DNA from: Eledone cirrhosa
Lineage: Eukaryota
Reading direction: 5' to 3'
NCBI GenBank assembly: GCA_964016885.1
Contig: OZ024741.1
Location: forward strand, 351,788,001-351,852,000
DNA: 64,000 nucleotides
The position numbers were made by a program, and so were the translations under genes. Shown here piece after piece: positions 1 through 64,000 of this stretch; the stretch's first letter is position 1; every line of letters starts with the position of its first letter. Under the pieces are notes generated by a model that did no database searches, had not been told where the DNA came from, and saw only the letters and a program-made list of their open reading frames with translations.

Positions 1-27
1 CAAGCTAAGACTAAAAATACAATATCT

Positions 28-270
28 ACTAGCCATCACTCTCTGACTATCTTACATTGCTACATACCCTATCACCTTATTGCTAGCCATTACTCCCTGA
101 CTATCTTACATTGCTACATACCCTATCACCTTATTGCTAGCCATTACTCCCTGACTATCTTACATTGCTACATATCCTATCACCTTATTGCTAGCCATTA
201 CTCCCTCACTCTCTTACATTGCTACATACCCATTACTCCTTGTCTCTCTTACATTACTACCTACCCTATC
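28..270. repeat. 54-bp minisatellite, ~4 copies
   Basis: Unit gctagccattactccctgactatcttacattgctacataccctatcaccttatt recurs at 82, 136 and 190, with degenerate flanking copies. Confidence 0.9.
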
Positions 271-640
271 ACTCATTTTTGACATCCAACAACACTCATC
301 ATCAGTCTTATGCCCTGTTTCTTCTCTCTCAGCTCATTCTTGCATTGTGCATCTAGCACACAAATATTACATATCCATTAGAGTATTCTGGATTCATTTC
401 TGTACAGTCATCACATATCTTCTGCCTTTACTGCCCATGTTCCACTTCCACACAAGCATCCTACAATGTACCTTTTGCTTGGAGAGCAAATCCCTTTGTT
501 GACAACAGAAACAGTAGCTTCCTGAAACCTTTCTATCTTGTTCTTATTTTAGCTAGTATGCTTTCAGAGCAACATCCTCCAATGCTAATTAGCTCACTTA
601 TGTAAGAGAAGCTATCAACTACTTCTATGTAACCTTTCCA
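270..640 (-). mobile_element. Old degenerate RTE LINE fragment (post-RT region)
   Basis: Reverse complement resembles the VDSFRYLG..GWKKFRELLPLLT.KGF..ETWA..AEDM segment of the RTE copies at 25.6-26.7 kb. Confidence 0.65.
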
Positions 641-1214
641 AGATTGTAAAAGTGTTATTTTACTAGTGCCTCACTGTGCATCTGTCAAATACAAAGTCAA
701 CTTTCTTTTAGACTACCTGCTTATTCCACTACAACTCTTGTACACACACACACACGCACACACACACACACAGTTTCTTATTTCTATTACACCTAAACAT
801 GATTTAACCAACCAAATACATATCATACTAAACATAAAGCAAAAAAATTAATCCTGTCGATTAGGACCTACCCAAAACATACTCTCATTCATTACAATAA
901 TTGCACCTATACTAATTACTGGTATGGAGGTGACAGATGTTATCAGGTTGTGGCTGTCATGATATGTACCATTCCTTCTGTGTATATAATGTTAAATGAT
1001 GAAAGAATAAGACAGAGTGAAGTAGTTAATTAATCCATTGTTTTGACAATCATTTTAGAGAGCAAAAGTATTGATATGCAGACCAATTGATAGAAGTTTA
1101 TGTAACTCCATTGCATTAACTTTGACTAAGCACATTGATTCTGCTGTTTATCCTCCGAAACAATATTCATATCAACACCATATCATGTTCTAAAACAGTT
1201 AGGTAAAACCCTAA

Positions 1215-1960
1215 TGAGTGATACTCCTGTCGCTCATCATTTCTGTTCTCCTGGGCATTCTTCCCTACATGTTTCAGTCCTGGGTGTCACAGGCTTCGCG
1301 CACCAGGACTTAACAAAGTCTGATTCACCGCTTTGGGTCCTATTCCCCTCTTGGACTCAACTCACCTCCCTATTTCTCTAATACCCCGTCCATTATCTCA
1401 CCCCTAGATTCCTAATGCCGACTATATATGCTCACTCCACTTTTCCCTTCACTGCTCTGTATACACACATACACACCCTTATATTAACATACTTTTGCTC
1501 ATAGCTTCGTACTTACATGCACGCACACTCTTTTACTCACATATACACACACATTTCTTCTTAGCTTCATACGGACATATAATAACACACACACACAAAC
1601 ACATGCTTATGCACGTGCTCAAGTATAGCACTTTTTACAAAATGTTTTTTTTTCCATTTCAGGTAGACGCACTCCATCATCCGTTTTTCTAAAAAATAAA
1701 TAATACACAAAACACCAGCACCAACAGTTTTGCAAGAGATGTCAACATGAATGGACCTGTTATTTTTATCTAAAGACATTTTTTCCAATTCCATCCCGCC
1801 CGTCCCCTTAATCTATCTTATTTCTCATTCTTTCTTCTGATGAAGGACTAGCGTCTGAAATGTTAAGACCCTCTTCCTGCTATATCAAGCGTTAACCTAA
1901 TATATCCCTTCCATATACTGTACCGATTGCGTTGTTATTTCTGTTTACCTTTTACATATA
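1215..1960 (+). mobile_element. Penelope-like element 3' fragment (GIY-YIG C-terminus plus pseudo-LTR)
   Basis: Translates to SDTPVAHHFCSPGHSSLHVSVLGV...LIHRFGSYSPLGLNS, the typical end of PLE GIY-YIG ORFs. Followed by a hammerhead motif and a (TA)n end. Confidence 0.75.
1833..1868 (+). ncRNA. Minimal type I hammerhead ribozyme motif (PLE type)
   Basis: tctt-CTGATGA-a-ggac-tagc-gtct-GAAA-tgtt-aaga. Stem I is tctt/aaga. Stem III is the minimal ACGU palindrome, here changed to ATGT by a CpG-type substitution. Confidence 0.75.
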
Positions 1961-1967
1961 TATAATA

Positions 1968-2690
1968 TCATCATCATCATCATTTTATGTCCGCTTTTCC
2001 CTGCTTGCAAGGGTGGGACAGGTCCTATTCAGCACAGCATCTCTCCACTTGTCACGGTCCTTCATCATCTCCACCGTGAGCTTCAGCGATCTGAGGTTGC
2101 TCTTACCACCTCCGCCCATGTTTTTCGTGGTCTTCCTCTACTACGTCTTCCTTCAACTGGCATTTCTTGGCACTTCTTCACCCATTAGTCATCCTCCATG
2201 CGCATCGCATGTCCATACCACCGCAGTCTCCTCTCCCGCACACAACAATTTATCCCTCTCAGACACAGTTTCTCTCCATGCTCGGCCGTTCACGCACATT
2301 GGCATTGCACATCCAACGGAACATGCTTGCCTCATTTCTCTCCAGCCGTCACATATCCTCTGCAGTTGCTGCCCATGTCTCACTACCATGCAGCATCGCG
2401 CACCTCACACAGGCATCAGATAACTGGCCTTTCATACGCAGAGAGAAACCTTTCTTCATCAGCAGAGTAAGCAGCTCCCTAAGCTTCTTCCAACTCGTCC
2501 TTATTCTAGATACTATGGCCTCGGAACACCCAGGTACCGGAAGCTATCAACCACTTCTATAGCACCCACCTGCATAGGAAAAATGTGCCTATCAATGCGA
2601 CTTCTACTGCATACGTTTTTCTCCCTACCTGTTAGTTTGCCTGCTATCCCACTACATCTCTTGTATACCCAAGATCTGCATTGTGTACAT
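1968..2690 (-). mobile_element. 5'-truncated RTE LINE (subfamily A, short 3' UTR, (GAT)n tail)
   Basis: Reverse complement matches 25.9-26.67 kb with small deletions. The tail appears as (cat)n at 1968-1983. Confidence 0.9.
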
Positions 2691-2691
2691 T

Positions 2692-2721
<30 letters not shown>

Positions 2722-2727
<6 letters not shown>

Positions 2728-2910
2728 GGCTTCTACAGGGCTAGAACTGTTTCAATCGGGAGAAATCATCAGTGCTTCCTGATGATTTCTCCCGAATGAA
2801 ATAGTTCTAGTCCTGTAGAAGTCATTTCTATATTAAATATTTATACTCTGCTATGTATTGAGTAACTTACTTACTATGGTTACCCCTGATTGAACCCAGG
2901 ATAAACTTTA
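2722..2910 (+). ncRNA. Palindromic small element containing a type I hammerhead ribozyme (2774-2822)
   Basis: 51-bp inverted arms at 2722-2772 and 2779-2829. Plus arm reads gcttc-CTGATGA-t-ttc-tccc-gaa-t-GAA-atag-ttctagtc-ctgt-A-gaagt. Flanked by (GA)n and (TA)n. Its 3' tail recurs inverted at ~12185-12225. Confidence 0.75.
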
Positions 2911-3124
2911 TATATATGTATATATATAACCCATGCTAGCGTGGAAAATGGACGTTAAACGAAGATGATGATGATGATATATATATATAACCCATACACA
3001 CAGTGGCTGCCTGATACTTTATTTGAAAAGCCAAGATGTTCAGGTTCTATGGCTAGCGTAGTCTCTAAATAAACGTTGAAACAAGTGAAAATTAAAATAA
3101 AATAAATAGCTGTTTATCACTTAC

Positions 3125-3310
3125 CTTGCGTTTGAGAAAGGTAAGTTTTTCAACAACTGAATCAAGGGCTTTAGTAACCTCTCCCACTGTAACAGGTTTC
3201 TTCTGCAGGCACTTCTCCAAATCGTTACCAACAATTTGTAGGTGAGAAATCTCACGGTCAATGTTTTTCTGAGCAGAACGAAATTTCTTATTTAACAGTT
3301 CATAAGGAAC
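3125..3310 (-). CDS. MAEA: Internal coding exon (equivalent to exon 2) of E3 ubiquitin-protein transferase MAEA / macrophage erythroblast attacher
   Basis: Polypyrimidine tract and tttcag acceptor, gtaagt donor, 186 nt, phase 0/0. Translates [62 protein letters not shown], matching human [24 protein letters not shown]...VVEKLSVLKRK. Confidence 0.95.
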
Positions 3311-3655
3311 CTGAAAGTAAACAAGAAAAAAGAAAAAAAATCAACAAATCACAATAATCAATTATAATAAAGCTATTGTATCTTTCAATTAAAATGTCAG
3401 TCATGTTGGAAATGAGATGGTGGTGGTAAATTTCTGACTGTAATTAGTTTTTTATGGAAAAAGAAGGGAAAATGTGTGTATGTGAGAGATAGATAGAGAC
3501 ACAAAGAGAGGTGGTCATGCACCCCCAGTTGTTTTCTAAACCCTTTTTGATTTGATAATATCCATGCTCACACAAATTCTTTTTTAACGTGATTTTATCA
3601 ATTGCGCCAAACTTTTCGTTGGATGGTTTAATGATTCTACCAAACCACTAAACTC

Positions 3656-3840
3656 GTAATAATAATTGTTTCTACTTTTTGGCACAAGGCCAGCAATTAT
3701 CTCAGTGTATTACTGGTACTTTATTTTATCGACCCCGTAAGGATGAAAGGCAAAGTTAACCTCGGCGGGATTTGAACTCAGACTATAAAGGGCCGTAACT
3801 CTTTGCTGCAAAGCATGGTGTCCGACCCTCTACCGATACT
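3656..3840 (-). mobile_element. tRNA-derived SINE, young copy ((TAT)n tail)
   Basis: B-box gagttcaaatccc and core ctttgcctttcatccttacggggtcgataaaataaagtaccag. Near-identical to the copies at 38915 and 41258. Confidence 0.85.
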
Positions 3841-4279
3841 AATAATGATTTCCAATTTAGGCACAGGGATACAGTCGATAAAATCAACACCAGTACTTGA
3901 CTGGTACTTTATTTTTTTATCAACACTGGTCAGTATGAGAGTGAAATATACAGGAGAACTACAAATAACAATGAGAGAGGGGAGGGGGGCACTTACATTG
4001 AGTTAAAAGGTGATGGGTGCAGCAATAACAATAAGGACCCATTATAGCCAGGTCACTCGGCTACCTCTGATGGTCAGAACACAATGCTATAGAGAACACA
4101 AATAGTTATTTAACAATTATTTATAGCAACCTACTAGAAATAGTTGCCAATTTCTTTTTGAATCGTACACTAATTACTGATTTAAAAATAAAAAAAAAAA
4201 AAGATACTGTAGTATCCTATGTGCCTAAAAACAAAATTAAAATGTCACAATTGGAAATGCAATTGATCATAGCATCAAG

Positions 4280-4552
4280 TAGCTGAGATCAGAGCTGACC
4301 TGGAACTAAACAACAATAACATAGGTTGGCTGGAACCAGAAATAACCTGGGGTTAAACAACAAATTAGGTTGACAGGGATCATGACTGACATGGGACTAA
4401 ACAACAACATAGGTTGGCTGGGATCAGAGCTGACCTAGGGTTAAACATCAACAACAATGTAGGTTGGCTAGGATTAGAACTGACCTGGGTTAAACAACAA
4501 CAACAACAACAGGATGGTGGGATCAAGACTGACCAGGGGTTTAATAGCAACA
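4280..4552. repeat. Degenerate ~43-bp tandem repeat, ~6 copies
   Basis: Recurrent aggttggctgggatcagagctgacctggggttaaacaacaac. Confidence 0.75.
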
Positions 4553-4894
4553 ACAAATATATATCCTGGCAGAATCATCGCTGCAAAACACAAAATGGCT
4601 TATGGTATAGTGGTAGTGATGGCAGTGATGATGATGGTGGTGGTGACGTGGACGATGGTGGTAGGGTCAAAGATGACTATGATGAGGATGATGCTGATAA
4701 TGGCAACAGCGGTGGTGATGATAATAATGATGATGATGATGATGATGATGATGGCAGTGACGTTGATAATGGAGGTGGAGTTAGTGGTGAGTGGTGCTGG
4801 TGAAACATTGGGTGGTGGTAACAGTGGTGGTGTTGGTAGTGTTGATGGTGTTGTTGTTGTTGGTAGTGTTGATGGTGTTGTTGTTGGTGTTGGT

Positions 4895-5815
4895 GTTGTT
4901 AGTGCTGGAGTGGTACTAGTGGAAACATTGGTGGTGTTGGTGTTGTTAGTGGTGGAGTGGTACTGGTGGAAACATTGGTGGTGTTGGTGTTGTTAGTGGT
5001 GGAGTGGTACTGGTGGAAACATTGGTGGTGTTGGTGTTGTTAGTGGTGGAGTGGTACTGGTGGAAACATTGGTGGTGTTGGTGTTGTTAGTGGTGGAAAC
5101 ATTGGTGGTGTTGGTGTTGTTAGTGGTGGAGTGGTACTGGTGGAAACATTGGTGGTGTTGGTGTTGTTAGTGGTGGAAACATTGGTGGTGTTGGTGTTGT
5201 TAGTGGTGGAGTGGTACTGGTGGAAACATTGGTGTTGTTAGTGGTGGAGTGGTACTGGTGGAAACATTGGTGGTGTTGGTGTTGTTAGTGGTGGAGTGGT
5301 ACTGGTGGAAACATTGGTGGTGTTGGTGTTGTTAGTGGTGGAAACATTGGTGGTGTTGGTGTTGTTAGTGGTGGAGTGGTACTGGTGGAAACATTGGTGG
5401 TGTTGGTGTTGTTAGTGGTGGAAACATTGGTGGTGTTGGTGTTGTTAGTGGTGGAGTGGTACTGGTGGAAACATTGGTGGTGTTGGTGTTGTTAGTGGTG
5501 GAGTGGTACTGGTGGAAACATTGGTGGTGTTGGTGTTGTTAGTGGTGGAAACATTGGTGGTGTTGGTGTTGTTAGTGGTGGAGTGGTACTGGTGGAAACA
5601 TTGGTGGTGTTGGTGTTGTTAGTGGTGGAAACATTGGTGGTGTTGGTGTTGTTAGTGGTGGAGTGGTACTGGTGGAATTGTTAGTAGTGGAGTGATACTG
5701 GTGGAAACATTGGTGGTGTTGGTGTTGTTAGTGGTGGAGTGGTACTGGTGGAAACATTGGTGGTGTTGGTGTTGTTAGTGGTGGAGTGGTACAGGTGGAA
5801 ACATTGGTGGTGGTG
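4895..5815. repeat. GT-rich minisatellite of mixed 47-bp and 33-bp units
   Basis: Unit ggtggaaacattggtggtgttggtgttgttagt with or without ggtggagtggtact, often alternating. Confidence 0.9.
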
Positions 5816-6479
5816 GTGGCAGTGGTATTGGTGGTGGTATTAATGGTGGAGTGGTGCTGGTGGCAGAGTGTTGGGTGTGTTGGTGTCAGGTGTGTTGGGT
5901 GTATTGGTGTCAGGTGTGTTGGTGGTGGCAGAGGTGCTGGTAGAAACATTGGGTGGTGTTGGTGGTAGTGGTGATGTGATTAGTGGTGGTGATGGTGGTG
6001 GTGGTGATGATGATGATGTTGCTGCTGGTGTTAGTGGTGGCTGTGGTGTTAATGGTGGGGTGGTGGCGGCGTTAGTGGTGGAGTGGTGCTGGTGGAAACA
6101 TTGGAGAAGGCAGTAGGGTGGGAGTGAAATATCCAGTTTAATTATCTGACAGGAAGTAACTGGGAATCTACTTTATCATCATTCCATGGAAACTGAAGAA
6201 TGTTGTTTGGTAGCACAGTGGTGGTGGTGATGGTAGGTGGAAGTGGTTGTGGTGTTGTTGTTGGTGGTGCTGGTGATGGTGGTGGTGGTAAAAGCAGAAG
6301 AGAGAGAGGGAGAGAGAAAGAATAAGAGTGGGAGGGGTGGAAGAGATGGAGAAAGTGAAAGAGAGATTGATGGAGAAGGAATGATGAATTTGTGTAGAGT
6401 GAGGATGGAGTGAGTAGTGTCTTCTTTCTCAAACATGCAAACTTTAGCAATATTTTGAAATGGATGGCAGCAAAAAAAA

Positions 6480-7258
6480 AAATAAAGAAATAATAATAAT
6501 AATTAAAACAATAATGATTTCTTTAATCATCACAAAGGGTTTACATTAAGAAAATCATTAAGACGACACAAGACGAAAACACAGTGTGTGTACATGAGGG
6601 TATGTGAGTGTGTGGCAGTGTGTGGGTTTTGCATGTAAACAGGTTTAACGATAATAGAAGAAAGGTAACAATAAAAATTTTAATAATGGGGAATTCCTTG
6701 ATTGGGAGATGTCCAAGGGCATAAATGGAAAAAACTCATAAAACCACAGGTACCCTGATCTCTAAGGCAAGTGCCCTGTCCCAGTTATCCTCCTCCAATC
6801 TACACTCAGAGCAGGCCCATTCACTTGGGCCATATTCATCTCTATCACTCACCTTTCAACAAACTTGTTCGAAGGCAGCACTTCCCTATCTTGATTTTCC
6901 TCTTCAAGTGAAACTTCAAACAGTTAATCAAGGCTTTGTTGAAGAGGAAAGTTCGTCTTTAACTCTTTCAAACATGCAAAGTCTTTTGCCATGGCTATCA
7001 AACAGATAAAAACAGCCTACCCTTCCTGACAAAAGGAAGGCAGCAGGGCAATCTTCACAAAGGATTCAGCTGAGAGCCGGATTTGTCCTACATGCGACAA
7101 CAGGAGTTTGACATAAACTCACAAGTTAGCAATGCTCGGACATTCGAGGAGTGCATGCAGGACAGTTTCATCACTCTGCACACATCATGGACATGTCTGG
7201 ATGACAGCACTTCCATACCTATAGAGCTTATCTCAAACTGACAAAGCTCCCTGGTAGT
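6480..7258 (-). mobile_element. L1-clade (Tx1-like) LINE 3' fragment with CCHC zinc knuckle
   Basis: Minus strand translates YQGALSV*DKLYRYGSAVIQTCP*CVQSDETVLHALLECPSIANL*VYV (zf-RVT-like), followed by a 3' UTR and an (ATT)n tail. Confidence 0.8.
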
Positions 7259-7752
7259 TATGTGTGTGCATGTGTATCCATATCTGTTTTTATGTCTACT
7301 GTTTGTTTATCTTTTGTAACTTAGAAGTTCAAAAGAAAGAGATCAATAAAATAAGTACAAGACTTAAAAAATAAGTAGTGGGGTTTATATAATTGATCAA
7401 ATCCCTCTAGGCTAGTGCCACAGTATGACTGCTGTCTGATGACTGAAATCACCACAATAACATCTAACTACAGTTTCATTTGCAATTGAGTATGATTTGA
7501 TAGCATGTACCATGCTTTGTTTAGGGTTTTAGATGCCTGTACAGTTTCAAGACACAGACACTCTTTTGAACCATCCTCCCTAAATCCAGCAGAACATTCA
7601 GGATATAATAGCTGAAAAGAGAGAAGGCTGTACTAACAGCACCAGGCTGATACTTTCTTTATCAACCCTGAAAAAATAAAAGGCAAAGTGCATCTCCGGG
7701 AAAGTTGCACACAGAACACGGAGAGCCTTAACAAATACCTGATGCTTTAATG

Positions 7753-7916
7753 CAGTCATAGGCAAACCTCGGCCCATGAGCCACATGCAGTCTATTTGGA
7801 TTTCTGAATGGCACACCTAATTTCAAAATTGCCATGAATATTTTTGTAGTGTAGCCTGCTTTATGATGAGCCACATCCTATGTGACGCACTAATCGAAAA
7901 ACGCTGCCCATGCCTG
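7753..7916. mobile_element. hAT-type MITE, 164 bp
   Basis: Imperfect TIRs cagtcataggcaaac / gctgcccatgcctg, subterminal gagccacat motifs, degenerate 8-bp TSD ctttaatg / ctctaata. Confidence 0.6.
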
Positions 7917-8219
7917 CTCTAATAACTCTGCCAAGTAATACATTACCAAAGATTTTGCAGCTATTTCTAGCATTTGGAACTTGTTAACTTGATCATCATC
8001 ATGATCATTGTTTTATGGTTGCTTTCTATAACAGTGAATTAGGTATATTTTATCATGATACCAACACTAATGAGGCTGTTATGTCTGTGACAAAGACTGA
8101 ACAATCCTCTTTAACTTGTCCAATCACCAGCTACTTTACAGAGAGTACTGAGTACATTTTATCTTGGCATCTGCTGGTCCATCTCAGCCACACTGTTAGC
8201 ACCAGGTGGTTCATCTAAA

Positions 8220-9730
8220 TAAAACAATGTGACAAAGCTAGATGAAATGACATAAACTAGATGAAAAGAAATTATAAGCAAGGTGAAAGGAGCCAACAAA
8301 ATTGACAAAATGACAAAAACTAAAGACAGAATAAGATAACCAAAATCAATAAAATGAAGCAGTTTAAATGATATAAAAATTGATAATAAAACATGAAATT
8401 CATCAAAACAAACACAAAACGATTTGACAGAAATGGAAAATGAAAGCGAATGAAAAGGGTAATAAAATAGATGAAACAGAAGAGAGAAAAAACAAGATTT
8501 ACATCGTACACATAAGAGGAATAGAAAAAAAGAGATGATTTTAAAAAAGACAAGAATGCACCCAGTACACATTTTAAAATGGTTAGGAAAGACATCCAGC
8601 TATATAAATGATATCTGGCTTGTACTGGACTGTGATGACTCATCCAACCCATACCAACATGGAAAGTGGACATAGAATTATGATGATAATGATGACAATG
8701 AATGTGAAACAACGATAAGGTCAGAATAGAAAAGAAGATGCTGAAATAGATGAAATGAGAAGATGGACCCCCCCCCCCCCCTCCTACCACACACAAAAAG
8801 AAAGAGATTAGAGATGAAAGTGAGGCGAAATGAAATGACAAGGTAAAGACATGGGAAAATAAGACAATGAATGAGAGGGATGAAAGAAACAAAAAATTGA
8901 CAGGCGATAACAATGAAAATAAATATATAAATAAAAGAATATAAAAAAAAGAGAGAAAAGAAAAAAATAAGGCAAGGAGACAACACAACAAATAGCACTG
9001 CTAAAAAAGAGGAAATGAGAAGACCAAATTGCTGAATTGAAAAAAACAGTGAATGGTTGTGGGAGAAGATGATGATGAGGTTGTCATTGTACTTGATAAT
9101 GATAGTGATGAGATGACAATGACCATGATAGTGGGGATGTTGATGATAAAAAATAACAGGAACAAACAGAAGAATATTCAAAACAATAAAAATAAAATAA
9201 TGAAGATCAAAGTAAAAAAAAATAATTCAGGAGTAGGGTGGTGGTGGTGGTGATGGTTGTTAAGCTTGTGATGTTGGTGATTGAGGTTGTGGTGGTGGGA
9301 GTGGTATATGAGAGGAAAAGGGAAAGAAATTAAAGCAAAAATAAACCAAACACTGCCAGTAACAATAACACAACCACCACCACCACCACAAACAACATGA
9401 CCACCACCAACAACAACACCATGACCACCACCAACAACACACCATGACCACCACCACCACCATCAGTAACAACACCAACACCACTACCACAACCAGCAAC
9501 AGCATCACAGCCAACACCACCATCACAACTAACATGGAAACAACCACATCCAACATCAACAGCCCCACATCACCACCACCAACATCAACACCACATCCAA
9601 CACCAACACCACTATCACCACAACCAACATCAACACACCACCACCAGCACCACAACCAACACATCAACACCACTATCACAACCAACATCTACACCAGCAC
9701 CACCACAACCACCAGCATCACCACCAAAAA
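8220..9730. repeat. Low-complexity region (A/purine-rich, then CAA/CAC-rich)
   Basis: Compositionally biased degenerate microsatellites. Confidence 0.7.
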
Positions 9731-10544
9731 ACAAAAATATTAAATAAATGGGTTGAAAACAGAGCAGGGTAGAGGGTGTGTGAGGTGTGTGAGGGGGTGG
9801 GGTGTACAGCACTAGTAAATGTTTGAAAGAAAACAACAAAAAAGCAAAACAGAAAAAAAAAAGAAATGAGTTGAAGAATTAGTGAAAAATAATTTATTTT
9901 GGAAAGTTAAAACATAAATCATATTAAGAACCTTGGATCTTCCTCCTCCCTCCATCACTCCTCACTCTACTACCACTCACCTCATCACCCCTACCTGCTA
10001 ACCTCCACTGCCACTCACTCCTACTCAGCACCACTGTCCACACCTACCTACTACACCATCCCCTCTACCCCCACTAACCCCACCTACCTACCATGCTATC
10101 ACCCTCTACCCTTATACATCCCACTAAATACACATCTCCTACCATAGTATTTTCTTCATCATCAGCTCCTGCTACCAAAACTGTTTGACAGGTCTTACAG
10201 AGTATTGATTTCATTTTTACCCCCACCCCCATTATGTTTCAGTCCTGAAGTCTTTAATCTAATAGAGCAAATTTTCACAACAATCTGCCAGGTAATAGAG
10301 TTACTATAAACATATGAATTAACAACCCACATGAAAGCACATTAGCAAGACATTCTTGAAAAGTATAAAACAGCACAATAACTACATCACATTAAAAATT
10401 AATGTCTTTACTCTAATATTCCAAATTTCACAATGATTCATCCACTAGTAGAGATACTATAAACATATAAATAAAAAAAAAAAAATGTCTTTTTTTAAAG
10501 ATATTTTCTGCTACTTTTACAGGGTACTCAGAGTTAAGGGTGGT

Positions 10545-11360
10545 GGATTGAGAGAGCCATTAGAGCATCAGACAAAATACATTATGATATTTGTTTCAGC
10601 TCATCACATTCTGAGTTTAAATCCTGTCAATGTCAACTTTGCTAGTCATTCTTCCAGGCATTGATAAAATAAAGTACCAGTCAAGTACTGGCCTTGTGTC
10701 TAAATTAGAAACCAGCATTTTTGGCTGTGTAGTTAATCTCACATCAAAACCTTATGGTTTCTGGTTCAGCCTAACTGCATGGCACCATGGACAAGTGTTT
10801 TCAACTATAGACTTGGGTTGACCAGTACCTTGAGTGAAATTTGGCAAATGGAAACAACAGAAGTTCATTGTATATGTGTATGTGTGTTTATATTCTGTAA
10901 TTTAACAGTTCGACAAAAGAGACATCAATAAAATAGTACCAGACTTGAAATAAGTACCGGAAACTACTAAAAGAATATTATTATTAAATTGCTGGCCTTG
11001 TGTCTCAATTAGAAACCATCATTAAACTAATATTTGGCATGACATAATTTAACAAACGGTTCTTCCAAAAATACTCTTCAGTTGTGTCAAAGCAAGACAA
11101 TCACTCGTGCTGGTGTTTGGATAAAATGCATCCAGTTACACTCTGTAAAGTGATAATGCCAATGCCATGAGAAAAATGCACTTAGTATGATCTGTAAAAA
11201 AGGTAGTGCTGGTGCTATGATAAAATGTATTCAGTATGCTCTGTAAAGTGGTTGGCATTAAGGAGGGCATCTGAGAGAGACATTGTTTAACTGAGTACTA
11301 AGTCTTTAATGAAATATCCAACCCAACTAGGAGAGGTATAATTTAAAATGATGATGATGT
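10545..11360 (+). mobile_element. Cluster of old tRNA-derived SINEs and an RTE-tail SINE
   Basis: Degenerate copies of the gagttcaaatcc/ataaaataaagtaccag family, the ggcaagtgtcttc family and the gtaaagtggttggcattaggaagggcatc family. Confidence 0.65.
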
Positions 11361-11629
11361 TTGGAACATAAAATTATAGTAGAAAGTTTTGAAATAGAAA
11401 CACTTTAAAACAAACAGTTTCCTATAATAGAACAAGGAGTAGTTTCAGACATCATGGTGCTAAATAAAATTACGGTATTTTGTCTAATACTTTCTCCTGA
11501 ACACCACAATTTCAGTGAATATTTATTGCAATTTTTTTACTATTGTTGTTTAGTACCAAGACATATCTCATTGAGCACACTTCTAATCAAAAACATATTA
11601 GACATGTACATCACATTCTTTAAAAGGAT

Positions 11630-11955
11630 ATCAAGAACTGCACTATCTAACCTATCACACACATCCAATAAAGCATGGTTGCTTCATTTCTCTCCAGTCT
11701 ATGCATGTCCCCTCCAGTCACAGGCCATGTTTCACTACCATGCAGCATTGCTCTTTGCATGCAGGCATCATGCAGTTGTCCTATTGTATATAGGGAGAAA
11801 ACTTTTATAGTCAACAGTGGGAGTAGCTCTCAAAACCTTTTCCATCCTATCCATATTACAGCTATTATACTCTCAGATCACCTTCTGCTGCTAATTAAGT
11901 CAGCTAGATAGCAGAAGTTATCAACCACTTCTATCGACCCTTCCTGTGACTTGAA
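11630..11955 (-). mobile_element. Degenerate RTE LINE fragment (subfamily A)
   Basis: Reverse complement matches 53020-53320 and 26050-26330. Confidence 0.8.
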
Positions 11956-11966
11956 AAGTTTTATAT

Positions 11967-12147
11967 AAGACATTTTTTCCAATTCCAACCCACCCATCCC
12001 CTCAATCTATCTTATTTCACATTCTTTCTTCTGATGAAGAACTAGCATCTGAAACGTTAAAACCCTCTTCCTGCTATATCAAGCGTTAACCTAATATATC
12101 CCTTCCTGTACCGATTGTGTTGTTATTTCTGTTTACCTTTTAGATAT

Positions 12148-12186
<39 letters not shown>

Positions 12187-12435
12187 GTACGTTATTCCGG
12201 GTTGAATCGGAGGTAACCACATATATATATATATCACTTTTCCTCCACTATACTCTTCTTACTTTCACCTTCTCCATCTCACCCATCTATTTCGCCCTGC
12301 CCATCTCTTCAATCTTTCTAATTTCTCATTCTTTCTTTTGATGAAAGACTGGTGTCGGAATTATTAAAACCCTCTTACTGCTATTTCAACCGTTAAACTA
12401 ATATATTCCTTCCATATACTGTACTGTTTGTGTTG
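11967..12435 (+). mobile_element. Two tandem Penelope pseudo-LTR copies with hammerhead motifs (12027-12062 intact core; ~12334-12370 degenerate)
   Basis: Close match to 1773-1955. First copy reads tctt-CTGATGA-agaactagcatct-GAAA-CGTT-aaaa. Confidence 0.75.
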
Positions 12436-13304
12436 TAATGTAAATAGTTCATTTTATTTATTTAATTAATTGAAATATTATTGAAATATTAAAATATTTT
12501 ATTATTTAGTATTCATTCATTTAATCAATTATTGAAATATTTGATGTAGGTATTTTTATTCTATTTACTTCTTTAATAAGTTATCAAGATATTAACAGAG
12601 GAACAAATATTTTTTTCCTTTACTCTGAGGTGAAGAGCTAAACACTAAACATTTTTTGTTCCTTGTGAAATCCTAGCAAAATGTACCACAATAATAACAA
12701 TGCTCATGAAAATGAAAATGAAAATCAATGAAACTGGAAAGTGAAGGAATTGGAGACAATGCTCACAACCTGGAGCTTTGCCAATGGGTCCCCAACAATC
12801 AAGCTAAATGTGGAGACCCTGAAAAGCTGTGACTTTTTCAGAATGTTGGTACAGATAGAGCTAAAAAAACAATGAATTTATTCATGCCTATACATTCATA
12901 AGGCCACAATTGGATTTTCAAAGGTGATGAAAGAAGAAGACAAAGAATATGGAAAACTACGAGTCACAAAGCACCAAAAAGATCTGAGAGCCACTGAGAG
13001 TGAGATAGTCAGTGACAAATACAATATCAGTGAAGAAAAAGAATATCTATTTTATAATGTATGGGATTTCTTGTAATGTACTTTTTTAGTCATGTATAAT
13101 GTTTTTTAATGTATAAAGAAAATTAAAACAAAATTTTTCACCAGAGATAGATTAGCAAAATCTGATAAATTAATAAGCACAGAGGATGGTGGGGGGAAGA
13201 GACGACTATTCTTTTTCATAACTTTTGAAATTTTTATAAAGTTATTTACAATTTTTACATGCCTTTCAGTCTGCTTCACAATGATAATTCTTTTTGATAC
13301 ATCC

Positions 13305-13355
<51 letters not shown>

Positions 13356-13400
13356 CCATGCTAGCACGTTAAATGAGGATGATAATGATATGTATATATA

Positions 13401-13758
13401 TCATCATCATCACCATTTAACATCCATTTTTTCCATGCTAGCATGGGTTAGACAAGTTATCCTGTTGTGAGAAATGTCATGGTCAGTGAGTACTGGGTGC
13501 TTTTTGTTGTGACACCTACATGACCACTGTAAAGTGGCCGAGTAGGTGTCACAACAAAAAGCACCCAGTACACACTGTTAATGTGGTTGGCATTAGGAAA
13601 GGTATCCAGTTGTAGAAACCAAGTCAAAATCAGTTCTGTATGAGCAAGACATGGTCACCTAACTCAATATTTCTCACAAAAGGGCAACTTGTCTAACCCA
13701 TGCTAGCGTGGAAAAATGGACGTTAAATGGTGATGATGATGATGATGATGATGATGAT
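13401..13758. mobile_element. Foldback of two inverted RTE-tail SINE pieces
   Basis: Outer inverted arms ~13401-13475 / ~13668-13745 and inner arms ~13490-13520 / ~13541-13571. (GAT)n tails point outward. Confidence 0.8.
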
Positions 13759-14126
13759 ATATACACACACACCAACACAAGCTTGATACAGTTGTGTACT
13801 GCTTTCGTCAACTCAACACTCTCTCAGTTCAGTTACTATAACAACAGCACAGGACAAAACAGACCTCTTGAAACCCATGCAGGTATGCATGGAGAGAAAC
13901 TGATATTTTAGTCATGCTAGTGATGATGATAATGATACTAGCACAGCAAGCTGCTGCTGCTGATGATGATTGTTGTTGGGATGGTGATAGTGAAAATGAT
14001 AATGGTGGGGCTGATGCTGATGGAATTGTGATGGTGAAAACTAACTTAATTCTGATTGGAAGGCATGTGTGTTGGTGGATGGGTGGTGGGTATAGGGTGT
14101 GAGTGTTTGGTGAGTTGTGGTCAGCA

Positions 14127-17100
14127 GTGGTTGGTGGTGGTTGCGGTTGTTGTTATTGGAGGTGGTGGTTGTAGTTGTTGTAGTTGGTGGCAGTGGTTGT
14201 TGTAGTTGGTGGCAGTGGTTGTTGTAGTTGGTGGTAATGGTTGTTGTAGTTGGTGGTAATGGTTGTGTAGTTGGTGGTAGTGGTTGTTGTAGTGGGTGGT
14301 AGTGGTTGTTGTAGTTGGTGGTAGTGGTTGTTGTAGTGGGTGGTAATGGTTGTTGTAGTGGGTGGTAGTGGTTGTTGTAGTTGGTGGTAGTGGTTGTTGT
14401 ATTTGGTGGTAGTGGTTGTTGTAGTTGGTGGTAGTGGTTGTTGTAGTTGGTGGTAATGGTTGTTGTAGTTGGTGGTAGTGGTTGTTGTAGTTGGTGGTAG
14501 TGGTTGTTGTAGTTGATGGTAGTGGTTGTTGTAGTTGGTGGTAGTGGTTGTTGTAGTTGGTGGTAGTGGTTGTTGTAGTTGGTGGTAGTGGTTGTTGTAG
14601 TTGGTGGTAGTGGTTGTTGTAGTTGGTGGCAGTGGTTGTTGTAGTTGGTGGTAGTGGTTGTTGTAGTTGGTGGTAGTGGTTGTTGTAGTTGGTGGTAGTG
14701 GTTGTTGTAGTTGGTGATAGTGGTTGTTGTAGTTGGTGGTAGTGGTTGTTGTAGTTGGTGGTAATGGTTGTTGTAGTTGGTGGTAGTGGTTGTTGTAGTT
14801 GGTGGTAGTGGTTGTTGTAGTTGGTGGTAGTGGTTGTTGTAGTTGGTGGCAGTGGTTGTTGTAGTTGGTGGTTGTTGTTTTGTAGTTGGTGGTTGTAGTT
14901 GTTGTAGTTGGTGATAGTGGTTGTTGTAGTTGGTGGTAGTGGTTGTTGTAGTTGGTGGTTGTAGTTGTTGTAGTTGGTGATAGTGGTTGTTGTAGTTGGT
15001 GGTAGTGGTTGTTGTAGTTGGTGGTAGTGGTTGTTGTAGTTGGTGGTGTTGGTTGTTGTTGTTGGTGGTAGTGGTTGTTGTAGTTGGTGGTGGTGGTTGT
15101 TGTTGTTGGTGGTAGTGGTTGTTGTAGTTGGTGGTAGTGGTTGTTGTAGTTGGTGGCAGTGGTTGTTGTAGTTGGTGGTAGTGGTTGTTGTAGTTGGTGG
15201 TGGTGGTTGTTGTTGTTGGTGGTAGTGGTTGTTGTAGTTGGTGGTGGTGGTTGTTGTTGTTGGTGGTAGTGGTTGTTGTAGTTGGTGGTGGTGGTTGTTG
15301 TTGTTGGTGGTAGTGGTTGTTGTAGTTGGTGGTAGTGGTTGTTGTAGTTGGTGGTAGTGGTTGTTGTAGTTGGTGGTAGTGGTTGTTGTAGTTGGTGGTG
15401 GTGGTTGTTGTTGTTGGTGGTAGTGGTTGTTGTAGTTGGTGGTAGTGGTTGTTGTAGTTGGTGGCAGTGGTTGTTGTAGTTGGTGGCAGTGGTTGTTGTA
15501 GTTGGTGGTAGTGGTTGTTGTAGTTGGTGGTAGTGGTTGTTGTAGTTGGTGGCAGTGGTTGTTGTAGTTGGTGGCAGTGGTTGTTGTAGTTGGTGGCAGT
15601 GGTTGTTGTAGTTGGTGGCAGTGGTTGTTGTAGTTGGTGGTAGTGGTTGTTGTAGTTGGTGGTAGTGGTTGTTGTAGTTGGTGGCAGTGGTTGTTGTAGT
15701 TGGTGGTAGTGGTTGTTGTTGTTGGTGGCAGTGGTTGTTGTAGTTGGTGGTGGTGGTTGTTGTAGTTGGTGGTAGTGGTTGTTGTAGTTGGTGGTAGTGG
15801 TTGTTGTAGTTGGTGGTAGTGGTTGTTGTAGTTGGTGGTAGTGGTTGTTGTAGTTGGTGGTGGTGGTTGTTGTTGTTGGTGGTAGTGGTTGTTGTAGTTG
15901 GTGGTAGTGGTTGTTGTAGTTGGTGGTAGTGGTTGTTGTAGTTGGTGGTAGTGGTTGTTGTAGTTGGTGGTGGTGGTTGTTGTTGTTGGTGGTAGTGGTT
16001 GTTGTAGTTGGTGGTAGTGGTTGTTGTAGTTGGTGGTGGTGGTTGTTGTTGTTGGTGGTAGTGGTTGTTGTAGTTGGTGGCAGTGGTTGTTGTAGTTGGT
16101 GGTAGTGGTTGTTGTAGTTGGTGGCAGTGGTTGTTGTAGTTGGTGGCAGTGGTTGTTGTAGTTGGTGGTAGTGGTTGTTGTAGTTGGTGGTAGTGGTTGT
16201 TGTAGTTGGTGGCAGTGGTTGTTGTAGTTGGTGGTAGTGGTTGTTGTAGTTGGTGGCAGTGGTTGTTGTAGTTGGTGGCAGTGGTTGTTGTAGTTGGTGG
16301 CAGTCGTTGTTGTAGTTGGTGGCAGTGGTTGTTGTAGTTGGTGGTAGTGGTTGTTGTAGTTGGTGGTAGTGGTTGTTGTAGTTGGTGGTAGTGGTTGTTG
16401 TAGTTGGTGGTAGTGGTTGTTGTAGTTGGTGGCAGTGGTTGTTGTAGTTGGTGGCAGTGGTTGTTGTAGTTGGTGGTGGTGGTTGTTGTTGTTGGTGGTA
16501 GTGGTTGTTGTAGTTGGTGGCAGTGGTTGTTGTAGTTGGTGGTGGTGGTTGTTGTAGTTGGTGGTAGTGGTTGTTGTAGTTGGTGGCAGTGGTTGTTGTT
16601 GTTGGTGGTAGTGGTTGTTGTAGTTGGTGGTAGTGGTTGTTGTAGTTGGTGGTAGTGGTTGTTGTTGTTGGTGGCAGTGGTTGTTGTAGTTGGTGGTGGT
16701 GGTTGTTGTAGTTGGTGGTAGTGGTTGTTGTAGTTGGTGGTAGTGGTTGTTGTAGTTGGTGGTGGTGGTTGTTGTTGTTGGTGGTAGTGGTTGTTGTAGT
16801 TGGTGGCAGTGGTTGTTGTAGTTGGTGGTAGTGGTTGTTGTAGTTGGTGGCAGTGGTTGTTGTAGTTGGTGGCAGTGGTTGTTGTAGTTGGTGGTAGTGG
16901 TTGTTGTAGTTGGTGGTAGTGGTTGTTGTAGTTGGTGGTAGTGGTTGTTGTAGTTGGTGGTAGTGGTTGTTGTAGTTGGTGGCAGTGGTTGTTGTAGTTG
17001 GTGGCAGTGGTTGTTGTAGTTGGTGGTGGTGGTTGTTGTTGTTGGTGGTAGTGGTTGTTGTAGTTGGTGGCAGTGGTTGTTGTAGTTGGTGGTGGTGGTT

Positions 17101-20100
17101 GTTGTAGTTGGTGGTAGTGGTTGTTGTAGTTGGTGGCAGTGGTTGTTGTTGTTGGTGGTGGTAGTGGTTGTTGTAGTTGGTGGTAGTGGTTGTTGTAGTT
17201 GGTGGTAGTGGTTGTTGTTGTTGGTGGCAGTGGTTGTTGTAGTTGGTGGTGGTGGTTGTTGTAGTTGGTGGTAGTGGTTGTTGTAGTTGGTGGCAGTGGT
17301 TGTTGTAGTTGGTGGTAGTGGTTGTTGTTGTTGGTGGCAGTGGTTGTTGTAGTTGGTGGTGGTGGTTGTTGTAGTTGGTGGCAGTGGTTGTTGTAGTTGG
17401 TGGTGGTGGTTGTTGTTGTTGGTGGTAGTGGTTGTTGTAGTTGGTGGCAGTGGTTGTTGTAGTTGGTGGTAGTGGTTGTTGTAGTTGGTGGCAGTGGTTG
17501 TTGTAGTTGGTGGTGGTGGTTGTTGTAGTTGGTGGTGGTGGTTGTTGTAGTTGGTGGTGGTGGTTGTTGTAGTTGGTGGTAGTGGTTGTTGTTGTTGGTG
17601 GCAGTGGTTGTTGTAGTTGGTGGTAGTGGTTGTTGTAGTTGGTGGCAGTGGTTGTTGTAGTTGGTGGTAGTGGTTGTTGTTGTTGGTGGCAGTGGTTGTT
17701 GTAGTTGGTGGTAGTGGTTGTTGTTGTTGGTGGCAGTGGTTGTTGTAGTTGGTGGTAGTGGTTGTTGTAGTTGGTGGCAGTGGTTGTTGTAGTTGGTGGT
17801 AGTGGTTGTTGTTGTTGGTGGCAGTGGTTGTTGTTGTTGGTGGCAGTGGTTGTTGTAGTTGGTGGTAGTGGTTGTTGTAGTTGGTGGTAGTGGTTGTTGT
17901 TGTTGGTGGCAGTGGTTGTTGTAGTTGGTGGTAGTGGTTGTTGTAGTTGGTGGTAGTGGTTGTTGTTGTTGGTGGCAGTGGTTGTTGTAGTTGGTGGTAG
18001 TGGTTGTTGTAGTTGGTGGTAGTGGTTGTTGTTGTTGGTGGTAGTGGTTGTTGTTGTCGGTGGTGGTGGTTGTAGTTGTCGGTGGTGGTGGTTGTAGTTG
18101 TCGGTGGCGGTGGTTGTTGTAGTTGGTGGTAGTGGTTGTTGTAGTTGGTGGTAGTGGTTGTTGTAGTTGGTGGTAGTGGTTGTTGTTGTTGGTGGTAGTG
18201 GTTGTTGTAGTTGGTGGTAGTGGTTGTTGTAGTTGGTGGTAGTGGTTGTTGTAGTTGGTGGTGGTGGTTGTTGTAGTTGGTGGTAGTGGTTGTTGTAGTT
18301 GGTGGTGGTGGTTGTTGTAGTTGGTGGTAGTGGTTGTTGTAGTTGGTGGTGGTGGTTGTTGTAGTTGGTGGTAGTGGTTGTTGTAGTTGGTGGTAGTGGT
18401 TGTTGTAGTTGGTGGTAGTGGTTGTTGTAGTTGGTGGTGGTGGTTGTTGTAGTTGGTGGTAGTGGTTGTTGTAGTTGGTGGTGGTGGTTGTTGTAGTTGG
18501 TGGTAGTGGTTGTTGTAGTTGGTGGTAGTGGTTGTAGTTGTCGGTGGTGGTGGTTGTTGTAGTTGGTGGTAGTGGTTGTTGTAGTTGGTGGTAGTGGTTG
18601 TTGTAGTTGTCGGTGGTAGTGGTTGTTGTAGTTGTCGGTGGTGGTGGTTGTTGTAGTTGGTGGTAGTGGTTGTTGTAGTTGGTGGTAGTTGTTGTTGTAG
18701 TTGGTGGTGGTGGTGGTTGTAGTTGTCGGTGGTGGTGGTTGTAGTTGTCGGTGGTGGTGGTTATTGTAGTTGGTGGTGGTGGTTGTTGTAGTCGGTGGTG
18801 GTGGTTGTTGTTGTTGGTGGTGGTGGTTGTAGTAGTTGGTGGTAGTGGTTGTAGTTGTCGGTGGTGGTGGTTGTTGTTGTTGGTGGTGTTGGTTGTAGTT
18901 GTCGGTGGTGGTGGTTGTTGTAGTTGGTGGCAGTTGTTGTTGTAGTTGGTGGTGGTGGTTGTTGTTGTTGTTGGTGGTAGTGGTTGTTGTTGTTGGTGGT
19001 AGTGGTTGTTGTAGTCGGTGGTGGTGGTTGTTGTTGTTGGTGGTAGTGGTTGTTGTAGTTGGTGGTGGTGGTTGTAGTTGTCGGTGGTGGTGGTTGTTGT
19101 AGTTGGTGGTAGTGGTTGTTGTAGTTGGTGGTGGTGGTTGTTGTAGTTGGTGGCAGTGGTTGTTGTAGTTGGTGGTGGTGGTTGTTGTAGTTGGTGGTAG
19201 TGGTTGTTGTTGTTGGTGGTAGTGGTTGTTGTTGTTGGTGGTGGTGGTTGTTGTAGTCGGTGGTGGTGGTTGTTGTTGTTGGTGGTGGTGGTTGTAGTTG
19301 TCGGTGGTGGTGGTTGTTGTAGTTGGTGGCAGTGGTTGTTGTAGTTGGTGGTGGTGGTTGTTGTAGTTGGTGGTGGTGGTTGTTGTTGTTGGTGGTAGTG
19401 GTTGTTGTTGTCGGTGGTGGTGGTTGTTGTTGTTGGTGGTAGTGGTTGTAGTTGTCGGTGGTGGTGGTTGTTGTAGTTGGTGGTAGTGGTTGTTGTAGTT
19501 GGTGGTAGTGGTTGTTGTAGTTGGTGGTGGTGGTTGTAGTTGTCGGTGGTGGTGGTTGTTGTAGTTGGTGGCAGTGGTTGTTGTAGTTGGTGGCAGTGGT
19601 TGTTGTAGTTGGTGGCAATGGTTGTTGTAGTTGGTGGTGGTGGTTGTTGTAGTTGGTGGTAGTGGTTGTTGTAGTTGGTGGTAGTGGTTGTTGTAGTTGG
19701 TGGCAGTGGTTGTTGTAGTTGGTGGTAGTGGTTGTTGTAGTTGGTGGTAGTGGTTGTTGTAGTTGGTGGTAGTGGTTGTTGTAGTTGGTGGTGGTTGTTG
19801 TTGTAGTTGGTGGTAGTGGTTGTTGTAGTTGGTGGTAGTGGTTGTTGTAGTCGGTGGTAGTGGTTGTTGTAGTTGGTGGCAGTGGTTGTAGTTGGTGGCA
19901 GTGGTTGTTGTAGTCGGTGGCAGTGGTTGTTGTAGTTGGTGGTAGTGGTTGTTGTAGTTGGTGGCAGTGGTTGTTGTAGTTGGTGGCAGTGGTTGTTGTA
20001 GTTGGTGGTAGTGGTTGTTGTTGTTGTTGGTGGTAGTGGTTGTTGTTGTTGGTGGTGGTGGTTGTTGTAGTTGGTGGCAGTGGTTGTTGTAGTTGGTGGC

Positions 20101-23100
20101 AGTGGTTGTTGTAGTTGGTGGCAGTGGTTGTTGTTGTTGGTGGTGGTGGTTGTTGTTGTTGGTGGTGGTGGTTGTAGTTGTCGGTGGTGGTGGTTGTTGT
20201 AGTTGGTGGCAGTGGTTGTTGTAGTTGGTGGTAGTGGTTGTTGTAGTTGGTGGTAGTGGTTGTTGTTGTTGGTGGTGGTGGTGGTTGTTGTTGTTGTTGT
20301 TGGTGGTGGTTGTAGTTGGTGGTAGTGGCTGTTGTAGTTGGTGGTAGTGGTTGTTGTAGTTGGTGGCAGTGGTTGTTGTAGTTGGTGGTAGTGGTTGTTG
20401 TAGTTGGTGGTAGTGGTTGTTGTAGTTGGTGGTAGTGGTTGTTGTAGTCGGTGGTGGTGGTTGTAGTTGTCGGTGGTGGTGGTTGTTGTAGTTGGTGGCA
20501 GTGGTTGTTGTAGTTGGTGGCAGTGGTTGTTGTAGTTGGTGGTGGTGGTTGTTGTAGTTGGTGGTAGTGGTTGTTGTAGTTGGTGGTGGTGGTTGTTGTA
20601 GTTGGTGGTAGTGGTTGTTGTAGTTGGTGGTAGTGGTTGTTGTAGTTGGTGGCAGTGGTTGTTGTAGTTGGTGGTAGTGGTTGTTGTAGTTGGTGGCAGT
20701 GGTTGTTGTAGTTGGTGGTAGTGGTTGTTGTTGTTGGTGGTGGTGGTTGCTGTTGTTGTTGGTGGTGGTTGTTGTTGTTGGTGGTAGTGGTTGTTGTAGT
20801 TGGTGGTGGTGGTTGTTGTTGTTGTTGGTGGTGGTGGTTGTTGTAGTTGGTGGTAGTGGTTGTTGTAGTTGGTGGTGGTGGTTGTTGTAGTTGGTGGTGG
20901 TGGTTGTTGTAGTTGGTGGTAGTGGTTGTTGTAGTTGGTGGTGGTGGTTGTTGTAGTTGGTGGTAGTGGTTGTTGTAGTTGGTGGTAGTGGTTGTAGTTG
21001 TAGGTGGTGGTGGTTGTTGTAGTTGGTGGTAGTGGTTGTTGTAGTTGGTGGTAGTGGTTGTTGTAGTCGGTGGTAGTGGTTGTTGTAGTTGTCGGTGGTG
21101 GTGGTTGTTGTAGTTGGTGGTAGTGGTTGTTGTAGTTGGTGGTAGTGGTTGTTGTAGTTGGTGGTAGTGGTTGTTGTAGTTGGTGGTAGTGGTTGTAGTT
21201 GGTGGTAGTGGTTGTTGTAGTTGGTGGTAGTGGTTGTTGTAGTTGGTGGTGGTGGTTGTTGTTGTTGTTGGTGGTGGTTGTTGTTGTTGTTGGTGGTAGT
21301 GGTTGTTGTAGTTGGTGGTGGTGGTTGTTGTTGTTGGTGGTGGTGGTTGTTGTTGTTGGTGGTGGTGGTTGTTGTAGTTGGTGGTAGTGGTTGTTGTAGT
21401 TGGTGGTGGTGGTTGTTGTAGTTGGTGGTAGTGGTTGTTGTTGTTGGTGGTGGTGGTTGTTGTAGTTGGTGGTAGTGGTTGTTGTTGTTGGTGGCAGTGG
21501 TTGTTGTAGTTGCTGGTAGTGGTTGTTGTAGTTGGTGGTGGTGGTTGTAGTTGTTGTAGTTGGTGGTAGTGGTTGTTGTAGTTGGTGGTAGTGGTTGTTG
21601 TAGTCGGTGGTAGTGGTTGTTGTAGTTGGTGGTAGTGGTTGTTGTAGTTGGTGGTAGTGGTTGTTGTAGTTGGTGGCAGTGGTTGTTGTAGTTGGTGGTA
21701 GTGGTTGTTGTAGTTGGTGGTAGTGGTTGTAGTTGGTGGTAGTGGTCGTTGTAGTTGGTGGTAGTGGTTGTTGTAGTTGGTGGCAGTGGTTGTTGTAGTC
21801 GGTGGCAGTGGTTGTTGTAGTTGGTGGTAGTGGTTGTTGTAGTTGGTGGTAGTGGTTGTTGTAGTTGGTGGTAGTGGTTGTTGTAGTTGGTGGTAGTGGT
21901 TGTTGTTGTTGGTGGTAGTGGTTGTTGTAGTTGGTGGTAGTGGTTGTTGTAGTTGGTGGTAGTGGTTGTTGTAGTTGGTGGTGGTGGTTGTTGTAGTTGG
22001 TGGTAGTGGTTGTTGTAGTTGGTGGTAGTGGTTGTTGTAGTTGGTGGTGGTGGTTGTTGTAGTTGGTGGTGGTGGTTGTTGTAGTTGGTGGTAGTGGTTG
22101 TTGTAGTTGGTGGTGGTGGTTGTTGTAGTTGGTGGTAGTGGTTGTTGTAGTTGGTGGTAGTGGTTGTTGTAGTTGGTGGTAGTGGTTGTTGTAGTTGGTG
22201 GTAGTGGTTGTTGTAGTTGGTGGTAGTGGTTGTTGTAGTTGATGGTAGTGGTTGTTGTAGTTGGTGGTAGTGGTTGTTGTAGTTGGTGGTGGTGGTTGTT
22301 GTAGTTGGTGGTGGTGGTTGTTGTAGTTGGTGGTAGTGGTTGTTGTAGTTGGTGGTGGTGGTTGTTGTAGTTGGTGGTAGTGGTTGTTGTAGTTGGTGGT
22401 GGTGGTTGTTGTAGTTGGTGGTAGTGGTTGTTGTAGTTGGTGGTAGTGGTTGTTGTAGTTGGTGGTAGTGGTTGTTGTAGTTGGTGGTGGTGGTTGTTGT
22501 AGTTGGTGGTAGTGGTTGTTGTAGTTGGTGGTAGTGGTTGTTGTAGTTGGTGGTGGTAGTTGTTGTAGTTGGTGGTAGTGGTTGTTGTAGTTGGTGGTAG
22601 TGGTTGTTGTAGTTGGTGGTGGTGGTTGTTGTAGTTGGTGGTTGTTGTAGTTGGTGGTAGTGGTTGTTGTAGTTGGTGGTAGTGGTTGTTGTAGTTGGTG
22701 GTGGTGGTTGTTGTAGTTGGTGGTAGTGGTTGTTGTAGTTGGTGGTGGTGGTTGTTGTAGTTGGTGGTAGTGGTTGTTGTAGTTGGTGGTAGTGGTTGTT
22801 GTAGTTGGTGGTGGTGGTTGTTGTAGTTGGTGGTAGTGGTTGTTGTAGTTGGTGGTAGTGGTTGTTGTTGTTGGTGGTGGTGGTTGTTGTAGTCGGTGGT
22901 GGTGGTTGTTGTAGTTGGTGGTAGTGGTTGTTGTAGTTGGTGGTAGTGGTTGTTGTAGTTGGTGGTAGTGGTTGTTGTAGTTGGTGGTAGTGGTTGTTGT
23001 AGTTGGTGGTAGTGGTTGTTGTAGTTGGTGGTAGTGGTTGTTGTAGTTGGTGGTGGTGGTTGTTGTAGTTGGTGGTAGTGGTTGTTGTAGTTGGTGGTAG

Positions 23101-23677
23101 TGGTTGTTGTAGTTGGTGGTAGTGGTTGTTGTAGTTGGTGGTAGTGGTTGTTGTAGTTGGTGGCGGTGGTTGTTGTAGTTGGTGGTAGTGGTTGTTGTTG
23201 TTGGTGGTGGCAGTGGTTGTTGTAGTTGGTGGTAGTGGTTGTTGTAGTCGGTGGTAGTGGTTGTAGTTGGTGGCAGTGGTTGTTGTAGTTGGTGGTAGTG
23301 GTTGTTGTAGTTGGTGGTAGTGGTTGTAGTTGGTGGTAGTGGTTGTAGTTGTCGGTGGTGGTGGTTGTAGTTGTCGGTGGTGGTGGTTGTTGTAGTTGGT
23401 GGCAGTGGTTGTTGTAGTTGGTGGTGGTGGTTGTTGTTGTAGTTGGTGGTAGTGGTTGTTGTAGTTGGTGGTAGTGGTTGTTGTAGTTGGTGGTAGTGGT
23501 TGTTGTAGTTGGTGGTAGTGGTTGTTGTAGTTGGTGGTAGTGGTTGTTGTAGTCGGTGGTAGTGGTTGTAGTTGTTGGTGGTAGTGGTTGTTGTTGTTGG
23601 TGGTGTTGGTTGTAGTTGTCGGTGGTGGTGGCTGTTGTAGTTGGTGGTAGTGGTTGTTGTAGTTGGTGGTAATAGTG
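14127..23677. repeat. ~9.5-kb tandem satellite of a 22-bp unit GGTGGTAGTGGTTGTTGTAGTT
   Basis: Continuous array of roughly 430 units (length/22). Variants are mostly a>c/g/t swaps and 3-bp indels. Confidence 0.97.
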
Positions 23678-24487
23678 GTAGAGAAAATATTCCATAGTGC
23701 AAGCTACAGCCATCACCATGCCACACAAAACTCCTTCTCTCCATACTCAATTCCCCACCAACAACATTACCAACACAACCATGAACATCATCACCACCAC
23801 CACCACCACCACCACAGTTACATAATACAGGAGGAAACAAAAGAGGAAAAAGTGCGTGTAGTGGAGAGGGTGGGCATGGGGTGGAGATCAATGTTTCCAA
23901 CTGTTCATGAATAATTGAGAATGGAATCAGTTTCCATTTTAGAATTTATTGATCAGGAATTTTAATGTTACACAGAATTGATATTCATGATGATGATGAT
24001 CGTGATTATAATGGTAATGATGATCGCGATTATAATGATAATGATGATAACAATGATAATAATGATTCATCCATCCATGGGCCCTGTACACCTGATAGAG
24101 TAATAGTGGTGCTATTGTAACGTAAAATGTGTTAAATTTGGCAGAGCCCATCACTAACCAACCAGGTTGAAACACAGTAGTCAATTTATTAAGAAGAGTG
24201 GGGGGGGGGAATGATAAAGAGCGATAGTGATACAATTCACCCAGTATCGAAGTTGTACTTTTTTTATTGACCTAAAGAGCGAAATTGACCTTGGTGGGAT
24301 TTGAACTCAGAGTGCAGAGTCAGAACGCATACAATAAAACATTCTATCTGATATTCAAACCACACTGCCAACTCTCTGCCTTAAAATAATGGTGCTTTTT
24401 TTTTATTTGCCACCAGGGCATCTGAGGAGGGGGGGGGGGGGTACAGAGAAATGTATATTACATACACTGTGCAGTTTACATACTGGT

Positions 24488-25610
24488 AATAATAATAGTT
24501 CCTGATTTAGGCACCAGAAAAACATTAAGAACAGTACAGGACAAAACATTGTGCATGTGTGTGTGCTGGTATGTGGGTTTTGCATGTAAACAGATTTAAT
24601 AATACATTATTAACAATGAGTTGTTGTTGTGGTGGTGTTGGTGATGATGTTGCTGAGGTTTGTGTGCTTGTTGGCATTTGTTGCCTCACTTTAGCTCCAT
24701 CCTCCACACACTTCCGTTTTTTATGAGGATGAAGACAAAGAGTTTTAAATTTTTTTGTTCTTGTAGCAGGCAGCTTGTTATTCCTTACACTAATCACAAT
24801 CCATGACCATCTGTGTGACATCCAGGACCTTGGTGTTGGTGGTGCTTCTAATGCTGCTGGTGGTGCTGTAGTTTTCTCACCTACTTTTGTTGTTGTTGTT
24901 GCAGCTGCTGGTGTAATAGTAGTTGTTGATGATGCTGTTACAGGTGTAGCACACTGTCATTGTTGTTAGTTTTGTTGAAACTGAGGTGTTAGTTATAGCA
25001 GTGGCCTCTGGTTTCCAAATTTTAGGTGTCTTGTGGATCCACAGAGATAGCATTTTGGCTTTTTCCTTTCGATTATTTATTCTGTCAACTCTGTTGGGCA
25101 GTTGTATTAGGGCCAGGATTTTCCCTATTTGGCCTGGCTGGATCTGAAGCAGAAACTCCAGGTTTATCCTGGACCAATTTCTATTTGGAACCCCAAGAAC
25201 AACACAGACCAAGATCCACCAGATGTTTACGCCTGTTGGGGTACCTGGTAGCCTCAGCCTGACAGTTCTCCTTGAGAGGTACATTGAAAAAGGACAAACT
25301 TCTCACTCCAATAGGGACCACCGAATGTTTTCCCACGAGGTCCTCACTTTTGAAGAAGACTTCGATACTGGCAAACTATCTTGCCATGGCATCTTTTAGA
25401 GCCTTCTGCACTTGAATAACTGTGGCAGATTCAGCTTGCCAGGTCCATAGGGACAAAGTTTGGTAGAAGACCATTTTAGAGATCCCTTCTGCCATTATTT
25501 TGGGTGGCACCATTACAGTTGCCTTCCTGCCTTCAAATTATATTATCTTTTTGGCTTCAGTTACTTCAGAGTTTTTGTTTTCCAGTGTTAATGGAAACAT
25601 TTCTTTTTTA
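24488..25610 (-). mobile_element. Probable L1/Tx1-like derivative: degenerate ORF1-like region joined to the family 3' end
   Basis: 3' end (tgtgggttttgcatgtaaacag...aataat) is shared with 6500-6655. Upstream degenerate reading frame ...YLSRRTVRLRLPGTPTGVNIWWILVCV followed by a T/Q/K-rich tract. No ORF2 in between. Confidence 0.5.
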
Positions 25611-25616
25611 TTTGCA

Positions 25617-26673
25617 CCCTCAGCCCGCTCTTGTTCATTATAGTCCTCCAAGCTATAACAGAGGAGTTTAAGACTGGATGCCCATGGGAACTTCTTTATG
25701 CTGATGATCTGGCTCTTATAGCAGAATCAGTAGAGGAGCTAGAGAATAAATTCTGGCTATGGAAACAACAGTTGGAATCAAGAAGACTAAGAGTGAACAT
25801 AGCTAAGACAAAAGTGTTGATAAGTAGAAGAGAGGACAATACTCCGATTCCATCAGGGAAATGGCCATGTTCGATATGTAGGAAAGGAACTGGCATAAAT
25901 TCCATAAAATGTACGCAATGCAGATCTTGGGTACACAAGAGATGTAGTGGGATAGCAGGCAAACTAACAGGTAGGGAAAACTACGTATGCAGTAGATGTA
26001 CAGGGAAATTTGGCAGTATTAATCGCAGTGATAGACACATTTTCCCAATATGGTTGATAGCTTCCGGTACCTAGGTGATCAGATTAGCATGGGAGGGGGG
26101 TGTTCCGAGGCTATAGTAGCTAGAATAAGGACGGGTTGGAAGAAGTTTAGGGAGCTGCTTCCTCTGTTGACAAAGAAGGGTTTCTCCCTGCATACGAAAG
26201 GACGGTTATATGATGCCTGTGTGAGATGTGCGATGCTGCATGGTAGTGAGACATGGGCATTAACTGCAGAGGATATGCGACGGCTGGAGAGAAATGAAGC
26301 AAGTATGCTCTGATGGATGTGAAATGTCAATGTGCGTGAATGACCAAGCATGGACGAGTTGAGAAAGAAACTGGGTATAAGAGGGATAAGTTGTGGTGTG
26401 CAGGAGAGAAGGCTGAGATGGTATGGACATGTGATGCGCATGGAGTATGACCGCTGGATAAAGAAGTGCCAAGAAATCCCAGTAGAAGGAAGACGCAGAA
26501 GAGGGAGACCACGTAAAACATGGGCGGAGGTGGTGAGAGCAGACCTCAGATTGCTGAATACACCGAGGAAATGACGAAGGACCGTGACAAGTGGAGAGAT
26601 GCTGTGCTGAATAGGACCCGTCCAACCCTTGCAAGCAGGGAAAGGCAGATGTAAAATGATGATGATGATGATG
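25617..26673 (+). mobile_element. 5'-truncated RTE LINE (subfamily A) with YADD and PHD finger
   Basis: ORFs 25631-26074, 26050-26313 and 26350-26574 give LLYADD, CSIC..CTQC..WVHKRC..CSRC and RRLRWYGHV. (GAT)n tail. Confidence 0.95.
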
Positions 26674-27185
26674 TCCTAAAGCGTTTTTTTTGTTGTTGTG
26701 GGAGTTATTAATTTTTTTATTGGTTTTGTTGTTGTCGTCACTATTGTCATTGTTGTTGGTGTTGTTTTTTTGTTGTTTATGGTGTTGCTATTATTTGTAT
26801 CATTATTTTTTGTTGTTGTGTTGTGATGGTGTTGCTGATAGTGGTGGTGGTAGTGCTGTTTGTTTTGGCTATGCTTACTGTTATGGTGTTAGGGGTATTG
26901 GTGTTCACAATGGTAGACCTTGGCAGTGGCGGGAAATTAAGTTCATGAAGATATTGGTTAGTTTAACCCTAAAACATAATTAAATGTTCAACAAAATATG
27001 TTGGATAACAATAGAATAACAACAAACTTACAAGAGCAATCCGTAACATGTGTCAATAAAAGAACAAACAAAATAATAATGATGGTTTCTGATTTAGGCA
27101 CAAAGACAACAATTTGGGGCAGGAGATAGTTGATTAAATTGACCCCAGTGCGTTACTGGTACTACATTTTATCAACTCCATAAAG

Positions 27186-27933
27186 GGCACTGTCATGGTA
27201 TTAGCTGTCAGAAAGAAGGTGATGTCATTCGTCAACCTTCTCAATCGTTTATTTCCGTATCACTATTCCGTATCACCACGCGTTTATTTACGTTTATAAT
27301 TTTATTTATGGGTACCAAATAACCACGTAATTTTCGAGAGAAACGATAATATACAATCTTATTTAACATGTGCATTAAAAACTACACTAGCTGTTACAAT
27401 TGTAATTAACGTGTAAGAACTTAAATGAAAATATAGGTGGCCCTTAAAAGGGCCGGTATTGAACTTAAATTTGTTTTCTAATTTGATAACCATGACTTGT
27501 TTCAACACCGGCCCTTTTAAGGGCCACCTATATTTTCATTTAAGTTAACTCCGCTTACATCGATATGCTTTATTGTTATCTAAGCTTTTGCTTACACGTT
27601 AATTACAATTGTAACAGCTAGTGTAGTTTTTAATGCACATATTAAATAAGATTGTATATTATTGTTTCTCTCGAAAATTACGTTATTTGGTACCCATATT
27701 TTCTTTTTAATAAGTGTATCTCATCGTAAAATACAGCTAGTGTAGTTTTTAATGCACATTCGAAAATTACGTGGTTATTTGGTACCCATATTTTTATTTT
27801 AATAAGTGTATCTCATCGTAAACGTATCTCTTAGTGATACGGAAATAAACGATTGAGAAGGTTGACGAATGACGTCAGAGAGACGTCACCTTCTTCTACT
27901 TTCACTTCTGACAGCTAATACCATGACAGTGCC
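27186..27933. mobile_element. 748-bp foldback MITE, Merlin-like
   Basis: TIR GGCACTGTCATGGTATTAGCTGTCAGAA at both ends. 8-bp TSD ccataaag at 27178-27185 and 27934-27941. GGNRM terminus plus 8-bp TSD fits Merlin. Interior is largely palindromic. Confidence 0.85.
27505..27530 (+). promoter_or_regulatory. Histone 3'-UTR-type stem-loop motif (inverted twin at 27434-27459 on the minus strand)
   Basis: acacc-GGCCCT-TTTA-AGGGCC-ACCta has the 6-bp stem, UUUN loop and 3' ACC of the SLBP-binding consensus. Function is unproven. Confidence 0.55.
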
Positions 27934-28059
27934 CCATAAAGATGAAAGGCAAAGTTAACCTCGGCAGAATTTGGACTCAGAAAGTAAAGGACCCTAACTC
28001 TATGCCACAAAGCATGTTGTCCAACACACTTCCAATATTGCCAATACACTGCCAAATGC

Positions 28060-28925
28060 AGGAACCTGATAAGATGCCCTCTTGGTTAGTTAATGGTGTT
28101 ACATTCTGACTCCCGAAAAACAAAGAAACAAATGAACCTAAAAACTATATACCTATAAGCTGCTTAACAACTATGTATAAGATATTAACATCTGTTTTGA
28201 CTGAATATACATATAACTTCTTAACAGAAAATGGCATCTTCCCCAATGAGCAATAAGGCTGTAAACATGGGTCCTATGGTTGTAAATATCAGCTTCTTAT
28301 CAATGAGATGATTTTGCAAGATCGTCAGTACAGGGCAAGAACTTATCAATAGCTTAGATAGACTATTAAAAAGCTTTTGACAGTCTACCACATAGGTGGA
28401 TCAAGAAATGCTTGGAAACTTATAAAATATCACCTACTTTAAGAAACTTTCTATCTGTTAATATGAAATCATGGAAAACTACACTGGTTTTGGAAAATGA
28501 GAAGGAATTTTAAAGTTTGGTTTTGTTGAAATTTCACGTGGTATTTTTCAGGGTGATTCTCTATCACTAGTCTTCTTTTGTCTAGCTCTGATATCTCTAT
28601 TCAGATAACTCAGTTAAACAGAATATGTCTATAAAATTTATGAGAAAACTACATGTATGATTTAAAACTCTCTTCACAAAAAATGACCAGCAACTACAAG
28701 GAAGGCCCACTATCAGTTGTGGTGACATTTGGATGGAATTTAGCCTTGATAAATGCTCAAAAGCTACCTTCATCAGAGGGAAATTGTCAAAAACATGAAT
28801 GTTGAACTTGATTAACAAAACTGCTATAATGGATTTAGAACCAGAGAAGGTTACAAATACTTTGGGGGTAATATGAAAGTCATTGAATTAAACAGTAAAC
28901 AATGAGGAAAAAGATCAGAAGGGTG
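28060..28925 (+). pseudogene. R4/Dong-clade non-LTR RT fragment
   Basis: PSWLVNGVTF*LPKNKETNEPKNYIPISCLTTMYKILTS, EQ*GCKHGSYGCK.QLLIN, DY*KAFDSLPH and RGIFQGDSLS, with many stops. Confidence 0.8.
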
Positions 28926-28999
28926 AAGGCAATGTAAGAAGCAGGACTGAAGTAGGGGTAAATAAGATGTTCAATGATGGAGAAGGACGTGGATGGGTC

Positions 29000-30790
29000 A
29001 GCAGGCAGGTTTTCACCAGAAAAACATGTCACCAATCCATGTGGCCATTTGTCATCTCCATTGTGAGGTTTAGCTTCTGGTATTGTAGATTTGGATAGAG
29101 GATAGAAACTTCACTATTCTAGTGTGGTACCAGAAATGACTGCGTGAGATGACTTTGGGTTTAAGCTGGAATCTGACTTCAGATCAGCAAATAAAGTGTT
29201 CGTAGACCATCTGCCAACTTCATAATAAATCCTCCTTCATGCCTGCTATCAGGATTGTGTCTGGGTTTCTCCACTATTCAGAGAGGTGCATCTTCGTGAG
29301 GTGGAGAGAATACTTTGTGGATCTCCTAAACCTGATCACGACAGCATCTTCTGATGTACATGAAGTGCATCTGGGAGCGACGACTAATCTCTCATAGACT
29401 GAGGTTACAAGAGCAATTAAAAAGCCCTGGGAGGATGAAATTCAGCACAAAATGTTAGAAGCCTTAAATATAGAAGGTATTCACTGGCTGGGTCATGTGT
29501 GGCAGGTGACCTAGATTTCTTGAAAGGCACCTAAGCAATGGCAATTGGGAGTGATAATCCCAATTTTCCAAAAGGGGAGACAAGAGAAATTGCTCCAATT
29601 ATAAAAGTATTTCCTTGTTAAGCCTCCCTAGTAAAGTCTATGTTAAGTGCTTGGCAAAGAGATATAAGGAGATTGTTGAGTTCAAGCTAGCTGATGAACA
29701 GTGTGGTTTTCACCACGGATGCAGCACAGCTACCAAATATTCACTGCGGCAGGTTTTTGTTATATCTTGGGAGTACTGCAAAGAGGTGTATTTTTGTTTT
29801 GTATATCTCAAAAAGGCATATGACTGTGTTCCACAGAACCTGTTGTGGAAGGTTCTGCAGGAGTATGGGATCAATGGATAGCTCCTTGTTGCTGTGATGT
29901 CTCTATATGAATGCCCTAGTATTCATATAAATCGTCCCAAAACCATTTGATGTGGGTATCAGACTCTGCCAAGGGTGTGTAATGTCTCTGGTCAATAATC
30001 TTCATGAACAAGATTGACATGCGTAACAGGGTTGGAAGTGGTATCACGACTGGTGGGTGTAAGATCAGTCAGCTGGAATTTACAGACAATATGGTATTAC
30101 TTAACTTACCAGAAGGTGATCTCTTGACATGCATTTGATAGGTTTGATACCAAGTGCTACATGGCTGGAATGAAAATCAGTGCTGCAAAGACTGAGTTAC
30201 TCATTCTCTCAAGGAAGCCTGCACAGTGCACCCTACATTTGAGTGGCGTTCCACTGAAGCAGGTAGAGAAGTTCAAGTATTTTTCGGGGCCATGTTCACG
30301 AATGATGGAAGGTAGGAAGCTGAATTTAGTGCAAGAATTGCAGGGGCTGGTGCAGTAATGTGCCAGCCTTAGCATTTCGTAATCAGAAGGGAGGTAGGTG
30401 TAAAAACCAAACTCGCTATCTTCAATTCGGTATCTATGCCACCCTTTACCTATGGTCATGAATTCTGGGTAATGACTGAAAGGATACGATTGCAAATATA
30501 AACGATCGAAATAGGGTTCTTCCAAAGGGTCTTTGGAGTAACATTACTCAGATAGTGCATAGCTTGGAGATCAGAAAGGTAGAGCCACTTCTCCAAATTG
30601 AGAGATCGTAGCTCTGATATTAAGGACATGTAGTTAGTAAGTCTCAGGAAATAATTGCCTGACAGATTTACGGGCAAAACCAACCGGCAGAAGACCCAGG
30701 TGTAGACCCCAGCAAGATGGTTGGAGAACATCCATGAGCTTGGCTGGTCTTGTTTGGGAATCCAGACAGATCAATTGGAGATGGTTGCTA
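29000..30790 (+). pseudogene. Degenerate RTE-clade LINE (subfamily C, no PHD)
   Basis: LLSLPSKVY, DEQCGF, FVYLKKAYDCVP and GMKISAAKTE..QVEKFKY motifs. Related to the inverted copy at 49.9-51.6 kb. Confidence 0.8.
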
Positions 30791-31235
30791 GTGGTAATGA
30801 TGGTGGTAATTGTGGTGATGATGGTTATGATAATGTTGTTAGTTGTGGTGATGAAGGTGGTAATGGTCATTGTAGTGGTGATGATGATGGCAGTTCTGGT
30901 GATGATGGTTGTGATGATGACGGTGGTAGTGGCGATGACATAGTAGTGGTGATGAGGTGGTAGTAGTGGTGATGAGGTGGTAGTAGTGGTGATGATGGTG
31001 GTAGTAGTGGTGATGATGGTGGTAGTAGTGGTGATGGTGGTAATAATGATGATGATGGTAGTGGTGGTGGCAGTAGTGGTGATGATGATGATGGTGGTGG
31101 TAGTGGTAATGATGATAGTGGTGGTAGTGGTAATAATGATGATGGTGGTAGTGGTGATGATTATAGTGGTGGTAGTGGTGGTGTTATTGGTGGTTGTAGT
31201 GGTGATGATAGCGATAGTGTTGGTGATGATGATTC
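30790..31235. repeat. (GAT/GGT/AGT)n compound microsatellite
   Basis: Direct reading. Confidence 0.85.
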
Positions 31236-31849
31236 TTGTGTTTGAAATTACAAGCAGAAGATACTGCCACCACCATCACCTTCATGACAGCAGGCATGGA
31301 TTCTGGGAAACCTCACTGAATACATTAATTATAGCAATTAGATTCCACCACCAACCACATCACACACAACTGCTTTCTAACAGAAATAGACACTGATACA
31401 CATACACAACCATTTTCTAACAGACACACAAACATACACACACATACACAGCTGCTTTCTAGCAGACACATACACACAGAGAGAAATGGAGAGAGAAGCC
31501 TCAGCTCTCATCAAATTCCATCCTCCTTATATCCGTCACCATTATCAATACTATCATCATCTTTATCTTCACTGTAACTACCCTGATGGTGATCAGCATC
31601 CTCATCAGTACATCAGCATCACTCCCATCATAATCATTTTGTCGTCATCATCATCAGCAGCATCATAACATTATTATTATTATCATTAGGCTGACGGTAA
31701 AGCAGAGAAAAAGAATGAATATTACACATTCATATCAACTCCCCCAACACCCAACACTACACAACCCTATGCCTCCAAGATTTCATAACATAATATCCTA
31801 TTTAAACCATTGTTATTGATTATTTTTTATTCTACAAAATGTCAAGGAA

Positions 31850-32270
31850 AAGGCGAGATAGTCATAAATTATCAAAGATCTAGAAGTCATCCCTGAGGAA
31901 GAGTGTTAAGATCAAACTCTTCTTAACAGTTGAATCTGTCTTATTCTCGCATGGAGGATTGAAAATCAGCTAGACAGAGTGAATTCTCACATGTTATGAA
32001 GGTTTCTTAATGCAACATGGAAGAGCCACATCATCAATATGGTTTGTCAAAGTCAACTGAAAAGATATCTGTGTGGTGGTTACAATTGGCAGCTCATTGT
32101 ATGAGAAATCCTGAAGAAATAGTCTCACATCTGGTGCTATGGCAGCCAATACTTGAACAGATTTACCATAAAAGATTATAGGTGGCAAATAACTGTGTGA
32201 GACGTCCTGAAGAAATAATCTTAAACCTGGTGCTATAGCAGCCAATATATAGGCAGATGAACTGTGGGAG
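31850..32270 (+). pseudogene. Old RTE/RTEX C-terminal fragment with an internal duplication
   Basis: KSSLRKSVKIKLFLTVESVL..LENQLD..WKSH..LQLAAHCMRNPEEIVSHLVLWQP. The segment cctgaagaaata..ctggtgcta..gcagccaata occurs twice. Confidence 0.6.
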
Positions 32271-32699
32271 ACAAACTACTAACTTATATTAACATACTAA
32301 AATCCTTTCCTTCTTCCTTCTTCCGAAACTCGAAAATCCCGCTTCCTCGCCTCGACCCCCACCCGCTCTACTCCGAGGGCTCGGTGGTCAATCATCATGC
32401 AGCCCCCCCCCTCTCTCTCTATATATATATATAATTCACTTCGCCAAATTCCATTGCTTTGCTGTCTACTCCACGATATTCATGTAACGTAATGTACATA
32501 TTTTTCTCTTCATCTCTGCCTCCACAAACCATATTCGTATCAAGTCCAAATAACCAATCTATCGCTAAAACAATCTACATTTTTTGTATCCATTAATTGT
32601 TAGATACAAAAGTTTTTGGTCGTATTGAACAAAACAAATTTTGTATTTTTGTTAATCGCTTGTTAAATGCAAGGACCCCATTTCAATCATTACCTTCTA

Positions 32700-35600
32700 T
32701 CTAGCTACCCAACACCCCTCCCTCCCGCCCCCACGCACCACCATTGCTATTACGTGGACCAATCATAAGCCAGAGCCCCCACGCATCACCAGTATTATTA
32801 CTACGCGGACCAATCAGAAGCCAGAGGCCTATACTATCGCTTGCCTTTCGATATATGATGGATGGATGGATGGATGGATGGACTGCGGAATCCTGGAAAG
32901 TGGAGGAGAGAGAGAGAAAAATCTGGACGCTCAGCGGCAATGCCAAAGATAAAGACAAGTTCACCTCTTGGACGAGAATGCGAGCACTCCTCATTGTTTC
33001 GACCGCGGACGGCTAACATAACCCCATCGCCCCCCGCTCCCCACCGCCCCCAACCCCCAAACGCAATCCAAAACTTCAGAGTTGGTACCATAAATGTAGG
33101 CACCCTAAAGGGTCGCGCTAACGAGGTTGTAGAAATGCTTGAACGTAAGGAGGTCGATGTTTGTTGTATTCAAGAGACCAGGTGGAGGGGTGGGTCTGCT
33201 AGATTCATTGAGGGTAAAAAACGATGTTATAAGCTTTTCTGGGTGGGAAACGACGATGGGCTGGGTGGAGTAGGAATCATGGTAGCGGAAAAGTGGGCAG
33301 ATAAGATAATAGACGTAAATAGAGTGAACGACAGAATAATTAAAATACGACTTGTCCTCAATAGAACTACGGTGACAGTAATATCTGCGTACGCACCCCA
33401 ATCCGGACTGCCCGGCACTATAAAAGACAGATTCTATGAGACACTGATGCTAACTACCTCCCAAATATCCGACAGTGACTATATAATTATTGCAGGCGAC
33501 CTAAATGGTCACGTTGGACAACATTGTGACGGCTACAACGAAATCCATGGAGGCTATGGGTTTGGTACTAGAAATGAGGAAGGCTCCAGAATCCTGGAAT
33601 TCTGTGATGCAAATAACCTAACTATCTGTAACACTAACTTCAAAAAACGTGACAATCACCTGATCACCTATAGATCCGGGGAACACACAAGCCAGGTAGA
33701 TTATATCCTTACCAGAAGACGTGACAGAGTGTCTGTTGTAAACACCAAATCCCTCCCCCATGAAGAATGCACCTCCCAACATAGACTGATAATTAGCGAC
33801 CTCATAGTCAGGACGAGACGTACTCGACAGCAGAAGAGGACTATCCTCAGGAGAAAAATATGGAAGCTAAAGGACCCCACAGCCAGGAATAAATTTCAAA
33901 GCATATTACTTGATGCTTTCGACAGTAAGGAAGAACATTTAGAGTCGGACAATATAGAGGGAGAGTGAGAATTTCTGAAAGCAAACCTGCTGTTGGCGAC
34001 AGACGATGTCTGTGGCTGGAGCAGGCCTGTAGGCAGGAGGAGAGTAACATGGTGGTGGAACAGTAAGGTGGAGGGGTCAATTAAGGCCAAAAAGCAGGCT
34101 TGGAAAGTATGGCGGGATGGGGGAAGTAGAGAAGACTATCAAGTGGCCAGGAGGGAAGCTAGGAGACAAGTGTACTTAGCAAGAAGGGAAGCTGAGGAAA
34201 GAAAGTTCAAGCATGTTCTACAACACGATGACCAAAAACGTGAGGTGTTCAGGATTGCTAGGCAATGCGTCAAGGAAAACCGTGATATTGTCGGGGAGAA
34301 GTGTGTACTAAACGACGATGGCACACTTGCCATCACCGACGCTGATAAGAAGGTAGCTTGGAAGTGTCACTACGAAAGGCTACTAAATGAGGAGAATAAA
34401 TGGGAGAAAGACAGTCTCCCCCATATCGACCCAATAGAGGGACCAGCAGTGTTAGTCGAGGGGAGTATAATAAGTAAGGCAATCAAGGATATGAAGACGG
34501 GTAAGGCGGCTGGGCCTTCGGAAATAGTTGCTGAGATGCTGAAGGCATCTGGCACGGTGGGACACACCATGGTCACCCGCATAGTTAACCAAGTCGTACA
34601 GAATGGGGTTGTTCCGAAGGACTGGCATAGCAGCATCATCGTTAACTGTTATAAGGGTAAAGGAGACGCCCTAGATAGGAGTAACTATAGAGGCATTAAA
34701 TTAATCGACCAGGTCATGAAGGTCACGGAAAAAGTAATAGCGCAACTAATCAGAGAGAGAATCGACCTAGATGAAATGCAGTTCGGGTTTGTGTCAGGCA
34801 AAAGTACCACAGACGCTCTTTTCATAGTACGACAACTACAGGAGAAGTACCTAGCTAAAGGTAAACCCCTCTACTTAGCTTTTGTCGACTTGGAGAAAGC
34901 CTTTGACAGAGTCCCCCGCTCCATTATCTGGTGGGCTCTTAGAAAACTAGGCGTTGACGAATGGCTTGTGAGGGCTATACAAGCCATGTATAAAGAAACA
35001 GTCAGCAAGGTTAGAATTAACAACGAATATAGTGAAGAGTTTAGCGTAAAAGTTGGCGTCCATCAGGGCTCTGTTCTCAGCCCCCTACTATTTATTATTG
35101 CCCTTCAGGCTATAACAGAGGAGTTCAAGACAGGCTGCCCATGGGAACTCCTATACGCAGACGACCTGACACTCATAGCGGAATCAATGGCCGAGCTAGA
35201 GAAGAAATTCCAAACATGGAAGCACGGCCTAGAGTCAAAAGGACTTAAAATTAACCTGGCTAAGACCAAAGTTCTAGTTTGTAGGAAAGAAAACAAGGCG
35301 GCGGTCCCTTCTGGGAAATGGTCGTGCTCGGTGTGTAGGAAAGGCGTAGGTAGAAACTCCATTTTATGTCCTAAATGCAAAGTATGGGTGCATAAAAGAT
35401 GTAGTGGGATCACAGGTAAGCTAACTAAGAACATAGATTTTACATGTGGCCGGTGTTCTGGTGCAATAAGTAGCAGCAAGTGCCCACAAAATACTAGCTC
35501 TTTCAATTGCCCAGAGGGTTCTATAGAAATAGTGGACAGCTTCCGTTACCTGGGCGATAAAATCAGCAGTGGGGGAGGGTGCTCTGAAAGTACTGTAGCT

Positions 35601-36506
35601 AGAGTCAGAACTGGTTGGAAAAAGTTCAGAGAGCTTATACCACTATTAGCTGCTAAAGGGTTCTCCCTAAAAATGAAAGGCAGGTTGTACGATGCCTGCA
35701 TACGAACAGCAATGCTGCATGGCAGTGAGACCTGGGCATTGTGTGCAGAGGATATATGCAGACTAGAGAGGAACGAAGCTTGCATGCTCCGCTGGATGTG
35801 TAACAGTAATATACGTGAACGGCAAAGCATAAACAAACTAAGGAAAAAATTAGAGATAAGAGGGATCAGATGTTGTTTACTCGAGAGAAGGCTACGTTGG
35901 TATGGACACGTGATGCGCATGAAAGTCGATAGCTGTATAACAAAGTGCAGGGCAATAAAGATAGACGGTAGTCACGGAATAGGCAGACCTAGAAAAACCT
36001 GGGACGAGCTGATAAACTCCGACATCACACACTTACACCTCTCCAAGACAATGTCACTGGACCGAGACCTTTGGCGGTACTCAGTAACAGAGAAGACCCG
36101 CCTTACCTAAATATATAGTAAAACCTACTCCAACCAGTAGGCATCTCTAACAAAATACACCCCGTCCCACCACCACCACCCCCACCCCATCCACACCACC
36201 CCGTTCTATGTAAAGTTATGTTGGTGCCGCGCCATAGGCCGAAACAAATGAGATCGTGTAGGTGTCACGACAAAAAAACACACAGTCCACGCTGTAATGT
36301 GGCCGTGTAGGCAACACGGTAAAAACCTCCCAGACCCACACTGTAAATGTGGTTGGTGTTAGGAAGGGCATCCAACTGTAGAAAACCTGCCAGACAGTCC
36401 TATGCGAGCAAGACAATCACTCTTGCCTCAAGTGGGACTACCCCCGTCCAAACCCATGCAAGCGTGGAACACGGACGTTAAACGTTGATGATGATGATGA
36501 TGATGA
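32700..36506 (+). mobile_element. Near-full-length RTE-clade LINE (subfamily B, long 3' UTR, (GAT)n tail); 5' boundary uncertain and possibly ~32300
   Basis: APE endonuclease and RT lie in one frame. 3' UTR 36111-36485 is followed by (GAT)n. Confidence 0.93.
32940..36110 (+). pseudogene. RTE ORF: APE endonuclease + reverse transcriptase + PHD finger, one premature TGA at 33966-33968
   Basis: ORFs 32862-33968 (TINVGTL, CIQET, AYAPQ, GDLNGH, VDYIL, SQHRL) and 33993-36110 (NYRGIKL, QFGF, DLEKAFD, HQGSVLSP, YADD, FRYLG) are in the same frame. Confidence 0.95.
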
Positions 36507-36507
36507 T

Positions 36508-36691
36508 ATAGGAAAAAAGTATGACCCCGACGGCAGAGCTCAAGTCGTTTCGACTGCTATTTCTGGACTAGTCCAGAAATAGCCGTCGAAACGGCTTGAG
36601 CTCTGCTGTCGGGGTCATACTTTTTCCTATTTCCCACTCTACTACTCTAAGTAGTGAGTACTCTGGTGCGTTATGGTCCATCTGGTTCCTT
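36508..36691 (+). mobile_element. Loopless palindrome (36508-36630) carrying hammerhead 3' halves, plus a short tail
   Basis: ~61-bp arms centred on ggact|agtcc. Each arm has gtc-GAA-ACGRC-ttgagctct-GCYGT-C-ggggtc. CTGATGA is absent. Confidence 0.65.
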
Positions 36692-38486
36692 TAGGAGTAA
36701 CTATAGAGGCATTAAATTAATCGACCAGGTCATGAAGGTCACGGAAAAAGTAATAGCGCAACTAATCAGAGAGAGAATTGATCTAGAAGAAATGCAGTTC
36801 AGGTTTGTGTCAGGCAAAAGTACCACAGACGCTCTTTTCATTGTACGACAACTACAAGAGAAGTACCTAGCTAAAAGTAAACCCCTATACTTAGCTTTCA
36901 TCGACTTGGAGAAAGCCTTTGACAGAGTCCCCCGCTCCATTATCTGGTGGGCTCTTAGAAAACTAGGTGTTGAGGAATGGCTTGTGAGAGCTATACAAGC
37001 CATGTATAAAGAAACAGTCAGTAAGGTTAGGATTAACAACGAATATAGTGAAGAGTTTAGCGTAAAAGTTGGTGTTCATCAGGGCTCTGTTCTTAGCCCC
37101 CTACTATTTATTATTGCCCTTCAGGCTACAACAGTGGAGTTCAAGACCGGCTGCCCATGGGAACTCCTATACGCAGATGATCTAACGCTCATAGCTGAAT
37201 CAATGGCCGAGCTAGAGAAGAAATTCCAAACATTGAAGCACGGCCTAGAATCAAAAGGCCTTAAAATTAACCTGGCTAAGACTAAAGTTCTAGTTTGTAG
37301 GAAAGAAAATAAGGCACCGGTCCCTTCCGGGAAATGGCCATGCTCAGTGTGTAGGAAAGGCGTAGGTAGAAACTCCATTTTATGTCCCAAATGCAAAGTA
37401 TGGGTGCATAAAAGATGTAGTGGGATCACAGGTAAGCTAACTAAGAACATAGATTTTACATGTGGCCGGTGCTCTGGTGCAATAAGTAGCAGCAAGTGCC
37501 CACAAAATACTAGCTCTTTCAATTGCGCAGAGGGTTCTATAGAAATAGTGGACAGCTTCCGTTACCTGGGTGACAAAATCAGCAGTGGCGGAGGGTGCTC
37601 TGAAAATACAGTAACTAGAGTCAGAACTGGATGGAAAAAGTTCAGAGAGCTTATACCACTATTAGCCGCTAAAGGGTTCTCCCTAAAAATGAAAGGCAGG
37701 CTGTATGATGCCTGCATACGAACAGCAATGTTGCATGGCAGTGAGACCTGGGCATTGCGTGCAGAGGATATACGCAGACTAGAGAGGAACGAAGCTAGCA
37801 TGCTCCGCTGGATGTGTAATAGTAATATACACGAACGGCAAAGCATAAACGAACTAAGGGAAAAATTAGAAATAAGAGGGATCAGATGTTGTTTACTCGA
37901 GAGAAGGCTACGTTGGTATGGTCACGTGATGCGCATGAAAGACGACAGCTGTATAAAAAAGTGCAGAGCAATAAAGATAGACGGTAGCCATGGAGTAGGC
38001 AGACCCAGAAAAACCTGGGACGACCTGATAAATTCCGACCGCACACACTTACACCTCTCCAAGACAATGTCACTGGACCGAGATCTTTGGCGGCACTGAG
38101 TAATAGAGAAGACCCACCTTACCTAAATACAAAGTAAAACCTACTACAGTCAGTAGGCATCTCTAACAAAATACACCCCCCCCCCATCCACACCACCCCT
38201 TTCAATGTAAAGTTATGTTGGTGCCACAAAATCCAGGCCGAAACAAATGAGATCGTGTAGGTGTCACGACAAAAAAAAAACACACAGTCCACGCTGTAAT
38301 ATGGCCGTGTAGGCAACACGGTAAAAACCTCCCAGTCCCACACTGTAAATGTGGTTGGTGTTAGGAAGGGCATCCAGCTGTAGAAAATCCGCCAGACAGT
38401 GCTATGCGAGCAAGACAACCACTCTTGCCTCAAGTGGGAAAACTCCCGTCCAAACCCATGCAAGCGTGGAACATGGACGTTAGATG

Positions 38487-38491
<5 letters not shown>
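36692..38491 (+). mobile_element. 5'-truncated second copy of the subfamily-B RTE LINE
   Basis: Highly similar to 34676-36506. Open frame to 38099 with YADD and PHD, and the same 3' UTR and tail. Confidence 0.95.
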
Positions 38492-38541
<50 letters not shown>

Positions 38542-38914
38542 TCATGCAATGGGATTGAACATGAATCCATGTGGTTGCAAAGTGAACTCTTTAACCACAC
38601 AGATATGCTTGCAGTTATATATAGAGAGACAAAGAAAAAGAGATTTAATATATATCCTCCTACCAAAAATATTTATATAAAAAAATCCTCTTTAGGAATA
38701 TCAGATATAAAAATAACAATTTACAAAATAGACAGAATCGAAATTTTAGTGAAACAGGCTATGATGATGAAATCGACCAACTACTGAATTGGCAAATGAA
38801 ATGATGTTAACCATAGACATCATATTAATAAAAGAACATTTACAAACTGACATATGAAAATGAACCATTGCCACCATCAACAGAACCACTACCAATATGT
38901 TACCATTATAATCT

Positions 38915-39100
38915 CGGTGAGTTGGCAGTATCGGTAGTGTGTCGGACATGCTTTCCAGCATAGTTACGTCCCTTTACGATCTGAGTTCAAATCCCGCCGA
39001 GGTTAACTTTGCCTTTCATCCTTACGGGGTCGATAAAATAAAGTACCAGTAATATACTGGAATAATTGCTGGCCTTGTGCCAAAAGTAGAAACAATTATA
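38915..39100 (+). mobile_element. tRNA-derived SINE, young copy
   Basis: A-box-like ttggcagtatcgg, B-box gagttcaaatccc and the shared core. Confidence 0.85.
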
Positions 39101-39327
39101 ATCTCCCATCCTGCTTTCTAACTACTGAGTATATACACACATGAATACCCAACACTATAGTAGAGATTAGTTAGGAAGTTAGATAGTTATGATACACATG
39201 ATGGTATTGTTGCTGCTGTTGAGGATGTCAAAAGTTTATGGAGTATTGTTAAAAGCTTTTTTTGGGGGGAGGGGGGTATTGTTGTCTACAGTATAAGTAA
39301 GTGTGTTACTGCTGTTATTGTTGTCAA

Positions 39328-39588
39328 AAGTTTGTTAAAAACAGTTGTTATTGTTGCTGTTATTGCTATTGATGTTGTATTCTTAAAAATTACTGTTGTT
39401 ACTATATTTATGTTAAAATTGTCATTGCAGTTATTGTATTTATCTTAAATGAAGTTTGTTAAAAGGAGTTGTTATTGTTGCTGCTGTTGTTATTACTGTT
39501 GCTACTGATGTATTCTTAAAAACTACTGTTTTTGTTACTATATTTATGTTAAAATTGTTGTTGCAGTTATTGTATTTATCTTAAATGT
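39328..39588. repeat. Tandem duplication (~125-135 bp) within TTG-rich low-complexity DNA
   Basis: aagtttgttaaaa...gcagttattgtatttatcttaaatg occurs twice. Confidence 0.75.
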
Positions 39589-40084
39589 TGTTTTTGTAGA
39601 ATTAAAAGCTGATGTAGCTAATTTTAAAATTGTTGTTGATGGTGTTGTTTTGTTACAAGTTGTTATTGTAGTTATTTAAAATTGTTTAAAGTTGCTGTTA
39701 TTGTTATTAATTTTATATCAGAGTTAAGATATTTTTAGATAGAAAGTCCTTTACAAGTGTGTGTATGTTTTTGGTAATACGTTAAGATTTAACACATAAC
39801 TTTATTACTCAAGTTTTCATGCCAGCTATATATATACACGCATATATATACATATATACATACATATATACACACATATATCTTCAGACATGCATGCATT
39901 TACACACACACATATATATATATACACAAACATATATATATATACACACATACACACACATGCATATATATATATACATACACACATATATATAATTACA
40001 AACATATATAAATACATACATATACATATATATGTATGGCACTTCCTCAAAATGGCTGAATAAACACATGTAATTTCTGCTGTA

Positions 40085-40260
40085 AAAATAATTGTTTTCC
40101 ATTTCTTTCTCCTCTTACTCTTGTCTATTTCTTCTATCTTCTGATAAAGGACAAACGTCCAAAAAGACGAGTCTCTTTTTCTACTATATCAGGTATTAGA
40201 CTAATTTATATCATTGTTGCACAGTATTGTTTTTCATTCTTGATCTTTTACATATATATG
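40085..40260 (+). mobile_element. Old Penelope pseudo-LTR with mutated hammerhead
   Basis: tctt-CTGATAA-a-GGAC-aaac-GTCC-AAAA at 40137-40164. Downstream ctactatatcag..ctaat resembles 1870-1950. Confidence 0.6.
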
Positions 40261-40339
40261 TATATATACAAACATATACATGTACATATATAGACCCTCA
40301 CACACACATCTAAATACACACACAAAGAACCAGAACAAA

Positions 40340-41070
40340 TAAACTAATGCAATTTCCTGACACTTCTAAGATTCAGGATTGGATGTTAAAACTGGTATTA
40401 AAACACAAAGGCTCCCAAAAGCTACACTCTATAACAAAGGGTGCAAAAAAGCACCTTTGAGAAATGTAAATAACAAAGCCAGAATCCAATGACGAATGTT
40501 TCTCCTACTGAAACAGCTAAGTAAATACCCCAACCAATTCAGTGATCCTGTTATAGACCAAATTCTGTATGTTAGGCAAGGCTGGAAACAATAGATCACA
40601 TTATCTATGGATGCAGTCAATTGGCATTGACTGAGTACTTGTAACAACATGATAGAGCATACATTGGGTGATATGCTGCACATTCAATCTCCGTTATAAA
40701 GAGAACTGGTGGAAGCACAAACCACAAGTTATTAAAATCCTCTGGAATTTCAGTATTCAAATAGACAGAGAAATTCATGCTAATTGAACAGATATCGTTA
40801 AAAGTTTTGTTGAAAAAACTTCTACTTATAGATGTTGCAACCCCAAGCAATAAAAATACCTTTCTAAAAACATTTGAGAAACTCAGTAAATAATTAGCAG
40901 AATGTGGCATCTCATAACAATTACATTACCTGTAGTCATTGAGGCACTAGGAATGATATCCAAAAGTGCAAATGATTATATAAGCCAAATTCCTGGCTGA
41001 CCTAAAATCAGTGAGCTGCAAAAAAAAATCATTCTTATGAGTACTTCACTCATTTTATACAAGTTTCTCT
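40340..41070 (+). pseudogene. R4/Dong-like C-terminal (zinc knuckle + restriction-like endonuclease) fragment
   Basis: Degenerate IDHII, HD, LIDVATP, EKLSK and PVVI.ALGMI motifs. Confidence 0.65.
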
Positions 41071-41083
41071 CTGTGTTCGCTTG

Positions 41084-41115
<32 letters not shown>

Positions 41116-41257
41116 TGCTTGATGAGATTGGAGTTATCTGAGTAGAGCCAACCAGGTCGGCTTGCTGACTCTTGACATTTCTGGTTGAGATTGGGGGAGG
41201 GGGCAGCTCATACAAACTACTTTTACTATTAATAATCATTATTATTATTGACTTCAG

Positions 41258-41456
41258 GGCGGTGGATTGGCAGTATCAGTAGAGGGTCGGACGCCATGCT
41301 TTGCAGCAAAGAGTTAAGGCCCTTTGTGGTCTGAGTTCAAATCCCGCCGAGGTTAACTTTGCCTTTCATCCTTACGGGGTCGATAAAATAAAGTACCAGA
41401 AATACACTGGGATAATTGCTGGCCTTGTGCCAAAAGTAGAAACAATTATTATTATT
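41258..41456 (+). mobile_element. tRNA-derived SINE, young copy, in a (TAT)n run
   Basis: Near-identical to 38915-39100 and 3656-3840. Confidence 0.85.
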
Positions 41457-41569
41457 GACTTCTTTTCACAGGTTTGGGTGTTACTGTTGGTTATTTAGGA
41501 CTCCACAGCAGGCTTAAAATGAGATTAAGACATGGATGGAGAACAACTGGTTCTTCTTTCATTTAATAG

Positions 41570-42215
41570 ACAACTTTTCAAAGAATATGTGCTGTCCCTA
41601 AAATCACTGATTTGTGAAGAATACTCAACTCATACTCTATGTTGAGTGTTTTTTTTTAAGTGTTCATGGACATCTGATGGGATTGATCTCAAAGCACCAA
41701 TGATAACCTTGCCATTTCCACTCTATACTCCAATTTATCATTTCCCTTTTCTGCTAGATTGTTATCCAGGCTACGTCAATTACAAAACCCTTATTTGCAG
41801 TTTTCTCAATCACTGCAATGCCAGGTTGTCTGTGTTTGATCTCTCTATCCACTTGAATGCTCATATCGCACAATATTTTAACACTTTTGTTTTCTACAAC
41901 AGATTCTGATTTGTGCCAATACTATTTTTCAACAACATCAATGTCATACTTCTTGCAGAATATCCAATGCAGATTAGCATAAACTTTGTCATGCCTACTT
42001 TTGTATTCTTTTTGTGCTAATGTTTCACGGCTGTGGACAATATAAAACACATTCTTAACATGAATCCCACACAATCTACTTTTGTTTGAGATATCCATTT
42101 TGTAACTTCTTGGCATTTAGAGCTTGCTCTTGACCTGCTAATAGTAAGCTTTCTGCTTCACTTTTCAAATTTCCAGCCCCTGCAGCAGAACTGTGCAACT
42201 GACTTCATCTGTTTC
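41570..42215 (-). pseudogene. R4/Dong-like RLE-domain fragment
   Basis: GNLKSEAESLLLAGQEQAL, LAQKEYKSRHDKVYANLHWIFCKKY and VIIGALRSI. Confidence 0.7.
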
Positions 42216-43589
42216 CATGTGTACACATACATACACACATGTTAATTGCTACTTCTTGTCAAAATAGTGCCATCTCTTAAACAATTGCCTGATTCCATTA
42301 CCATCTCTCTGCCTCTGGGAAAGACATATACCAGTATGGTAACACCAAGACCCCATCCCTCAACAAAATTCCAATATAGAGTACAGACAGTATGGCTGTC
42401 TGAGAACTGTATCTGCTCCCATCTTCCAAAGTGACAAAACTACACATGGCAGTATTTTATTGGCACAGTCTTACATGACACCCTAACAACCACAATGATA
42501 TATCTGCCGTCTATAAGCAGTGCCAAGAATTTAGAGTCCTGGTTTGTGCCAGAAAAACAACATAGGGCACCAAAGATACACAGATAGAATGACAGAAGAG
42601 AAGATCATAAAAGAGACATCTGTACATCATTAGATTATCATGACAAATGCTTATACAACATGAGTACCACTCATTATGTCTCAGAGATTATTATCCGGTG
42701 ACAGGTCAAAAAAAAAAAAAATGACGAGTAATCACAAACCACAAGTTTTACTTCAGAGCTTCTTTCTTCTAGAATAATGTTGTAACAACAGCTCAGAGTC
42801 TTTCAGTGCCTGTGAATTTACTGTGCACCCTGACACTAGCCCGTGGGGTTTCTGAGTTGCTATGAACACAGATACACATGCATACATGCATACACACACA
42901 TATTACCAGTACTTTATGCTACTGAGTCTGCTAAGATGAAAGGTAAACAACAATGAATAAAACCACCACCCATACCACCACCACAATGAGCACCATCCAC
43001 ACCACCATACCCACATCAACATCACCAGCACCATCACCACCATCTATTGATTATCTGATCATAGTTGAAAGGAAAATCTTCAACAGACAATTTCACTCTA
43101 GATTGTTCCATCATAATTTCTGCTTGCATGCACATCAATCAATAAGGAGGAGGGAGGGGGCAACAAACATCATTTCTATAATGCATTTCTATATTGTATT
43201 TATTATATTTTTATTTTAAAGAGATTTTCCTATACAATGCCAACTTACTTGACTATTTTCTGTGGATGGGAACATTGGACTAGTGTTGAAATCAAAACAT
43301 GAACAAAAGATATAGATGGCTGCAATCTGATGATGTCTGTCACTTGTGTACCAGTAATTGGTGTAGATCTGGTTCTTATTATACTGGGAGTGTTGTGGGT
43401 ATAGCTCTGTAGAGTGTGACCGGTTTTACTTTATGTCTAGTGTGGTATATCTCTGGTGGGTGGAGTGGGGTTCATGGATTAAGTTGATTTGCATATATGT
43501 TAGGGAAAATAACAGTTATGGCTGTGTGTGTACACACATATGCATGGACGAGAGAGAGAGGGGAAGAGAGGGAGAGGAGAGAGAGAGAG

Positions 43590-43793
43590 AGGTACCAGGT
43601 GTTACCTGTGGAGGGAATGTATGGTAGAGGAAGACCGAGGAAAACCCGGGCAGAATTGGTGAGCGCAGATCTCAGAACACTGAGCCTCACATAGGAAATG
43701 ATGAAGGAATGCAACAAGTGGAAGAAGGCTGTGTGTAGAATATCTGTCTAACCATAGCAATCATGAAAGAGTGGACATAAAAAGAATGATGAT
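43590..43793 (+). mobile_element. RTE subfamily A 3' end
   Basis: VEGMYGRGRPRKT..ADL and a (GAT)n tail. Confidence 0.75.
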
Positions 43794-45074
43794 ATATATT
43801 ATGTTTATACTATATGTATCATTGTCCTCATTTTACATGATTTTCATGCTGTACTTATTTTTTCAAGCCTGGTACTTATTTTATCAATCTATTTTTGTTG
43901 AAACACTAAGTTACAAGACATAAACAAACAGTAAACATAAGCAGAGACTTAGAAAACACACACACAAACACATAAATACATAGTCTTAGACTGCGACAAC
44001 GATCCAACCCATGCCAGCTTGGAAAGCGAACACAAAATATTGATGATGATGATATATACAATCGGTTCTCTACCAAATTCTACTGACAAGGCTTTGGTCA
44101 ACTTGAGGCTAACATAGAAGACACTTGACCAAGGTACCACACAACAGGACTGGATCCAGAAATGTGGGTGTAAAGCAAACTCCTTAACAACATGACCATT
44201 GTTAATGGCTATCTTTTAGTTTCTTTAGATATTTTTTGATCATTTTCAGCTAAGTCATTTTTTTAAGCACCCTTCTGTGTACTTTCCAATTCTGTGCTTG
44301 AGACTTGTAAATAGTTTGAACTGCAACAATCTTGAGCGAGCCACTCAACTCCCAGGATACATACCAACACAACTGCTTTTTTATATGAAATCATAAATGG
44401 TAGGATGGCAAACATATATTTGTTGCATGTATAAAAAAAATAATAATGTTAACTAACAACAATTATTGATTTTCTTTTGGCTCAGCACATATTTTGTCTT
44501 GCTTCAGTATATTTAATGCATGGAGCATTCATTAATAGAATAAAATATGTAGTGAGACAAAAACACCATACTTGCTGATGTTTAAACCTTTTGATAACAA
44601 CCCACCCAAAACCACCTTTGGCTCTATAAAACAAAATCAGTGGTTTCTATTTGAATTAAAATCTTCCATCATAATTCTAGTAAACCCCTGAAAATTCTTT
44701 ATTAATTAATTGAAATAAAGTGTATTTCATTAGAAATACAATTGCAAAAGGGTTAAATTTCCTGGCATGTATTGCAGACAACTCCTGACAAAGTTTTATC
44801 TTATTTTAGTTCCATCAGTGAGGTATAACATGGAGGTGCATAGCCTAGTGGTTATTGTAATTCTAGAACCATGGTGGAGTGTTGTGTCATTTTATTCACA
44901 GTAATATAAATAACGTTACAAATTCTTCACAATTCTTTCAGAATGAAAATATAAACATAAATAATTAAATACAATTAACTATTGCTAGGAACTTTACAAA
45001 TACAATGCACCAAAATATATGATCAAAGCAAGAAAAAGAAAAAAAAAATGGGAAACAAAAACGACCATCAATTC

Positions 45075-45720
45075 ACCACCAAATACAACAATCAGCCGCA
45101 CATCACAAGGGTCAACGGAAATTTGTGAGGAAGCCAACACACAGCATTACTGCGAGTGATGGTGAAGCGAAGGCACTAAAACAACCAAGCACCCTCACAG
45201 GCATCACCTGACACCTCAGTAAGGCAAACCGCCAACAATGACAGGAACTTCACTGTCAGTGGCCCAACTTCCCCAAACACCTTGAATGCCACAGGCTAGA
45301 AAAAATAATTGTTTGATAATTCCTGGCATTTTCGGATTTTATTCTGTTCGGAAATGAAAGCAGTAACCCTCACATTTACTGCAGCATCCATGATGTGGGA
45401 GGGGGGAAAAAAAGTCACTGACTGAGGCATCCAAAATGAGACACCTGCCTCTTACCCAGGGAGAAAGGGTAAGACCGTCTGGTCTCTTCTCATCACTTCT
45501 GGATAATCCAGCTGGCTCCAGAACTGAGGGGATATTTACCCTTTTAATGATCAGGTTTAGCTCGGGGTGGTGGGCAAAGTGACCAGCATTCAGGTGGCAG
45601 TACAAATTATGGAGGCCTGTGGAGTCAAGGGTCCTACCACAGTGACATTTCAGACCCCCATAGACATCAGTTCCCACTTGGAGTGTAATGAAGATGTGGA
45701 GCTGGTCCAGATGTGTTCTT
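45075..45720 (-). pseudogene. CRE-like (early-branching, RLE-type) non-LTR retrotransposon C-terminal fragment
   Basis: CHCGRTLDSTGLHNLYC..GHFAHHPELN..IPSVLEPAGLSRSDEKRPDGLTLSPWVRGRCLILDASVSD: zinc knuckle plus the RPD..D endonuclease motif. Confidence 0.75.
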
Positions 45721-47483
45721 TAGCAAAATGAAAGCCAGCAGCATCTGAGGACTAATCTTGTGGAAGATTAGTGTCCTGTCCAGGGGGAAGTCTTGTACTC
45801 TCAGTCATTCATTGCTCGTGAAAATTGAGTAAGTTCCAAACTAATGATCCTCTAGGCTCAAGGGAGATTGTTAGCTTTTAACCCTTTTGATACCAAACTG
45901 CCTGAAACAACTACTGGTTCTACAATACAGAATTGTTTGTTTTAAACAGTTTATATTTATCTAAAACCCTTCCAGTATAATTGTATGTGAGAACTTTTTT
46001 CATGTCCAAAACACCAGCTTAATAATAAGAAAGTTAGATATATTACTAGACCACTCCAATTATTTTCAAAATCGTTTGAAAATCGTAAACAGTGAAGTAT
46101 GGTAATGAAAGAATTAAGTAAAGTATAACATCCCACTCAACAAATATACTTTTCTGTCTTTTTAATTAGCAATTCACACACTACTACACTGACAAGTTAT
46201 GAAAACATGTTCTAAGTTGTCTCCCATACTTACCAGAATTTTTTTTTTTAGCAAGGCTTAATTATAGACTAACATTGTTTTCTTTTTGTTACCTTCATTT
46301 TTCACCACATATTTCATTGACAAACCATTTAGCTACCAACAGTGTGAGCCTTGTGAACTGGAATGGCTCTTCCAGGGCGTCTCCCTCACCATCCTCTGAG
46401 GAAATGCCTTCTCCATTCTGTCTACCAAGTCTGGGGGACAGCCATGGGCACCCATTTGCTCATAATAGTGAGAGATGGGGAGAGTGGGAGAGAAGGAGGC
46501 AGTGACAGTGGGAGTTTAGTTCCATTGTGTTTGGACCTGGTGTATATGTATATACTTATTAACTGTATATTTGAAAGTGTTCTTAGAACTTCAGATTGTT
46601 TATTTCAAGTGTTTGTATAATTCACTCTAAATTATAGGACTCAGTAGTTGGTATTTTAGCTAAAGGGATAGGGAAGAGGAGACCATGGGAATGGTAGAGA
46701 ATTACTTACTCTAACCACCATACCAACACACTTGATAGATTCAGGTTTTGCATGAGTGACCAAACAAAGATAAAACAAAAAATGGTTAATTTGCTACACA
46801 ACAAAGAAGATAGCTGAAGCCATGTGAACTTTTAACCCTTACACTTCACCAATTACTGATAGTCACAAGTTTGTTCAACCTTCTTATTCCATCAAATGCT
46901 ATTTTCAAACTGGTAAAGCATAGGCTATAAACAAGCAGCACTAATCACACACACAAACAAACAAAGGATGAGTTTGTATAGTTTGTCTACTTTCCACCAG
47001 ACCCAAGGCAATACTAAAAGACATATTTGCACAATGTGCCACACAATGGGACTGAACCTCATACCACATGGTTGCAAATGAGCTCCTTAACTCATTTATT
47101 TCTAATGTAAGGTGCTGCCTATCATTTTTAAATAACTGTGAAAATAATAATTTGAAAGGATAATTTTCTCATTATTAACTTACCAAATGTTCTTATATAA
47201 AATTATGATGGAAGGCTTTTGATGAATATATATACAGTAAAAAAACTTTTTTTTTTCTATCATAGAACGAGGGGTAGTTTCAGGCAATTTGGTACCAAGA
47301 GGGTAGAACCAGGGGTAGTTTTAGGCAGTTTGATATCAACAGGGTTAACCAAACAGTCAGGCTTGCACCAATTAATCAATAAGCTATGTGTTTTTCTAAT
47401 ATATAATCAAACAATGTGTTCAATATTATAGAATTTTCATAAAAATCAAATCAAAGAGAATGAAATATGTTGCTCAACCTATG

Positions 47484-47522
<39 letters not shown>

Positions 47523-47523
47523 A

Positions 47524-47586
<63 letters not shown>

Positions 47587-47998
47587 ATATATGTATGTAT
47601 GTGTATGTGTGTGTATATATATATATATGTGTGAGTATATATATATTGGAAAATATAGATTTTCTGCTGGTCTATCTTATATAAAAGGATCTTGGTGCTT
47701 GGCCAACATAAATATTGTATCTTGCTTATTGAAGCAAGGTATTTTTTGTACAGACTTGGAGCCTGAGCCAGTGAGGGTTGCAGAGGATATATCACTACCA
47801 CCACCACTACTACAATCCCTACCACTACAACTGCCACCACCACCACCTATTCTATAAACACTATTACTACAATCCCCACCTCCGCAAGCATCAACACTAC
47901 CACTGCCACCACATGATGGTAGATATGCAGTAACGGTTATTGTTAATTGAAAATCTATTGCAACCAGGTGCTTGCTTATCACTTCTTTATCGTATGTA

Positions 47999-48030
<32 letters not shown>

Positions 48031-49919
48031 CATACGTACATATACATATATGTATATACACATTTATATATACCAATATACCCATACAAGCAAACGAGAG
48101 ACTTCGAAACATTGAAACAAAAGTAAAATGAAATACAAAAAGAGAAACAACAAAGTATACTAAGTGGCTAACCGTAATGTAATTCTCATTGTGATTTAGT
48201 GTGACGCAGTCATTTACATATCTAGCCCTTTGAATTGCATGCACAGGCCATCCAACAAACTTACAAACAGTTTCTGCTACCCAATTTCACTTACAAGGCT
48301 TGGGTCTTGAAGCAATGGAAAACGACTCTTGCCTGAGATGCCACGCAATGGGATTGAACCCTAGAACTTAAGATTGCAAAGCAAACTAAAAAAAAACATT
48401 CGGCCATACTGTGTCCACATTTTCTTACAAATTACAGCTGGTGATGTATGTAGGTGAGATGCAGCCCCTAGCCCATCTCAGAGATCAGTGGCTCTGATTA
48501 AGTATATAGACTTGGTCTATAATGATCCATCCAGCCTTTGCTAGCAGGGAAAACAGGAGTTTGATAATGATGATGATAATCAAACCATGTCAGTGAGCAA
48601 CCCACTGGTTAAGGTATTAGGTTCATATTTGTACGATTGTGTCTTTGATCCTTGACTGGATGAAATATTGTATTCTTGAGCAACAAACTTAATTTCCTGT
48701 TGTTCCAATCCACTCAACTGAAAATGAGTATCACAGCAGCCATGGGTTAATCTTGCAAAGGACTAGCACCTTTGTACACTCTATAGCTTAACACCACATA
48801 ACTGAGATAAGCTCCAGCCAGGTAAGCTTGTAGGTTGAGAAAAAAATTGAATTCCTTTGACAACATCCCCAGCCCAAATCAGCTTAGGTTCTAAAAAACA
48901 AAACCACACATTTTAGAATATGTGACTAAAAAAATGACAGTAAAAGGTGGGAGTGGAAGGATAAGCTTATATTCAAGGTCAACATTTTGCTTCTTCTTCA
49001 CCCACTTATTCCTAAGAGAGTCCTCAAACACTCCTTCCAGAAAATCCTGTCAGAAGCAACCCTCTCCAACTGATCCGGCTGGATCCCCAAGCAAGACCAG
49101 CCAAGCTCATGGATGTTATCCAACCATCTTGCTTGGGGGTCTCCTGATTTTCAATTCTACATAAATCAAATGCTAAAATATCTGGAGTGATTATTTTACA
49201 ATGAAACACTGTTTTTCTACATTTACTATATTGGCATTTGTGTTATTTATGCATGCCCTTGAAAATATTTCTAACACATTTTTATAATTTGAACTTTTAA
49301 ATACGGGAATATCCTATACATATACATACATGCACACATGCATACACATACACTCGTGCACATGTACGTGCTTACACTTGCACACACATATATGCTCACA
49401 CATACACATGCACCAACTATTTTTCTCGTAATACTTTTTTCTTTCAATCTTACTTCTGACTTGTATTTTATTGCTCTCACTCTCTATTCCTTCTCACTCT
49501 TGTACTCTCTTTTTCTTGCTCTGCTTCCCCTCCCTCTTCTACTCCACGAATCCATATACAAATTTCTCTTATTCGATATCTTTTTTTCATAGTAATCCTA
49601 GCATGTGAGTGGCCGAAAGTAAACAAAAATTTGAGAAATTGTTGAAAATTTATAAAACAGATTTAATGGTAAAAAGCATTATGTAATAGAGTCGTGAAAC
49701 AAAAACTATACTCTAAAGGACACTTAAAACATTTTAAACATCAAAAATATATTTTATATTCATAAGAATTTCAAAACCACGCCATCTAAACATAATATGC
49801 TAATTATCTGCCTTGGTTTTTAAACAGGGTTGGTATTTTTGCCAATTTCTCAGATATACAACAAAGGTTTGGCTTATATTTGAGTGTATACAGTAAATTA
49901 AAATCTTCTTTGCTACTTA

Positions 49920-51605
49920 TTCCTGAGAGGGTCATGGGGCGAGAGTCCTCAAACGCACCATTCAGTGGGTCCTGTCAGAAACAACTGTTTCCAACTGATC
50001 CAGCTGGATCCCTGAGCTCATAGATATTATCCAATCATCTTACTCAAGGTTTACTCTGGATCTCCAGCCAGTTGGTTTTACCCGTAAAATCTGTCCAGAG
50101 ATTTTTTGGGACATTCTAACCACATGCCCATAGTATTGGAGCTGTGATCTTCCAATGTAGAGAAGTAGCAGCTCTACCTGGAGTGACTCTCTGATCTCCA
50201 AGCTATGCACTCTATTGAGTAATGTAGCTCTCTTTGGAGGAACCCCATTTCTGACACTTCCATTCACGATCGTATTCTTTCGGTATTTACCCAAGATTCA
50301 TGACTATAGGTAAGGGTTGGCATGAATACTGAATTGAAGATAGTGAGTTTGGCTTTTACACCTATCTCTCTTCTTCTGATTACTGAAGCTGGTGCATTCC
50401 TGCACAAGGTCCGACAATTTTTGTACTTAATTCAACCTTATGCCTTCTATCACTCATGAACACGGCCTGGAGATACTACTTGAACTTCTCCACCTGCTTC
50501 AGTGGAAATCCATTCACATGTTGAGTGCACTGTGTAGGTTTCCTTGAGAGGAAGAGTGTCTCAGTTTTCACAGCACTGATTTTATTTGCAGCCATGCAGC
50601 ACTCAGCATCAAACTTATCAAGTGCATGTCAGAGATTACCTTCTGTTGAGTTAAGTAATACTATGTTGTCTGCAAATTCCAGCCGACTGATTCTACATCC
50701 ACCAGTTGTGATACCACTTCCAGCCCAGCTGTGCATGTCAATCCAAATAATGCATAGAAGAGGTGACAGCACGCACACTTGGCGGCGCTCAACTCCCACA
50801 TTGAATGGTTTTGATTTAGCACCATTTATCCTAACGCAAATACTCAGACATCCTTATAGAAACATCAAAGCAACAAGAAGCTAACCATTGAGTCCATACT
50901 CCTGCGGAACTTTCCACAGGTCTACAAAGCAAGAATATACCTCTTGGCAATACTCCCATGATTTCTGAAAGACCAGTGTGAATATTTGGTTGATTGAGCT
51001 GCATATGGGGCAAAGACCATAGTGTTCATCAGCTAGCTTGGACCTCAACAATCTCCCTACATCTCTCTGCCAGACATTTAGCATAGACTTTCCCAGGGAG
51101 GCTTAACAAGGAGATCCCTCTATAATTGGAGTAATCTCTCTTGTCTCCCTATTTGAAAATTGGGATTATCACTCCCAATTGCCATTGCTTAGGAGCCTTT
51201 CCAGAGATCCAGGCCACCTGGATACATGAGTTAGCCAGAGAATACCTTCTTTATTTAAAGCTTCTAGCATTTTGTGCTGAATTTCATCCTCCCAGTGGCC
51301 TTGTCACATTTGAGCTCTTTAATTGCTCATGTAACCTCAGTCTACGAAAGATTAGTCATCGCTCCCAGATACACCTCATGTACATTGGAAGATGATGTTG
51401 GGATCGGGTTTAGACCAACAAACTATTCTCTCCACCTCACGAGGAAGCACCTCTCTGAAGAGGGGAGAACTCTAGATGTATTCCTGATAGGTGTGGAGGA
51501 GGACTTCTGATTACGAAGTCAGTGGATGGCCTGGCCTGCTAGAACACTTTATTTTCTGATCTGAAGTCGGATTCCAGCTTAACTACAAATACCTCCCATT
51601 CTTCA
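49920..51605 (-). pseudogene. Degenerate RTE subfamily C copy
   Basis: Reverse complement aligns by eye with 29150-30780. A further 3' piece lies at ~49015-49140. Confidence 0.8.
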
Positions 51606-52109
51606 TTAATTAATTGAAACAGAGTGTATTTCATTAGTTTCAGCTAGTAACTATTTTGTGGCCAAGCTGAAGCATCACTTTCTTCTCCTTTATAAATCCT
51701 GTAATGTGATTTTGTGTTGGAAGTATGGTGTTAGGATATGTGTAACTATCATTAATTAATTGAAATAAAGTGTATCTCATGAGAAACCCACTCATGAAAA
51801 GGTTAACATTTTACTTTAACAAACATGGTTGATAAAGAGTTTCTGTATCTTGTGGAACAGGTGAAAATTAAAAAATCTATTTAAAAAAATTTAATTATTC
51901 TTAGGCAAATTTCAATTGTATTTCAATTTATTATATGAATTTGAGTTACTGAACAATTCATTTTTTTTTAAATTTGAATATTTCCTCAATTATTATATTT
52001 TCTGTTCATAAAATTCAGTGGAAATAGGAATCTAAAAAAATAATCCTCTAGCGAAATAGAATTACTAACAATAAAAACTATTTTATTTTAAGAGTTCTAC
52101 TTGTATTGT

Positions 52110-52400
52110 AGTGAAGGCATGTACATGGCTTAATGGTTAGAATGTTTGACTGATTTTAAAGTCTAATCTCAATCCAGTTCAATTCCAGTTGTATGTTCTA
52201 TCCTTGAGCAAGACACTTTATTTCACATTGTTCCAGGTCATTCAGCTGGGAAGACATGAACTGTACCTGTAATTCAGGACTCACTGTAATGGATTTCCCT
52301 GAGAATTAGATTAAGGGTACATGTGTCTGTAGAATTTGGAATACTCAACTACTTGCATCTTGAACAGACTGTTATATTGACTGAACAACTGAAATATACA
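52110..52400 (+). mobile_element. tRNA-derived SINE with CORE-like domain (relatives at ~48590-48840 + and ~61530-61790 -)
   Basis: tggcttaatggttag A-box, gttcaattcc B-box, ccttgagcaagacactttatttcacattg. Confidence 0.65.
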
Positions 52401-52449
52401 TTGTTGAAACCAATGAGGGTTCAACTTACACATGCAAGAGATTTAATGA

Positions 52450-53657
52450 GATTATTAGGTGTAGCAGAATGGTTGGTGAGAGCAGTGTTAGTCATGTATA
52501 GAGCTGTCATCAAAGTGAGATTAGGAAACTAGTTTAGTGAGGAATTCAAGGTATAAGTAGGAGTTCATCAAGGTTTGGTTCTTAGCCCACTACTACTAAT
52601 TATAGTCCTCCATAAGTAGGAGTTCATCAAGGTTTGGTTCTTAGCCCACTACTACTAATTATAGTCCTCCAGGCTACAACAGAAGAGTTTAAAATGGGTG
52701 CCCATAGGAACTTCTTTATGCATGATCTGGTCCTTATAGCTGAATGTTCTAGAAAGTAAGTTCTGACTATGGAAACAGAATTTAAAATCAAAAAGCCTGA
52801 GAGTAAACTTACCCAAAACTTAAATGCTAGTGAAAAGGCGAGAAGATAGGGCCCTGATTCGTTCGGGAAGTGGCCCTGCTCAATATGTAGAAAGGGAGTT
52901 GGCATAAACTCCATACAATGTACACAATGTAAATCTTGGGTACACAAGAAATCTAGTGGGATAATGGATAGACTAACAGAAGGATAGCCAATGATGTAAG
53001 CCAATTCCAGTCACAGGAAGGACCCATAGAAGTGGCTGATAGCTTCTGCTATTCAGGCAACGTAATTAGCAATGGAGAGGGTACTCTGAGAGCATAATAG
53101 CTAGAATATGTATAGGATGGAAAAAGTTCAGAGAGCTACTCCCACTGTTGACCACAAAATGTTTCTCCCTATGTACAAAAGGACGACTGTATGACGCTTG
53201 TGTGCAGTGCACGATGCTGCATGGTAGTTAAACATGGACTGTGACTGCAGAGGACATGCCCAGACTGGAGAGAAATGAAGCAGCCATGCCCCATTGGATG
53301 TGCAATGTAAGTGTGAGAGAAAAGCAGAGCTTGGATGAGTTGAGAGAGAAAGTGTCTTTAAGAAGAATCCGAATTGGAGTGCAAGAGAGAAGACTGTGTT
53401 GGTTTGGACATGTGATGCACATGGACAAAGATCATTGGGTGAAGAAGTGTCAGGAGATGCCAGTGGAAGGAAGCCATGGTAGAGGTAGACCAACAAAGAC
53501 CTGGGCAGAGACTGTGAGAGCTGACCTCAAATCAGAGACTCACAGAGGCAATGACAAAGGATCGTGATGTGTGGAGAGATGCAGTGCTAAGAAGGACCTG
53601 TCCAACCCATGCAAATGTTGAAAAGCAGATGTAAAAAGGATAATGATGATGATGATA
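52450..53657 (+). mobile_element. Degenerate RTE subfamily A copy with a 59-bp internal tandem duplication (52553-52670)
   Basis: LGVAEWLVRAV, HQGLVLSP (twice), PHD remnants, RRLCWFGHV and a (GAT)n tail. Confidence 0.85.
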
Positions 53658-53679
53658 CATATATACGCATATATATACA

Positions 53680-54073
53680 CAAATATACACCCCAATCCAC
53701 TACCCCTACCCTATCCTCCCACTCCCACCAACACCACCCTCTCTCTGTAAAGTTGGTACCACAACATCCAGTCCAAAAAAATAAATGAGATAATGAGACC
53801 AAGATCATGTAGGTGTCACGACAAAATAAAAAAAAAAATTACTCACAGTCCACGCTGTAATGTGGCCGTGTAGGTAACACGGTAAAAAGTTCCCAGTTCC
53901 ACACTGTAAATGTGGTTGGTGTTAGGAAGGGCATCCAGCCGTAGAAAGCCTGCCAGATAGTCCTATACAAGCGAGACACAGTCACCCGACCAACCTTGCC
54001 TCAAGTGGCACAACTCCCGTCTAACCCATGCTAGCGTGGAAGATGGACGTTAAACGATGATGATGATGATGAT
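53680..54073 (+). mobile_element. SINE-like element equivalent to the subfamily-B 3' UTR
   Basis: Matches 36155-36506. Confidence 0.8.
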
Positions 54074-54367
54074 ATACATACATATGGTGATCTCCTGCAC
54101 AGCATTGGTTAATAATGCAGATAGCTATAATTAATAGTTGAATAAAGTATCCTTAGGGATGGAAAAAAGTGGACAGAACCACCTGTAAGAACAGAACCAT
54201 GCATGCATTGTATACTGAATGACTATGATAACCATTACACTAGAGCGCCCTTGGCTACCCCCTATCACCTTTTTAGGAGAATTAACCGTTAGGATAGACA
54301 TGTAAACAAACTGTCTTGTGGGTTGGTAGAGGGAAACTGTAGAAGCCCATCATGTGTGTGTTTGAAT

Positions 54368-55781
54368 CTATACTTAGTTTTGTTGACTTAGAGAAATCAT
54401 TTGACAGAATCCCCCGCGCCATTATCTGGTGGGCCCTTAGAAAACTTGGGGTTGATGAATGGCTTGTGAGAGCTATACAAACCATGTATAAAGAAACAGT
54501 CAGCAAGGTTAGAATTAACAACAAATATAGTGAAGAATTTAGCGTAAAAGTTGGTGTTCATCAGGGCTCTGTCCTTAGTCCCCTCCTATTTATTATTTCC
54601 CTTCAGGCTATAACAGAGGAGTTCAAGACCGGCTGCCCATGGGAACTTCTATATGCAAATGATCTAACGCTCATAGCTGAATTGATGGCTGAACTAGAGA
54701 AGAAATTCCAAACATGGAAGCATGGCCTAGAATCAAAAGGCCTAGAATCAAAAGGAAGTTAACTTGTCTAAGACTAAAGTTCTAGTATGTAGGAAGGAAA
54801 ATAGGGCACAGGTCCCCTCTGGGAAATGGCCATGCTCAGTGTGTAGGAAAGGAGTAGGCAGAAATTCCATTTTATGTCCCAAATGCAAAGTATGGGTGCA
54901 TAAAAGATGTAGTGGGATCACAGGTAAGCTATCTAAGAACGTAGATTTTATATGTGGCTGGAGCTCAGGTGCAATAAGTAACAAGCGCCCACAGAGTACT
55001 AGCTCCTTCTATTGCCCAGATGGCTTTATAGAAATAGTGGACACCTTCCGTTACCTGGGTGACAAAATCAGTTGTGGTGGAGGGTGCTCAAAAAGTACAG
55101 TAGCCAGAGTCAGAATGGGATGGAAAAACCACTATTGACCGCTAAAGGTTTCTCTCTAAAAATGAAAGGCAGACTGTATGATGCCTGCATATGTGAGAAC
55201 TTAGGTATAAGAGGAATCAGCTGTATAAAAAAGTGCAGGGCGATCAAGATTGACAGAAGTTACTCCGTAACTTCTGTCAAATTCTGGCAGACCCAGAAAA
55301 ACCTGGGACGATTTGATAAATTCCGACCTTACACACTTACACCTCTCTAAGACAATGTCACTGGACCGAGATCTTTGGCGCTACAAAGTAATACAGAAAG
55401 CCCGCCTTGCCTAAGTACGAAGCGAAACCTACAGTCAGTAGGCACCTCTTAATCAAATATACACCCCCTCCCACTACCCCAACTCCACCCCTTTCTCTGT
55501 AAAGTTATGTTGGTCCCACAACATCCAGTGCTAAATAAATGAGGTCGTGTAGGTGTCACGACAAAAAAACACACAGTCCACGCTGTAATGTGGCCGTGTA
55601 GGTAACATGGTAAAAACCTCCCAGTCGACACTGTAAAGATGGTTGGTGTTAGGAAGGGCATCCAGCCATCGAAAACCTGCCAGCCAGTACAAGCGAGACG
55701 ACCAATCTTGCCTCAAGTGGGACAATTCCCGTCTAAACCCATGCTAGCGTGGAAGATAGACGTTAAAAGATGATGATGATG
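54368..55781 (+). mobile_element. 5'-truncated, internally deleted RTE subfamily B copy
   Basis: FVDLEKSFD..HQGSVLSP..YAND..PHD, a 15-bp duplication ggcctagaatcaaaa, and the long 3' UTR and tail. Confidence 0.9.
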
Positions 55782-57290
55782 CTTATATTTATGTCCTGTA
55801 ACTTAGCAGTTCAACAAAAACAAAATCGATGACATGAATACCAGACTTGAAAAAATAAGTACTGTGTTTGATATGATTGACTAAATCAAAATAGTGCCCC
55901 AGCATGGCCACAATCAAATGAGTGAAATCAGTAAAAGAACAAATTTCAATACTGATTGCCAAATCCAGAAAAGGCATATGCTATTGGCAAATAATTAATT
56001 CTAGCAGCTGTTATTGAGATTCTGTGAACCATGTTCAATAAGCCAGCTACTGACATAATCAATAAAATATAACACAATATGATATATTGATGAGATAGGT
56101 CAAGGGTGTGGAAGACACATCGTAGACATTTTTGAGAACTGCTCAAATGTTCATTGCAACTGGGTAAATCAACTCTAGCAGGGAATAAAGCTTTACTGTG
56201 AGCTTATGTTTGGTTTATACTAGAAGAGAATATTTGCCAGACATTTCATATTAAAGGAGAGTTGATATATAGGAGAGTTGGTGAAAAGTTTTTAAAGAAA
56301 AGATTTCCAGTTACAAATATAAAAAGTCTATATGAACCCATATACAATATGTTTATGTATAATAAACATATATTTAGTCTCGTTGTGATAATTTCATAGC
56401 AACCTTAGCACATGGATAAGAGCAGCAGACACACATATTTGACAGTTGTTATTGTTCACCATCACTTGCTCAATTACATCCAGATACTGAGGTATGACAG
56501 ACAATATCGCCTTACAGATTTTGTAAACAAATCATTCTTGTTGAAAGCTTATTGCAATCATGACATTATTGCAATCTTGACTGGCTTCACAGATTCAAGT
56601 GAAATAGCTCCATTGATAGAGAATGGTTACTGTGGATTCATTACATTTTTAACCTTTTTGATACTGTACCACCTGAAACTGCCCTTGGTTCTAGCATACC
56701 AGCCTGTTTGTTTTAAAGTGGTTACATCTATCATAATTTTATGTAAGAACCTTTGTTAAGTTATGCTCCAAACACCACCTTAATAATGAGAAAGTTAATT
56801 ATATTGCTAAACTGCTCCAAATTCTTTGATTACTTTCAAAATTATTTTTGCAGATGGTGGGTTATCACTGTGGATTCAGTGCATACTTGAAAAAGACGGT
56901 GCTAAATATATTGGTAATGCATTGGATGATGCATTGCCAACAATTAGCTGCAATACTCATTGCAGCTCACCTTTACAGAAAGTAACATAATAAAATAAAT
57001 AATTTTTCTATTCAGACAGTTGCTTGAATTTGAGCTATTCCCCACAGAAATTCAGTAGTTGTAGAAGGGTGCCTGGCTTCAGTTTTGGAATTGCTTGAAT
57101 ACAAAGATATTTTCCTGTGAGACAAGTTTTATAATGACATAGCTCCTATGTGAGATTTATATTTCAAGTTTAATGAAATGAATTCACAGCTGTGAATTTA
57201 ACATTGATGCAATTAAAAACAAAGAGTTAAAGCTCAAATTGAGGAAGGTACTATTATTTCTGGTAGCAGTACCAAATTACAGATCTTTAA

Positions 57291-57634
57291 CCCTTCTGTA
57301 ACCACATTTCAAATAAATGACATCATCATCATCATCACTGTTTTACGTCCATTCTTCCACGCTAGCATGGGTTAGACAGAAAAAATTCTACTTTTGTTGT
57401 TCCTCATGTGACAATTGGTAGAGTAACTCCCTGTAATTTTTTAAATAATCAAGAATTTGGAGAGATTTATTAATATAACTAACTTTCTCATTATCAAGCT
57501 GGTGTTTGGAACATAACTTAGTAAAGTTAATTATGATGTAAGGTGTTCAGATAAATACAAACACATATGTATAAAATAAACAGGTATGTATCATAGAGCT
57601 AGAGGTGGTTTCAGGTAGTGTGGTATCAAAAGGG
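57291..57634. mobile_element. piggyBac-type MITE with TTAA TSD (relatives ~44585-44755, ~45880-46115, ~47100-47345, ~56650-56850)
   Basis: ttaa|cccttctgtaacc ... ggtatcaaaaggg|ttaa. An RTE-tail fragment is nested at ~57321-57380. Confidence 0.7.
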
Positions 57635-57962
57635 TTAAGGATGCTGCTTACTAATATAGAGCCAGTGGGGCTGCAAAACATAAAAGTTTTAAACAAGTAT
57701 ATATATAAAATTCCTTCTCTCTGTTTCATCCACAATTACTACAATAGCCTCTGCTCCTCAGATGTGGCTGGTCTTATGCCATCTCTACTCAGGCACTCAT
57801 AAATCACTTGTTTCTGTGAAAGCTAAGAACACTATCCCTTCATCTGTGGCAGCTATGGACAATGTCCCTTCCCTTGTGTCAAGTAAATAAATAAAATAAA
57901 TAAAAAAATCTAGGAATGCTATTTTCTAATTTCTCCCCCATCCTAATCTTCCTTCATGATTG

Positions 57963-58013
<51 letters not shown>

Positions 58014-58099
58014 CTCAAAGGCTATGACACACAACTGTGACCTCTGGTGTCACACAGTAATACAGAGTACCCGACCTCCCATGGGTACAAGCTGAAGCA

Positions 58100-58880
58100 T
58101 ATAGACAATATGCCCCCACACCCTCCCACTGCAAAGTGGTCATTGAGGTGCCATGGCAAAAAAGCACCCAGCCCACACTGTAAAGTGGCCGTGTAGGCGC
58201 CATGGAAAAAAAGCACCCAGCACTCACTGTAAACGAGGTTGGTGTTAGGAAGGGCATCCAGCTGTAGAAATCAAGCCAAAATCAGTTCCTGTATGAGCAA
58301 GACAAGGTCAGCCGACCAGACACTGCTCACAACAGGACAACCCGTCTAACCCATGCTAGCGTGGAAGAACGGACGTAAAACGATGATGATGATGATGATA
58401 CACATACACACACTGACATTTGACCTCAATATCTACTCTCTCTATCATGATATATATATATATATCATCATCATCACTGCCATTTTTCTACACTAGCATA
58501 GATTAGAGTTGTCCCTTTGTGAGACAAGCCAGCTCAGATGACCATGTTTTGCTCACACAGAACTGATTTTGGTTAGGTTTCTATGGTTAGATACCCTTCC
58601 TAACACTAACCACATTTACAGTGTGCACTGGATGCTTTTTGTTGTGACACCTTCACAACCACTTTTCAGTGTGGACTGGGCACTTTTTGCATGTCACTTA
58701 CACAACCACTTTACAGTGTGGGCTGGACACTTTAGGGCATGTCACCATCACGACCACTTTACAGTGTGGGCTGGACACTTTAGGACATGTCACCATCACG
58801 ACCACTTTACAGTGTGGGCTGGACACTTTTGGACATGCCGCCATCACAACCACTTTACAGTGGGATGGGGTCTTGGATGG
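58100..58880. mobile_element. Tail-to-tail inverted pair of RTE-tail SINEs with ~41-bp internal tandem units
   Basis: Plus copy ends in (GAT)n at ~58398. Minus copy begins (cat)n at ~58464. Unit accactttacagtgtgggctggacactttaggacatgtc.. is repeated. Confidence 0.8.
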
Positions 58881-60664
58881 GGAAGATGTGTAGAGGTTGG
58901 GGAAGTAGATCTATAGCCGTATGTGAGGGGTAGAGTATTAGGGCATGGGAGGAGTGTTAGGACATGGGAGGTGTATGGAAGGGGGGATAGAGAGGAAGGT
59001 GGTGCACACTAGGTGTATGCTTCAAACTGTGCTCATGGGAAAGTGGGTCTGCATAGCGCCAGAGATCTCAGTCCTGTGCCATTGCCTTTGATAGGTGCAA
59101 TGGTGCAAGGTCAGCTTTTATTACCATATCCCAAGTCTTGCTAGACCATAGCTTCCATTAACTTTGAGTGCTCTTCACCATTTTATACAGCTATCATCCT
59201 TCATATGCATCATATGCCCATACCAATGCATTACCATATGAACGTCAACTTTAGTGCTTTAATGTTTATTCTGTTTGTCTAAGTAGATCTAGGGAGGATT
59301 TGAACTCAGAATGTAAAAAGCAAGAATGGATACCAGAAGGTATTTTGTTTGACACTTTAGTGATTCTGCCAGTCAACCAACATAATAGTAATAATAATGA
59401 TGATGATGGTTTCTAATTTAAGCACAAAGATAGCAATTTCTGGTACTTTATTTTATCAACCTCAGAATGATGAAAGCCAAAGTTGACCTCAGCAGGATTT
59501 GAACTCAGAACATAAAGGTGTAACTAGATGCCTCATAGCACTTTTCTCAACACTTAGCCATTCCACAATCATTTTACCTCTGCTCTCCATGTTAGCATGG
59601 GTTGGACAGGTCAGTAAAGGCTGAATCAATTCTCATTTGTAGTTAGTGACCACTTAGAGACAAGGTCAGAGGGTTATGTTCCACTTGTACAGTGGGGTTA
59701 GTGACCACTTAGAGACAGGGTCAGAGAGTGACATTCCACTTGGTGATTTACAGTTTGATATAAATAAAGAGACAAATAAATACATAAATAAAACAAAAAC
59801 TACAACAGTGACAACCACAACAACACCATACTCACCAACAATAGTGACAACAAGAACAACAGTACCAATAGGAAATATGAGTGAAACACAATAAAAGACT
59901 TGGAAACAATAATGGTAAAGGAATTCTTAAAAGTGCAGGCAATGCAAAATAGCTGCAGCTATATTGTAACTATATTCTCTCTTTTGTTTCATATTCACTG
60001 GTTTTTTTTTATCTTGTTACATACGCAACCACACACACACAATATACACACCAACAAACACATACACAACTTCACACACACACACCTATATATATATACA
60101 TACATACACACACAGTAATACAGGCACAACTATACACACACTGATACACGCACAATTTTTTTTTTAAATTAAAAAATAAATAAATACTGAATGTTGTTAA
60201 ATTATTGATTTGGCTGGCTTGGCTCAGTTGTAAATATATGTTGGCAACAGACAAAAACACAATACTGATATTTCATATAGTTTAGATGGTGTTGTTGGTG
60301 GTGGTGTTAATGGTTGTCATGGTGGTGTCAATGGTGGTGTTGGTGGCGATAGTGCGCTGCTGTAGGTGGTGGTGTCAGCAGTGTTATTGGTAATGGTTGT
60401 AGTGCTGCTGTTCGCATTGGTAGTAGTAGGTGTTAGTGGTAGTGGGGGTGGTGGCATTGGTATAAGTGGTAGTGGCAGTAGTGGTTGTGGTAGTGATGGC
60501 AGTGGTGATAATGACAAACAGTTGTGATGGTGAGGAAAGTGGCAGCAATATTGTACAAAAGACAACTCTGGACAAATGTCAGTATAAATACTTTTTGCCA
60601 TATTTCAAAATATTTCTTCACAGACTCACTATTCTTCAACAACCTCATTATTGTTGTTATTATT

Positions 60665-61325
60665 ATCAATTGGCAATATTGGTAGAGCGTCAGACACCAT
60701 GCTTCGTGGCATAGAGTTACGTCCCTTGACCTTACAGAATTCAAATCCTGCTGTGGTTAACTTTGCCTTTCATCCTTATAAGATCAATAAAATAAAGTAC
60801 CAGTAATGCACTGGGGTTGATTTCCTCGACTTCCCCCTCCTCCAAAATTATTGGTGTTGTACCTAAATCAGAAACTGTTATTATTATTTTCATTATTGGT
60901 GGATTGACGAAATAGAATGTCAGACAAATTACTTTGTGGTATATAGTTACGGCCCTTTACGTTCTGTGTTCAAATCATGCCAAAGTTAGCTTTGCCTTTC
61001 ATCTTTACAGGGTCAATAAAATAAAGCAACAGTAATGTACTGGGTTCAGTTTAATCGATTTTCTCCTCCTCCAAAATTGTTGGCCTTGTGCCTAAATCAG
61101 AAACTATTATTATCATTATTGTTACTATTATCCTTATTTGTGGATTGGCAGAATAGAATGTCGGACAAGAAACTTTGTTGCATTTAGTTATGTCCCTTTA
61201 TGTTCTGAGTTCAAATCCCACGAAGATCAGCTTTACCTTTCATCCTTCAATAGAATAAAATTAAATTGGGATCGATTTAATCTATATTCCTTTCCCCCAC
61301 ACCATTGATGACCTTGTGCCTAAGA
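60665..61325 (+). mobile_element. Three head-to-tail tRNA-derived SINEs separated by (TAT)n
   Basis: Units start at about 60665, 60897 and 61138, each with ttcaaatc, tttcatc and cctaa. Confidence 0.85.
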
Positions 61326-62288
61326 CGCTGTTGTTGCTGTTGTTATTCTTGGATAGCCCTAGTTTTTGTTTGACCAGATTAGAATTTCTGCTCTTAAACT
61401 TCTTGTTGAAGAGTTACATTCAGCAATGGGCTGCAATAGGGAGGAGTTGGAGGGAATAGAAATATACAAGTGCCCTCTGGGCCATCACTGAGACTGATAT
61501 GCATGAGGATTGTTCCTGTTGTTGGATCAATGGGACAACATAGTTATGAAATTAATATGCAAGTGGCTGAACATTCCACAGGCATGTGCACTCTTAATGT
61601 AGTTCTCAAAGAGTTTCAGCATGACACTGTGTGACAAGGCTGGACTTAAGTACAGGTACAACTTTCTAGCTGAGTGGACTGGAGCAATGTGAAATAAAAG
61701 GACACAATGCACCACCTGGTCAGGGAATTGAACTCATAACGAAACAATCATGAATTCAACATATTTACCAATAAGCCATACACCTTCATAAAATATATAC
61801 ACATTTACTAACTGCCCCATCAACAATGCAGACACGTGCCTGAATTGTTACATCGTGGTGTACAAGATAGTTTGTAAGAAATCTGGTGGCTCAAAAATTA
61901 GAAGCACAGTCCTTAAATTACATATAGTTATCAAAGACCACATCCACATAAGTGTATCTACAGTCAAAATTAAACAGCATGTGTGAGTTACATAAGGCTG
62001 ATTGGCTACTGTGACTACACCAGTCCATCATGTCACAAATTCTCTGACCCAATTTCTTCACAGCAGAGTACCTGCACTTTCAAAAATGCAGTCATACCCG
62101 AGAAATCTCATGAAATATAAGGTAAAGTATAAAGTGCTGTATTCTTTTTTTTTTCATTTTTAATTTACTCTAGTTTTCAGTCTTTTACTTCAAACATGAA
62201 TTGTAATGGATTTCTCGAAAACAGTCATACCCAAATATCTTACAATACTTCACATAAACTATACTGATACACACACACACACATAACA

Positions 62289-63390
62289 TCTATACTATAA
62301 GAGCTGTGTCTGTCAGTCCATCACGCCTTCTATATATATATAGAGGGAAATACTGCTCCACCTCTCACCCATTCAACCTCTCCCTAACTAAAACATAGTG
62401 TGAATAAACAAAAAGAATATGGAGTTTTTTGGTTGTGTGTGTATTTCTGCATGAGAGAGTGTGTGCGCGCGTGCGTGCGTGCGTGTGTGTGTGTAATAGA
62501 TTATTAGGCTTTCCTTGCACTGATAGAACTAATTTTTATGGCCTAAGGAGTGAAATTGTCCTATGTTAATGAAAATGAGCCTAAACTACTGGATGATCAA
62601 AAAGCACTATATAACATTAGACTTGAGTCAATTACTCAACAGAATAGTGACCTATTTTTTATTGATCTTCTGGGTGGAACTAGTAAAACCTTGATAAACC
62701 TATTGTTACACATCTTTGACAAGACAAAAAAATTTCTTTAACAGTTGCTTCATCTGAAATTGCTGCTATACTTTTACCTAGGGGCCAGACAGCACATTCT
62801 GCTTTCAAATTGGCCTCAGTTTGAATGAAATGTCCATATGTTATATAAAGAAAGACTCAGGGGCTGCTCAAGTATTGCAAAGATGTGTAACAATATTTGG
62901 CAATGAATTTACAATGGTGCATAGACACACATTGGAGGCAGATCACTGAAAGATAGCTGGAACAGCAAAACAATCATGCAAGGAATCACTGTCATTTTAA
63001 CAGGGGACTTCCAACAAACTTTACCTGTGGCAATGATCAAGTTTCAGCTTGCCTAAAATCGTCAATTTTATGGCCATGTATCATAAAACTCAACTTAAGA
63101 ACCAACATGTGAGCACAACTTCACGATGACAAAACCTTTGCAGAATTTGCGCAAAAGCTTCTGAAACTTGGTGAAGGCAAAGTATCCCTTGATACGGAAA
63201 GATGTTTTGATCTTTCATCATTTTGTACTGTTGTGGGAAGTGTTGATAGCATAATTAATTAAGTGTTCCCTAATTTCGAAATCCACAATTCTAAGGAGTG
63301 GCTGCATAAAAGAGTAATCCTTGCCCACCACAAAATATTACAGGGAATACCATCAACAAAAATCTCTCACAAATGATCCTTGGATTTGTT
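62289..63390 (+). mobile_element. Helitron remnant: TC 5' terminus plus degenerate PIF1-type helicase
   Basis: a|TCtatactata start. Translates DQKALY..FFIDLLGGTSKT, VASSEIAAILLPRGQTAHSAFKL, LTGDFQQTLPV, ACLKSSILW, LRTNM*, LLKLGEG. Confidence 0.85.
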
Positions 63391-63394
63391 GACG

Positions 63395-63725
63395 AGGATT
63401 TCTCAACAGTCTTCAACAAAAAGAAGTTTGCCAACGAAATCTATTAACAACATGTGTCTAACATCATGTACAAGAGTTGGCTTGGTTGGTTGGGGCAAAT
63501 CCCACAACTATCTAGTGAGAGACATGATAATCAGGTCTTGTATTGGTAATCCCATGGAAAGAGGCCAAGAGGACGTACCAAGATGAAATGCAGCAGACAA
63601 TTGACAGAGACCTGAAACTTATCAACAAAAGTTGGAACGATGTAATGGGAGATGCAACTGACCTTGGTCATTGAAGCACTTTGGCTGCCTCATGTGTCTC
63701 AAGACACAGGAACTTCTAAGTCTTA
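63395..63725 (+). mobile_element. Old RTE-like 3' fragment
   Basis: VLYW..HGKRPRGR-like C-terminal motif and a taagtc-type end. Confidence 0.45.
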
Positions 63726-63811
63726 GAAATATGATATATATATATATATATATAATGATGATGATGATGAAATATATATAAAAATACATATGATACATTA
63801 GTGAAAGTGGA

Positions 63812-63844
63812 GAATCGACTGCCCAGCAGTTTCGGGTGGTTACC
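63812..63844 (-). ncRNA. 3' half of a hammerhead motif, truncated at (TA)n
   Basis: Minus strand reads ggtaaccaccc-GAA-ACTGC-tgg-GCAGT-C-gattc. The 5' core is missing. Confidence 0.45.
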
Positions 63845-64000
63845 TATATATATATATATATATATAAGCAAAAGGGATATTCAATTTGTTGGAAATTCAA
63901 CAAATATAAATGTTTATAACTGATTCAGAGCACTCAACAAGTTTTCTGGAGTATAATATTAAATAAATGGAAACTATATTTATAAAACCATATTTATTCT

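Follow-up and report, generated by a model that had tools for sequence, protein, structure and literature searches.

The window, i.e., the whole stretch of 64,000 nucleotides of the Eledone cirrhosa genome that was analysed here, contains a 748-bp non-autonomous DNA transposon with two histone-type stem-loops at its centre (Table 1). The element lies in intron 1, the first coding intron of the minus-strand gene MAEA. This placement, which the first-pass annotation had proposed, was confirmed by the second coding exon at 3125-3310 (minus strand) and by the first coding exon at G000:C2:352032795, about 218 kb past the element. Intron-less and broken MAEA-like matches, located at G000:C2:357601 kb and C1:270622 kb, are probably processed pseudogenes. 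The terminal inverted repeats (TIRs) of the element comprise 28 bp and begin with GGCACTG, and the 8-bp target-site duplication CCATAAAG is perfect. The element interrupts a host repeat, which we take to be SINE-like, and unbroken versions of this repeat across the insertion junction were found in 110 of the 466 sequences compared (best 89%). Elsewhere in the window, about 9 kb at 14000-23500 show an extreme G/T skew (GC skew 0.93-0.95) and are probably a simple tandem repeat, and two LINE-type copies are present at 32859-38096 on the plus strand, one with a 713-aa frame encoding a reverse transcriptase and a PHD-like finger.

Table 1. Features of the element, its insertion site and its host gene in window coordinates, and the Helitron hairpin loci elsewhere in the genome.
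Feature	Position	Strand	Basis or remark
MAEA second coding exon	3125..3310	-	element in preceding intron, ~241 kb
Host repeat interrupted by the element, limits approximate	27125..28000	+	unbroken versions across junction
Left target-site duplication CCATAAAG	27178..27185	+	letters of window
Non-autonomous Merlin (IS1595-type) foldback element / MITE, 748 bp	27186..27933	.	TIRs and nested inverted arms; relatives with a related TIR variant encode DDE_Tnp_IS1595
Left terminal inverted repeat, starts GG	27186..27213	+	inverted-repeat pair I5
Inverted copy of H4-derived segment, left arm	27308..27461	-	alignment to donor H4
Histone 3' stem-loop, left arm; copy in MAEA pre-mRNA sense	27439..27454	-	Rfam RF00032 39.1 bits
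Spacer, Merlin subterminal modules, also present 3' of transposase stop	27464..27500	.	repeat comparison
H4-derived segment (3' end and flank), with deletions and internal duplication	27503..27834	+	alignment to L056 1726-2066
Histone 3' stem-loop, right arm; 5' flank ACACC as in donor H4, 3' ACC	27510..27525	+	Rfam RF00032 42.3 bits
Downstream AAGT-type box, native position, putative histone downstream element	27541..27546	+	identical in donor H4
Right terminal inverted repeat	27906..27933	-	inverted-repeat pair I5
Right target-site duplication CCATAAAG	27934..27941	+	letters of window
Helitron hairpin loci	L226, L229, L242, L252, L426-L432, L436-L439, L442, L444, L458, L462		e.g. G000:C4:180711-180721 kb

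The inverted pair of stem-loops is present as first described: the motif GGCCCT-TTTA-AGGGCC-ACC is read at 27510-27528 on the plus strand, an identical 19-mer is read at 27454-27436 on the minus strand, both face outward, and the stems are separated by 55 nt, of which 37 nt (27464-27500) form the non-palindromic spacer (inverted-repeat pair I3). With the Rfam model Histone3 (RF00032, gathering cut-off 34 bits) the two copies scored above the cut-off (27505-27550, plus, with 42.3 bits; 27415-27459, minus, with 39.1 bits), and they are the only gathering-level Rfam matches in the 64 kb. The absence of a histone coding sequence nearby also holds as judged by Histone3 hairpins, since no third match occurs in the window. 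Matches to Rfam miRNA and sRNA models within the element stay below the cut-offs of these models and were rejected as a generic resemblance to long hairpins. The exact 19-mer is found 608 times in the genome while the reversed control is found 0 times, and the window hairpin is therefore not a product of chance. The first-pass annotation saw no downstream element, but the 30 nt past the stem match the donor H4 gene described below and carry an AAGT-type box. Sequence comparison shows that both are genuine histone 3' stem-loops and that they derive, by copying, from an H4 gene of the host.

A search for the MITE family returned 841 candidate relatives, of which 40 were scored. The exact 19-mer often occurs as outward pairs with a spacing of up to 2.6 kb, and the long pairs flank an open reading frame of ~300 aa encoding DDE_Tnp_IS1595. 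In autonomous partners the transposase domain PF12762 was matched with 71 and 66 bits, with the blocks EIDE, ISDLW and HIECLW. Intact transposase reading frames carry a related TIR variant, and with the exact TIR of the window (32 matches) only transposase fragments were seen (L135). A target-site duplication with at most one mismatch accompanies 32 of the 64 elements with paired TIRs, the remainder being rearranged, duplicated or mispaired. Merlin elements are defined, in the accessible text of a survey of the superfamily, by TIRs with terminal 5'-GG, target-site duplications of 8-9 bp, an IS1595 transposase and internal repeats (PMC8101967). With its terminal GG, 8-bp duplications and DDE_Tnp_IS1595 transposase the family thus falls within this definition. 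Inverted transposase pairs, i.e., whole-element foldbacks, were observed at L031, L148, L184, L192 and L215 and stem from two Merlin lineages. Many MITE copies at G000:C18 4.9-12.6 Mb and on C28, C370, C1124 and C1636 have identical flanks and therefore multiplied inside a larger duplicated unit and not by transposition. Divergent, uninterrupted Merlin-like reading frames, each found once in the sample (L147, 332 aa; L151, 350 aa; G000:C9:53560 kb, a 401-aa frame), are possibly domesticated.

The hairpin is restricted to one lineage within this sample: five other Merlin lineages, represented by 35 reading frames, are without it, and among 20 loci searched with Rfam the sole match came from the lineage of the window. 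Homologs also exist in Octopus bimaculoides and O. sinensis, the four best ones reaching 73-85%. A metagenome scan gave 2 loci among 51 candidates, and in the locus L180 (59% identity) no hairpin was seen by eye in 185 nt, an AATAAA lying 33 nt 3' of the stop codon. A scan of 2.9 million viral contigs gave 7 matches. The Merlin family and the histone locus are both present in contigs X1-X4, which come from one study and whose kind is unrecorded.

The donor of the captured DNA is an H4 gene that forms an intact pair with a divergently oriented H3 gene (L056, G000:C7:67458 kb). Positions 318-649 of the MITE align to L056 1726-2066, covering the hairpin, 7 nt 5' of the stem and ~330 nt 3' of it, so that the capture first proposed from the window alone is substantiated by an identifiable intact gene with ~330 bp of colinear homology. 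In the far flank, the window element and the donor differ by 4 substitutions in 176 alignment columns. The longest 5' reach is found in one arm of the MITE L134 (G000:C4:322979.8-322980.8 kb), which contains the last H4 codons and the whole paralog-specific 3' UTR. A non-autonomous sub-lineage (L156-L174) with truncated transposase carries up to ~570 bp of H4 flank and two more distant pieces, whose position or orientation differs in the present host locus, and has no hairpin. The hairpin and the 25-45 nt that follow it recur in other H4 paralogs, and the 20 kb surrounding the donor yielded neither a TIR nor a transposase of the family; the direction of transfer is therefore from host to transposon. 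As these 20 kb are free of both, the idea that the H3-H4 pair itself sits inside a Merlin was also rejected, as was a histone origin of the transposase promoter, for which there is no match outside the cassette. Substitutions between host and transposon flanks amount to 1.5-6.6%, and the capture appears to be a fairly recent event. Judged by these alignments, the origin of the window hairpins is solved as a traceable capture of an H4 gene end. At L131, L132, L133, L249 and L353, Merlin elements or TIRs lie only a few kb from histone genes, in one case ~105 nt past an H3 stop codon, which might reflect a preference or just a high copy number.

Native histone genes of the same genome served for comparison. 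Among 44 distinct native histone 3' ends, an AAGT-type box lies 16-17 nt 3' of the stem in 29, is placed elsewhere in 7 and is absent by pattern in 8; the downstream element of E. cirrhosa is thus seen as a short AAGT/ATTGT-type box and not as a purine-rich run. The box stands in its native place in both MITE and autonomous Merlin copies, whose downstream profile scores of 20.6 and 19.5 fall within the native range of -0.7 to 23, the donor being part of the training set. The stop codon and the stem are 19-67 nt apart in 43 of the 44 native genes, and an A is present within the last 3 nt before the stem in all 44. In the accessible parts of two studies, two A's in the 5' flank are cited as needed for full SLBP affinity (PMC10388802) and the stop codon is followed by the processing signal after 25-60 nt (bioRxiv 10.64898/2026.10.14.759114). 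An SLBP gene is present in the genome, at G000:C13:30099 kb. The Rfam search for U7 snRNA gave four sub-threshold matches, and the best candidate (29.7 bits) was rejected as showing no obvious pairing with the AAGT box by eye.

The proposal that the stem-loop follows the transposase stop codon was borne out in autonomous relatives, in which the hairpin stands 3' of the stop in sense orientation in 25 of 28. This set of 28 is independent of the 19-mer search, 27 being from the transposase list, from which likely members of the lineage were chosen, and one being separate. Within 700 nt past the stop, 36 of 41 transposase C-termini have the hairpin in sense, most commonly at a spacing of 137 nt, which is above 43 of the 44 native values and above the 25-60 nt cited. 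The MITE itself has no reading frame. The retained piece begins at the first G of the stem and extends over 64 nt in the 3' arm, i.e., the hairpin and ~48 nt, and over 46 nt, antisense, in the 5' arm. Autonomous Merlin copies lie, for example, at G000:C3:15913-15915 kb. Rfam scores of the hairpins in the autonomous copy L145 are 34.0 bits (3' arm) and 37.0 bits. Autonomous copies have AATTT before the stem and no A in the last 3 nt, and the MITE keeps the ACACC of the donor. The only change in the loop is C to A and lies inside native variation. An AATAAA is located 71 nt past the transposase stop and is weak evidence, because 34% of shuffles yield one. In the stretch from the 5' hairpin to the ATG there are CCAAT and TATA-like boxes, and the transposase transcript is therefore likely to be without the antisense copy. 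In an unrooted tree four transposase copies form a hairpin-less sister clade (support 100/100), and the hairpin-bearing clade holds most copies (38 of 43 rows in a sample that was partly picked by the hairpin).

The two arrangements differ in predicted RNA structure. The MITE RNA was predicted to fold into one long helix (MFE -409 kcal/mol, z -38.6), with a hairpin probability of 0.000 whichever strand is read, also in nascent fragments, and the hairpin would be freed only by a transcription start inside the 37-nt spacer. It had been suggested that the palindromic MITE places an SLBP site on whichever strand is transcribed. The folding does not support this: whichever strand is read, transcription reaches the antisense copy before the sense copy, and the predicted pairing of the two would keep the hairpin from forming in MITE RNA; the two-copy symmetry itself is explained by the foldback build of the family. 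In the 3' UTRs of autonomous elements and of H4, the pair probability of the hairpin is predicted to be 0.85-1.0.

As to conservation across copies, the hairpin is indeed perfect in 46 of the 59 arms found in the best 30 loci (in both arms in 17 loci), but the cassette is no better kept than the inert captured flank: the two sub-lineages differ in 2 of 64 cassette columns, compared with 2.5-3.8% in the inert flank and 10-17% in the termini. The captured DNA apparently spread between sub-lineages after these had diverged. A 1-nt indel between the sub-lineages makes the per-position decay count uninformative past position 36. The conservation of the cassette is, on these counts, no evidence of selection, and because the capture is so recent, sequence conservation has little power here.

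The window hairpins were captured from H4 into a Merlin element, and we consider it probable, with reasonable though not high confidence, that they are passengers which, as predicted, mask each other. Within the MITE, the two inverted hairpins most probably have no activity. One Merlin lineage took up at least ~660 bp, probably ~1 kb, of an H4 end comprising the last codons, the 3' UTR, the stem-loop, the downstream box and flank, likely either through template switching during excision-gap repair or through an aberrant transposition event next to a histone cluster. We infer an uptake near a histone cluster because Merlin copies adjoin histone genes at L131-L133. Copying from arm to arm together with internal deletion, for which the structure is seen directly and of which the order is our reconstruction (compare the inverted transposase pairs), would have yielded autonomous elements with the hairpin and 30-48 nt in both arms, MITEs with the hairpin and ~330 nt in both arms, and the flank-only sub-lineage. 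Read-through RNA of the MITE would then form one long double helix burying both hairpins, so that MAEA pre-mRNA is predicted not to be cut at the MITE. If transcription of an autonomous element began past the 5' hairpin but ahead of the ATG, the 3' hairpin of the RNA would be free to fold, and the histone machinery could cut this RNA as a side effect, with no sign of selection keeping the hairpin. Against the passenger reading, the autonomous piece, from the first G of the stem to 48 nt past the stem, is close to a minimal processing unit; it stands in sense behind the stop in 25 of 28 copies; the clade with the hairpin is the most numerous in the sample; the single loop change stays inside native variation; the folding is an equilibrium prediction and SLBP could bind co-transcriptionally; and an equivalent layout is found independently in Helitrons.

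The main alternative, which we regard as rather unlikely while taking it seriously, is a co-option in which autonomous Merlin elements and some Helitrons use the stem-loop and box as the 3' end of the transposase mRNA, the MITE copies being by-products. Such messages would be poly(A)-less, SLBP-bound and timed to S-phase or to the oocyte, which would suit elements that gain copies by moving during replication. The sense hairpin past the stop in Merlin, the CCAAT/TATA-like boxes before the Merlin ATG and the presence of an SLBP gene are in favour of it. Against it stand, for Merlin, the loss of the 5' adenines, the spacing of 137 nt as compared with 19-67 nt, the AATAAA, weak as it is, and the hairpin-less sister clade. 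The statement of the first-pass annotation that the transposon family may use the histone 3' signal thus finds the evidence leaning against it, through this sister clade, the flank-like conservation and the lack of a 5' A in autonomous copies.

Further evidence on co-option comes from Helitrons. A search with hairpin variants gave 104 matches, and most of the first 30 loci are Helitrons and neither histone genes nor Merlin elements. A histone-type stem-loop was observed in sense orientation 184-580 nt 3' of the helicase in four Helitron helicase clades. A shared block of GAACG, hairpin and ATTGTT was matched 157 times with 0 matches for the control. A Rep domain (Helitron_like_N) and a PIF1 helicase lie 5' of the hairpin at L458 and L462, and the other clades were assigned by helicase match only. 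The stem is invariant and the spacers vary, the GAACG upstream and the ATTGTT downstream recur, and the rest is unalignable; none of the 44 native histone 3' ends was found to be the donor. Together, the invariant stem, the variable spacers and the lack of a donor among these ends suggest an older, constrained module. This look of constraint and the A-rich 5' flanks, which the Helitron hairpins keep, would fit the use of the hairpin in mRNA 3'-end formation. The counter-evidence is that the hairpin was found in 0 of 56 Helitrons picked by helicase (65 loci examined, 56 with C-terminus) and in 5 of 29 loci (with the query counted) retrieved by means of the Y-type helicase, that the hairpins score 27-33 bits where listed, below the Rfam cut-off, with one family unlisted at E 0.05, and that the downstream profile is poor (-2 to -10), one family having just 2-3 nt between stem and box. 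Covariation was not seen in the Helitron hairpin and is uninformative because the stem is invariant. In a quick version of the Helitron tree, 3-5 gains or losses of the hairpin are required. That Merlin and Helitron, two unrelated classes of DNA transposons, independently recruited the histone 3'-end pathway, with transposase mRNAs bound by SLBP and timed to S-phase or the oocyte, is accordingly put forward only as a doubtful, tentative proposal.

Some Helitron copies have two to four tandem units of the hairpin block. Arrays of degenerate ~34-bp hairpin units that end in a near-perfect hairpin were seen at L430, L433 and L434, with no helicase end in the stretch examined. A lone hairpin at L435 2532 (G000:C2:325023 kb) is preceded by a motif of the Helitron type and followed by a box resembling that of histone genes; neither a helicase nor any other convincing reading frame is nearby. 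Helitron copies ~100 kb apart on C19, C20 and C27 share flanks and belong to a larger duplicated unit.

A role at the level of DNA or in camouflage, with the hairpin acting in the pairing of ends, as a template-switch hairpin, or as host-essential sequence spared by small-RNA silencing, appears improbable. It would account for the position of the hairpin among repeated subterminal modules in both arms, for the tandem degenerate 34-bp hairpin units of some Helitron copies, and for a deletion edge exactly at the stem base, as if hairpins set the breakpoints. However, hairpin-less elements (L156-L174, L190, L207) transposed with clean 8-bp duplications, and the overlap of the window's copy with mature H4 mRNA is only ~21 nt. 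That a palindrome of the transposon came to resemble the histone hairpin by chance or convergence has next to no probability and is refuted for the Merlin lineage since, for all the palindromes of MITEs and the spurious miRNA-type Rfam matches in the element, the ~330 bp of homology to one H4 locus are colinear and reach into coding sequence in L134. Such a resemblance may still apply to the Helitron motif, for which no donor was found among the 44 native ends.

The metazoan histone mRNA 3' end (RF00032; SLBP, U7 snRNP) and the element share the 6-bp stem, the UUUA loop, the 3' ACC, the downstream box and H4 descent. The MITE differs in that no histone reading frame lies upstream and that the hairpin is predicted to be masked by its antisense twin, and the autonomous Merlin hairpin in that it is placed 137 nt behind a transposase and is T-rich on its 5' side, as a putative signal. 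With Merlin elements as described in the accessible survey text (PMC8101967) the lineage has in common the terminal GG, the 8-bp target-site duplication, DDE_Tnp_IS1595 and internal repeats, but it carries host DNA with an RNA-processing signal in both arms.

Host gene fragments are taken up and amplified by Pack-MULE and Pack-TIR elements and in Helitron capture, and foldback elements have long modular inverted arms. The Merlin fragment is distinct from these in being a 3'-processing cassette, present in both arms and standing in sense behind the reading frame. Another meeting of the histone-processing machinery with mobile elements is the repression of HERV1/LTR12 elements by U7 snRNA via HDE-like motifs (PMC11417402); there, the abstract describes transcriptional repression of retroelements and no stem-loop, whereas here stem-loop and box are found in DNA transposons. 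In the openly accessible literature searched, no description of a histone stem-loop arrangement in transposons was found: the main text of the Merlin survey (PMC8101967) has neither 'histone' nor 'stem-loop', the main text of the O. vulgaris repeat paper has no 'histone', and the accessible text of a survey of histone 3' processing has no mention of 'transpos' (bioRxiv 10.64898/2026.10.14.759114). Against this literature, the new point at the level of sequence is that an entire histone 3'-processing cassette stands behind a transposase gene; Helitrons in this genome offer a parallel.

The Merlin case is exceptionally clear-cut, as a single assembly contains the donor gene, the longest capture, the trimmed derivatives and the relatives without the hairpin. 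Histone mRNAs are, in the accessible part of one study, the only known non-polyadenylated cellular mRNAs, with no expressed non-histone SLBP target in HeLa cells (PMC4604434). If the transposase message does use the histone hairpin, transposition would be tied to DNA replication by a borrowed host timer, such messages would escape poly(A)-based surveys, and they would be non-histone clients of a pathway supposed to serve histones only. Even as passengers, the copies inflate Rfam histone annotations, and hundreds of hairpins with downstream boxes in a genome with long introns could be cryptic cleavage sites or SLBP decoys unless they are masked.
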